DNA of 64,000 nt from Octopus sinensis (Eukaryota): contig NC_043003.1 of NCBI RefSeq assembly GCF_006345805.1, positions 48,484,001-48,548,000 on the forward strand, in the 5' to 3' direction. Positions within the stretch are counted from its first letter, which is position 1, and the number at the start of each line of letters is the position of its first letter. Below the pieces are notes generated by a model. It saw only the letters and a program-made list of their open reading frames with translations, ran no database searches and was not told the origin of the DNA. Position numbers and translations under genes: made by a program. Below are positions 1 through 64,000 of the stretch, one piece after another.

Positions 1-94
1 CATGATTGCAAAATTAACATACCATTTTTTCCCCCTTTGCATTTGCTTTCTTGTAGTTTTCATAACTTAATACACATTCTTCTATCCTTCATAC

Positions 95-487
95 TTGTTT
101 CAGTCATTGGACGGCAGCCATGCCGTGGCACTGCCTTGAAGGATTTAGTCAAATAAATCAATTCCAGGACTTATTTTTAATGTCTGGTACTTAATCTATC
201 AGTTTCTGTTTTTGGTCAGACTGCTAAGTTATGGGGATGTAAACAACAGAACACTTGTTGTCAAGAAGTGGGGCAGATAAAACACAAATACAAATACAAA
301 GACACACACACACACACACACATTTATGAATGGGTTTCCACACAGTTTCCATCTACAAAATTCACTCACAAAGTTTTGGTTGGCCTGGGGCTATAGTAGA
401 TATATGATTTATGTCTAATGTGTACTGTGATTGAACCCAAAACCACATGGTTGCAAAGTGAGCTTCTTAACCACACAGTCATGCCTG
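95..487 (-). mobile_element. SINE family A (tRNA-like head, internal microsatellite, ...ACTGAAACAAGTAAAAGA tail), old copy
   Basis: Diverged match to intact copies at 12436, 28186 and 43905; internal (CA)n. Confidence 0.75.
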
Positions 488-715
488 TACATGTACATAA
501 ATCAGACAGTGTTTCAAGTCAAGTAGATGATTTAACAGACAATAGCAAATCAAGACTCATTGGCTGGAAGATAAATGTGATTATATAAGGAACATGATTC
601 TTTCAAGAATATTGGCAACCCACCTTATGTAACAAAATGCATAATCTGACACATTCATGATAGTCTGTGAAGGCAACAGTAAGTAAATAGGAGAGATTTC
701 AATAAGTTCAGTTAC

Positions 716-759
716 TGTGAAGGGTGAAGAATCTTATGTTTCAGGCTTATGCCATTAGT
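716..759 (-). CDS. Candidate 44-nt exon TNGISLKHKILHPS
   Basis: Very strong acceptor gttctctctttctcattctcag, possible donor CA|gtaact; otherwise the frame reads into TAA. Confidence 0.25.
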
Positions 760-892
760 CTGAGAATGAGAAAGAGAGAACTTATATCCACATGAAACCA
801 TGTCCTCCCTTTCTCTTCTTTGTTCTGACAAAGGGTAAGAGCTTGAAACACTTGATTTTTCACTCCTCATAGCAAGGGGTTGAATTTATTAA

Positions 893-1302
893 CCCTTTTG
901 ATACCTCGCTGCCTGAAACTGGTTCTGTGATACAAACTTATTATACCGTTTTTAATGATCTAAATCAGGGGTTTTCAACAAGGGTCCTAGTAAAGATTTG
1001 AATTTATATGCAATAAATTGGTTGTACTTCTACACTACAGAAAATATCTTAAGTTTTTTTTCTATACAATCCTAATAATATTGAATTATAAAAATATAAT
1101 TTTTAAAACATTGAATGGTTATGGGGGTCCAACTGAGTAAAATAGGAATCAGAGGGGTCCATAGATAAAAAAATGGTTGAAATTAAAATTAAAACATTCC
1201 AGTTTAATAACAATAAAGTTAATTTACCAAATTCTTCATGATTTCCAAAAATGAATTAAAACAAAAGCAGTGTATTTCAACAGAAATATGGTAACAAAAG
1301 GG
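893..1302. mobile_element. TTAA-flanked CCC...GGG MITE (piggyBac-like) with a nested hAT-like MITE at 966-1182
   Basis: TTAA|CCCTTTTGATAC left end, GTAACAAAAGGG|TCAA right end, similar to 18550 and 44843. Insert starts CAGGGGTTTTCAAC and ends GGTTGAAA (truncated TIR). Confidence 0.65.
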
Positions 1303-1599
1303 TCAAAGTCTTCTCAGAACTTGTATATAATTATGATTTGTAGGGGAGAGATATAGCCAACAGAATTTACTTCAGTGCTTTCTTGTTATAATTTTATTGA
1401 ACCCAGGGAAATGAAAAGCCAAGTTGAACCCAATAAAAGGTTTAGATTGAGAAGTAGAAGGGGAATCAATACTCTTAGGTATTTCATCCAATGTTTTACC
1501 ATTTCTGTCACTTCATCATACTCAACCTACTTGTAAGAAAAATACTCAGCAGCAAATGCAAACACACAAAAAAAATAGCAATAAGCAAATGTGGATGGC

Positions 1600-2165
1600 A
1601 ATGGTGTTGACTGGTGATTGAAAGGACCGATGATGGTGGCAATGAAGTTGCTGATAATATTTATGATTGTGATGATGATGATGACGATGATGATGATGAT
1701 GATGGTTGTGGTGGTGACGAAGAAGATGGTAATAAAGATAATAATGATGATAATGATGGTGATGATGATGGTTGTGGTGGTGATGAAGAAGAAGATGGGG
1801 AGAGTTATAATGATGACAATGATGCTTATATGATGATGACAGAGATGGTGATGATGATGATGATGATGATAATGATGATCATGGTGGTGTTGCTGAGGAG
1901 GAAGAAGAAGAAGGTGAGAATGATAATGACGACAAAGATGGTGATGGTGATAATTATTATTATTATGATGATGATGATAGTGAAGAATTGTGATGATGAT
2001 GATGATAAAGAAGAAGACGAAGAAGAATGAGAGGAAGAAGAAGAAGGTGTTAATGATAATGATAACAAGGATGATTATAATAATGATAGTTGTGATACTG
2101 TGATGATAAAAATGGTGACAGTGATAATAATGATGATGATTATAGATGGTGATGACTGATAATGA
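1600..2165. repeat. Degenerate (GAT/GGT/AAT/GAA)n trinucleotide array
   Basis: Visible low complexity; source of ORFs 1614-2030, 1618-1833 and 1826-2068. Confidence 0.95.
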
Positions 2166-2337
2166 GATGATATATACAGATTGGCCATAAATTACCTTTA
2201 CAATTTGAAAAGTACAGAAAAAAAAAGGATGACTCAGCAGAATTTATTGGAAAACACAAATAAAGTTTTATTAGAAATATCAGAATACTTCCAGATGGGT
2301 ATTCAAATTGTAAAAGTAATTTATGTCACCCTGTATA

Positions 2338-2552
2338 TATGATGATGACGACAATGATGATGATAATGATGATGATGGTGGTGGTGGTTGTAGTGATGCC
2401 AGTGTTGAAATGATGGTGGTGATGATGATGATGCTGCTGCTGATGGCAATGATGATGCTGATGATTCTGATGATGGTGATGTTCTAGATGATGATCCTGA
2501 TGATGATGATGGTGGTGGTGGTGATAATGATGATGATGATGATGATTATGAT
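2338..2552. repeat. (GAT/GGT)n array
   Basis: Visible low complexity. Confidence 0.95.
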
Positions 2553-2888
2553 AATAAAGCAACTGGAAGATTAAAAAAAAAAAAATTTTTCCATGATGGT
2601 GGTCATATGGGCAAAGCGATTAAGAAAGAAAACTTGCAAAAAGCCAAAAGAAGCAAAAAAATGTGGAGATGAAGAGATTTATGAGCAGGAGAGGCACGCC
2701 TTTTTGACATTTTTTTTTCAATCTTTTGAGAGATATGAGGCTTGGAAGGAGCTCTTAAACAAAAGTATGAAGAACAGGGAGCAGAATGTGGGGCCTCCTA
2801 TTTGAATAAATAGGAAAAGAAAACAAGGAAAAGGTGCAAGGTAACTGGTAGACAAGAGGCATGCGAAACATTGAAGATGGCTACAAAC

Positions 2889-3032
2889 CAAATATGCCAT
2901 GGTCAAAGGTGTGCAGGAGGCCTGCTGATGCAAGGGTTGTTGAGTCATAAATATATTATCAGCAGATTTACTGCAGCCTGTGTTTTTGCTAGACATATGA
3001 AGTTCATCTTTTGATGACCTAAAGTCTAAAAC
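2889..3032 (-). CDS. Candidate 144-nt exon VLDFRSSKDELHMSSKNTGCSKSADNIFMTQQPLHQQASCTPLTMAYL
   Basis: Strong acceptor tttctcattctttattggcag, weak donor TTG|gtttgt, phase 0-0; inside track ORF 2718-3062. Confidence 0.4.
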
Positions 3033-4303
3033 CTGCCAATAAAGAATGAGAAACTGCAACATTAATATTGTCCAAAACTTTCATGAACTGTGTCTCTGTA
3101 AAGATTTTTTTTTTAAAAGATGTGGTGACAGTGTTCGTAGATGGTATGTAAGAAAATGAATGAAAACAAATGAAAAATGACAATGGTCTGTTTTGTTTGC
3201 TCCCCACATCTTATGGTAGGTTTTTTAAAATATACATTGCAATGAAAATGTTTTTAGAGAGTTATCACTCCTATCTTAAAGCAATTCTAAATACACTCAT
3301 ATATTCTCTGGCATATTACATAATATATATGAACTATAACCTGTCATTATAGAACTAGCTAGCCTTCTTTGATCGTTGTACTACTAAAAATCAGGCCCTC
3401 TTCCAGGTTATAGCGAGTACAAAATATGTTTGTTAAATGGTGAATAGAACTTGAGAAAGGTAAACTAGTCTTAATGTATGTCCATCTGTATATGTATGTA
3501 CATATATAGTTAATGTCGTAAGAATTCAGAAATTTTGAGAGAACACGAAACAGTTCTTTTTTGGAGTGGTGAAACCTGAAACAGATAAAGTTATGAATAA
3601 TATTTACATGCTATTACTTATGGTTTCAACTTTCACCACTCCAAAAAAAGAAACAAAATTTTATATACATACACATATTTATACATGTCAATATATTAAT
3701 ATTTGCTTTTATTTATAGTAATATATAAAAACAGAGGGACATTAACTGAAGGATCACCAAATATATTTTAGTAGAGTACCACATTTAATTTTACAAGATT
3801 GATAGTGACTTCGAAGTTCTATCAGTGATTGGTATTATCAGATAATTCTGATGAATTCAATAACTGGAGACACTTCAAAGTCATTTTCAAACTTTTCCTT
3901 ATAAAAATGCATAAATACATAAATGCATCCATACATAACTCACACACACACACACACATATGGAGGTGTATAATATCTCAGTTTTATCATCATTGTATTG
4001 ACTATCCTCTATCTCTTCACTTTCTTCCGTCTGTGCCTCTCTCTTTCCTTTCCATAAACATGCAAGGCCATGTGACTATCTATATTCACTGGCAAAGAGT
4101 TAAAGTTATATAACATTAACATGCTTGTACCTAACAACTAACAAACTGTGAGTGGCAGAAGCAAGATGAGAATTTTAAATTCAGTATCTCAATTTTATTA
4201 TCTTTATATTATATATCACTCTGCTACCTCACTTCACTCTTTCATTTATAAACACAGGCTGTTTTTATATGCAGTGTAGCATGTTTTGAGATGGTATACC
4301 CAC

Positions 4304-4381
4304 CTGTCTGACTCCCCACTTAAGCATGACAACTTCCTCATGAGTATTTGAGAATGTTTTGATATGCACTTCTATGTAACA
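4304..4381 (-). CDS. Candidate 78-nt exon CYIEVHIKTFSNTHEEVVMLKWGVRQ
   Basis: Acceptor gctttctctacag, donor CAG|gtgggt, open only in phase 0 (0-0). No homology recognised. Confidence 0.4.
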
Positions 4382-4511
4382 CTGTAGAGAAAGCTGTATT
4401 CTTAATCACACAGGATACCCTTGAAAAGTTTCTGTCTCTACCCTTGCCCATAAAATGGAACCAGCCTTTTTTAGTGAAGTTATACTAGATCATCAAGATG
4501 TCCCACTAGTC

Positions 4512-5078
4512 CAGTACTCTGCAGTTGGTATGCTGTGGCACACAGGTGTGCCACAAGATGATGCAAGGTGTGCCATGGTGTAACCCAGATATAACTTTTT
4601 TCTCCATACTTTTATTTCGTATTTGGATTTGGTTTGCAAGTTTCTTTATATGAGTTCATGTGTTGAAGCATATTCTGTTGTGTCTGGGGAGAGTCATTCT
4701 CTTTTTGTGCCTTATAATTTAACACACTCACCAGTAAAATTTCCACTTGTTTCTAATTTTTATTTTCCTAAAATTTTCGTTGCGTCTTGCAACCTTTTCA
4801 ATAGTCTTGACTCTGTCCGTTATTTACACTGCGTTCCTTTTATATATGAACTATATATATTTCGTTGCAAGACGCAACGAAAATTTTAGGAAAATAAAAA
4901 TAAGAAATAAGTGGAAATTTTACTGGTGAGTGTGTTAAATTATAAAGCACAAAAAGAAAATGACTCTCCCCAGACACAACAGTCTATACTTTTAATTATG
5001 TATTTAGATCACGTGTACTGCTGAATTTTAAAAAGAATATAAATGTACTGCAAGTAAAAAAAAGGTTGCAGAGCACTG
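4512..5078. mobile_element. hAT (Charlie/Buster-type) MITE containing a nested fold-back element
   Basis: TIRs CAGTACTCTGCA / TGCAGAGCACTG; 8-bp TSD CACTAGTC (4504-4511) vs CTCTAGTC (5079-5086), with central TA. Confidence 0.8.
4615..4985. mobile_element. Fold-back element, about 119-bp inverted arms, with degenerate hammerhead motif
   Basis: Arms 4675-4793 and 4864-4982; flanking direct repeat ATACTTTTA at 4606-4614 and 4986-4994. Confidence 0.8.
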
Positions 5079-6451
5079 CTCTAGTCTGAGGCTGAGGCTA
5101 TCCCTTACATCGATGGGAAGTATGATTGAGATGTGGACATTCTAAGTTGCATTGTAGGCAATTTTTCTAGGAGGGTGGTAACTTCTAATAAGAACTAACA
5201 CAAGGTAAAGAGAGCATTTTAGTCCTCCATGTATGGGTCAATCTTTATGGTGCCAGTAGTATGATAAAACACACCAAGGACATTCTGCAACGTGATTGGT
5301 GATAGGAAGAGCATCCAGTCATAGAAACCACTTCAGAAATAACTTGTGAAAATAAAACATGGACTCTGCAAGCCAAGCTGAATCACATGAAACTCATCTA
5401 GAGCAATAATTCTGAATAAAAACTCATACAGGATAGAAGGAAACTCTTTAGTTCTGCTCTCATGAGACAACCTGGTCTTGGTGTCACAATAAAATGCATC
5501 CGAAATATATACAAACACCAAAGCTTGCTGTTTTTTTCAGTTGCTCTATAAGCAAAATAATGCAGATAGTGACAATCCTGACAACTCATCCAACCCATGC
5601 TAACATGGAAAAGCAAACATAAGATGATGATGATGGTGATACACATATGAATTAGAGTATTTAGGCATGTCCCGTTAGTTACATTATAAAACTAATTAAG
5701 TTAGTGAAGTGGTCGGCATTAGGAAGGACATCCAGCCATAGAAATCATGCCAAAATAGATATGAGAGCATGATGTAGCCCTTGGGCCCACTGGATCCTGT
5801 CAAACCGTCCAACCCATGCCAGCATGGAACATGAATGTTTAAATGATGATGATGATGAACTTTCTGAGAGACCCTTTAATATAATCTTTGGAGGTTGAAC
5901 TGATTAAGATACAATGTTTGTGTGTGCAAGCATGTGTTTGTTTATACACACACACACATATATGTAATATACATTGCTAATGATGAGGTTAATAGACAAA
6001 AAAATTATTAACAAATTTTATCAGATATTTAATGGATATTATGAGTTAAATGCATGACCAAAGATAGCCTTAATTATGAAATGTTCACAAGGCATTATAA
6101 GTTGTCTGTTGTGAAGAGGAGAGCTCTGACTTTATCAAGTAGGGGCCTTTTCTGATGGAACAGCCTGTAAGCAGCAAACTAACAGTAGGGCCCAAACCAC
6201 TAAGTTTCAGGGGCATAAACAATACCATTTGTCAAGCGGTGTGGGGATGAATAGATATATATAAAAACACACACAAAGACGCACATGCATGCACATGCAC
6301 GCACATACACACAATTACACAAACATGCTGAGTTCTTTTCAGAGAAAGGCCCGATAAACAGCTAACAAACAGTAGGGCTCTTTGCCAATAAAGACACTTT
6401 AAAGAGGGAAAATAACTCGGACAAAAAGCTATTTAAAATGAATTAACTTAC

Positions 6452-6478
6452 ATCAAGGGTTTTCTTCAATGAAAGACC
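6452..6478 (-). CDS. Candidate 27-nt exon GLSLKKTLD of the same gene
   Basis: Acceptor taattttcctgtttaaag, donor GAT|gtaagt, phase 0-0. No homology recognised. Confidence 0.3.
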
Positions 6479-6801
6479 CTTTAAACAGGAAAATTAAATT
6501 ACAGTAAGGCATTTCTCCAATGAAATGATTTGCAAACACTAACCTGACTTTTCTTCTTAATTTTTTTGCACTTAATATTAACCAAGAACATCATTAGTTT
6601 TCTCAGACGGTACTGTTTCACTTGAGTTTATTGTTTTATATTTTTTACAAAATCTTTTACAGAGTTTTTAGAGTGTGCATCTAAATTAAGGAGGCACTTA
6701 CTGATATTATCTAGTGAGTAGTTACTTAGCTTATGAATTGTAGACTTTTAATATCTTAGCAATTTAAAGTTGAATATAAATCTTACTGGTATTCATATAT
6801 T

Positions 6802-7187
6802 CTTTTCTACTCTGGGCACAAAGCCCAAAATTTTTGGTGAGGGTACCAGTTGATTAGATCGACCCCAGTACACAACTGGTACTTAATTTATTGACCCCTG
6901 AAAGGATGAAAGGCAAAGTCGACCTTAGTGGAATTTGAACTCAGAACATAAAGACAGACGAAATACCGGTAAGCATTTTGCCTGGCATGCTAAACATAGA
7001 GGGGACAAACAAGGACAGACAAATGGATTAAGTCAATTATATTGACCCCCAGTGTGTAACTGGTACTTATTTAAGGATGAAAGGCAAAGTCGACTTTGGT
7101 GGAATTTGAACTCAGAACGTAGTGGCAGACGAAATACCTCTAAGCATTTCGCTCGGCGTGCTAACAATTCTGCCAGCTCGCCACCTT
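6802..7187 (-). mobile_element. SINE family B (GGCGAGCTGGCAGAA head) tandem dimer with 16-bp TSD
   Basis: CTGGTATTCATATATT at 6786-6801 and 7188-7203; two head/body units. Confidence 0.85.
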
Positions 7188-7214
7188 CTGGTATTCATAT
7201 ATTACTGATATGAA

Positions 7215-7428
7215 GGTAGCAAGCTGGCTAGATCATTAGCATGCCAAACAAAATGTTTAGAGTTCATCTCTATATTTGGAGTTCAAATTCCTCCGAGGTA
7301 GACTTTGCCTTTCATCCTTTCAAGTTTGATAAAATAAGTACTAGTCAAGTACTGGGGTTAATGTAATCAACATCTCATCCCTTCAAAAACTGTCAGTCTC
7401 ATGTCAAAATGTGAAACCATTATCTATA
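7215..7428 (+). mobile_element. SINE family B, diverged
   Basis: AAGCTGGC head, GAGTTCAAATTCC B-box-like motif, GACTTTGCCTTTCATCCTTT body. Confidence 0.75.
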
Positions 7429-7794
7429 TGTTATTGTAATCTCAAATGTGTTACATAAGTTGTGATTCTTTCTAACAGCAAATTTTGTAGGGCACGAGTT
7501 AATAAGAACTCAACAGACAAAGTACAAGGAGAAGGCCTGACAATTGGGAATTTATATGTAGCAACATATTCCCTCTCAATAAGGACTTAAAGAAAATATA
7601 TTTTATTTCTTTGTCAATGGTTTTACAATGGCCACTAACATGCTCACTTTGCAACCATATGGTTTCATGTTTAATCCCACTGCATGGCACCTTGGGCAAG
7701 TATCTTCTACTAAAGACCAGTACTTTGTGAGTAGGGACGTGCTGCCTGGGTAGGCAAGGTAGGCAGTGCCTACCCTGAATAAAATAAATCATTT

Positions 7795-8112
7795 TCATCA
7801 TCGTTTAACGTCTGCTTTCCATGCTAGCATGGGTTGGACAATTTGACTGAGGACTGGTGAACCAGATGGCTGCACCAGGCTCCAATCCGAACTGGCAGAG
7901 TTTCTACAGCTGGATGCCCTTCCTAACGCCAACCACTCCGAGAGTGTAGGGGTGCTTTTACGTGCCACTGGCACAAGGGCCAGTCAGGCGGTACTGGCAA
8001 TGGCCACGCTCAAACAGTGTTTTTTATGTGCTACCTGCACAGGAGCCAGTCCAGCAGCACTGGCAATAACCTCACTTGAATGGTTTTTTCATGTTCCACT
8101 AGCACAAGTGCC
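7795..8112 (-). mobile_element. RTE LINE 3' end with UTR tandem units
   Basis: Reverse complement of the tail attached to RTE ORF ends at 52150 and 53278. Confidence 0.85.
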
Positions 8113-8121
8113 AATCGACTC

Positions 8122-8256
8122 CAGAATTTATTCTTTGTAAGCCTAGTACTTATTCTATTGGTCTCTTTTGCCAAACTGCTAAGTTACGGGGGATGTAAAC
8201 ACACCAGCATCGGTTGTCAAGAGATGCTGGGGGGACAAACACAGACACACAAACAT

Positions 8257-8304
<48 letters not shown>

Positions 8305-8463
8305 GACGGGCTTCTTTCAGTTTCTGTCTACCAAATTCACTCACAAGGCTTTGGTTGGCCTGAGGCTATAGTAGAAAACACTTGCCCAAGGTGCCACGCA
8401 GTGACACTAAACCCGGAACCATGTGGTTCATAAGCAAGTTACTTACCACACAGCCACTCCTAC
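8122..8463 (-). mobile_element. SINE family A with (TA)n core
   Basis: Matches family consensus from 12436 and 43905. Confidence 0.85.
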
Positions 8464-10262
8464 ACCAAGGATGTTGATGATGATGATGATGATAATCATT
8501 TATGTATTGCTTGTGGTACATTTGTTTTTTAGGGAAGTGAGAAAAGAGCTCACAGCTTGGTAATGCTCCATATGAAACAGGTGGAGTGAGACGCTTGTGA
8601 TGAGACTGATTGGTTGATGGATGCTGGTATGATTAGATGCTGCATTAAAGAGCTACAGGATAATCAAGTTGGTTTTAGTTTTGTGCAATGTTGATAGGGT
8701 TAGGGTTACAAGTTGATGAGAATTAAGATTACAAACTGATGGAAGTTAGAGCTGCTAAGCAAATTATGAGTGTTAAAAGATGATTTGGAACTAAGATTTA
8801 TGTGCTAACGTACTGCATAAGAAACTTGTGAAAGTACTAAATACTGCTACTGTTAAATACACAGGTTTAGTGGTACATACATACATACATACATATGTTT
8901 GTGTGTATATTAATGTTTGTTTTTATGTTTAGTTATAATAAAAACAATTTTACATTAATCTGAAGGGTTACTCTGTACTCTTGTAGAGTACAAATTTATT
9001 ATTCTTATGCAAGAATGTTGTTGACAGTGACTTCGAAGTTCCAGCAAGCTAGGCCACTGTCGTCCAATGATTGTTTAGCTGTCTGAAACTTTGAAGCCAG
9101 TGTCAACAGTATTCTTGTTTAGACACACAAACACACACACATACATTATTCTTAAACAATATATATATATGTATATATATACTGATTATATAACCTTAGA
9201 TCTAAAGGAATCAGATATCAAATGTATGTAGTAGTTTAGTATAAATGAAGAAATATATATTTGCTCATACTTGTAAATATGCATGAATATAAAAATAAGT
9301 ACACGTACACTCACAAACATATATGTATGAGTTATATATGTATCAATTTCTTGGAGAAGACAGAGGGAACTTTTTGGGAAAGGAGTTGAATACATAGCTG
9401 ATTAAATTGGTATTAGTGTATTGCTTGTACTTATTTTACTTCCTTCACCCTTGGTGGAATTAGACATAAATCTGTCATGATTTAGAAAAGAATATATATT
9501 ATCAAAAATAAAGGCTACTGTTCTGTTACTTCTTGTATTTCACAACTTTTTGCAGATATATTAGAATTATGAATATTTATACAGCTATACATGTATAATC
9601 CTTTAACCCATATTAAAAATAAATATACTTACATGAATATAAAACACACACACACACATATATATATACAAATGTGTAGGTATGGTTCAATGGAAATAAT
9701 CAGTGGTATAATATAGGTATTAAAACAAGAATAAATTACTGAATATCATAAAAATGTCAACTGGAAGATTGTTTCAGGAGATATTTAAATGTAATTATAG
9801 TGTGGGGTTTGTAAGAGAAAATATGAAATATATTGAAACAGAAGAGGTATATAATTAGTACACATTGCAAATCATATTATTGACACACACACAGAGGCAC
9901 ATGTGCACAGAACAGCCACATGTACACACACACACACACACATGGTAACAGAGGGTACTCAACCCTATAATTTCACTGTGGTTTTTGGTGCATTACAGAT
10001 CTGATAGAAAGTGATGGCCACTACAGAATACAACATTTTGATCAGTAAAATTCTATGTATATATATATATATTAATATTCAATTTTATTAATAGATTTCT
10101 TGCCAATAGAGAAAGAGCCAGTTTCTAGTGTAGATTCAAGGCTTCTTCATTGGAATTTTAAGCATCAACAAATGTATTTGTGCATGTTTGTGGGTATATA
10201 TATGTATGTAGGTACTTATGTATGTTGTGTAGGTACTTATGTATGTTATATTATGTATGTAT

Positions 10263-10566
10263 GCACCATCCGAATGTGGCCGATGCCAGCGCTGCCTTGA
10301 CTGGCGTTCGTTCCGGTGGCACGTAAAAAAGCACCAATCAATTGTGGCCGTTGCCAGCCTCCTCTGGCACCTGTGCTGGTGGCACGTAAAAAGCACCCAC
10401 ACCACTCAGAGAGTGGTTGGCATTAGGAAGGGCATCCATCTGTAGAAACACTGCCAGATCAGACTGGTGCCTGGTGCAGTCTCCTGGCTTCCCAGACCCT
10501 GGTCGAACCATCCAACCCATACTAGCATGGAAAACGGATGTTAAATGATGATGATGATGATGATGC
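10263..10566 (+). mobile_element. RTE LINE 3' end with (GAT)n tail
   Basis: GTGGCACGTAAAAAGCACC units, GTGGTTGGCATTAGGAAGGGCATCC, (GAT)n. Confidence 0.85.
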
Positions 10567-10964
10567 TATGTATAGATGTATGCATGCATGTATGTATGTA
10601 TGTCAATATTCAGTTTTATTAAAAAATTTCTTGTCAGTAGAGAAAGAGCTGGTTTCTAACCTAGATCCAAGGTTCCTTCATTGGAATTTCAACAACATCA
10701 AGATACTTTTGCATGTGTATGTGTTTATTTGTATGTTCTGTTTAATGTAAGTATTCTTACATTAGACTATGCCCATGCTGGGGCACTGCTTTGAAGAGTT
10801 TTAGTAGAAATTGACATCAGGATTTATTTTTTAAAGCCTAGTACTTATTCTATCAGTGTCTTTTGCTGAACTGCTAAGTTATGGGGACATAAACACACCA
10901 ACACTGGTTGTCAAGTGGTGGTGGTGGTGGTGGGGAGGGGACAAACACATACACACACACATAT

Positions 10965-11538
10965 ATTGAGTCATCCTATAAATAATGTTTTTTTTTATAC
11001 TTTAATTTTCAAAATTAAGATAAACAAAATTCGTTTTTAATTTAAAATATACTCTCCTTCATTTTCTACAATGCTCTTCTATCTATTTGGTAGACTTACA
11101 AGACTCCTCTTCCAATACTTGTCCATGACAAAAAATACACCCCCAGTACTGTTCTCACCTTTTCTACAGAATTCATATTTTTTTCTGTCCAACTGAACTA
11201 GAAGACTGTGGAATAAATGATAATCAGATGGGGCAATGTCCAGCAAATATAGTGGGTGGGTATTGTTTTCCATTCAAATGGCTCCTGCCTTTGGAATATC
11301 AATCTCGTTGTATGTAGCCAAGCATTATCCTGATGAAACAACACCTTTCACCTTGAAACCAAAGATATTGTTTTTCTTCTAGTGCTGACTTAAGCCGCTC
11401 AAGCTGCTTGCAGTAGATCTCCTTTGTTACCATTCGGTTTGCATTTAAAAGTTCAAAGTAGGCTAAATCTTTCATATCCCACCAAACACAAAACAACACC
11501 ATAAGTGGGTGAAGACCTTCTTTAGCCTGGGGTGCCAA
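10965..11538 (-). pseudogene. Mariner transposase relic (3' half plus right TIR) inserted into a family A SINE
   Basis: GLHP..V..CVWWD...YFELL and HP.Y..DIAPSDYHLF.SL motifs (ORFs 11299-11538, 11079-11273). End TATTGAGTCATCCTATAAATAATG matches the 55937 end. SINE halves at 10760-10963 and 11555-11610. Confidence 0.9.
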
Positions 11539-12435
11539 TGTTTCTCCTTTCCCTACCCACTGAACCTGGGACCATGTGATTGGGAAGCAGGCTTCTTACC
11601 ACACAACCACATTTTTTACATTTGTTTTTCTGTATTACTGTAAGTTGGATGAATATATATACCAATATTAATGATGCATTGTTTTATGGCTAGATGCTTT
11701 TCCTGCCATTAACCCTTATCTATTTTCCAAGTTTTCAAATAAGGGACTTTTTGTTATTTCACTCAGTTTTGAAGGCACAGAGCCAGAAGCCAGTTTTCTT
11801 GACAGGGAACGTCTGCACACCTTACAGATTGTTTTAGCTTAATGCTTTCATGTAAAGCTCAGAAAGTATACAATCATACAAGCACACACATGCATGCATG
11901 CACATATACACACAACAGGTTTCCATACAGTTTTTCTCTACTAATTTTACTCCCCACCAAAAAGTCATAATGAAACTATAATAGAAGACACCCAAAGTGG
12001 TGCATTCTGAGTTTGAAACCAGGACTACTTGGTAACAAAGCAAACTCTGTATCCACATAATAATGCCTGCACAAGCCCTCCATCAAGGAGAGCAAGAAGG
12101 CAGAAGAGATTCTTTAGGCCTCCTTGCACATGACAACCTCTCTACTGTTGGTGGTCTTAGAAAATGCACCCAGCACACAACAAAATAGTTGGTGAAATGA
12201 AGAGCATGAGCCATAGAAACCATACCAAACGTAGAATGTATGAAGAAGACTTGAACATATCAAGTCACATCAAAAGATACCATCTAAGAGGGTAATAAAT
12301 TGGGATAAGAATTAATACAGGGTACTTGGAAACGGGTTCAGTGTGGCAACAAGAAAAGCATCTAGCCATAGTAAATCTGCCTCAATAAACTATGCAAGCA
12401 TAGAAAAGTGTACAGGGTCCCTCCACAGAATAGAC

Positions 12436-12836
12436 GTAGGGGTGGCTGTGTGGTAAGTAGCTTTCTTACGAACCACATAGTTCTGGGTTCAGTCTCACTG
12501 CATGGCACCTTGGGCAAGTGTCTTCTACTATAGTCTCGAGCCGACCAAAGCCTTGTGAATGGATTTGGTAGATGGAAACTGAAAGAAGCCCATCGTATAA
12601 ATATATCTATGTATGTATGTGTGTGTGTGTATACGTTTGTGTTTATGTGTTTGTCCCCCCAACATCGCTTGACAACTGATTCTGGTGTGTTTATGTCCCT
12701 GTAACTTAGCGGTTCAGAAAAAGAGACCGATAGAATAAGTACTAGGCTTACAAAGAATAAGTCCTGGGGTCGATTTGCTCGACTAAAGGCAGTACTCCAG
12801 CATGGCCACAGTCAAATGACTGAAACAAGTAAAAGA
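12436..12836 (+). mobile_element. SINE family A, full length
   Basis: A-box-like GTGGCTGTGTGG, B-box-like GGTTCAGTC, CCTTGGGCAAG, internal (TA/TG)n, tail GAAACAAGTAAAAGA. Confidence 0.9.
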
Positions 12837-13697
12837 GGGTGTCCTAGAAAAATTTACTCATGTTTAAAACTCTTCCTAAAGAACATCAGTTCAGGTAATA
12901 TAATCTACAATTTGCAAAAAGATTTGCATATGTCTTTTGCTCATGTGACTAGTATTTCATTCATCTATAACTTGAAAGCAAAACGTGACCAGGTTGTCAC
13001 TTTGTAAACGGTTGGAGTAAGCAACAAAGACATAACAAAACATTTGAATGTGTGTTGTAAAACAGTGTTCAGTTTGTTTATATACTATGAGCTGCTTCTA
13101 ATTCATATATGAATTTTTTTTTGTGGCATGAAACATTGGGACATGCCAGCAGATGGAGTTTAAACCATCTAGTATATAGTTGGTGATATGGCTTGCAGCG
13201 GGCCTTGTTCAGTATGCAGCTTCAATAAGTCAAAACAATGTTGAAACATCGATGCTTGTTGCTCTGTGGAGGGACCTGATGTGAGCTGTCTCGCTTGACT
13301 GTGACTTACTTTTAGGTGTTTTTTTACACCAGGTGCATAGAGAATATATTTTATATTTTCTTATGCCTAAAAATTGCAACTGACCCATGAACTAACAACA
13401 CACATAAATTGTGTATGTGTGTTCGATTCTGTATATATATATATTTTGCATATACATTATATCAGACCTTGATACTGTGTGGACTAAGGTCCCCATTGAC
13501 AGGCCGCTGGTATTTATAGAGTGTTAAACACTTTCGGTGTGCAAATTAGGGACTTCTTCATAGAGTTGGCTGTTTGATTCTCTGGAGACTGTCAGAATGA
13601 TGCAGATGCCTCTGGTGAGAACTGAATAAGGTTCAAAAAACAATTAAGGTTGTTTGTCATTTTTTCAGTCTGCAGAGAAATGTTACATATATATATA

Positions 13698-14027
13698 CTT
13701 TTTACTTACTTCAGTCATTAGACTGTGGCCATGCTGGGGTGCTGTCTTGAAGAACTTCTAGCCAAATGAATTGACCTTAATACTTTTTTTAATGGCTGGC
13801 ACTTATTCTATTAGCCTCTTTTACCAAACTGCTGAGTTACAGTGATATAAACATACCAACACCGGTAGTCAAGTGGTGGTGGGGAACAAACACACACACA
13901 CATAACTGTCAGACATCTTTCAGTTTCTGTCTACCAAATCCACTCACAAGGCTTTGGTGTGCTTGAGGATATAGTAGAAGACAATTTTCTCTAAGTGCCA
14001 CACAGTGGAACTGAACCCAGAACCATG
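13698..14027 (-). mobile_element. SINE family A
   Basis: Diverged family match. Confidence 0.8.
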
Positions 14028-14608
14028 TTTATATATATGTCAGTGTGTGTGTGCATGCGCGCGTGTGTGTGTGTGTAGATCTTTCATCAGTGCATCAAGT
14101 AAGAAACTGGCATGTTTGAACAAAAAATGCCTTGTGATATTTATTCCACCCCAGTTGCACAGACATCCCTGTCATTCTTATTATCAGAAATGCAGTGAAC
14201 CAGTGATTAGCTTGTCAGAAAACCTATAACCAATGCTGTTATTGTTCATAAAAACACATAATTTAAGTAAAGTAACAGAAAAATAATGTAAGCAGTTATG
14301 TAGGCCTTCTCCAGGTCCATAGGAAGAGTTCAGGCTGTAACACATTATTAAACATTTGATGTCTAACGACAGTTTAAAGATGATAAATGTTACTGAAAAA
14401 TGTACTTTTGATATAATTAAATTTTAACTGGAAACATTCATTAAAAATCATTCTTGTCCACTAAGCCACTGTCTTAAATACACTGACATAACCGTTATTT
14501 TAAACTCTGGGTGTCATTTTAAAGCTTCTCTGAGGTTTATGACAAATGTTGATAAAATTAAATTTCTGTTGGAGTTATGGTACATGAAAATAAGACTAAG
14601 GAAGATAA

Positions 14609-14700
14609 GACACCACCATCACCACTGCCACCACCACCACCACCACCTCCACCACCACCACCACCACCATGATGACGACGGCCATCACGACTACTACTAC
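14609..14700. repeat. (CAC/CAT/TAC)n microsatellite
   Basis: Visible. Confidence 0.9.
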
Positions 14701-14998
14701 CACAAGGAACCAATGAGGAAGTGTCATTGATCAACTGAAAGTAGCAATTAACCCTTCTTTGAAACACATTCTGCTGACCTGGGAAAGGAAATGACACAGA
14801 AAATAATGCAGTCATATATATGCTTCAAAAAGATGGGATGGTCATGGTTAGAATGCCTTTGATCGTAGGTCCACTTGAACAACTACTGTAACAGCATTAA
14901 TAATGATGACAATAATGTTAACAGTTTTGCAGTAGTTCTCTCTGAAGAATTTAAAAAGAAGAATAAGACAACTTTACATAAATGAGATTTGCACCTAC

Positions 14999-15108
14999 CT
15001 GAGAGGACCTATTAGAATCAGAACCCTTTGAACTGTTACTTAGAGCAAGTGTTGGCTTAGCTTTTTCTTTGCGGTGGATCAAGGACTGACTCCTTTTCAA
15101 TCTGCCAG
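14999..15108 (-). CDS. RAB11FIP1/2/5: Rab11-FIP post-C2 linker exon: (A)GRLKRSQSLIHRKEKAKPTLALSNSSKGSDSNRSSQ
   Basis: Long pyrimidine acceptor gtctctttttatctcttccactgtttgacag, donor CAG|gtaggt, 110 nt, phase 1-0. Open only in the phase required by the previous exon. Confidence 0.75.
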
Positions 15109-15206
15109 CTGTCAAACAGTGGAAGAGATAAAAAGAGACATTTCAAAATAATTTTTATAGAAATCGTTATTATCATCTATTATTGCAATTATTATTATTA
15201 TTGATA

Positions 15207-15420
15207 ATGTAGCGAGCTGGCAGAATTGTTAGCACGCTGGATGAAATGCTTAGCTGTATTTTTCCTGTCACTACGTTCTGAGTTCAAATTCTGCTGAGGT
15301 TGACTTTACCTTTCATCCTTTCAGGGTCAATAGAATAAGTACCAGTTGAACACTGGGTCGATGTAATCAACCCATCTCCTCCCCCAAAATTGCTGCCCTT
15401 GTGACAAAATTTAAAACCAT
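15207..15420 (+). mobile_element. SINE family B
   Basis: GCGAGCTGGCAGAA head and body; ends in (ATT)n. Confidence 0.85.
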
Positions 15421-15434
15421 TATTATTATTATTA

Positions 15435-15810
15435 TTGATTTGATTCAGGTTTGTTCTTATTTCTTGTAAAATTTATGTGGGTAGCAGGTTACTAACTCTA
15501 ACCTTAGGTATCCACAACCTTTCAATAGTCTTTCAAGTGCTTAATACCCTCCTGATAATCTTTCCTGTCCCTAAGAGGTAAACTTTCTGTAGAAGCTCTT
15601 CAGGACATTCTACTCCAATTGCCTTCAACTATTGGGATATGTCTTTACTTACAGTTCCCAATGCACCAATTATTACAAACACAACCTTTACAGTTTTCAT
15701 ACTCCAAATTCTTGCAATTTCAAATTTTAAGGGATTATATATATATATTTTTTCGTTTTTCATCCTCTTTCTTTACAATCCTGGAAGCAAATGGGCATGA
15801 TGGATAAATC
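15435..15810 (-). mobile_element. 3' end of a restriction-like-endonuclease non-LTR retrotransposon (R4/Dong-type), copy 1
   Basis: Minus-strand translation PLKFEIARIWSMKTVKVVFVIIGALGTV...ECPEELLQKVYLLGTGKIIRRVLST*, then (AAT)n tail. Confidence 0.8.
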
Positions 15811-15815
15811 ATTAT

Positions 15816-16060
15816 TATTGATTTGACTCGGGTTTGGTCTAAATTCCGGATAGAATTTATGAAGGTAGTGGGTTATTACATGTAACTTAAGGTATTTACT
15901 AGCTTTCAATAGTCTTTCAAGTGCTTAGAACCCTTCCTGATAACCTTTCCTGTACCTAAGAGGCAAACTTTCTGTAGGAGTTCTACAGGACATTCTATTC
16001 CAACTTCCTTCAACCATTTGTTTATACACTTGTTTATAGTTTCCAATGCACCAATTATTA
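15816..16060 (-). mobile_element. R4/Dong-type 3' end, copy 2 (more 5'-truncated)
   Basis: IIGALETINKCINKWLKEVGIECPVELLQKVCLLGTGKVIRK; aligns with copy 1; bounded by ATT repeats. Confidence 0.8.
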
Positions 16061-16439
16061 CAGTTTATTATTATTATTATTATTATTATTGTTATTATTA
16101 TTATTATTGTTATTGTTGTTGTTATTATTTGTGTTGCTGTTGATTTGCTTCATATGAGCTGTTCCAAGTCTTACTCAGAGACCTCAAGTAACAGCAAGCT
16201 GAACATTTTACTATGAATGTTATTTATAATTAGCAATGATATACTGTACAGGAAGGAGACCAGAATCTGAGAACTAAGACTGTTAAATTTGTAATATTTC
16301 AGTTTTAAACAAGTTTTAAGAGAATCACATACTTTCAGGTTGACTCTGTTTTCCTTGGGATGTGGGTAGTACCCATGTAAACAATATTTTAATAGAAAGG
16401 ATTGTTATTATTATTATTATTATTATCATCATTATTATT

Positions 16440-16953
16440 GGGTGAGAGAGCAGTGCATGCCATCAAAGTGACACTGGGGTAAAATATACGAAGCCCAGTA
16501 TACCTGTTATGACTATCTGTCTGATAAGGGTACACCAGGCACATGGTGATCTCATATCAAGATAAACAGGTGGGGCCCAGTTAGAATTTCCTTCAGGTTG
16601 ATTAGCCCATCCCACTCAAATAGTCCTTGATTAAGTGTTGTTTAAGGATGTTGAATGATTCACACATGCTTTCAGAGGTGAATTATTCAAACTCCAAAGA
16701 ATTCCTCGCAACACATGGCTATGATGCTCCCCCACTACTTCTGCTCCTGATCAAAGATGCACATATCGTCAGCCACCAAGGGACATGCTCAACTGGTTAA
16801 GGTCACACAACTAACAAGCAAATCTGTGGTATTGAGCAGAGTATTTGCTGTAGCCCATCTTTTATACCAAGACAAAACAATGTACATGATAACACTTCCA
16901 ATCAGTTAAGATCAGAATCCATGAGAGCCACTGCATGGTAACAGCATCAGGGC

Positions 16954-16957
<4 letters not shown>
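16440..16957 (-). mobile_element. Unclassified 520-bp dispersed repeat embedded in (ATT)n, copy 1
   Basis: Aligns with 17676-18207 and the inverted partial copy 19458-19677; ATT arrays on both sides; no ORF. Confidence 0.8.
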
Positions 16958-16995
<38 letters not shown>

Positions 16996-17119
16996 TATTA
17001 CTATTATTATTGTTATTATTATTATAAGTGTATTGGTAGAATTATTTAAGAGTAGGACAAAATACCTTTCAGTAATTAGTTATGGTTCTTTATGTTCTCA
17101 AGTCAACTTAGCTTTTCAT

Positions 17120-17480
17120 CTTTCAAGACCCAGGAGGGATCAAGAGGGATCACAAGGCCTTTGGGAGTCATTAGATGAGGGTGCTGAGACAAAGGGTATT
17201 AGACTGATGATGGAGGACAAAAGTCTAGTTGCTATGCATGTGGTGGTAAAAACCACCTGAGTGCCTTTTTGTCCTGAAGAATTGAAAGGCTAGGAAAGCA
17301 GCAGAGAGTAGCTGAGGCAGCAAGATCAGCAGGCCTAAGTTTCCAGAGTACCATCAGTCACAGCTGAAAAACTAGCAGACAAGGTCAACTCATGTTCACT
17401 CCTGGAAACAAATGAGTAGATACTCTATTCTTTGACTGTAGTCACTAGTAACATGATCCCATCGTCTTGTAATGAGCAGG
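17120..17480 (-). mobile_element. Possible old L2/Jockey-group LINE 3' relic
   Basis: Frameshifted resemblance only (LPP...TRLLSS...PF). Confidence 0.3.
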
Positions 17481-17675
17481 AGGAGATGCAGAAGGACTGA
17501 GAAGAAAAATAAAAACTATCACTGAAAATATAAGAGGTAAAATAAAAGAAGTTTCAAGAAAAAAAAAGAATGAACACCAATAATAGGTGATAAAAAGTGT
17601 AAGGAACAATGTGCCTTTGGGTGCACCAGAACACTACAAGGAATGGTGGAAGGACAGTTATGAGATGCCTGTTTT

Positions 17676-18207
17676 CATAACATTAAAGTGACGCTGGGAT
17701 ACAAATATACAAAGCCCAATATACCCATCATGACTACCCATCTGATAACGGTACACCAGGCACATGCATCACAACCATGTATGTGAATGGTGATCTCATC
17801 AAGATAAACAGCACATGACCTTGCAGGTGGGGCCAGTTAGAATTTGCCTCAGGTTGAGTAGCCCATCCTGCTCAAAAAGTCTCTGAATAAGGTTTGTTTA
17901 AAGATAGTGAATAAAAAAAAAAGCACCCATGTTTCCAGAGGCAAATTATTCAGACTCCAAAGAATTTCTTTCAGCACATGGCAGTGATGCTCCCCCACTA
18001 CTCCTGCTCAGAGATGAACATATCATCAGCCACCAAGGGACATGCTCAACTGGTTAAGGTCACACAACTAACAAGCAAATCTGTGGTACTGAGCAGAATA
18101 TTTGCTGTAGCCCATCTTTTATACCAAGACGAAACATGTACATGATAACACTTCCAATCATTTAAGATGAGAAGCCATGGGAGCCACTGCCTGGTACTGC
18201 ATCAGAA
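17676..18207 (-). mobile_element. Unclassified 520-bp repeat, copy 2
   Basis: Colinear with 16440-16957. Confidence 0.8.
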
Positions 18208-18549
18208 TCATTATTATTGTTATTATTATAGGTGGTGAGCTGGCAGAATGTCAGCACACCAAACAAAATGCTTAGTGGCATTTCTCCAGATTCTAGATTC
18301 TGAGCTTAAATCCTGTGTTGCGATCAACTTTACCATTCATCCTTTTGTGGTTGACAAATGAAAGTACCAATCAAGTACTCAGGGTCAATATAATTTACCT
18401 ATCTACTTCCCTCAAAATGGCTGAACTTGTACTAAAATTAGAAAGAATTATTATTATTATTATTATTATTATTGAGCTGGGAGAGTAGTTAGTGCATTGG
18501 ACAAAATGCCATGTAGTATTTCTTCCAGCTCTTTAAGTTCTTCCTTTAA

Positions 18550-18770
18550 CCCTTTCGTTACCAACCCGGCTGAAACCGGCTCTGGCTCTGTAGTACAAAT
18601 GTCTTGTTTTCATAAGTTTTTAATTTACATCTTCCACCAAACCTTAGTCACAAATACTGTTCCTAACACTAGCATAATGATAACTAAGTTATTTTACTAA
18701 ATTCTTTGTTATATTTAAAATAATTGGGAGAAACACAGATCATCTCAAAATAAATACAGTAACGAAAGGG
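18550..18770. mobile_element. piggyBac-like MITE family P1
   Basis: TTAA TSD both sides; perfect TIR CCCTTTCGTTAC / GTAACGAAAGGG. Confidence 0.9.
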
Positions 18771-18923
18771 TTAAATCTCACCAAAGTCATCTTTGCCTTC
18801 CATACTTTTGTGGAGGTCAGTAAAATCAAGTACCAATCAAATACTGAGGTTGATGACACAAACAACCACTCCCTTAAAACTGCTGGCTTTGTGCCTAAAT
18901 CTCAAAATAATAACAACAATAAT

Positions 18924-19055
18924 AATCCTACATTATTTACATTCGACAGATATTTGTCCTCATCTTGTTTGTTGTAAACACAATGTTGCAGCTGATATAC
19001 CCCCCACCCCGTCTTCTTCAGGTGTCTTGGGGAAATTTTGAACCTGGGTTCTTAA
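18924..19055 (-). mobile_element. Penelope-type terminal fragment with degenerate hammerhead (18978-19025)
   Basis: Minus strand ACAC CTGAAGA A ... CAGCT GCAAC ATT GTGT. Confidence 0.5.
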
Positions 19056-19080
19056 ATATAGAACTGGAATAATAATCCTT

Positions 19081-19288
19081 TCTATTAAGGGCACAAGGCC
19101 TGAAATTTGGGTGAAGGGACTAGTTGATTACAATGACTCCAGTATTTCATTGGTACTTAATTTATCGACCCCCAAAAAGGATGGAAGGCAAAGTTGACCT
19201 CAGCAGAATTTGAACTCAGAACATAATGGCAGACAAAATACTGCTAAGCGTTTTGCCCAGCATGCTAATGATTCTACTAGCTTGCTGC
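19081..19288 (-). mobile_element. SINE family B
   Basis: Family match. Confidence 0.8.
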
Positions 19289-19289
19289 C

Positions 19290-19457
19290 TTAATAATAAT
19301 AATAATAATGATAATAATAATAATAATGATGATAATGATAATAATAATGATAATAATAATAATAATGATAATGATAATAATAATAATGATAATGATGATG
19401 ATAATGATTATAATAATAATGATAATAATAATAATAATGATGATAATAATAATGATG
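19290..19457. repeat. (AAT/GAT)n array
   Basis: Visible; source of the poly-Asn ORF 19226-19537. Confidence 0.95.
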
Positions 19458-19677
19458 AGCGGGATGGGCTACTCAACCTGAAGAAAATTCTAACTGGGCC
19501 CCACCTGCAAGGTCATGTGCTGTTTATCTTGATATGAGATCACCATGTTGCGCACATTTGGTTGTGATGCATGTGCCTGGTGTACTCTTATCAGACGGGT
19601 AGTCATGATGGGTATATTGGGCTTAGTATACTTTAACCCCAGTGTCACTTTGATGGCATGAACTGCTCTCTCACTCA
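19458..19677 (+). mobile_element. Unclassified ATT-embedded repeat, 5'-truncated copy 3
   Basis: Reverse complement of part of 16440-16957; ends CTCTCACTC(AAT)n. Confidence 0.8.
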
Positions 19678-19897
19678 ATAATAATAATAATGATGATAAT
19701 AATAATAATGATGATAATAATAATAATAATGATGATGATAATATTAACAGCAGGTAGCAAGCTTGCTAAGCATGTAAGACTTGAGGAGTTGCAAAAAAAC
19801 CCGAGATACAAAGAAATGATAATAATAATAATTTAATAATTGATTTCTAACACGGGCACATAATAAAGTAAAAAAAGAAAGCAAAAATGTAACGTAC

Positions 19898-20061
19898 CCA
19901 CTGTGGTGGCTAAGTGTCTTAAAGAACCAGTGTATGACCTTCTCTGTAATACTGGAAAATCCTCATCTTTTTTTACCATGTGAAAATTTAAACATACTTC
20001 CAGTTCTCCCTGGTCCTTGACAATACCATTTTTCTTTGCTTTACTTTTCAAAGTGACCCAA
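19898..20061 (-). CDS. RAB11FIP1/2/5: Class I Rab11-FIP, end of C2 domain: WVTLKSKAKKNGIVKDQGELEVCLNFHMVKKDEDFPVLQRRSYTGSLRHLATTV
   Basis: Acceptor atattctttcag, donor GG|gtacgt, 164 nt, phase 2-1. W..L.SK......GE(I/L).V motif closing the C2 domain; overlaps track ORF 19833-20051. Confidence 0.88.
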
Positions 20062-20427
20062 CTGAAAGAATATAGTGTAGCGTAAACATTAAATCAAAGA
20101 CTGACTAATTTTAACACAATAATGTAGTAGTGTCTTTCTAAAGTAGCTCCAGTAAACTCTGGCTGAGTATACCAAAAGCAAAGAATAAATAAATATATAA
20201 GAATACATAACCATATGAATTCAGTCTCTTTCTGTGAAATTATGACCCATGAGAGATTTATCAATAGCTTGAGTTGAAGATCAAACCAAATGGTTTTATA
20301 GTTATATTTTGTTGTTACAATACTTGCTGACCTCACAAGTGCTGGTGTCATATAAAAAAAAATGCACCCAGTACACTCTGTGATATGGTTGGCATTAGCA
20401 AAGATATCCTGGTATAAAAACCATATC

Positions 20428-20638
20428 CTTTTCTACTCTAGGCACAAGGCCCGAAATGTTTTGGGTGGGGGCCAGTTGATTAGATTGACCCCAGTATGCA
20501 ACTGGAGCTTAATTTATCGACCCCAAAAGGATGAAAGGCAAAGTCGACCTCGGCGGAATTTGAACTCAGAACGTAAAGACAGACGAAATATCGCTTAGCG
20601 TTTTGCCCGGCGTGCTAACGTTTCTGCCAGCTCACCAC
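20428..20638 (-). mobile_element. SINE family B, young (CpG-rich)
   Basis: Near-consensus head and body. Confidence 0.9.
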
Positions 20639-20726
20639 CTTAGCAGATAAGAGAGCATGATGCAAACCTTGGACTCATTGGATCCTGTCAAGCCAGCCAA
20701 CCGATGCCAGCATGGTACATGCATAT

Positions 20727-20960
20727 TTGTGGAGGCATGTGGCTTAGTGGGTAGGGTGTTGGACTCATAATCGTAAGATTGTGGCTTTGATTCCTGGACT
20801 GGGCAATGCATTACATTCTTGAGCAAAACACTTCATTTCACATTGCTCCAGTCCACTCAGCTGGTAAAAATAAATAATCCTGTAACAGATTGGCGTTCCA
20901 TTCTGGTGAGGAATTTGTCGTAGAAACCAGGAAACCAGCCCCTATGAATTGGTATGACAC
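20727..20960 (+). mobile_element. SINE family C (GTGGAGGCATGTGGCTTAGTGG head)
   Basis: A/B-box-like head, CTTGAGCAAAACACTT...TTGCTCCAGTCCACTCAGC body. Confidence 0.75.
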
Positions 20961-21117
20961 GAGAAGGTAACTTTTACCTTTGCATGCATGCTTAAATGGT
21001 GATGATACAATGCAGTGTAATAATCAAGTATATGTTGGTTGCATAGTCACTCTATATAACTAACAATTACTGTGACAGATGCTGTTTAGTAAGTAGGTAA
21101 AATCAGATATATTTTAA

Positions 21118-21339
21118 CCCTTTTCTATTCAAATTATTTTATCAAATGTAATGTTTGTTTATTTATATTGCTCTGAATTAATCATTCATTATCTTGTAGC
21201 TTTGAGATTTCAATGATGTGTTTATTTTTAGTGTTAGAATGACATTGTAGGGTTGAGGTGAGAAGCCAGATCTGGTCAGGTTCAACATAAAACAAGTTTA
21301 ATATTTTGGCATGATATGGCCAGTTTGAATGCTAAAGGG
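21118..21339. mobile_element. piggyBac-like MITE family P2
   Basis: TTAA|CCCTTT ... GAATGCTAAAGGG|TTAA; relatives at 22594-22796, 36723-36939, 51615-51806, partial at 29943. Confidence 0.8.
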
Positions 21340-21675
21340 TTAATTAATTAACAAATGAAAATTATTTTTAAATAACTGTAAATCTATAAACTGTATATAT
21401 TTTCAGACACTGCTTTGAGTAGTTGTATTTAGCAAAATATATTACCATTACTAGCATCTAACATTGGAATGATTTGATTGGGCATGGCTGTTTGGGTCTT
21501 GGTGATTTGGCATGGCTAACTGGACATTGAACCTGTTTTGGTGACATTACATTTTGGAGACAAACATACACACATGTACATATGCACAGAAATATATACA
21601 TACAGAGAGAGAGAGAGATTACAATTTATTAATTGAACATGATTGATATAAACACAGAAATATGTTCACACACAT

Positions 21676-21679
<4 letters not shown>

Positions 21680-21753
<74 letters not shown>
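21680..21753. repeat. (GA)n microsatellite
   Basis: Visible. Confidence 0.95.
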
Positions 21754-21758
<5 letters not shown>

Positions 21759-21991
21759 CCTTAAAGCATCTGATGTCAAATAAGTTAGCATTGAATCACT
21801 GAAGCCAAATAGGAACTTCAAAACAGCTGAACCAAAACATTTTATACCCACATCTAACATTCAAATAAACTTGTCCACCAAACTGAAAATAGGTTTTAGT
21901 TGTTTAGACACAAGTATGTCCTGACAGGGCAGACTTATGATGAAAAGAGTTCCAACCACAGCCATTCAGTACTTTTGTATATCTAAAACTA

Positions 21992-22557
21992 TTGGGTTGT
22001 CTGGAAAGTTCATGCCGATTTATAGTATCTTACCTTTCAACTTATTTTAGAACATGGTTGAGTCCATAAAATAGGATTTGTCTACACCTCCATTTAGAGC
22101 ACATTTTAAGCTATCTTTTCATGGAAGAAGGTTTATGTTCCTATAACCTGTGTTAATTCTGTAACCTTTAAAATGGAAGATAAGAAAGTTCATTTTCAGC
22201 ACTTGATGTTTTGGGAACTAGACAAAAATTGCTGCAGCTCGGCTGGGGTGTGTTACCCCACCCTCCATATTCACCAGATATTGCTCCTTTGTCTTTCCAC
22301 TTATTCAGGTCTCTGCAGAATAGTCTTAATTGTAAAAATTTCAATTCCTTGGATGACGTAAAAAGATACTGCGATAAATTCTTTGCCATGAAACCACCTC
22401 AATTCTGGGAAGGGGGTATTTTCAAGTTAAAGGAAAGCTGGAGATGCATTGTGCAACAAAATGGTTCATATTTGGTTGATTAAAAAATGTAATGGCAAGT
22501 ATTTATTGACCTTTTTCTTTCCTTTAAAAATCGGCACAAACTTTCTGGACAACCCAA
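21992..22557 (+). mobile_element. Internally deleted mariner with both TIRs and TA TSD
   Basis: TA|TTGGGTTGTCTGGAAAGTTCATGCCGATTT ... AAATCGGCACAAACTTTCTGGACAACCCAA|TA. N-terminal MEDKKVHFQHLM joined to C-terminal LGWGVLPHPPYSPDIAP. Confidence 0.92.
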
Positions 22558-22593
22558 TACATTGTCCAAATCAATAAGTAAGGTGTAATTTAA

Positions 22594-22796
22594 ACTCTTT
22601 AGCATTTCAACTGGCTATATCTAGCCAAAATATTCTAGCTGTTTTATATTCATAACAGCCTTACATGCCTACCCTAGAATGCCATTCTAAAAAATAAATA
22701 CCCACATCATTGAAGCTATGAAATAATTCAGGATTTATTCAAAACAATCTGAATAAATTAGCATTACATTTGACAGAATAATCTGAATGCTAAGGG
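22594..22796. mobile_element. MITE family P2 (opposite orientation)
   Basis: Reverse complement match to 36723-36939. Confidence 0.7.
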
Positions 22797-24419
22797 AGAC
22801 TTAGTTGCTATTTCTTGCAGGTTAAACAACTGCATTCAAATTCTCTTATCTTTGCTAAAAACAGGTACTGTTTTGAGATTTGGCTGCTATTTCTTGCAGG
22901 TTGAACAACTACATTCAAGTCCCTTTATCTTTGCTACAAACAGGTACTGTATTGAGGTATAGTTCACTGGTGTAAGCTATGGTAGGGATAGACATTATTG
23001 TAAATGAGTGTTCCAATGGATTGTAACACTGAGCTCAAAATTTATCAGGGCATTTAAAGAAGTGATAGCTATCATCTTTTCCTGATTTCAGTAGACCTGT
23101 TCACCCATTATTAGATACCTTTCATTAAGAAAGTTTAGTTAATTAGATTTATTTATTATACTTGATGAGCTGAAACTTTGATTGATTCACAATATTGACT
23201 AAGAACAATGTATGGGAAAGTAGGGAGAGAATGAGAGAGAGAGAGATCTAAGTACTTTTATATTTTTTTATGCGAACAAGCAAGTAAAACTAGAATGTCT
23301 TATCTAGTACGTGAAGGTACACTTTCAGAAAGGTAATTAGGGTACATTCTCATAAAGCTATGCCTCTCCTCAACCTGGGAAAGAGTATGCCCCACCGACT
23401 CCATTAATTTGAGCATATGAAGAATAGTCTAAAAGGGAGGAATGAGGGAAAGATTTTATAGAAAACTAATTAAATAAACTTACATTCAAATAAAATAATG
23501 TAAAGCTCACTAAAAATTACAGATTTAATTTATAATTAGAGCAGAAAAATTCTGGCTGGATCTGACCCTAATTCTAATTGATGTGGTGAACACGAGTGGA
23601 TAGACAACATTTTGTATTTGAGGTGTGGGTGTGAGTACTTGAATGTTTACTGTTACTTCAAAGCAAATGGCATAGTGTGTGCAGAACAAAATAAAGATGA
23701 GAAATCAATGGATGGTAATGTTTATTTCAATAAAAATATTGAGAATTAGGACTAATAATTAAACCTTTTTACAAGTATTTAATTTAGTAATAGCTTAATA
23801 TACCAAGGTTGTTGTTGTTGTTTAGAATCAGGTCAACCTGATTAATAAAAGAGTAGACCTAAAAGACAATCCATATGTGACAATCCCATCTTTTATTTAG
23901 GCATAATTACTATTGTTGTTGATTTGAAACTATAGTTGAGTCTTGACTGAACAGGCCTACACTCTAAGAGTTTCCAACCATGGCCACTTCATTGCATATA
24001 ATATTTTTGACTACATTTTACCGATGTGTCTTTCCTTTTATAAAACAGTAAGGTATATTTTAAGGGAGATTTAGCTGCTATTTCTACTATATTGAGAAAC
24101 CATATGACAGCTTCCTTGGAGAGAGATTTTGATGCAATTTTTAGCAGATCAAGCAACCGAATTGAAGAAACCTCATTGGCTGATAATGTACCAATGTTAA
24201 ATTGCTTGACAGAAAGTGACTCCATGTGGTTAACTCCATGGTAACAAGGATAGAATGGCTACAGCAATTAAGATAAACTAAATGATAAGGTTCCACTGAA
24301 TTTAATGTTAGTTCTCCCTACAAAAATGGTGAGTTATGTTTCTGTACCTACATTCCTGGGATCAGATCAGATCAATGTAAACTCAGTGGTCATTTACCTC
24401 AGTTTTTAAAGAAGATAGA

Positions 24420-25166
24420 ATTAAATGTTTGGAGACGATTGTATATAATCTGCCCTAAACTATCAAGCTTTGGAATAGAAAGTGTCACCAAAAGTTCAAC
24501 TGCTACATTCCCGTTTGCCATTTTTTGTGAAAGTCTTGGTGATGTTATCTAACAAGCATGCTGAAAGATTTCATCAAAATATTTCTGTTGTTGAAAAAAG
24601 ATATCAAGACAAATGATCAGAAGGAATGCTTGCTAACTACTGCTGGAAAATGAAACTTGACACTCTTAGTCAGAACTGCATTGTAAATGTAAACATATGC
24701 AAAAAAACACAAACCAAATACCAAAACAACAAAAAAGACTCCAAAAAACAAACATTTTTTCTTCTACATCAATATAGTGACCTGAATGTTTTGGAATATA
24801 ATGTGTCAGAAAAACTTTCAGATTGAAATATAAAATAATATTTCCGTTAAATTTTGCTTTATAAGTAAAAAAAAACAAACTTCATGTTGTATTTGCTCAA
24901 AATGTTTCCCAAGAAATATGGATTATGTCGTAAGCCTGTTAAGATACAATGAATTAAATCTAGATTGTTCAAATGTCAATACAAGATATTGTCAAAAGGC
25001 TTCAAATGTCAAAATATTTCACTGTATCAAATTAAATCAAAGTATTAAAACTGAATTTTCATTAAACCTGGGGTGGATGTGAACAACTGATTTTAAATCT
25101 GTGGTTTGTGTTTTAGAATTAAGCAGGGTTGCATGACTTATAAAACAAACATTTGTCACAGCAGTA
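24420..25166 (+). pseudogene. Chapaev-3-like (CMC superfamily) transposase C-terminal relic
   Basis: 24479-24660 translates KVSPKVQLLHSRLPFF-(CESLGDV)-SNKHAERFHQNISVVEKRYQDK*SEGMLANYCW, the S.K.H.LHSHL.FF..NLG.VSDEHGERFHQDI..MEKRYQG.W...MLADYCW motif. Family name from recall; 3' boundary approximate. Confidence 0.7.
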
Positions 25167-25634
25167 TGATTCTTTCCCGCATGCAAGTTTTAACAAAAGA
25201 AAATAAAGAATAAATAATAATAACACTTTCTGTTCAGCTTCAAACAGTTCAGCTGAATATTTCTAAACAGGTAAAAGTTATTTCCTCATACTTACATATG
25301 TTTTTTTTTTACATTGATACAGAAGAATGTGGACAGCTATATATAGGTGGCACTGGAGACATTTCTGATGCAAAGTGGTTTTTTTTTACTTCATCAATGC
25401 ATCTGGTGCCAACAGGTTGTGGAATGCAGCCTGCAGATTTATCTGTTCTCTAGTTTAAACTGCAACTCAATGTAAGTTACAAGCCTCCTGAAGGAAATTA
25501 GTATAGTGATTGTGTCATGTTAAGAAGCTCCAATCAGACCTGAGTTATCCAATCAAATTTATATTCAAAATTCATAGGCTCAATTCTTTGAATATGCAAA
25601 AAATAAAAGGTCGTTGCCAGAGCAGCTAACAGGC

Positions 25635-25950
25635 TTCCATTTACCAGTTACCTTACTGGCACTTGTGCCGGTGGCACGTGAAAAAATATTTGAGTGAGGT
25701 CATTGCCAATGCCGCTGGACTGGCTCCTGTGCAGGTGGCACGTAAAAAACACCATTTGAGCGTGGCTGTTGCCAGTACCACCTGACTGGCCCTCATGCCG
25801 GTGGCACATAAAAGCACCCACTACACTCTCGGAGTGGTTGGCGTTAAGAAGGGCATCCAGCTGCAGAAACTCTGCCAGATTGGAGCCTAGTGCAGCCTCA
25901 GTCAAATCGTCCAACTCATGCTAGCATGGAAAGCAGACGTTAAACGATGA
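25635..25950 (+). mobile_element. RTE LINE 3' end with about 3 UTR units, abutting (TA/CA)n
   Basis: Family match. Confidence 0.85.
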
Positions 25951-25971
25951 TATATATATATATATATACAT

Positions 25972-26006
<35 letters not shown>

Positions 26007-26009
26007 CAT

Positions 26010-26082
<73 letters not shown>

Positions 26083-26100
26083 CGCACATACATACATACA
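25950..26100. repeat. Compound (TA)n(CA)n microsatellite
   Basis: Visible. Confidence 0.95.
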
Positions 26101-26524
26101 TGCTATTATTTACATCTATATCTGTTTCAAGACCCACCCATATAATGATTCATTTCACATCTTCTTGAAGCATCTACATTTCAAGGATTTATAAATCATC
26201 ATACTCTCACATCATCATAGTCTCACATCACCATAATCCAACATCTATCTGTTTGCAGAAGATGAGTGGTTGAACAAGATCTAATGAGTTGCAAGGACTT
26301 TATCAAGCTCTGATGTCAGCTTTGGCATGATTTCTGTGGTAGGATGTCCTTCTTACACCAACTACTTAACAGAATGTACTGTGTATTTTTTTGATGAAAG
26401 TAGCACTAGTGAAGCCACCAAATAACTTGTAAGACAAAGAAAAAAACTCATCAGTGCTCCAGCATGGCCACAGTCAAATGATTGAAACAAGTAAAAGAGT
26501 AAAAATATAAATGAAGCAACTTAC

Positions 26525-26653
26525 TGGCTTTTTTGTTGGTCATAGTCCTGATAATCTTGTAGTGGTATAATACAATATCCAATAAGCTCATCAGCTATTT
26601 TGCCTCGATGAAAGAGATTGACTTTGATTTCAAAATCTTTATTACTAATTGTA
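26525..26653 (-). CDS. RAB11FIP1/2/5: Class I Rab11-FIP C2-domain exon: TISNKDFEIKVNLFHRGKIADELIGYCIIPLQDYQDYDQQKS(H)
   Basis: Acceptor ttttatttattttgtag, donor CA|gtaagt, 129 nt, phase 2-2, open and in frame with both neighbours. HR...D..(L)G strand pattern of C2 domains. Confidence 0.88.
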
Positions 26654-27754
26654 CTACAAAATAAATAAAAACATAAATAAAATTTTTTAAAAAATTCATT
26701 TAATATTTTGACTATCTACAAAATAATCTTTGTCACTGCTTAACTATTTCTAATTAGATTTTGCATCTATTTACATTATACTGCATTTAAATGTTAAGAA
26801 TTTTCTTTCTTTTCTCTTGATTGTTAAACTACTAATAATACTCTATGAAAAAGGAAAAATAAATGACAAAAGAAAACACACACACACACAGGCCACTGAA
26901 TTTCCTCCAGACTGTAATTATTTCCATTTTTAATGACATGTTCATTTCATAAAATGTGTAATTAATAAGTCACAGGTTATATCATGCTGATGATTTCTAA
27001 AAAGAATGAAATCATGTCCAATACATGATCGTCACTAACTAGAAATGTTAAAGAAGTTTGAATTATCTTCTTTATTACAATTCTCTTCTTTAAAGTATGT
27101 CACCAAATCAAACAATCTATGATTTTCCTTTGGTTTTATCATAAATTTCAGGCACATCTTGAGTGGCTTCCAACCTCATACTTACATTTATCAGGGTTTG
27201 TCTTTTAATCCCTTCTTTTCCCTTTTTACTATTCCCTAGATTTTTCTATCTTTCTCTAATTTTGTGGAGAGAAACTGCTTAGATACAAGTTGGAAGGAGA
27301 TTGTTCATGTTTTTGTATTGGACTTAATTACTTGTTTGATTTACAGCAACTACCATCTGACCAGGTGTACTTATAACAGAGAAAGCATTCAGACCAGGAC
27401 TCTAGTCTAAATATAACTCCTTTACTTCTTCCTACCAGCCTCAAACATCCTAGCAAAGGTCATAGGGACTTCTCTGATTTATACACAGACACAGTCTCAC
27501 ACACACAACACACAAAAAATATTGAAAGCTCTTACACAAAAACTCTCTTCCATCAGGCCTTAGTTAATCTACCATTTTTTTCGCACAGTTAATTTTTGAT
27601 AAAAAATAAAATGTTTAAAAAAATAATTATTATTACTACTATAACTACAGCTGTTGCTGTTGTTGCCACCACCTCTGCTGCTACTACGGCTGTTTCTAGG
27701 TGGAGTAATATTCTAATATACCAGTAAGAAAAATAAAATATTTCCAGTACTTAC

Positions 27755-27857
27755 AGATCACATTCTTCAAACCATTCTGGGTTGCGGGCTTTCTTTATGG
27801 TGGTTGTCTGGTATTTCTCTTTACCCAGTTGTATTGTAGCATAGACATCATTGTTAC
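27755..27857 (-). CDS. RAB11FIP1/2/5: Class I Rab11-FIP C2-domain exon: (G)NNDVYATIQLGKEKYQTTTIKKARNPEWFEECD(L)
   Basis: Acceptor cctttcttgttgctag, donor CT|gtaagt, 103 nt, phase 1-2. IQLGKEKY.T...P.W.EE motif as in RAB11FIP2 (TNDTYTIIQLGKEKYSTSVAEKTLEPVWKEE, from recall). Confidence 0.92.
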
Positions 27858-28185
27858 CTAGCAACAAGAAAGGTTATAAGCATAAACAAAACTGCTGTGT
27901 GCATGTGTTTGCATGCGTGTGTGTGTGTGTGTGTGTGATGGAATTTATAGTGAGAAGGGTAACTTGTTAAATATTCAGAGATTTTTCCTATCACATTCTA
28001 TCAACATGAAAGACTATTTCTTGATTCCATCTACACCAGAGAAATAATTACCCACACCTCCAAGACTGAGTGAATTGGGACTAACATTCTAATAAAATGA
28101 GATGACCTGTAGATTATATACAATCTGTTGAATTGCAGCTTTTTAAAAAAAATTTATTTAATAAGGTTTAAAATTTTATTTAACA

Positions 28186-28553
28186 GGCTGTGTGGTAAGT
28201 AGCTTGCTTACCAATCACATGGTTCCCGGTTCAGTCCCACTGCATGTCACCTTGGGCAAGTGTCTTCTACTATAGCCTCGGGCCGACCAAAGCCTTGTGA
28301 GTGGATTTGGTAGACGGAAATTGAAAGAAGCTCGTCGTATATATGTGTGTGTGTGTGTTTGTGTTTGTCATCCCAACATTGCTTGACAACCGATGCTGGT
28401 GTGTTTGTGTCCCTGTAACTTAGCGGTTCGGCAAACAAGACCGATAGAATAAGTACTAGGCTTACAAAGAATAAGTCCTGGGGTCGATTTGCTTGATTAA
28501 AGGCAGTGCTCCAGCATGACCACAGTCAAATGACTGAAACAAGTAAAAGAGTA
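28186..28553 (+). mobile_element. SINE family A, full length
   Basis: Near-consensus. Confidence 0.9.
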
Positions 28554-29280
28554 AGGTTATTGATTGTAATGAATTAAATTGAATAATGAAAATGTATGTT
28601 CCTTTTTTCTGTTTGTAGAATTGTTCCATTTACGCTTATCTGACTTTTATTTGGTCTCTTTCACAGAATTTAAAATCTGTCTTAAATACCTAGAAGGCAT
28701 AGACATGGCTCTGTGGTTAAGAAGCTTTCCTGCCAGCCCTGAGGTCTTGGGCTCAGTTCCACTGAGTGGCACCTTGGGCAAATGTCTTTTCCTATATCCC
28801 TGGTCTAATCAAAGCCTTGTGATTGGATTTGGTAGACAGATACTGTCAAGCCTCCCTAGCAGATTCATCCATATTGGGCAAGTCAAAGAGTAGAAGATAG
28901 ATTAAAAGGTAGTTATTTGTCTTACACGTAGAAAGTTTGATGTGACTGGGAAGAAAAATTCCTACACCCACAACAGAAACATCAAGGAAAAAACTAAAGT
29001 AAATCTAGGGATTAGGAGGTCTCTACAAAAAAGTGAGTAAAGAATTGCAGCTGAACTGAAAGAAATTCCTGGCAATATGATCTGCATGTGTGTGTGTGTC
29101 TGGTATGGAGGTAGGGACAATTGAAGAAGATGACCCAGGTTAGGGAAGAGTGGATGAAGATCATTGATGACTTAATTTTTAAGAGGGGCTGAGGACCTGA
29201 ATGACTGATTCGAGCTTTTTCTGATTCTCAATGAAAAGAGGGAATAATTTCAAGAGATTAAAAAATCAAATTTTCAAAAT

Positions 29281-29828
29281 TACTATATTCATTCATGTAT
29301 AAGTTGCACTTGAGCAAAAGTTGAACTTGAGTATAAGTTGCACTTGTATATAAGTTGCACTTGTATATAAGTTGCACTTGTGTATAAGTTACATCCAAAA
29401 TTTAGTGTTAAATCTTGGTACAAATTTTTTTATCTTCATAGTTATAGCTTTGCCTCATGTGCAAGTCACATCTCGGTTTTTCATTTAGCCTCTTAACATA
29501 TTATCCTGAATATTTTCATTCAGAGATGCCTAGTAAAATATTTGAATAGAAATATACGTTCACAGTGCTCTGAGGTATCTGTCACTTATTTTTAACCCAA
29601 AATACTTTGTTCATGATGTTATTCTATCATTAACTCAGTAACTATCATTTCTATCAGTAATTTCATAATATATCATAACTGATCAAAAATATTCTGTGTG
29701 CTAATTCTTCCTTATATACAGATTCAAAATAAATAATAAAAACTATATTTTTGGGATGGAAATTGAAAAAAATGTGTATGTTAAGAGATTAAAATCAAGT
29801 ATAAAATAGTACACAAGTAAATACGGTA
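29281..29828. mobile_element. pogo/Tc2-type MITE with 17-bp subterminal tandem repeat
   Basis: Left TACTATATT (CpG-decayed TACCGTATT), right AAATACGGTA; TATAAGTTGCACTTGTA units at 29298-29390. Confidence 0.6.
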
Positions 29829-30686
29829 ATTTACATGCTCAGGAGAAAATTTTATATTTGCTTGCAAGCAAAGGAGACAACTATAGATACATTTTGGCCT
29901 TATTACATCTCATCAGCATAGTACAGTCTACTCAAGATTGGTTTAACTCTTTAGCATTCAAGATTACTCTATCAAATGTAATGCTTATTTAATCACATTG
30001 TTTAATAGTTCTAAGTCATAATATACATAATTTATAGTAATAATATGAATTTTTGTAATTAGATAAGTACAATAAACAATAATTAAATAGCAGAGAGAGA
30101 CTTGAGAGATATCTTATAAAACTGGGCCAAATAGCATATAGCCTCTGGATGCAAATAAGAACATCACACAAGTGAGCTGAAATCCAGGTTTTTCATAAAC
30201 TTAAAATATTCTGGAAGGTTCTTTTTTGCATATAAGTATGAACACTAAAAGTTACTTTAATGCCAGTCGACACCTATCAAAACTGACACCAAACATAATT
30301 GACTGCAAAATGTGTCAGTAAGGTGCATTGATTAATGTTAATTGAAAGTGGGTATAAGTTTAAACAGATGTGTTGTAAGTTCAAATTAGGGGATATATAA
30401 AAGAAAAAAAGAATTATGAATAATTTTTAGCTAGTATAATTTGCAAGTCACATAGCCTTTACAAAGTTATAAATAACTTAGTATATAAATGAGTCAGGAT
30501 GAATATATCAAAACAAATGTTCTGTATCATAATTAAATGTTTACACGCACACACGCACAATTATGGTTTTACACACATGACCAACAATGTATGAAATACA
30601 CACACACACACAAAAAACAATAGTTTTGGCAAGAATTTTGTAAGCCACTTACCATCAAAATTAATTTCTTCATGTAATTTAACAAA

Positions 30687-30815
30687 TACCTACCTACCTA
30701 CCAGACTACCCACCTACCTACCTACCTACCTACCTACCTACTTACCTACCTACCTACTTACCTACCTACTTACCTACTAATCTACCTACCTACCTACCTA
30801 CTTACTTATCAACCT
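30687..30815. repeat. (CTAC)n tetranucleotide array
   Basis: Visible. Confidence 0.9.
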
Positions 30816-31269
30816 GTCTGCCTACTGTCAGTATCATTGTTTTAGTACAAGCTTTTTTCCATGCTAGTATGGGTTGGATGAGACTTATTGAAGCAGATTT
30901 TTTCTAACTAGAAGGCTTTCCTGTTGCCAAGCCTTACTTGTTTGCAAGTAAAATAATGGTTATTTTTTTTTTAAATCATGAACCACTCAACACCAGACAT
31001 ATTTTTTGCAGCCAACATAAACAGTGACACCTTTCAATGCAGTGACACCTGTTTTACTCTGTGTGCAAATGATGCCAACACACAAAGCTAGCTACAAACA
31101 CACACACCACTATGTGATTTAGAAGCCGTTTTAGCATTAAAATTATATATAAAATTTTTATTTTGTTATAATTTTGTCATGCATATTTTCAACACTATCT
31201 TTATTTTGTTGTTGCTGTTGTGTGTTGAGTGTGTACGTGAATGTGTGTCTATGCATCATCATCATCACC

Positions 31270-31302
<33 letters not shown>

Positions 31303-31859
31303 TAATGTCCATTTTCTGGTATGGATAGGACAGTTTGATAAGAGCTGGCAAGCAAGTTGAAGAGCTGCACCAAGCTACAATCGTCTGTTTCAACAAGGTG
31401 TCTATGGCTGGGTAACCTTCCTAATGCCAACCACTTTATAGAGTGTACTGGGTGCTTTTTACGTAGTACCAGCACAGGTTCCTTTTATGCGGTACCTGCA
31501 CAGGTGCCTTTTATATGATACTAACATATAATTTTATACATTTTAAAAAAAATGCCATTACGAAAGATGAGAGGTTATTCATCATCTAGAAATGTCTCAA
31601 TGCAATGTGAATGCTGTTAACTATACAGGCATACCTGGTTCAATTGCCTGAGATGGTCCACATGGTTGGCAATATTCCAGCCCACCTAAGTTCTCTGAAC
31701 CTCGGCCCATGGATTCCAGGGTAAGGATTCTAGTCAATGGGGGTCAGAGGGAGGCAATGAATAGTGGGGTGGCAGGAGGTATGAGTGAAGGAAAGAGAGA
31801 TGGGGAAATGAGCTGTTAGCTGATTTATATTGAACTAAAGGGACTTTTGAATCTCCATG

Positions 31860-31879
31860 CATGTGTGTGTGTGTGTGTG

Positions 31880-31937
<58 letters not shown>

Positions 31938-31965
31938 ATGTATGCATGCATGTATTGATGTATGT
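31860..31965. repeat. (TG)n(TATG)n microsatellite
   Basis: Visible. Confidence 0.95.
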
Positions 31966-32540
31966 ATGTCTATATATGCAATGAACTTCTGCACACTTCT
32001 GCACACTTCTCTACCTTCCCATCACTTTCAAGTTCTATGTGTATACAGCCAACTGATTATAAGGCATATTTCACATTTTATTTTTGAATATTTTCTTTTC
32101 CTTTGTGTTAAAGTTTCATTTTGATTTATGATAGTTTTAATTTATGATGGGTCCTTAACTTCATCAAAAGTCAAAGAGTACCTGTATATATACATATCAT
32201 GTACATGATATGATAATACATAACATATATACATTAACACATACACATCTATACAGTAATCTTACAACAAATATGTTTAACAACCATTTTATTGCCCCAC
32301 CCCAATTCAATCTTAGCAGAATTAGAATGTGTACTCAAGTACTCAAAGGTATGAAGTTCATATATTACATATACCAATTCATTTTCTATTTTTTATTTCC
32401 AATACTGGACATAATAATAAATTTGTAGGAGTGAAGGTTAGGAGCTTGAGTAGTCCCCAGTATGTCCCGGTTCCTTATTTTATTGACCCTAGAAGGACGA
32501 AAGATATTTATAATGTGGAGGAGGAAGAAAAAATACTGTA

Positions 32541-32952
32541 TTCTTTTATTCTTTTACTTGTTTCAGTCATTTGGCTGTGGCCATGCTGGAGCACTGCCTT
32601 TAGTCGAGCAAATCGACCCCAGGACTTATTCATTGTAATCCTAGTACTTATTCTATCAGTCTCTTTTGCCGAACCGCTAAGTTACGGGGACGTAAACACA
32701 CCAGCATCGTTTGTCAAGCGATGTTGGGGGACAAACACAGACACATTAACGTATACTCACACAAATCATCATCATCATCATCGTTTAACGTCTGTTCTCC
32801 ATGCTAGCATGGGTTGGACGGTTTGACCGGGGATCTGGGAAGCCAGAAGGCTGCACCAGGCTCCAGTCTTATCTGGCAATGTTTCTACAGCTGGATGCCC
32901 TTCCTAATGCCAACCACTCCGTGAGTGTAGTGGGTGCTTTTTACGTGCCACC

Positions 32953-33007
<55 letters not shown>

Positions 33008-33179
33008 CATATATACGACGGGCTTCTTTCAGTTTCTGTCTACCAAATCTACTCACAAGGCTTTGGTCGGCCCGAGGCTATAGCAGAAGACACTTGCCCA
33101 AGGTGCCATGCAGTGGGACTGAACCCGGAACCATGTGGTTTGTAAGCAAGCCACTTACCACACAGCCCCTCCTACGCCT
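32541..33179 (-). mobile_element. SINE family A with an RTE 3' end (32763-32955) inserted in its (TA)n core
   Basis: SINE head 33010-33179, (TA)n, RTE tail, SINE tail 32541-32750. Confidence 0.85.
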
Positions 33180-34432
33180 ATACTGCATAGGACTTTACAG
33201 TTTCATTACTCATTATTTAATAAAATATCCTCAATATAAAACCAGAATTTAATCAAATAGACTATAAATTATATTTTGCACTACTCAAAAAAAAAAAAAA
33301 TGAAAAATATAAAAAAAAATCTAGTGGTGAGAGTAGTTAGTATTCTAGTCAGAAGAAATCATTAAATAAAACATTGCAAATACAGTGAAATTATAAATAA
33401 AATGGGCCATGTTGTATTGGTAAAGTAGTAGAATTATACATAAAAACATTAGTAAAAAATAGGATAAAAAAATTCTGGTAGTGAAGATCTGATTCATTAC
33501 TTAGTATGTGACATCAGGTTGTGAGTGAGTGAGTTTTGTGGGTGCTTCTGTCATGTATTTATTTGTATATCTGGTTAGCTAGCCAGCTAGCTAGCTAGTT
33601 AACTCCCCACCACTCACTCTTTCTCTTTCAACCTTATGTAAATGTGTATTTTTTTTGTTGATATATGCTTCCAATTGGTATAAAGGCTGATTGGTCGACA
33701 AGTGTCAATTAATTAGAATAGTTTTTGTTGCTACTAACTTTTCCTCAGCGTCTCAAATGTGTTTTTATGTTGGTCAATATTTATTTCATGAATTTAAGTG
33801 GGTACTTCTTCCTGAGAGGGAGCATGTGATTATATCACACGCACACACAGAGTCATATGTACACTTATCCTCACACAGAAGTAGAAGCACACATTCAAAC
33901 ATACATATAAACAACCTCAAACATACACTCCTCATATAACAATAAAGTCCAGAAAAAATTAGGTTGACGAATATGAAGAGAGATTATTCTGTTGGTTTAA
34001 AGAAGAGAAGTTTGTGTCTATAAACTTTCACATCCTCATTGAATGGTCAGATAGATAAATATAGCTCATCACGAGGGATTCAGTTGATGTTTAGCTGAAA
34101 TTTCTGTATGGTGGATTTCAAAATGGAAATATTAGCAGAAATGAGAATCCCAGAGAGAAGCAATTCAGGGAATGAAGAATTAGAAGAGTTGGGGAGAATA
34201 AAGCAATGGTCTATGAAGAAAGAAAAAATCTATGCATTTCATTACTTCATAAAATGTTAAATTAATTGATATACCTCAGGTTATGTTATGCTGTTGGTTT
34301 CTAAAAAGAATGAAATAGTGGTATATAATTACCACTAGCAAGAAATTAATTTTAAAAACTCCATAAGTAAGCAATAATAACAACAATATATATATATGTG
34401 TGTGTGTGTGTGTGTATATATATACTCTCTCT

Positions 34433-34638
34433 CTCTTTTACTTGTTTCAGTCATTTGACTGCAGCCATGCTGGAGCACTGCCTTTAGTCAAGTAAATCGA
34501 CCCCAGGACTTATTCTTTGTAAGCCTAGTACTTATCCTATCGGTCTCTTTTGTCGAACCACTAGGTTACGGAGATGTAAGCACACCAGCATCGGCTGTCA
34601 AGCGATGTTGGGGGACGAACACAAACATACATACACAC

Positions 34639-34699
<61 letters not shown>

Positions 34700-34872
34700 A
34701 CACACATATATATGACAGGCTTCTTTCAGATTCTGTCTACCAAATCCACTCACAAGGCTTTGGTCGGCTCGAGGCTACAGTAGAAGATATTTGCCCAAGG
34801 TGCCACACAGTGAGACTGAACCCAGAACCATGTGGTTCGTAAGCAAGCTACTTACCACACAGCCACTCCTAC
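34433..34872 (-). mobile_element. SINE family A, full length
   Basis: Family match; flanked by a long TA/TATG array at 34873-35010. Confidence 0.9.
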
Positions 34873-34929
34873 ATACATACACATATATATGTATATATAT
34901 ATATATATGTGTATATATATATATATGTG

Positions 34930-34975
<46 letters not shown>

Positions 34976-35499
34976 TGTATGTATGTATGTATGTATATAT
35001 ATATGTATGTATTCTATGCACCTTTTCCCTTATTCCTTCATTTCAAATTCAAACTCCTAATCCCACTTCATATTATGAAGAAGTTATTATCTCCTATGTA
35101 TTAACTGCCTACTGGGGACACAAATTTAGACTTAGTATTTCACTGGAGCAGAGCCTGTAGCAGCAGCAGTACTAGTAGTAGTTGAAGTGGTGTTGGTGGT
35201 GGTGGTAGAAGAGGTCATGGATGACACAAAAAATGGGTGAGCTGAAGGTTGATTGGTAATACTATATTTAGCTTTTTTTTTCATTCAATTGATAGTTATC
35301 ATCATTATCAACATTGTTTTAGTATTCACTTATTCATTACTTGCATGGGGGCAGACGGATTTTTGTTGAAGCACAATTTCTACAGTCAAATGTCTTTCCT
35401 GTTGCCAACCTTCACCTGTTTCCGAGAAAGGTGATATCACAAAAAACTGGAAACAGATCAAATCACTGATATGGTGACACTTGTTTACGACTATTATGC

Positions 35500-36190
35500 G
35501 TGGCACCTTGGGCAAGTGTCTTCTACTATAGCCTCGGGCTGACCAAAGCCTTGTGAGTGGATTTGGTAGAAGGAAACTGAAAGAAGCCCATCGTGCCAGC
35601 TAAGCTAAGTTGAACTGTCTAAAGTCGAAAGACACCTGTTGTTTTTGTCCTGTTATTATTATTATTGTTTTTAGTATTTATATTCGTGTGGCATTGTCCG
35701 TTTTTCTGTCCTTGTTTCGTATACATTCGATCCTTTTTCCAAGAAATCTAATGCTTGTAGCTTAGTTTTTCCTTGGGGCTGGCCGGATCAGAGCGATCTC
35801 AAGACTAATCAGCCGAAATTGCGAGGATGATCCGGTCCTTGACTGAAGATTAGAGGCTTTGAATGACCCGTCCGTTTTTTGTGTCGTCTATTTGAATGTT
35901 TTGCGTTCTTGTCCCATTTTGTATTTTTATATATATTTTTAATACATATATATAGATAGATATGTATGTATGTGTGTGTATATGTTTGTGTGTCTGTGTT
36001 TGTCCCCTACTATCACTTGGCAACCAGTGTTGGTGTGTTTATGTCCCCGTAACTTAGCAGTTCAGCAAAAGAGACCAATAGAATAAGTACTAGGCTTACA
36101 AAGAATAAGTCATGGGGTCGATTTGCTCGACTAAAGGCGGTGCTCCAGCATGGTCGCAGTCAAATGACTGAAACAAGTAAAAGAGTAAAG
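35500..36190 (+). mobile_element. SINE family A split by a 360-bp unrelated insertion (about 35595-35960)
   Basis: Head half 35500-35592, tail half 35985-36190. Confidence 0.75.
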
Positions 36191-36254
36191 AGAGTAAAGA
36201 GTAATAGCAAGATAAATACACAGACACACACATACTTCCATACACACACTCACA

Positions 36255-36585
36255 CATGAAGGTGCATGGCTCAGTGGTTAGAGTGTTGGGCTCACAATTA
36301 TGAGGTTGTGAGTTTGATTCCTGGATCGGGCTGTGTTGTGTTCTTGAGCAAGACACTTTATTTCATATTGCTCCAGTTCACTCAGTCGTAGAAATGAGTT
36401 GCGACAGCACTGGTGCCAAGCTGTGATGGCCTTTACCTTTCTCTTGGATAACATCGATGGTGTGGAGAGAGGAGGCTTGTATGCATGGGTGACTGCTGGT
36501 CTTCCATAAACAACCTTGCCCAGACTTGTGCCTTGGAGGGTAACTTTCTAGGTGCAATCTCATGGTCATTCATGACCGAAGGGGA
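36255..36585 (+). mobile_element. SINE family C, near full length
   Basis: TGGCTCAGTGG A-box-like and GAGTTTGATTCC B-box-like motifs; tail shared with 37612-37808 and 52995-53208 (both minus). Confidence 0.85.
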
Positions 36586-36722
36586 TACACACACACACAC
36601 ACATCTACATACCCTATTACAGACACATACTCACCCTTTCTCTCTCACACATACATATATACGACAAGCTTCTTTCAGTTTTTGTATACCAAATACACTC
36701 TCAAAGCTTTGGATGGGTTTAA

Positions 36723-36939
36723 TTCTTTAGCATTCAGATTCTTCTGTCAAATGTAATGCTTATTCATTCACATTGTTTTAAATTAATTATGCATTATCTG
36801 GTAGCTTTGAGATTTTGATGTGATTGTTTATTTTTGGAAAAAGCATTGTAGAATATGTGTGAGAGGCCAGATCTGGTTGGTTTGAGTATAAAACAAAAGA
36901 ATATTTGGGCTGGATATGGCCAGTTTAAATGCTGAAGGA
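36723..36939. mobile_element. MITE family P2
   Basis: TTAA both sides, decayed TIRs. Confidence 0.75.
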
Positions 36940-37303
36940 TTAAGGCTTTGTAGACAACACATGCCCAAGGTACCACACTGTGGGTTTGAACATGAAACTA
37001 TCTGGTTGGGTGGCAAACATTTTAACCTTGCATCTATATCTGCATCTATATTATGTTTAATTTTGGATGCAACCCAAAAATGTGTCTCAGCCAGAAGGAG
37101 ATAGTTATTTATTTATTTTTTTACCACCTTATGCTCATTATTTCATGGTGATAATGGTGGTGGTGGTAGTAGTAGTAGTAGTAGTGATGGTAATGATAGT
37201 TGTAATTGTAGCAATGAGAATTTCAGTCTTGATAGTGAGGAAGTGAAATATCCAAGATGTGACAGCTGCAAAGAGGAAGAGAGAAAGAGAGAGGGAGAGG
37301 GAA

Positions 37304-37337
<34 letters not shown>

Positions 37338-38991
37338 GCAGAGGGAAAGAGAGAGAGCGAGAAAGAGACACACACACAAACACAGAGTGAGAGAGAGAGA
37401 GAGGAGGGTTTCACCAGTTGGTATCCATAATAGCAAAGTAGACTGAAGCATGTGAAATGAAGGACATAATGCACTTCCTGGTCCAGGAATTGAACTCATT
37501 AACCTTATGATCATGTTCCAAGTACCCTAAGCACTAGAGCATGTGCATTCGCTAAAAGAAATGCAAACTATTGGAATTTAGGTTAATCATTCTGAGTCTA
37601 AAAGTAAGTAAAGACCCCCTTCGGTGATGAATGGCCATAGGATTGCACCTAGAAAGTTCCCATCCAAGGCACAATTCTGGACAAGATTGTTCGTGGAAGA
37701 CCAGCAGTCGTTCAAGGGAAAAGCAAAGGCCAATACAGCTTGGCACCAGTGATGTCACAATTCATTTCTACAGCTGAGTGAAGTGGAACAATATGAAATA
37801 AAGTGGGCATTCTTTTGACATAACTTGACAAAATCAAAATATTTCACTTTGGGTATTTCCGTGGAAGTAAATGACAGTTCGATTCTGTTTTCTGCTTGGA
37901 AATTTGTGGATTTTACATACACACATGAAACAGCTAAGAACAAATATGCAAGGCTTTTTTTTTCTTCAAGTTTAAAATGAGACATTGCTGGCATAATTTC
38001 GTTATATCTATTACTCTACAACCCAAGGAAATACCCGAAGTGAAATGATTTGATTTTGTCGAGTTATATTGAAAGACAGCTATAAAGTGCCTTGCTCAAG
38101 AACAGTACCAGTATTTATTCATCTTCTTTTCAATTGTTTGAATAATTAGCATTGTGAAAATAAAAGTGGCATTAAAAAAAAATGCACTCAACACATTCTG
38201 TAAAGTGGTTGGTGTTAGGGAGGGCATCCAGCCATAAAAACCATGCCAAAGCAGACAATGGAGCATGATAAAATCCTTGGGCTCATAGTATCATGTCAAA
38301 CCATCAAACCCATCTTAGCATGGAACATGTAAGTTAAATGATGATGATGATGGCTAAATGACTATGGTGGTGGTGATGATGGTGATGATGATTCAGGAAG
38401 CCTCAACTTGTAGTAAAATATTACCTCTACATATTATGTATGAGTGTACTTACACATGTTTGTCTTTAATGTGTACTCAAATTCCACAGATATTTGGTAT
38501 ACCATCTGTTTTATAGTTCACTGATATACATTCGCATGAATATATATATGTATATGAATATGTATTCATTGGTGCACAAGCGTAGGTGTATGTTTGAGAG
38601 AGAGAGAGAGAGTGTGGCATTCACATAAATGTGTATGATGTCAACTCCAACAAACATATGTATAATATTGTTATTGCTGTTAACCTGTTGTTAGCTCTAA
38701 GCAAAGAGAGCTATGATCATAATATACCATTCCTGACAATATCATCCAAGCCCATCTTAGTTTTAGATGATATGACCAGTACCTTCGAAACACGCAATGA
38801 GTCGAAACAGGGGCAGCTGGAGAAGGGGAATGTTCTCTCTGTTGTTTGTCTTGTACTCTGTTTTTTCGTTGTTAAAAAAAGTCTGTTTCCTTGTTTTGTT
38901 TTTAAGTTTTCATTTCTCGTGTTCTACGTTTATTTGTGGTGTCCTGTACCCATATATGCATGTATATATATATATATAATGTGTGTGTGTG

Positions 38992-39031
<40 letters not shown>

Positions 39032-39036
<5 letters not shown>

Positions 39037-39362
39037 CATCATCATCGTTTAACGTCTGTTTTCCATGTTAGCATGGGTTGGATGGTTCGACTGGGGTCTG
39101 GGAAGCTAGGAGGCTGCACCAGGCTCCAGTCTGATCTGGAAGAGTTTCTACAGCTGGATGCCCTTCCTAACACCAACCACTCTGTGAGTGTAGTGGGCGC
39201 TTTTTACATGCCACTGGCGCAGGGGCCAGAGGAGGCTGGCAACAGCCATGATTGGTTGGTGATTTTTATGTGCCCCTGGCATGGAAGCCAGCCAAGGCGG
39301 CGCTGGCATCGGCCACGTTTGGAGGGTGCTTTTTACATGCCTCCAGCATGGGTATCACAACT
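39032..39362 (-). mobile_element. RTE LINE 3' end
   Basis: Family match next to (TA)n. Confidence 0.85.
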
Positions 39363-39417
39363 GTATATATGTGCGTGTGTATTTATATACATATATATGT
39401 ATATAATGTATACATAT

Positions 39418-39608
39418 ATCATCATCATCATCATCGTCGTTTAACGTCCGTTCTCCATGCTAGCATGGGTTGGACGGTTCGACCGGGGTTCTGGGAAGCC
39501 AGAAGGCTGCACCAGGCTCCAGTCTAATTTGGCAATGTTTCTACAGCTGGATGCCCTTCCTAACGCCAACCACTCCGTGAGTGTAGTGGGTGCTTTTTAC
39601 GTGCCACC
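39418..39608 (-). mobile_element. RTE LINE 3' end, young subfamily
   Basis: Near-identical inverted partner at 40128-40297. Confidence 0.9.
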
Positions 39609-39936
39609 ATACACACACATGCACATACTTACATATAAGTACATACACATATATATATTCATATATACAAATGTGTGTGTGTATGTTCACACACACACAC
39701 ATATGCATACACACACACACACACACACACCTTATTTTGTAAATGGTTAACAGCCTTTGTTTCACAGAATAAATTTTTAATAAACTTTATCTCATTAAAA
39801 CTCTAGAATTTTTTGCATGAAACCCTGGAATTTTGATCAATTAAAAGACCTTCAAGACATTGTCCCAGCATGGCCACATTGCAATGGCTGAAACAAGTAA
39901 AAGATGTATCCAAACTATCCAATATAGTTTATAGGT

Positions 39937-40363
39937 GCAGGAGTGGTTGTGTGGTAAGTAGCTTGCTTACGAACCACATGGTTCTAGGTCCAGTCCCACT
40001 GCATGGCACCTTGGGCAAGTGTCTTCTACTATGGCCTCAGGCCGACCAAAGCCTTGTGAGTGGATTTGGTAGACAGAAACTGAAAGAAGCCCGTCGTATA
40101 TGTATATATATATATACATATATATATACACTCACGGAGTGGTTGGCGTTAGGAAGGGCATCCAGCTGTAGAAACATTGCCAGATTAGACTGGAGCCTGG
40201 TGCAGCCTTCTGGCTTCCCAGAACCCCGGTCGAACCGTCCAACCCATGCTAGCATGGAGAACGGACGTTAAACGACGATGATGATGATGATGATGATATG
40301 ACTAAAGGCGATGCTCCAGCATGGCCACAGTCAAATGACTGAAACAAGTAAAAGATTAAAGAG
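39937..40363 (+). mobile_element. SINE family A with an RTE 3' end (40128-40297) in its (TA)n core
   Basis: Head, (TA)n, RTE tail with (GAT)n, then the last 60 or so bp of SINE tail. Confidence 0.85.
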
Positions 40364-40606
40364 AGAATATAGAGATGCTATGTTACCAGTAAGGCTGAGT
40401 AATTAGTTTGGTTCACAACCATAAGACTTCAGTTTGATCCTGCTGTGTAATATTTTGAGCAAGTGTATTTGCTATAGCATCAGACCAACCCAAATGAATT
40501 TGAGTATACAGAAAGAAACTAGATAGAAGCCCATCAGATGGACAGCACTTGCAATTCAAAGGTCTAGCTTTGTCATGCTTGCGTCAAGATGGTTTTGTTT
40601 GAGAAT

Positions 40607-40610
<4 letters not shown>

Positions 40611-40646
<36 letters not shown>

Positions 40647-41105
40647 TTGAAATTATTGTATACAGTGCTCAGGTGCACTACAATTTGTCAAAAATGCATA
40701 TAAAGCATATGCAGTAATGTACAAATGTCTGGAAAGTGAAGAGTGTATGAGTCAGATACATGCTTGTGTGTGTATGGAGGGGAGAAAATCAGGTGTAGTG
40801 TTGGCGAACCTCAGGAAGCATGGAAGTTTTGAAGGATGCAGTGCTCCGACAACTAACAACTGATACTGGCAGTTTGTTCCATCATTCAACAACTCTTAGC
40901 GTGAAAAAATGTTTCCGAAAGTCATGGGAGCTGTGCTGTTTTCTGACTTTGTAAACATGTCTACAAGTGTTAAACAGGTGGAGTTTGAAAAGGTGCTCAG
41001 AGTTATTGTTAGTAAGACGGTTAATAATTTTATGGGTGTCTGCCAAGTCAGCTGCCAGCCGTTTAAGGGTAAACATGTCTATGAAATTCTCATCACATGC
41101 TAATT
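40611..41105 (-). mobile_element. CR1 LINE 3' end
   Basis: RLAADLADTHKII...NTCRHVYKVRKQHSSHDFRKHFFTLRVVE*WNKLP..VV matches CR1 C-terminal motifs; (ATT)n tail. Confidence 0.88.
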
Positions 41106-41255
41106 CAATGAGTAGGGTGTGCTGTTGATTGAATAACTGATTGCTCATATGTCAAAACTGATGTGAGAGGTCATCATTATCATATACATAATGATGATGA
41201 TGATTAAAAAGGAATCATTTGTCAATAGTAGAGAAAGGAACTTTTTAACACTTAC

Positions 41256-41294
41256 CTCCTTTTCCCTTTGCCACCAGATTTCGAGCTCTCAGAA
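41256..41294 (-). CDS. RAB11FIP1/2/5: Class I Rab11-FIP, 39-nt exon at start of C2 domain: (V)LRARNLVAKGKG(G)
   Basis: Acceptor tattcttttattttag, donor GAG|gtaagt, phase 1-1. Peptide resembles the N-terminal VLQA(R/K)xLxxKGKxG strand of class I Rab11-FIP C2 domains and joins in frame to the 27857 exon. Confidence 0.85.
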
Positions 41295-41864
41295 CTAAAA
41301 TAAAAGAATAGAAAAGAATATTTTGTAGACATAAATTAATAAAAACAAAAACAGCATTTTTATTTAAAGGCAAAAATAATAAACAGTATGCTCACTTGAC
41401 CTGGTACAGATAACAACCAAACCCACTTGAACCACATTTTAAGGTTTGCTATTAGTCTAGGAGCTCAACCTGATTTCCATGGTGTATAATCTGAGATTAC
41501 AACTCACACACTTGAATGAGACATCAATCTGTTGCAATGAGTGGCAGATCTGCAATATTGAGGCCCTGAAGCTTAAAATGTCATGGGGGCTCCCTTTACA
41601 ACCAGCAACAGTAGGGTAACACCAACAAGAGTCAAATAATTTTTGTGCCCTTGCAAGGAACTCTAGCTTCAGGCCTTGATAGCCCAAAGGATGGAGTTGT
41701 GATGTGGAGTCCTTAAAAATGAGCCTGAAAGTGAGCCTTCTTTCCACCAGAAACGAGGTGTGGGTAATCACCGATATCTTTGTCAATCTGGTTGTTTAAT
41801 GGCAGATCACTACAAATATTTTTCAGGCTATGCTTTATATTTTTAGAGTTATGAGGGTTGAACA

Positions 41865-43260
41865 TCAGGAGAGCATTATATACATGCATGATGCATCATT
41901 AAGATACATATGAAAATTACAAAATACTCCTTTTCCTGTTTTTTTTGTAGCAACAATTTTGTCATATGACAGCTTCCTTGCAATGTCATTTTCTAGAGAC
42001 AATATGCACAAGGAATTTAAGTGCTCTTCAGTCATGGTAGACCGAAATTTATTCTTTACGGAGGAAAGTTTTGAGGAACTCCTTTCTGCTTCACAACTCA
42101 TGATAGGCATTGTCAAGTATAGCTTATGTGCAGTGTTAATATTAGGGGACACTTCAATTAATTGTTGCTCATAAATAAGCTGAACAACTGTGCAATGCAT
42201 TTTAGATGGTGTGTTTCCTTCTGTGTTCTGGGATTTTGTAAGGTGTAAATACTCTTTGAATTGATAACACTCATTTATTAATTTGTGGTCAATATTGTCT
42301 TTGTAATGCGATATTATAAGTTTGATACGATTCTCACCAAATTCTGATTTGTTCATCAATTCTGAGAGAAGCTTGAATCATTTCGCAATCTGCTCATATG
42401 GGTCCATCTTGCTTAACTGGGTTATCAAGCAGTCATAGACTTGATTTAGAACTTCTATCCTAAGTTTTTCGGCCCCTTTCAAAGAAGCCCGATCATTTGT
42501 CCCATCTGCAAATTTCTTTGTAACAATGCGTTTGGAAACATCAGAATAATTTGAGAAGATATATTCACATAAACCTTTTGCTACTGATTCATAGTGTGCA
42601 TCCCTGTTGGATGGATTTTCTTGTAGTTCTTTAACAAATGAAAGCAAAGATGCTAGCAGAAGGTAACCTACAAATACATCAGAACCAAGGGTTTGGAGTT
42701 TCTTACATGTTTTATTAAAACACTCCATAACTTCTTCACAAACAACTGTTAAAACAGCATATTCTAATTTTACCAACTTGTGGTATAAGTTCTTTGCATC
42801 TCGCTCACATTCAGGCTTCTCTTCTGAGTCTTCAAACATATGTTTGAGAATTTGTAAAATATTCCTATATCCATTTTTAATTGCCTGGACAGCTTCAAAG
42901 TGTGCAGACCATCTAGTTACACTTAAGCTCTTTAGAGAAAAGGCTAGATTGCCCTGTGTGTTCAAAAGACCCTTCTTCGAGGAGATTCAGAGGTTAACAA
43001 CAGGAACTCTGTAAAAGTTCCTATTGTTAACCTCTGTAACAATAGGAACCTTGAAAATAAAGATTCAAGGAGCTGCCCTTCCTCAGTCTGACTAATCTGT
43101 TAAATAACAACAGTTACTCAATAAGTCAAAGGAGAGGAGGCACTGCTCATAACCTTTGCAGGATCTTCCATTTTACATCTGAGCTATTCAGTCAATTGTT
43201 TCTAAGTCACTGCTATTTGACAACTTCTTTCAACTATTAAGCCAGTAGGGGTCCAGAGGT
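41865..43260 (-). pseudogene. hAT transposase relic (ZMYM1-like type), C-terminal half plus N-terminal remnant
   Basis: LKSLSVTRWS..., C-terminal SCEAERS.SKL..VKNKFRSTMTEE.LN.L.ILSLE dimerisation motif. ORFs 42378-42965 and 41865-42359 are one frame broken by a single TGA. Confidence 0.9.
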
Positions 43261-43904
43261 TTGCTCTGCTCTTTCTACCTTCATCTATAATAGTCCTTTG
43301 TATTCCCTGGATTTTCTGTTTTCATGTCAAACCCAGAAAAAGTCCATTATTTTGTTGTTGCTGTTGTTTAAGCCCTTATCAGACCTGTTTAAGCACACCA
43401 ATGATCAAATGGGTCCCACCTATGACCAATTCGTTTTTGCATCCAATCAGCATGCATATATTATAATTAAGACTTAGATATCAACTTTTTAAGGTGATAA
43501 ATTGTGATTTAAAGGAAGTTTGTCTATTATTTCTGGCTTTTCAAGCAACCACATAAATGTTCCCACGCCAGTTAGTTTATAATGTTATGGTGTTGCTATA
43601 TCATTTCAATTCACAGCAGTTATCAGTATCTTTTACATATGCATCATCATTTTAATGAGAAAAGTATTCTGAGAAAAACTATAATTGTATATTCACAAAT
43701 TTATCAATGTGTTTTCATCTATCACTTCATATTCATGACATATAATAATTTCCTACATACAATTCCAAGATATCTACTTGATTTTAAACTAACCTATGAA
43801 ACTATAGTGATTTTCTTATCTCTACTTTGGCAAATATGTTTTGGTGTTGTCTATGCTTTGGTGCTCTCTACATTACAGAAACACTATCAAAACTATTAAC
43901 ATAC

Positions 43905-44298
43905 GCAGGAGTGGCTGTGTAGTAAGTAGCTTGCTTACGAACCACATGGTTCTGGGTTCAGTCCCACTGCATGGAACCTTGGGCAAGTGTCTTCTACTAT
44001 AGCTTCGGGCCGACCAAAGCATTGTGAGTGGATTTGGTTAGACAGAAACTGAAAGAAGCCCATCATATATATGAATATATATATGTATGTGTGTGTCTGT
44101 GTTTGTCCCCCCAACATCGCTTGATAATCGATGCTGGTGTGTTTATGTCCCCGTAACTTAGTGGTTTGGGAAAAGAGACCGATAGAATAAGTATTAGGCT
44201 TACAAAGAATAAGTCCTGGGATCGATTTGCTCGGCTAAAGGCAGTGCTTCAGCATGGCTGCAGTCAAATGACTGAAACAAGTAAAAGAGAGTAAAGAG
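43905..44298 (+). mobile_element. SINE family A, full length
   Basis: Near-consensus. Confidence 0.9.
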
Positions 44299-44842
44299 TA
44301 TACATATATACATATATGAAAAACTATTGTTTTTTCATCTAGATGGCATCTCTGAGCAATTAATTTCAGTGATTTTTTTTTCTTAAGTATTAAGGCCCCT
44401 TTAAGTCCTGCTTTGTCAATAACTATTCAGTTTCTCCTGCATTGGTGCCATGAGAAAAATACACTGAGTACACTCTGTGAAGTGGCCAACAATAGGAAGG
44501 AACATCCAGAATTGGAGCTGAATGACATGTAAAAACAGCACTATACAGGAGCAGTGGCTCTTAATAAGAAAGGACTTGGATAGTAATAATCTGTTCAATC
44601 TATGCCAATTTGGAAAACAGATGTAAAATGACGATGACAATGATAATGACATGATGATGGTGAAAATACATAGAAAATAAAATTAGAGGCTTTATAAGCT
44701 AGCACAAATGCAAGATAGAAAAGATGTGAATGGAACAACGCACAAGAATCAACCCACATATCTGTTGTTATTCGAATGACTATACCAACCCTTACTCCAA
44801 AGTGACCAGGTGTACTTTGTCCAATGAAATTAATGTTCTTAA

Positions 44843-45061
44843 CCCTTTTGATACCAACCTGGCTGAAACCGGCTCTGGCTCAGTACAAATGTGTTGTTTT
44901 CATAAGTTTTGAATTAAAATCTTCCACCAAACCTTATTCACAATTTATGTTCCTAACATTAGCTTAATGATAACTAAGTTATTTTACTAAATTCTTTGCT
45001 ATATTTAAAATTAATTGAAAGAAACAGAGAGTATCTCAAAATAAATACAGTAATGAAAGGG
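44843..45061. mobile_element. piggyBac-like MITE family P1, copy 2
   Basis: TTAA TSDs; colinear with 18550-18770. Confidence 0.88.
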
Positions 45062-46085
45062 TTAAAGTATCAGTACACCAGCTACTTAAGTCTATCTTGC
45101 TTGCCACATGACAACCTCTGATATTTTGTAAAACATTGTATCTTTTCTATGACAAAACACCTGCGCTTGGACCTCTATCATACTTTAGAATCTTGACATT
45201 TGCATAAAGTCACATTTTCCATCTGAAATATACACTAGCACACAGTTATCCAAGGGGGTATTTTCTTTTCCCTTTTCCTACTCTTTTCCTTTCTTGCAAG
45301 TTACTTGGTGATCTTGCAAGTGCGGGCAGCAAGAGGAAAAGCACCAGGTACACTGTGTAAAGTGGTTGGTGTTTGAAAGGGCCTCTGTCCACAGAAACCA
45401 TGCCAACATTGATGATGAAGCTCAACACAGCCAATGCGGCTTGTTGGATCCTGTCAAACCGTTCAAGCTAGCAGGGAAAAGGATGTTTAATGATGATTGA
45501 TGATGATGATGTTGATGACGATGATGATATGTATCACTCTAGGCTGTATAAAAATAATTTAATCTTTTACTTGTTTCAGTCATTTGACTGTGGCCATGCT
45601 GGAGCACTGCCTTGAAGGCTTTTTAGTTGAACAAATTGACTACAAGACTTATTTTCTTTTAAGCCTGGCACTTATTTTTGCTGAATCACTAAGTTACAGG
45701 GATGTAAACATAACAACACCAGTTGTCAAGTGGTGATGGTGGGACAAACAGAGACACAAAGACATATACGCACACACACGCACACCACACACACAGAGGG
45801 TAAATATACTGTCATCTAAATTATGCAAAAATGAAATTAACACTGACATCTCATTTTAACAGATATATTTATGAAAATTACATAAAAATATCTCGAACTA
45901 CTAAAGAGAAAATTTATTCAATAAAATCGCCATTGGCTTCAACCACAGGCTTGAATTGCAACATGATGCTGTTTTCCTCAAGGACGGTGTCCAACTGACC
46001 CTACTATACTGTGTAGTTAACAAAATCAAAAACAAACAAAGCGTGAAATTAAAAATAAAAATAGCAACAATTTACACATCACACC

Positions 46086-46136
<51 letters not shown>

Positions 46137-46335
46137 TAAAAGAGGTGAGGACCGAAATCCTTCAAAGGGATGTCAAACATCCAAGTCTGCCAGTACAGTC
46201 CAAGTAGAGAATATATATAAAAATATATATTCAGTATTTGCAAAACAGTAAATGAAGTATAAAGAAAGGGAAAATTGTAAGTGTAGACAATCGTTAATTC
46301 AGTTCATAATCCAAGTTCTGACAGAACCAATATAC

Positions 46336-46426
46336 ATTCTACAAATTGCTTCAGAGTCTAATTAATTACAAAGACAAAAACGAAAAACTCTTTATGAAAT
46401 AAAAAATTAGATTCCTCGTCAGGAAT
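46336..46426 (-). ncRNA. Degenerate type I hammerhead motif with long stem II loop
   Basis: ATTC CTGACGA GGAATCTAATT [loop] AATTAGACTCT GAAGC AATTT GTA GAAT; GAAA core reads GAAG. Confidence 0.5.
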
Positions 46427-46669
46427 TACATACTGGTATGAATAATTATAACCAACAAATATATACAAAGACCTTTCATAGCCCAGATGTAAATGAACAA
46501 ATAAATGAAAGATAACAAGAACGCGAGATATTCAAAACTAGAAATATATATATATATCAACCAATCCAGCATTTTATTAACATTACTATTCACGATATGT
46601 AAATATCTACAAAAGACAGATAAATTTGATGAAACAAAAGGTAACCACAAAAATAATATATATAATTAA

Positions 46670-47150
46670 ATATCAATGGAAATAGTAGTTGTGATACCTG
46701 TGCTGGTGGCACATAAAAAGCACCATCCGAACGTGGCCATTGCCAGCGCCGCCTCGACTGGCTTCTGTGCTGGTAGCACATAAAAAGCACCATCCGAACG
46801 TGGCTGATGCCAGCGCCGCCCCGACTGGCTTCTGTGCTGGTGGCACATAAAAAGCACCATCCGAACGTGGCCGTTGCCAGCGCCACCTTGGCTGGCTTCT
46901 GTGCCGGTGGCACGTTAAAAGCTCCAACCGATCGTGGCCGATGCCAGACACCCCTGGCACCTGTGCAGGTGGCACGTAAAAAGCACCCACTACACTCGCA
47001 GAGTGATTGGTGTTAGGAAGGGCATCCAGCTGTAGAAACTCTGCCAGATCAGACTGGAGCCTGGTGCAGCCACTGGCTTCCCAGATCCTGGTCGAACCGT
47101 CCAACCCGTGCTAGTGCGGAAAACAGACGTTAAACAATGATGATGATGAT
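46670..47150 (+). mobile_element. RTE LINE 3' UTR with 67-bp tandem units and (GAT)n tail
   Basis: GTGGCAC unit starts at 46706, 46773, 46840, 46907, 46969. Confidence 0.9.
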
Positions 47151-47223
47151 ACACACACACACTAGCAGAGATATCCGGGGTTGCCACTGTTACATGCAAT
47201 TGAATGTAACATATATATATGTG

Positions 47224-47262
<39 letters not shown>

Positions 47263-47377
47263 GTATATGTGTGTGTATATGTATATATAATCCAAAAAAG
47301 AAGAACACAAAAAGCACAACGCGAGGATGTGGTACATGTAAATTATTAGCAGATGCTCAAGGAAGGAAAGAAAGATA

Positions 47378-47413
47378 GTTTAACGTTTCAAGCAGATGCT
47401 CTTCTTCAGAAAC
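47378..47413 (-). ncRNA. Minimal type I hammerhead ribozyme motif (Penelope-associated type)
   Basis: GTTT CTGAAGA A GAGC ATCT GCTT GAA ACGT T AAAC: 4-bp stem I, 4-bp stem II with one G-U, palindromic stem III ACGU. Confidence 0.7.
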
Positions 47414-47510
47414 AGAGAAAACTCCAATAGAAGGGAAGACGGAGGAAGAAAATTGCCAACAATATGCATTTATTTACACATATATAGAAATATACATCTA
47501 TCTATCTATC

Positions 47511-47550
<40 letters not shown>

Positions 47551-47564
47551 TATACATATATACA

Positions 47565-47612
<48 letters not shown>

Positions 47613-47669
47613 TATGCAATACAAAGTATTGCCTTCCAGTAAAAAGTAGCCCGTGAGGGAAAAATACAC

Positions 47670-47794
47670 AATTAGTAAATAAATGGCACAACAAAGTACC
47701 GATATTTACTGGAAATAGCGAACGTAAAAATACGACGCTAAAGTGTAGCTTCCAGTAAATATCGGTACTTTGTTGTGCCATTTATTTACTAATT
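47670..47794. repeat. Perfect 45-bp inverted repeat with structured 35-nt loop
   Basis: Arms 47670-47714 and 47750-47794. Confidence 0.95.
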
Positions 47795-47796
47795 TG

Positions 47797-47826
<30 letters not shown>

Positions 47827-47832
<6 letters not shown>

Positions 47833-48075
47833 ATATTAATTAGAGACAAAACCACTATTTTGCAAAACAAACAAGGAAAGACTTAATCAATACATAAAAT
47901 TTTAATAAAAAGTAAAAAAAACGCCACTACAATTGTTTCATGTCTTGAACGACAATCTTCAGGTGGATTTCCGATTTTCAAATCAGTTTCAATTGAAACT
48001 GATTTTATGTATTGATTAAGTCTTTCCTTGTTTGTTTTGCAAAATAGTGGTTTTGTCTCTAATTAATATTATATA
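47827..48075. mobile_element. Fold-back element: perfect 74-bp arms enclosing a hammerhead motif
   Basis: Arms 47827-47900 and 48002-48075. Confidence 0.85.
47924..47966 (-). ncRNA. Minimal type I hammerhead ribozyme motif
   Basis: CCAC CTGAAGA T TGTC GTTCAA GACA T GAA AC AATT GT A GTGG: stem I CCAC/GUGG, stem II UGUC/GACA, palindromic ACAAUUGU, cleavage triplet GUA. Confidence 0.7.
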
Positions 48076-48152
48076 ATATTTTACTATAAAATTGGATTTA
48101 ATCCTAAATCTGATTTTTTCCCTGTAAATTTGGATTTATTCCCTAATATTTA

Positions 48153-48199
<47 letters not shown>

Positions 48200-48308
48200 C
48201 ATACATGCACACATATATACATATATATCTAATATAGAATAAAATTTTCAAAAAAAATTTTATCAGTGGCCAGCATATTTAAAATACCTTTTAAGGTGAA
48301 AATTATAA

Positions 48309-48485
48309 ACAACTTATAAATAAGGGCAAAAGAAAAAAATTTCTTATGTGAAATATGCTAAGAAATAGACTTTAAATTGTCATATAACCACATATAATTA
48401 TATGTGATTATATGCTGATTTAATGTCTATTTCTCCAAATTTTTGGCATAAGAATCTTTTTCTTCTGCCTTTATTTATAAGTTGT
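48309..48485. repeat. Diverged fold-back, about 87-bp arms, 2-nt loop
   Basis: Arms 48309-48396 and 48399-48485, roughly 80% complementary by eye. Confidence 0.8.
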
Positions 48486-49160
48486 ATATACATATATATA
48501 TATATATATATACATAGACGTATATACGTCTTAATATATATATCCATATATATATATACATATATATATACACACAAAATATATATACATATATACACAC
48601 ACACATATATATGCACACAGTACAGACACACATACATATATACATGGCAGGCGTCTTTCAGTTTCCTTCAGCCAAATGCACTCATAAGGCTCTGGCTGTC
48701 TTGAGTTTATAGGAGAAGATACTTGCCCAAGGTGCCACACAGTGAGATTGAACCTGGAACCATGTGATTGGGAAGTAAGCTTCTTACCACACAGCCACAC
48801 CTGCTTCTAATGTTACATGTTTTTTAAAGTTATCACTTAATATATTCTTACTCTGAAATTCTGAATGTTAATATGATTTTGAAAAGCTCTACAACATAAC
48901 AACATTAGTAGCAGAAGATAAAGTAAGCATCTAATTAACCATTAATTTTCATATAAGCCTACTCGCTCAAGAACACACAATCAGTGGCAGGATATGAAAT
49001 TTTGGGTTCAAGGTCAGCAAAGTCCAACAACCTGTTCACCCACACCCAAATACCATGCTCATTTCCATTACTACCACTACTATCAAAATCACAACCATCA
49101 CCACTGCTACATACATTATCATCATCATCATTATTATTATTACTATTATTATTATTATTA

Positions 49161-49628
49161 AGGTGGCAAGCTGGCAGAATCGTTAGTGTGCTGGACAAAA
49201 TGCTTAGTGGTATTTCGCCTGTCAAGAGGTAGTGTGGCGAGCTGGCAGAAATGTTAGCACGCCGGGCGAAATGCGTAGCCGTTTTTCCTCTGCCGTTACG
49301 TTCTGAGTTCAAATTCCGCCGAGGTTGACTTTGCCTTTCATCCTTTTGGAGTCGATTAAATAAGTACCAGTTACGCACTGGGGTCGATATAATCGACTTA
49401 ATCCGTTTGTCTGTCCTTGTTTGTCCCCCTCTGTGTTTAGCCCCTTGTGGGTAGTAAAGAAATAGGTATTTCGCCTGTCGCTACATTCTGAATTCAAATT
49501 CTGCCGAGGCTGATTTTGCCTTTCAGTCTTTCGGGATCAATAAATTAAGTACCAGTGAAACACTGGAGTCAATATAATTGGCTAGGCTCTGCCCAACAAA
49601 TTTGATCCATTGTGCCTTGAGTAGAAAG
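49161..49628 (+). mobile_element. SINE family B tandem (partial, full young copy, partial)
   Basis: Heads at 49161 and 49235; second body begins GGTATTTCG at about 49464; ends in (TAT)n. Confidence 0.85.
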
Positions 49629-49629
49629 G

Positions 49630-49679
<50 letters not shown>

Positions 49680-49900
49680 CAACAACCTCATCTTTCACAC
49701 CATCACACCACAGCTACCATTTTGACTGCTGTCATCTTGTTGTCACCAGCTGGGTTGGTTGGTTGCTTGGCGCTGTCATTATTGCTGTTGCTACCACCAC
49801 CAACATCATCATCATCATCAGCAGCACCACCACCATCAGCAGTACCACCACCATCAGCAGTACCACCACCACCTCCTCCTCCTCATTTATTGTTACCTCC
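49629..49900. repeat. (TAT)n and (CAC/CAT/CAG)n arrays
   Basis: Visible; source of ORFs 49578-50141. Confidence 0.9.
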
Positions 49901-50784
49901 TACCACCTGTCTCAGTTTGCAGCTATGACTCCCACTTTCCTTCTATTCCTCTTTGTTCTTCACTGTCAACGTCATCATCACTCATAACCTACCACCAGCA
50001 CCTCTCCTTCCAAAAACTCAGGTCATTGTTTTTGCTCCTGTCCCTCTTTCTCCTCCTCATTTCCATCATCACCGACATCACCATCATCAGCTCCATGGAA
50101 CAAGAGGTCAAAAAGTAAACCCCATACTTTTGACATGTTAGAGTTTGTGTGTCATCAGGAAATGCTTAATTGGCTGAAGAGAAAAACACTTACAAGCACA
50201 GTAGAAGAGAAAACACTATGGCCATACAGAGAGAGACGATGCACTACTGTGAAGCTATGTGCACTGTCCAAACAGTAGATCAGAAGATAAAACCCAATGA
50301 GTACTTAACTGTCACAAAAGAACAGACATCCTGAGATACAGAGCTAGAAATAGATAGATGGATAGATAGATAGATACATATGAAAATGGCCAGTAATGCA
50401 TTTGTGAGAATAAATTCGTTCAGTCAGGTCACTGTTGTTATCTCCCTTTCATTCAGCCTCTTTCTTCTGGCTATTTCATCATGTTGAACCGTTAATCCCT
50501 ACAAAAACTACTTTTTCTTTCTCGTTTTCCTTTTCCTTTCAATTCTTTCTTCCAAAGAGCATAGGCTCGAAATGTAAAAGACTTTCCCATTCTTCCCGAG
50601 CATTAAATTAATACACCTGCTTGTTGTTCCTACACTAGTCTTCACCTTTTGTTTTCAGTGAATTTGAACTAGATAGATAGATAGATAGAGAAATAGAAAG
50701 AAAAGGAGATAAATATAAATGGATAACAAGGGAGATAAATATAGAGGTAGATAGATAGATGGATAGATTGATAGATAGGTGTTA

Positions 50785-51133
50785 ATAATGCTGGAGAACC
50801 ACTTTTAGTCGAACAAATCGACCTCAGGACTAATTCTTTGTAAACCTAGAACTTATTCTATTGATCTCTCTTGCCAAACTGCTAAGTTACAGGGACATAA
50901 ACACACCAGCATCAGTTGTCAAGCAAGGGTGGGGGACAAACACAGACACACAAACACATACACATTTATATTTATGGTGGGCTTCTTTCAGTTTCCTTCT
51001 ACCAAACCCAATCACAAGGCTTTGGTTGGCCTAAGGCTACAGTAGAAGACACTTGCCCAAGATGCCACGCAGTGGGACTGAACCCAGAACCATGTGGTTG
51101 GTAAGCAAGCTACTTACCACACAGCCACTCCTG
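50785..51133 (-). mobile_element. SINE family A
   Basis: Family match. Confidence 0.85.
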
Positions 51134-52149
51134 ATATATATATATATTTATACATACACATTATCATCGTCATCATCTTTTAGCATCCATTTTCCATGTT
51201 GGTATGGACAGGACATTTTAGCCAGAGATAGCAAGCCGGAGAGCTGCACCAGCTTCCAGTTTGATTTGGCTTGGTTTCTACAGCTGGATGCCCTTCATAA
51301 CACTAACCACTTTACCGTGTGCCAGGTGCTTTTAATGTGGCACCAGTATGAGCACTTTCATGTGGTGCTGGCACAAGTGCTTTTTGCATGGCACTAGCAT
51401 GACAGACTTCTTTCAGTTTCTGTCAACCAAAGCCACTCATAAGTCTCTGATATACCTAGGGCTATAAAAGAGGCTTGCCCAAGTTTCTACACAGCAGGAC
51501 TGAACTTGAAATCATGTGGGTGGGAAGCAAGTTTCTTAACCACACCTGCACCTGGTCACCAATACTTCATACATAAATGAAATAACATTGTTGTATGCTA
51601 GTCTTATTGCTTAACCCTTTCAAATTTAAACCAGCCCAAATATTGCGCCAGTGTACCAGTTCACACCATCCAAATCTTGCTCTCACACCTATCCTACAAT
51701 GTCATTCTAAAAATAGACAATCACATCATTGAGATAATAATGCATGATTAATTCAAAATGATGTAAATAAAAATTAGATTTGACACAGAAATCTGAATGC
51801 TAAGGGATTGAAAATTGTATTTTAAATTTCCTGTTTGTTGGTTGTTTAATTAAATGATGATGATGATGTGTAAACTCTAATTACTGAAAAAACAGAATGC
51901 AGGCAATTAATTCACTTGCACAAAATTGCCAGGTGGTAAATGCAATGAAACGAGTCGGGAACCCTTGTTCTAAACAGTCACTTAATTTGGTAGAAACAGC
52001 AGTCAAATCTCCCTCAAATGACACCCTACTGAATTAAGAAAGGAAGGCAATGTAATAACTGTAAGTAGGCATAAAGACTAGATGATTTTTTTGATAAGTC
52101 TACTCTGTCAGGCCTGACCTGGAGTTAAGCAACAAATACATATAGCTGA

Positions 52150-52982
52150 TTGCGCTGGTATGGTTACATGTTGCGTATGAATGAGGACAGTTGTGTGAAA
52201 AAGTGTCACAGCCTAGCAGTAGAGGAAACCTGTGGAAGAGGTAGAACCAGGAAGACCTGGGATGAGGTGTTGAAGCATGACCTTTGAACGTTGGGCCTCA
52301 TGGAGGTGATGACTAGCGACTGAGACCTTTGGAGTTATGCTATGCTTGAGAAGGCCCAGCAAGCCAAGTGAGACCATAACCATGGCCTATGCCAGTGCAG
52401 AATAACCGGCCCATTTAAGAGTACCCGTCAATCATTGGGCAATGAACTGCACTTGCGAAGACCTGTTGAGTCAAGTGAAGTCATTGTTGTGGCTGATGCC
52501 AGTACTGCCTGATTGGCACCCATGCCAATGGCACATAAAAAGCACTATTTGAGCATGGTCGATACCAGTGCCACCTGATTGGCACCCATGCCAATGGCAC
52601 ATAAAAAGCACCATTCGTGCATGGTCGATACCAGTGTCGCCTGACTGGTCCTGTGCTGGTGGCATGTAAAAAGCACCATTCGAGAATGGACATTGCCAGT
52701 GCAACCTGATTGGCTCCTGTGCTGGTAGCATGTAAAAAACTCCATTCAAGTGGGATTGATGCCAGTACTGTCTGACTGGCCCTCATGCCGGTGGCATGTA
52801 AAAAGCACCCACTGCACTCTTGGAGTGGCTGGCATTAGGAAGGGCATCAAGCTGTAGAAACTTTGTCAGATCAGATTGGAGCTTGGTGCAGCCTTCTGGC
52901 TTGCCAACTCTCAGTCATTCATCTAACCTGTGCTAGCATGGAAAGCAGACTTTAGACGACGATGATGATGAAGATGATGAGA
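52150..52982 (+). mobile_element. 5'-truncated RTE LINE: ORF C-terminus, 3' UTR with about 5 tandem units, (GAT)n tail
   Basis: LRWYGYMLRMNEDSCVKKCHSLAVEETCGRGRTRKTWDEVLKHDL*TLGL matches the RTE C-terminal RLRW.GHV.RM...RGR..KTW pattern. Confidence 0.88.
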
Positions 52983-53277
52983 TATATATTAAAAGATGAC
53001 TCCATCAGTCATGAATGACCATGTGTGCACCTAAGAGGTTCTCCCTCCAGGTTGGTTTATGGAAGACCAGCAGTCACCCATGCATACCAGCCTCCTCTCT
53101 CTATGCCACCGATGTTATCCAAGGGAAAGGCAAAGGTCGATACAGCTTGGCAACAGTGATGTTGTAACTCATTTCTACAGCTGAGTGAACTGGAGCAATG
53201 TGAAATTGTTTATGTCCTCCTTCTTCCAGTGATTGAATTGATGATATATATATATATATATATATATGGGATGAGAC

Positions 53278-53848
53278 ATGGGATGAGGTGGTCAAGCATG
53301 ACCTTCAAACGTTGGGCCTCACAGAGGCAATGACAAAAGACTGAGACCTCTGGAGATATGCTTTGACTGCAAAGACCCGACAATAAAGTGAGTTCATGGC
53401 TATATCCTACACCAGCTTCACACAACCAGCCCCAGCCCATTCAAAGTACCTTGGATTGCAGGACGGCCTGCTATGCTTACCTTGGATTGTGGGTTGACCT
53501 ACTGTGCTTGAGGAGACCTATTGAATCAAGTACATCAACATCAACATCAAAATAAAAATTAAATGGAAATTGTAGTTATGATACCTGTGCCAGTGGCATG
53601 TAAAAAGCACCAACTGATCGTGGCCGTTGCCAGCCTCCTCTGGCCCTTGTGCCGGTGGCACATAAAAAGCACCCACTACACTCATGGAGTGGTTGGCGTT
53701 AGGAAGGGCACCCAGCTGTAGAAACACTGCCTGATCAGACTGCAGCCTGGTGCAGTATCCTGGCTTCCAAGACCCTGGTTGAACCATCCAACCCATGCTA
53801 GCATGGAAAACAGACATTAAACGATGATGATGATGATGATGATGATGA
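53278..53848 (+). mobile_element. 5'-truncated RTE LINE, second subfamily
   Basis: TWDEVVKHDLQTLGLTEAMTKD*DLWRYA then the same tail. Confidence 0.85.
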
Positions 53849-55327
53849 TATATATCATCAAATATTTGCTGAACAGCCTGCACAGATGATTTGTTTATAG
53901 TAAATAAAATGCTTGTCCTGAACATTACCTCATTCCTTCCATCAAATTGACATTGACATGTGGCATGTAGCAGGGTATGCCACATGCCACATGTCAAAGT
54001 GATTGCAGAGTAATGTGAAATGAAGTGCCTTGCCCCAGAACACAATGCACCACTAGTCCAGTAACTGAAACCACATCACACTAAGCACTAGGCCACATGT
54101 CTTTACACATACACATCAACAACAACAACAACATCCACATCAATAACTTCAATTTTAATTCTTCCAGGGTCAATAAATTAATTACAAGTCAATTACCAAT
54201 CATAAGGACATAATAAAATTAATTATATCTTGCCCCTTGCTACGTCTATAAATTTGAGGCTGTGGGCAGAAATGGTAGAGTACTAGATGACATACCTTAT
54301 AGTATTTAATTACATACCTCAATATTCTCAATGCCAGGTGAGAATTCTGCCCTTCAGCTTTCTTGGGAGATTTAATAAACTACAAGCCAGTTGTTGTTGT
54401 TTAGCCCCCGTCTAGTGCAGATTCAATAGCCCTATGGTCAAAGGTATTCCATAGCTGGAATCAATCATGACTTTCCAGATATCATCATCATCAGTCAACA
54501 TCTGTTTTCCATGCTGGCATGGGCTGGACGATTTGACCAGAGCTAGTAAACTGGAGAGCTATACCAAGTTCCAGCCTAACTTAGCTTGGTTTCTATGACT
54601 GGATGTCCTTCCTAATGCCAACCACTTTACAGCATATGCTGGGTGCTTTTCATGTAGACTGGCATGGGTGCTTTTTATGTGAACCAGTACATTAGTATAT
54701 TTGGGTTACATTATCTTATGTTGTCCTTCCCTTTTTATATATGTAGGGTGTTATTTTAAAGATATTTGGTTATTTCTAGCTGAATGACCTTGCAGAGGCT
54801 CACTTGTTATTTTCTATCAGTAATCCAATGAACTGTGTTTACCAATAAAACTTGTTGCTTTATTGCCAGAGTTAGAAAGGAGCCACTCCCTCAGTTATAG
54901 GGGCCACTTCAGGACCTTAACATTGCAAGTAATGAGGCAATCATCACTGGTGTTGATGCCATTAAAAAGCAATCCAGTTCACTCTGTAAAGTGGTGGACA
55001 TTAGGATGGGTATACAGCAGTAAAAATACTAGACCATGATGCAGTCCTCCAACTCATCAGATCCCATCAATCTTCCAAACGATGCCAGCATGAAAGGCAG
55101 GCATTAAATGATGATGACAATGATGATGACAATGATGATAACGATGATGATGATGATGTTGTTGCTTACATATCTAACGTTAATTATATTTAGACAACAG
55201 ATCAAACAAAGGCACTTCTCAACCCATATTAATTTTCATGGACAGCACTACCATCTTTTACACATGCACACACACACACATGCATGCATTTACACACACA
55301 CACACACACACACTCACACACACACAC

Positions 55328-55937
55328 AACAGTGGTTCCAGAAATTCTGAGCCAGAAACTACAGCCTAGAAGATGAGCCTTGTCATGAAAGATGTGTAGA
55401 GTTCAATGAGGACGTCCTGCAAACCCTGGCGGAATGAAATCCCATCATAACTGTTGAAGAACTAGCAGAGAAGCTTGGATTTAGTCATTTAACCATTCAT
55501 CAACACTTGCATGCCATTGGAAAAGTCAGCAAATTGGGTCAATGGGTTTCTCAAAAAAATTTCCGAGTCTAATGTTAGGCCACATACAGCAAGGATGACA
55601 TTCCAAAGGCTGGAGCAGTTTCAATGGGAAACGATGCCCCACCCACCATATTTGCCAGACATTGCCCTATCTCATTATCATTTATTCTGTGGTCTTCAAA
55701 ATCATTTGGATGGAAAAAATATGAATTCTGTAGATGAGGTCAGAACAGTACTGGAGGAGTAGTTTTCCTCATGGACAAGTAAATTTTGGAAGAGGGGGTC
55801 TTGCAAGACTACCAAATAGAAGAGCATTGTAGAAATTGAAGGAGAGTATATTTTTGATTAAAATAGAACTTTGCTTATCTTGATTTTGTAAAATAAAAGA
55901 CGTATAAAAAATCTGCATTATTTATTGGATGACCCAA
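55328..55937 (+). pseudogene. Mariner relic with internal deletion and right TIR
   Basis: SLEDEP...TVEELAEKLG...HLHAIGKVSKLGQWV joined to NVRPHTA...HPPYLPDIALSHYHLF; end ATTTATTGGATGACCCAA. Confidence 0.9.
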
Positions 55938-56469
55938 AACTTATATAATATATTTACACCCATAAATAGACATGGGTAACTTTCTGAGATATATGTAAAT
56001 ATACTTGGCTGAATCATCATTAATTGTACAGTTATCAAAACACAAAGAAAGATTTGACCTGAGAACCACGATTATTCACAAACATTTTATTCTAATAAAC
56101 ACACACAAACACAGACCTGTATGTGCCAACACGTATACAGACACAACTCAGACCCATACAAACAAGATACTGGAATTGCATTTGTCAAAGCAACAAATTG
56201 CTGGAATATTACTGACACACATACTAAAATATACATTAAAAGTGATAGAATGTGTTACTTCAACAGAAACAGTTTATAATGTCAACACATAACAAAACAC
56301 AATTGCTAGTTAGTTAGTTTCCCCACTTTATTCAATTGAATTCATGAGGGTTTCTAAGTAATGAATGTGTTTATGGAGATGTGATTTGCTGTACTTCATA
56401 AAACAAGCCAAGGCCAAGCTAAGCAAAAATCACTGTCTTCCACATACAAGCTTGTCCTTTCAGGTGCTC

Positions 56470-59143
56470 GTACCACACAAAAAGCACCAGTATTTCATAT
56501 ATGTACCACACAAAAAGCACCAGTGTTGTATACATGTACCACACAAAAAGCACCAATGTTGCATACATGTACCACACAAAAAGCACCAGTGTTGCATACA
56601 TGTACCACACAAAAAAGCACCAGTGTTGCATACATGTACCACACAAAAAGCACCAGTGTTGCATACATGTACTACACAAAAAGCACCAGTGTTGCATACA
56701 TGTACCACAAATAAAGTGCCAGTGTTGCATACATGTACCACAAAAAAGCACCAGTGTTGCATACATGTATCATAGAAAAATCACCAGTGTTGCATACATG
56801 CACCACACCAAAAGCACCAGTGTTACATACATGTACCACACAAAAATCACCAGTGTTGCATACATGTACCACCCAAAAAGCGCCATTGTTGCATACATGT
56901 ACCACACAAAAAACGCCAGTGTTGCATACATGTACCACACAAAAAGCACCAGTGTTGCATACATGTACCACACAAAAATCACCAGTGTTGCATACATGTA
57001 CCACACAAAAAGCGCCAGTATTGCATACATGTACGACACAAAAACCACCAGTGCTGCATACATGTACGACACAAAAAGCGCCAGTGCTGCATACATGTAC
57101 CACACAAAAAAGCACCAGTGTTGCATACATGTACCACAAAAAAAGCACCAGTGTTGCATACATGTACCACAAAAAAGCACCAGTGTTGCATACATGTACC
57201 ACACAAAAAGCACCAGTGTTGCATACATGTACCACACAAAAAGCACCAGTGTTGTATACATGTACCACACAAAAAGCACCAGTGTGGCACACATGTATCA
57301 CACAAAAAGCACCAGTGTTGCATACATGTACCACACAAAAAGCACCAGTCTTGCATACATGTACCACACAAAAAGCGCCAGTATTGCATACATGTACGAC
57401 ACAAAAACCACCAGTGCTGCATACATGTACGACACAAAAAGCGCCAGTGCTGCATACATGTACCACACAAAAAGTGCCAGTGCTGCATACATGTACCACA
57501 CAAAAAGTGCCAGTGCTGCATACATGTACCACACAAAAAGCACCAGTGTTGCATACATGTATCATAGAAAAATCACCAGTGTTGCATACATGTACCACAC
57601 AAAAAGCACCAGTGTTGCATACATGTACCACACAAAAATCACCAGTGTTGCATACATGTACCACACAAAAAGCACTAGTGTTGCATACATGTACTACAAA
57701 AAGCACCAGTGTTGCATACATGTACCACACAAAAAGCACCAGTGTAACATACATGTACCACACAAAAAGCACCAGTGTAACATACATGTACCACATAAAA
57801 AAGCACCAGCGTTGCATACATGTACCACATAAAAAAGCACCAGCATTGCATACATGTACCACACAAAAAGCACCAGTGTTGCATACATGTACCACACAAA
57901 AAGCACCAGTGTTGTATACATGTACCACACAAAAAGCACCAGTGTGGCACACATGTATCACACAAAAAGCACCAGTGTTGCATACATGTACCACACAAAA
58001 AGCACCAGTCTTGCATACATGTACCACACAAAAAGTGCCAGTGTTGCATACATGTACCACACAAAAAGCACCAGTGCTGCATACATGTACCACACAAAAA
58101 GTGCCAGTGCTGCATACATGTACCACACAAAAAGTGCCAGTGCTGCATACATGTACCACACAAAAAGCACCAGTGTTGCATACATGTACCACACAAAAAG
58201 CACCAGTGTTGCATACATGTATCATAGAAAAATCACCAGTGTTGCATACATGTACCACACAAAAAGCACCAGTGTTGCATACATGTACCACACAAAAATC
58301 ACCAGTGTTGCATACATGTACCACACAAAAAGCACCAGTGTAACATACATGTACCACATAAAAAAAGCACCAGCATTGCATACATGTACCACACAAAAAG
58401 CACTAGTGTTGCATACATGTACCACAAAAAGCACCAGTGTTGCATACATGTACCACACAAAAAGCACCAGTGTAACATACATGTACCACACAAAAAGCAC
58501 CAGTGTAACATACATGTACCACATAAAAAAGCACCAGCGTTGCATACATGTACCACATAAAAAAGCACCAGCATTGCATACATGTACCACATAAAAAAGT
58601 GCCAGTGTTGCATACATGTACCACACAAAAAGCACTAGTGTTGCATACATGTACCACAAAAAGCACCAGTGTTGCATACATGTACCACACAAAAAGCACC
58701 AGTGTTGCATACATGTACCACATAAAAAAGCACCAGTGTTGCATACATGTACCACATAAAAAAGTGCCAGTGTTGCATACATGTACCACACAAAAAACAC
58801 CAGTGTTGCATACATGTACCACACAAAAAGCACCAGTGTTGCATACATGTACCACACAAAAAGCACCAGTGTTGCATACATGTACCACACAAAAAGCACC
58901 AGTGTTGCATACATGTACCACACCAAAAGCACCAGTGTTGCATACATGTAACACACAAAAAGCACCAGTGTTGCATACATGTACCACACAAAAAGCACCA
59001 GTGTTGCATACATGTAACACACAAAAAGCACCAGTGTTGCATACATGTAACACACAAAAAGCACCAGTGTTGCAAACATGTACCACACAAAAAGCGCCAG
59101 TGTTGCATACATGTACCACACAAAAAGCACCAGTGGTGCATAC
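56470..59143 (+). repeat. 33-bp minisatellite, about 81 units (GTACCACACAAAAAGCACCAGTGTTGCATACAT), inside an RTE 3' UTR
   Basis: Visible tandem array; continues into RTE tail 59144-59350. Confidence 0.97.
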
Positions 59144-59863
59144 TTGCACCTATACCAGTGCTGCATAAATACACCCATGCCAGTGACATGTAAAACACGT
59201 CCAGGACACTCTTAAGTGGTTGGCATTAAGAAGGGCATCAAGCTGTAGAAACCATGCTACAATAGAATATTGGAGTCTGGACATCTCCCAGCTATCCAGT
59301 TCCATGTCAAACTATCTAACCCATACCCACATGGAAAGTGGACAGTAAACAAAGCAGCTATGAGCCCACGAAATTAGGGATGCTCAGTTGGAGACAGTTG
59401 CAGGAGATGAGCCTGTGTTTCTTCTTTATATGTATAAAGAAGGAATAACACTATATGATGGCCAATGTTATTTCTTCTTTAAGTTTAAGTTACAAAGCTG
59501 AATAAATGGAGAGGAGTCAGAACAAGATGCAATCTCCAAGTGGTTTAAATCCCAAGTTTCCCATATCCAGGTGGCTAGAAAGTGACAGCAGATGGGACCT
59601 GGATACAGCCTGTCCTCCTTAGAATATAAGGAGACAAGGGCTGAAACACTTGCCTAAGGGAGTTTCTTCTCAAAAAAACCTTCAGCTGTTTAGCCCTCTG
59701 AAGTTTCTTACCACTATATGTCTATATATAACAACCAATTATGATCACACACACACACACACATATAATAACAAAGGGTAAAATTAATTAATTAAGAAGT
59801 AATCAGTAATTTCACCAAGTAGAATTCGGCACGAAAAAGACCATTTCATGGTAAGCTTAAGTA

Positions 59864-60111
59864 ATACTTTATAATTAGGGTTCAGCAGAGATTTGCTTCA
59901 CCACATACCGAAGTTTAGAAATAGCAGTCAAAAAATCTTAGCTATTCCTTCTACTTTAAAAGGGGCTCCCTGCGTGGATTGTTTTCAAGTACTTTGGTTT
60001 TTCTGGGAGCCCCTGTTAAAGTAGAAGGAGTAGCTAAGATTTTTTGACTGCTATTTCTAAACTTCGGTATGTGGTGAAGCAAATCTCTGCTGAACCCTAA
60101 TTATAAAGTAT
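59864..60111. repeat. Fold-back: 107-bp inverted arms (2 mismatches), 34-nt spacer
   Basis: Arms 59864-59970 and 60005-60111. Confidence 0.95.
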
Positions 60112-60121
60112 ATATACATAT

Positions 60122-60187
<66 letters not shown>

Positions 60188-60194
60188 TATATAT

Positions 60195-60860
<666 letters not shown>

Positions 60861-60898
60861 TGTTCATCTATTTTGATTTGTTTTGATTTGATTTGATT

Positions 60899-60934
<36 letters not shown>

Positions 60935-61012
60935 TACCAGAGTAAGCACATAAATGTGAAACAAGGTGGAGAAAATAGTACTTGAATACCAGAGGTACAG
61001 TAATAAGCTTTG

Positions 61013-61149
61013 TTAAGAAAGCTGCAAAAACATCACAAAAACTGTTACTCAGAGTCTCACATTCCCATTCATTGGACAATTTAGGTCCGACGAACGGGAA
61101 CATGAAACACTGAGTAACAGTTTTTGTAATGTTTTTGCAGCTTTATTAA
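61013..61149. repeat. Fold-back, 65-bp arms, 7-nt loop, with degenerate hammerhead in each arm
   Basis: Arms 61013-61077 and 61085-61149. Confidence 0.8.
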
Positions 61150-61465
61150 TAAAATACACACACACAAACACACACACACATGTATTATTTACCCGTGTGC
61201 GTGTGTGCATGTGTAAAATGGTGAACAAGACTTCTAGAATTTTCTGTTTAGTTTGTGACTTTTGGAAATTCCTTTATTGGTTTGTATACAAGTACTAAAT
61301 TATCTCATGGGTGCCTGTTTCCCTTTCCACTTATGCTAGCAAAGCATGTGTCAGATTGCTACCAGTAATACACATCCATATGGGAAGTAGATATATAATA
61401 TATGTACATATTTTAAAATATATAACAATGTCTCTATTTTCAAGTGTCCATTCATTATATTTCAT

Positions 61466-61496
<31 letters not shown>

Positions 61497-62112
61497 ATAT
61501 ACACACACATATATATGCACATATATATATATATGTATAATACATATTTATAAATATGTATACATATACATATATATTCTCACATATACATATTTTTAGG
61601 TCAGCTGCCTAATGATGATATATATATATATATATATATGACACACACACACATATATATATATCCATCTGTCTGTCTTTCTCTCTCTCACTCTGTATGC
61701 CTGTCTTTCTCTCTCTCTCTATATATATATATACACACATACACACATACACACACACATACATGCAGCTACACACACGCACACATATACATGCATGCTA
61801 ATGAGGAAATACACAAGTCATATTATACACATTTTACAGCCAAATTTTACAGACGACTATTATAAATTAACAAGTTTAACTGGTTTCTTTTTATTTAGAG
61901 AATAGCACTGTAAAATGATTAAAGGGAACTCAGATATATGTAACACGGAAAAACAAAAAATTATCATCAGATCTTGAAGCAGGTTTTTAAAAAATTACTA
62001 CAAAGAACACACACAAAAAAAACTAAACAAAAGCAGACCCACACGCACACGTATGTATATATATATAATTACTGACGAATATGGTTCATTATTCAATATA
62101 CACATGAAATAA

Positions 62113-62333
62113 TCCTTTCTTATTTTGGCACAAGGCCAGCAATTTTGAGGGGTGGTGAAGTTAATTACATCGGCCCCCAATGCTCAACTACTGCTTATTT
62201 TGTTGATATTGATTGCAAAAGGGTGACAGGTGAAGTTGACTTTGGTGGAATTTGAACTCAGAATGTAAAGACGGATGAAAGACTGCGATGCATTTTGTTT
62301 GTTCGGCATGCTAACGATTCTACCATTTCGGTG
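62113..62333 (-). mobile_element. SINE family B, diverged
   Basis: Family match. Confidence 0.75.
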
Positions 62334-62726
62334 CCTTATAAATATGAAAAAACAAAAATAATAATTATTTCAAATTTAGACACAAGGCAGGAAGTTTTGG
62401 GAGAAGTGGGGAGAGGGGGTTTATCTTTTATCCTTTTTTTTTTTACTTGTTTCAGTCATTGGACAGTCAGTGGTCATGCTGGGGTACTGACTTGAAAGCT
62501 TTAATTGAACAAATGAACCCCAGAAGTTATTTTTTAAATCTGGTACATATTCTAGCAGTGTCTTTTGCTGAACCACTAAGTTATGGGGATATAAACAAAC
62601 CAACACTGGTTGTCAAAGGGGGGGTGGTAGTGGAGAAAGACAAACAAAAGCACAGACATACACACACATACAGCAGGCTTTGCCTACCAAATTCATTCAC
62701 AAGGTATTATTGATCAACCCAAGAAG

Positions 62727-62921
62727 GCAGTGAGCAGGCAGAAACGTTAGCATACTTAGCGGTATTTTGTCTGTCTTTACGTTTTGAGTTCAAATTCTGC
62801 CAAGGTCGACTTTGCCTTTCATCCTTTCAAGGTCGATAAATTATCAGTTGCATACTGGGGTCGATCTAATTGACTGGCCACCTCCCCCAAAATTTCAGGC
62901 CTTGTGCCTAGAGTAGAAAAG
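62727..62921 (+). mobile_element. SINE family B
   Basis: Family match. Confidence 0.8.
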
Positions 62922-63534
62922 ATTAATGGTCAACCCAGGGCCATGGTAGAAGACACTTGCCCAAGATACCATACATTGGGAATGAACCCCAAACCATGTA
63001 ATTGTAAAGTAAATACGCACAATAATACATTACACAAACATGTTCACACATACACATACACCAGCATGTATACACACACACAAGACACTAGCATGTGTAC
63101 GCACACACACAACTTATTTAATTATATAATACACAAATACATACATTTATACACACTCATATGGATGCACATGTGCATACACACACACACACACACACAC
63201 ACAGACACACAAATTTGATGAACTCTCTCATTGATTTGGCTAAACATGTGCTCCAGTTGTTCAATCAATGGAAATACTATTGTAGTCTTTCAGTTCATTA
63301 TTGGTGTAGGAGTGGGCCATGATGTGCTATTTCTCAGTCAGACATAATTTTGGAGCTATCAGTGTACGCGGCAGCTGTGTCCTACATAGAAATGTGTCAT
63401 GCCAATAGATTCACTTCCCGCCTTTCAGAGAAGCCAACTCTTTTCTATTCTTAAAAATGTCAATGAGCATTCCTACGATGAGCAGATTATGATTTGCTAT
63501 GAAAACTTGGGTCAAATCTGAGACTGGAAACATT

Positions 63535-63800
63535 TGTTTATTCCTTCTTGAGCCATGCCTGGCTCATAAGGGCCGGTTTCCCGATTTCTTTGGCATATAG
63601 GTTCCCCACTTGGACTGGATGCCAGTCCGTCACAGGTGAGCTGCAAGATGCAGGAGGAAAGAGTGAGACCTTCTGCCAGAGCCGCATGGAGCTTAGGTGT
63701 TTCGCTCATAAACACACACATTGCCCGGTCTGAGATTTGAACCTGCTATCCCTCAGCCGCGAGTCCACTGCTCTAACCACTAGGCCATGTACCTCCACAC
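63535..63800 (-). mobile_element. tRNA-head SINE (family C variant)
   Basis: Minus strand TGGCCTAGTGG A-box-like and GGTTCAAATCT B-box-like motifs. Confidence 0.8.
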
Positions 63801-63825
63801 TGGAAATATTAGCCTAAAGTGGTGC

Positions 63826-64000
63826 ATATTTTTTCACGCTAAGAGTTGCTGAAGCATGGAACAAACTGCCGGCATCATTTGTGAGTTGTCAGAGCTCTGC
63901 ATCCTTCAAAACTTCCATGCTTCCTGAGATTCACCAACACTACACCTGATTTTCTCCCCTCCATACACACGCAAGCATGTATCTGACTCATACACTGTTC
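63826..64000 (+). mobile_element. CR1 LINE 3' end, same family as 40611-41105; runs off the window
   Basis: FTLRVAEAWNKLPASFVSCQSSASFKTSMLPEIHQHYT*. Confidence 0.88.

What the first reader, a model, noticed from the sequence alone, without database searches (positions are those of the whole stretch)
56455..59350. 2.7-kb 33-bp satellite born inside an RTE LINE 3' UTR
Seen: the array starts at TCAGGTGCTCGTACCACACAAAAAGCACC, resembling the GTGGCACRTAAAAAGCACC motif in every RTE tail here, and runs straight into the RTE terminal block (GTGGTTGGCATTAAGAAGGGCATC...). Each unit keeps AAAAAGCACC and adds the palindrome TACATGTA. Inference: a snapshot of satellite genesis from a retrotransposon UTR.
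Basis: partly seen in the sequence, partly recalled or inferred. Interest (0 to 1): 0.75.

Follow-up and report, generated by a model that had tools for sequence, protein, structure and literature searches.

The report
Minisatellite grown inside an octopus RTE tail
A 2.7-kb run of about 81 copies of a 33-base unit has grown inside the untranslated tail of one old, truncated RTE-type jumping gene in an octopus genome; it is a clean but ordinary example of a transposon tail turning into a tandem-repeat array.

Summary
TRF finds one array at 56470-59150: period 33, 81.2 copies, 92% matches.

The DNA on both sides of the array belongs to one 5'-truncated RTE-like LINE copy.
- The left flank (56378-56467) is the ORF end and UTR start.
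- The right flank (59216-59350) is the family's 3' terminal block.
- In two sister copies from Octopus vulgaris (L003, L008) the same two parts lie only about 50-100 bp apart, separated by one to three 25-27-nt core units.

The 33-mer is that native core plus about 7 extra bases: 21/27 identity to the L008 core with one 7-nt gap, and no shuffle in 3000 scores as well. Short, degenerate 25-27-nt units survive at both array edges.

Exact multi-unit blocks repeated 11, 20 and 22 units apart show growth by unequal exchange. Units differ about 5% from their consensus, while the host tail is about 29% from the family consensus. Amplification therefore happened in place and later than the insertion.

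No second 33-mer locus turned up in any sequence I could reach, so "satellite" status is not shown. This is best called a single-locus, TE-derived minisatellite. It is a new member of a known kind, of modest interest.

The parts
56378..56462 (+). End of the RTE ORF and start of the 3' UTR of the host copy. Weaker similarity may extend back to about 56315. The copy is 5'-truncated.
   Evidence: 77% identity over 88 nt to L003 18391-18311(-), E about 1e-12. L003 carries the ORF end ...MLGLTEEMAKDWKM* just upstream. Multiple alignment with other RTE ORF ends, W52130-52400, W53230-53400, L008 and L009.
56463..56489 (+). First, native 27-nt UTR core unit, GGTGCTCGTACCACACAAAAAGCACCA. It lacks the extra 7 nt of the array unit.
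   Evidence: By eye, colinear without gaps with the single core of sister copy L008 (AGGTGCTGGTGTCATGTAAAAAGCACC), 21/27, directly after the shared anchor ACA[A/G]GCTTGT. 27/27 identity to the 33-mer variant if 7 nt are gapped.
56470..59150 (+). 33-bp tandem array, 81.2 copies. 80 full units run from 56496 to 59138.
   Evidence: TRF. Unit list. Mean edit distance to consensus 1.69 per 33 nt, about 5.1%.
57189..58310 (+). Higher-order duplication inside the array. 57189-57353 equals 57849-58013 (5 units) and 57519-57650 equals 58179-58310 (4 units), both at a 20-unit (660 bp) offset. Also 57715-57848 equals 58443-58576 (22-unit offset) and 56991-57089 equals 57354-57452 (11-unit offset).
   Evidence: Runs of exactly identical consecutive units that include non-consensus variants.
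59139..59215 (+). Three degenerate short units (25, 25 and 27 nt) that grade from the array into the native last core and pre-tail spacer.
   Evidence: Edit distances of 12, 14 and 18 to the 33-mer, against 0-5 inside the array. TRF period-25 row at 59129-59185. They align to the last core of other copies.
59216..59350 (+). RTE 3' terminal block (tail). It is diverged, and its terminal (GAT)n is degenerate and may run to about 59365.
   Evidence: Aligns at 70-83% to at least 15 other tails in the window and to tails in all nine O. vulgaris loci. 71% identity to the young-family consensus. It shares the old-subfamily signature GAAACCATGC...A[T/C]AGA..ATTGGAG with L003_18233 and L008_3565.

Best explanation
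An old, 5'-truncated copy of an RTE-like LINE sits at about 56378-59350 in an Octopus genome.

This family's 3' UTR natively carries a tandemly repeated core (...GGTGNNNCAYGTAAAAAGCACC...) just upstream of a conserved terminal block of about 170 nt.
- The abundant young subfamily has 0-5 copies of a 62-67-nt unit, and one copy has 12.
- The older subfamily to which this copy belongs has 1-4 copies of a 24-27-nt unit.

In this one copy a hybrid unit arose that is about 7 nt longer. Its 5' half looks like the downstream cores (CAGTGCTGCATA/CATGTA). Its 3' half is identical to the first core (CCACACAAAAAGCACC).

The hybrid unit then multiplied in place to about 81 copies. The likely routes are unequal sister-chromatid or homologue exchange, or replication-restart misalignment. 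Later rounds duplicated blocks of 11-22 units.

Shown: position, colinearity, unit homology, relic edge units, block duplications, and the low divergence of the array relative to its host.
Inferred: the chimeric origin of the 33-mer, the exchange mechanism, and the absence of any function.

It is most likely selectively neutral, a TE-derived minisatellite (VNTR).
For: 1. Array.

2. Host genus: a peptide read from the tail consensus hits only Octopus vulgaris and O. bimaculoides proteins plus one unnamed ENA entry.

3. Element anatomy (ORF end, UTR, tandem core repeats, tail, (GAT)n) seen in W52130-52990 and W53230-53850 and in L009 16080-16950.

4. Colinearity:
- Left flank 56382-56467 matches L003 18391-18311.
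- Tail 59172-59284 matches L003 18268-18163, same strand and order, with about 90 nt of 25-nt units between them.
- L008 has the anchor CACAGGCTTGT, one core, then the tail.

5. Unit homology:
- 18/20 to the canonical core, reached by 1 of 2000 shuffles.
- z = 6.0, 0 of 2000 shuffles, against the short-unit copy W54625.
- 21/27 with a single 7-nt gap against the L008 core, 0 of 3000 shuffles.
- 27/27 with 7 gapped nt against the locus's own first unit.

6. Edge units are short and degenerate, while the interior is uniform at about 5%.

7. Exact multi-unit blocks at 11-, 20- and 22-unit offsets.

8. The host tail is 71% identical to the family consensus, against 87-96% for young copies.

9. The same 3' region has expanded elsewhere:
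- L007, 62 nt x 12.4.
- L001, 137 nt x 5.9.
- L009, 20 nt x 5.3.

10. PMC9115989 notes that a microsatellite fills most of the 3' UTR of octopus RTE-2_OV and that this is common in RTEs.
Against: - Only about 247 kb of octopus DNA could be inspected (the window plus 9 loci). A genome-wide family of 33-mer arrays cannot be excluded.
- Only two sister copies of the old subfamily were found. One (L003) is 3'-truncated and the other (L008) carries an insertion in its UTR.
- The exact path from the 26-27-nt core to the 33-mer is ambiguous. The extra 7 nt can be placed as ACCACAC or as GCATA+AT.
- No orthologous locus or second individual could be examined, so in-place growth after insertion is inferred from divergence alone. 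Ongoing homogenisation could also keep an old array uniform.
- The single strand of the unit folds no better than shuffles (z = +1.0), so there is no hairpin support for a slippage mechanism.
Confidence: 0.8

Rival explanations
1. The 33-mer array, or a shorter version of it, already existed in the UTR of an active master RTE. It was copied to this and other loci by retrotransposition, so the element is a vehicle that spreads the repeat.
For: UTR repeat number varies between copies from 0 to 12, so arrays do travel with the element. TE-carried satellite-like arrays are known in molluscs (oyster Helentrons; title and abstract of PMC7492417).
Against: Both sister copies of the same old subfamily (L003, L008) have only 1-3 short units and no 33-mer. 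No second 33-mer locus was found in 247 kb containing 66 tails. The array units (5% from their consensus) are far less diverged than the host tail (29% from the family consensus). Block duplications are local.
Confidence: 0.1
2. The 33-mer is an independent, pre-existing satellite. The RTE sequence lies next to it by chance, or an RTE inserted into it.
For: None directly. Only the lack of genome-wide data leaves this open.
Against: The RTE lies on both sides of the array in the right order and orientation, not the satellite on both sides of an RTE. The first unit sits at the native core position after the shared anchor. The unit shares the core motif. The edges grade into native units.
Confidence: 0.03
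3. The array length or its internal structure is an assembly artefact, a mis-assembled expansion or collapse of a shorter or longer repeat.
For: Tandem arrays are hard to assemble. No reads were available here.
Against: 36 distinct unit variants are arranged in an ordered, non-random higher-order pattern with clean relic edges. That is what real arrays look like in long-read assemblies.
Confidence: 0.05
4. The array is a coding exon for an 11-residue repeat protein. The unit has no stop codon in any of the six frames, and ORFs reach 574 aa.
For: Long ORFs on both strands. The unit length is a multiple of 3.
Against: 15 of 80 units are 31, 32, 34 or 35 nt and shift the frame repeatedly. The context is a TE UTR. 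No true protein relative was found among 1.84 billion representatives. The best look-alikes are unrelated repeats, and the one checked at DNA level (P0072/L010) is unrelated. By my own estimate a stop-free 33-mer is expected by chance at roughly the few-percent level.
Confidence: 0.01

Closest known systems
PisTR-A satellite of pea, derived from the hypervariable tandem-repeat region in the 3' UTR of Ogre LTR retrotransposons (Macas et al. 2009, as summarised in PMC9659126)
   Same: A retrotransposon 3' UTR that natively holds a variable short tandem repeat. One variant of that repeat was amplified and homogenised into a long array.
   Different: The host there is an LTR element in a plant. 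PisTR-A is a true genome-wide satellite with large arrays free of the element. Here the host is a non-LTR RTE-like element in a cephalopod, and only one 2.7-kb array, still embedded in its element, is known.
LINE 3'-end-derived satellites: the cetacean common satellite (L1 3' end), chicken HinfI/SCR1 (CR1 3' UTR plus part of ORF2), and Drosophila 18HT (HeT-A 3' non-coding region) (PMC9659126)
   Same: The monomer derives from the 3' non-coding part of a non-LTR retrotransposon.
   Different: In those cases a large piece of the element became the monomer, and the satellites are abundant and often centromeric or Y-linked. Here the monomer is a 33-nt derivative of an internal 26-27-nt UTR repeat, and the array is single-locus as far as is known.
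Internal VNTRs of human retrotransposons (the SVA VNTR region, minisatellites in L1 UTRs) and TE-derived minisatellites in general (my own knowledge; Ahmed & Liang 2012 appears in the reference list and table of PMC9659126)
   Same: A minisatellite-size unit (10-100 bp) inside a retroelement, with copy number varying between element copies and expanding locally by unequal exchange.
   Different: A different element clade and host. Polymorphism between individuals has not been tested here.
Satellite-like arrays carried by mobile elements in molluscs and Drosophila: oyster Helentrons (title and abstract of PMC7492417) and DINE-1 central tandem repeats (table of PMC9659126)
   Same: A mollusc example of a mobile element with a built-in tandem-repeat module whose copy number varies and can seed longer arrays.
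   Different: Those carriers are rolling-circle DNA transposons that disperse many short arrays. Here the carrier is a retrotransposon, and dispersal of the 33-mer has not been seen.

Membership tests
RTE-clade LINE (host element) | One ORF with an apurinic-type endonuclease and an RTE-clade reverse transcriptase | not testable with these tools
   The copy is 5'-truncated to the last few codons. No RT ORF of 110 aa or more is linked to a tail in the window, and none was seen next to tails in the loci. No RT phylogeny was possible.
RTE-clade LINE (host element) | ORF C-terminus of the form ...LRW.GH..RM...GR.RKTWDEVV..DL..LGLTE.M..DR.LWR..., contiguous with the UTR and tail | tested here: met
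   Seen in W52130-52400 and W53230-53400, L009 16080-16250 and L008 4250-4110, and L003 18440-18395. The array's left flank aligns to its last codons. That this motif marks the RTE clade comes from my own knowledge and was not tested.
RTE-clade LINE (host element) | 3' terminus made of a short tandem (microsatellite) repeat rather than poly(A) | tested here: met
   Canonical copies end in (GAT)n. PMC9115989 states that microsatellites are common in RTE 3' UTRs. In the array's own copy the terminal repeat is degenerate (AAACAAAGCAGCTATGAG).
TE-derived tandem array (UTR-derived minisatellite or satellite) | Head-to-tail array of homogeneous monomers | tested here: met
   81.2 copies at 92% matches.
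TE-derived tandem array (UTR-derived minisatellite or satellite) | Monomer homologous to a defined segment of the TE | tested here: met
   18/20 to the canonical core. 21/27 with one 7-nt gap to the sister-copy core, 0 of 3000 shuffles. z = 6 against the short-unit copy.
TE-derived tandem array (UTR-derived minisatellite or satellite) | Array sits at the homologous position, with both flanks colinear in intact element copies | tested here: met
   L003 and L008.
Satellite DNA in the strict sense | High genomic abundance, with many or very long arrays, typically heterochromatic | tested here: inconclusive
   No other 33-mer was found in the rest of the window plus 183 kb of O. vulgaris, in JGI metagenomes, in the GTDB genome collection, or in either protein search. 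No octopus genome could be searched as a whole.
Minisatellite / VNTR | Unit of 10-100 bp, array of 0.5-30 kb, with interspersed variant repeats | tested here: met
   33-bp unit, 2.68-kb array, 36 unit variants in ordered blocks.
Minisatellite / VNTR | Length polymorphism between individuals | not testable with these tools
   No second assembly of this locus could be reached. Exact look-ups of 18 window ORFs found none in the protein collection.

The most novel reading that the evidence does not exclude
The 33-mer is not confined to this locus. It would be an emerging Octopus satellite family seeded from the short-core UTR of an old RTE subfamily. Either it forms larger arrays elsewhere (for example pericentromeric ones), or it is spread by RTE copies that carry it. 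This locus would then be a preserved birth-site intermediate, still framed by its parent element.
Probability: 0.12. Interest if true: 0.55.

Novelty: new member of a known kind. Interest (0 to 1): 0.3.

Why it matters
This is an unusually legible example of how a retrotransposon's built-in UTR repeat becomes a long tandem array. The parent element frames the array on both sides. Relic units survive at both edges. Sister copies show the unexpanded state, and block duplications record the mode of growth.

It also shows that the 3' region of octopus RTE-like elements expands repeatedly. About one RTE tail occurs per 3.7 kb in the DNA sampled here, and other arrays built from the same region were found (62 nt x 12, 137 nt x 6, 20 nt x 5). 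This matters for repeat annotation, for assembly, and for interpreting TE-rich cephalopod genomes.

It does not reveal a new mechanism. If the 33-mer proves to be abundant genome-wide, it would provide a dated origin for a cephalopod satellite.

Tried and rejected
1. A six-frame chimera of the 33-mer searched against the 5.8-billion-protein index gave no hit. The GGSGG linkers I added may have filled the candidate list, so this negative is weak.
2. An exhaustive HMMER search with two real array ORFs against 1.84 billion representatives gave 408 hits. All of those inspected are unrelated 11-residue repeats. The closest, P0072, was fetched (L010), and its 33-bp DNA unit is unrelated.
3. Exact pattern scans found nothing: the 33-mer in JGI metagenomes and GTDB genomes, a two-unit gapped pattern in metagenomes, and the RTE tail in GTDB genomes. 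These collections appear to hold no octopus DNA.
4. A search with the decayed RTE ORF end from 52130-52400 found no candidates.
5. Exact look-ups of 18 window ORFs found none in the collection. The locus could therefore not be recovered from another assembly, and the species within Octopus stays open.
6. L006 looked like a possible orthologue because P0013 resembles the ORF at 60344-60715. It shares only repeat copies with the window.
7. Hairpin-driven slippage: a trimer of the unit folded as single-stranded DNA is no more stable than shuffles.
8. Rfam and tRNA scans of the window gave nothing, so no tRNA-derived SINE head and no known RNA family explains the element.
9. A full-text search for three motif strings from the element found no paper.
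10. A coding reading was rejected because of frame shifts between units.
Full report
**1. Observation**

The sequence at 56455-59350 is as described. TRF reports one array at 56470-59150: period 33, 81.2 copies, 92% matches, score 4367, consensus GTACCACACAAAAAGCACCAGTGTTGCATACAT.

Splitting on the CATACATGTA anchor gives 80 full units from 56496 to 59138. 65 of them are exactly 33 nt and 15 are 31, 32, 34 or 35 nt.
- TACATGTA occurs in 75 of 80 units, and 75 of the window's 79 occurrences lie in the array.
- AAAAAGCACC is exact in 50 of 80 units.
- The block GTGGTTGGCATTAAGAAGGGCATC lies at 59216-59239. It is one of 13 such blocks in the window, where shuffles give none.

**2. Host organism and element**

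The block is the start of a conserved tail of about 170 nt. Typical copies end it in ...CATGCTAGCATGGAAAACGGACGTTAAACGATGATGATG, that is, in (GAT)n.

A peptide read from the tail consensus hits only 'hypothetical predicted protein [Octopus vulgaris]' entries, O. bimaculoides UniRef entries and one unnamed ENA entry. The window is therefore Octopus DNA. The species was not determined.

I fetched nine O. vulgaris loci (L001-L009, about 183 kb) through those proteins. Together with the window they hold 66 tail starts, about one per 3.7 kb.

Three copies show the full 3' anatomy: W52130-52990, W53230-53850 and L009 16080-16950. In order they have:
- an ORF end (...LRWYGYMLRM...GRGRTRKTWDEVLKHDL.TLGLMEVMTSD.DLW...*);
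- a UTR;
- 1.5-5 tandem units of 62-67 nt, each holding GGTGGCACRTAAAAAGCACC;
- the tail;
- (GAT)n.

That C-terminal motif and the microsatellite terminus are what I know of RTE-clade LINEs. PMC9115989 states that microsatellites are common in RTE 3' UTRs and fill most of the 3' UTR of octopus RTE-2_OV. No reverse-transcriptase part is attached to these copies, so clade membership was not tested by phylogeny.

**3.

Within the window, the right flank 59172-59350 aligns at 70-83% to at least 15 tails. The left flank matches nothing in the window.

In the O. vulgaris sample the left flank does find a partner.
- Window 56382-56467 matches L003 18391-18311 (77% over 88 nt, E about 1e-12).
- On the same strand, about 40 nt further on, L003 18268-18163 matches the window's 59172-59284.
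- Read out, L003 has the ORF end ...MLGLTEEMAKDWKM*, then the module TGATTTGCTGTACTTGATAAGAC...CACATACAGGCTTGTTCTTTCGGGTGCC, then about 90 nt made of two to three 25-nt units, then GTAAAGTGGTTGGCATTCGGAAG....

A second sister copy, L008 3640-3410(-), has CACAGGCTTGT, one core AGGTGCTGGTGTCATGTAAAAAGCACC, a short spacer and the tail.

The window has CACATACAAGCTTGTCCTTTC, then AGGTGCTCGTACCACACAAAAAGCACC, then the array, then the tail.

The array's two flanks are therefore neighbouring parts of one RTE 3' end. The array sits exactly where the family keeps its tandem core.

The tail alignment places the host copy with an old subfamily that includes L003_18233 and L008_3565 (signature GTAAAGTGG..., GAAACCATGCCAAAACAGACA.TTGGAG). 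Its tail is 71% identical to the young consensus, while young copies score 87-96%.

**4. Where the 33-mer comes from**

Twenty of its 33 bases match the canonical core: GTACCACACAAAAAGCACCA against GTAGCACATAAAAAGCACCA, 18/20. One of 2000 shuffled 33-mers scores as well.

The match is better to copies with short units.
- W54625(-) gives z = 6.0, with 0 of 2000 shuffles reaching it.
- Against the single core of sister copy L008, the unit aligns 21/27 with one 7-nt gap (ACCACAC). No shuffle in 3000 reaches that score.
- Against the locus's own first unit it aligns 27/27 with 7 gapped bases (GCATA plus AT).

By eye, the first unit and the L008 core are colinear without gaps: 27 nt each, 21/27 identical, with five of the six differences transitions (sequences).

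The 3' half of the 33-mer (CCACACAAAAAGCACC) is identical to the first native core. Its 5' half (CAGTGCTGCATA, CATGTA) resembles the degenerate units that survive after the array:
- 59139-59163, CATACTTGCACCTATACCAGTGCTG;
- 59164-59188, CATAAATACACCCATGCCAGTGACA;
- 59189-59215, TGTAAAACACGTCCAGGACACTCTTAA.

I infer that the 33-mer is a hybrid of adjacent native cores, made by a misaligned exchange that duplicated about 7 nt. The exact placement of the extra bases is ambiguous.

**5. Array dynamics and age**

Interior units lie 0-5 edits from consensus (mean 1.69, about 5.1% per site), evenly along the array. The four boundary units are 25-27 nt long and 11-18 edits away. That pattern is expected when unequal exchange homogenises the interior and leaves the edges behind.

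Runs of exactly identical consecutive units that include rare variants recur at fixed offsets:
- 5 units at +20 (57189-57353 = 57849-58013);
- 4 units at +20 (57519-57650 = 58179-58310);
- 4 units at +22 (57715-57848 = 58443-58576);
- 3 units at +11 (56991-57089 = 57354-57452).

The array therefore grew at least partly by duplication of blocks of 0.36-0.73 kb.

The host copy is far more diverged than the array: 29% from the family consensus, and 23% from L003 in the left module. Amplification was thus later than insertion, or turnover is still going on.

A trimer of the unit folded as single-stranded DNA is no more stable than shuffles (z = +1.0). I favour unequal exchange over hairpin-driven slippage.

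**6. Other loci with the 33-mer**

None was found.
- The rest of the window and 183 kb of O. vulgaris.
- JGI metagenome contigs, with two different patterns.
- The GTDB genome collection.
- The 5.8-billion-protein index (weak, see the tried-and-rejected field).
- An exhaustive HMMER search of 1.84 billion representatives with real array ORFs. The look-alikes there are unrelated repeats.

These negatives have low power, because no octopus genome could be searched as a whole. The locus could not be recovered from another assembly.

**7. The region is expansion-prone**

In the small O. vulgaris sample, other arrays derive from the same RTE 3' region:
- L007 16163-16933, the 62-nt UTR unit x 12.4 at 94%, sitting just before its tail;
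- L001 3682-4496, a 137-nt unit x 5.9 made of the tail plus (GAT)n;
- L009 16233-16338, a 20-nt unit x 5.3 at the ORF end.

The window's array is the extreme of a common tendency, both in copy number and in having a new unit length.

**8. Rivals**

- *An independent satellite next to an RTE by chance, or an RTE inserted into a satellite.* This is contradicted by RTE sequence in the right order on both sides and by the graded edges.
- *An array inherited from a master element.* This is possible but disfavoured. Sister copies lack it, and the array is much less diverged than its host.
- *A coding repeat.* The unit has no stop codon in six frames and ORFs reach 574 aa. But 15 of 80 units shift the frame, and there is no protein relative.
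- *An assembly artefact.* This cannot be excluded without reads. The ordered variant structure argues against it.

**9. Comparison with what is known**

TE-derived tandem arrays are well documented. Examples from 3' UTRs or 3' ends of retroelements are:
- PisTR-A, from the hypervariable Ogre 3' UTR;
- the cetacean common satellite, from the L1 3' end;
- chicken HinfI, from the CR1 3' UTR;
- 18HT, from the HeT-A 3' region (PMC9659126).

Mollusc mobile elements that carry satellite-like arrays are also known (title and abstract of PMC7492417).

This locus works like the PisTR-A case, in which a variable UTR repeat had one variant amplified. It differs in three ways: the host is a non-LTR RTE-like element, the organism is a cephalopod, and so far it is a single embedded 2.7-kb array rather than a genomic satellite.

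**10. Verdict**

- The origin inside an RTE 3' UTR is supported.
- 'Satellite genesis' is not shown.
- It is a new member of a known kind.
- Interest is 0.3. Its value lies mainly in how legible the example is and as a caution for repeat annotation in octopus genomes.

Noticed in passing
window 59864-59970 and 60005-60111: A pair of 107-nt inverted arms, 98% complementary, with a 34-nt loop. This is a MITE- or foldback-like element about 500 bp downstream of the RTE tail, followed by a long (TA)n/(CA)n tract.
   Followed up: partly
window 41865-42965 (-): Two adjacent ORFs (164 and 195 aa). The downstream one carries a hAT C-terminal dimerisation domain (Pfam PF05699, E = 3.6e-6). Probably a decayed hAT transposase.
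   Followed up: partly
L007 16163-16933 (-): The canonical 62-nt RTE UTR unit is expanded to 12.4 copies (94% matches) directly upstream of an intact tail and (GAT)n. Other copies have 0-5 units.
   Followed up: yes
L001 3682-4496: A tandem array of 5.9 copies of a 137-nt unit (97% matches) made of the 3' part of the RTE tail plus its (GAT)n. This is a second, different kind of array built from the same element.
   Followed up: partly
L009 16233-16338: A 20-nt unit (TGACAAATGACTGAGATGAT) repeated 5.3 times exactly at the end of an RTE ORF. The ORF terminus also expands.
   Followed up: no
window and L001-L009 as a whole: 66 RTE tail starts in 247 kb, about one per 3.7 kb. They fall into a young class (87-96% identical to the consensus) and an old class (70-76%).
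   Followed up: partly
window 56365-59198, both strands: The 33-mer has no stop codon in any of the six frames, which gives overlapping ORFs of up to 574 aa on both strands. Gene predictors could mistake these for genes.
   Followed up: yes
L006 9-1511, 8230-9953 and 14980-17105: Three long arrays with an 84-bp period that encode C2H2 zinc-finger repeats (HTGEKPY linkers). They are typical of the expanded octopus zinc-finger gene family.
   Followed up: no
window 1614-2552: Long, impure (TGA)n/(ATG)n tracts, about 110 and 70 copies, with a 66-bp higher-order period. Possibly a much-expanded RTE terminal microsatellite.
   Followed up: no
L008 about 4080-3650 (-): The UTR of the sister RTE copy is interrupted by a short element with inverted ends (AACCCTTTAG...CTAAAGGGTT), apparently a MITE insertion.
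   Followed up: no
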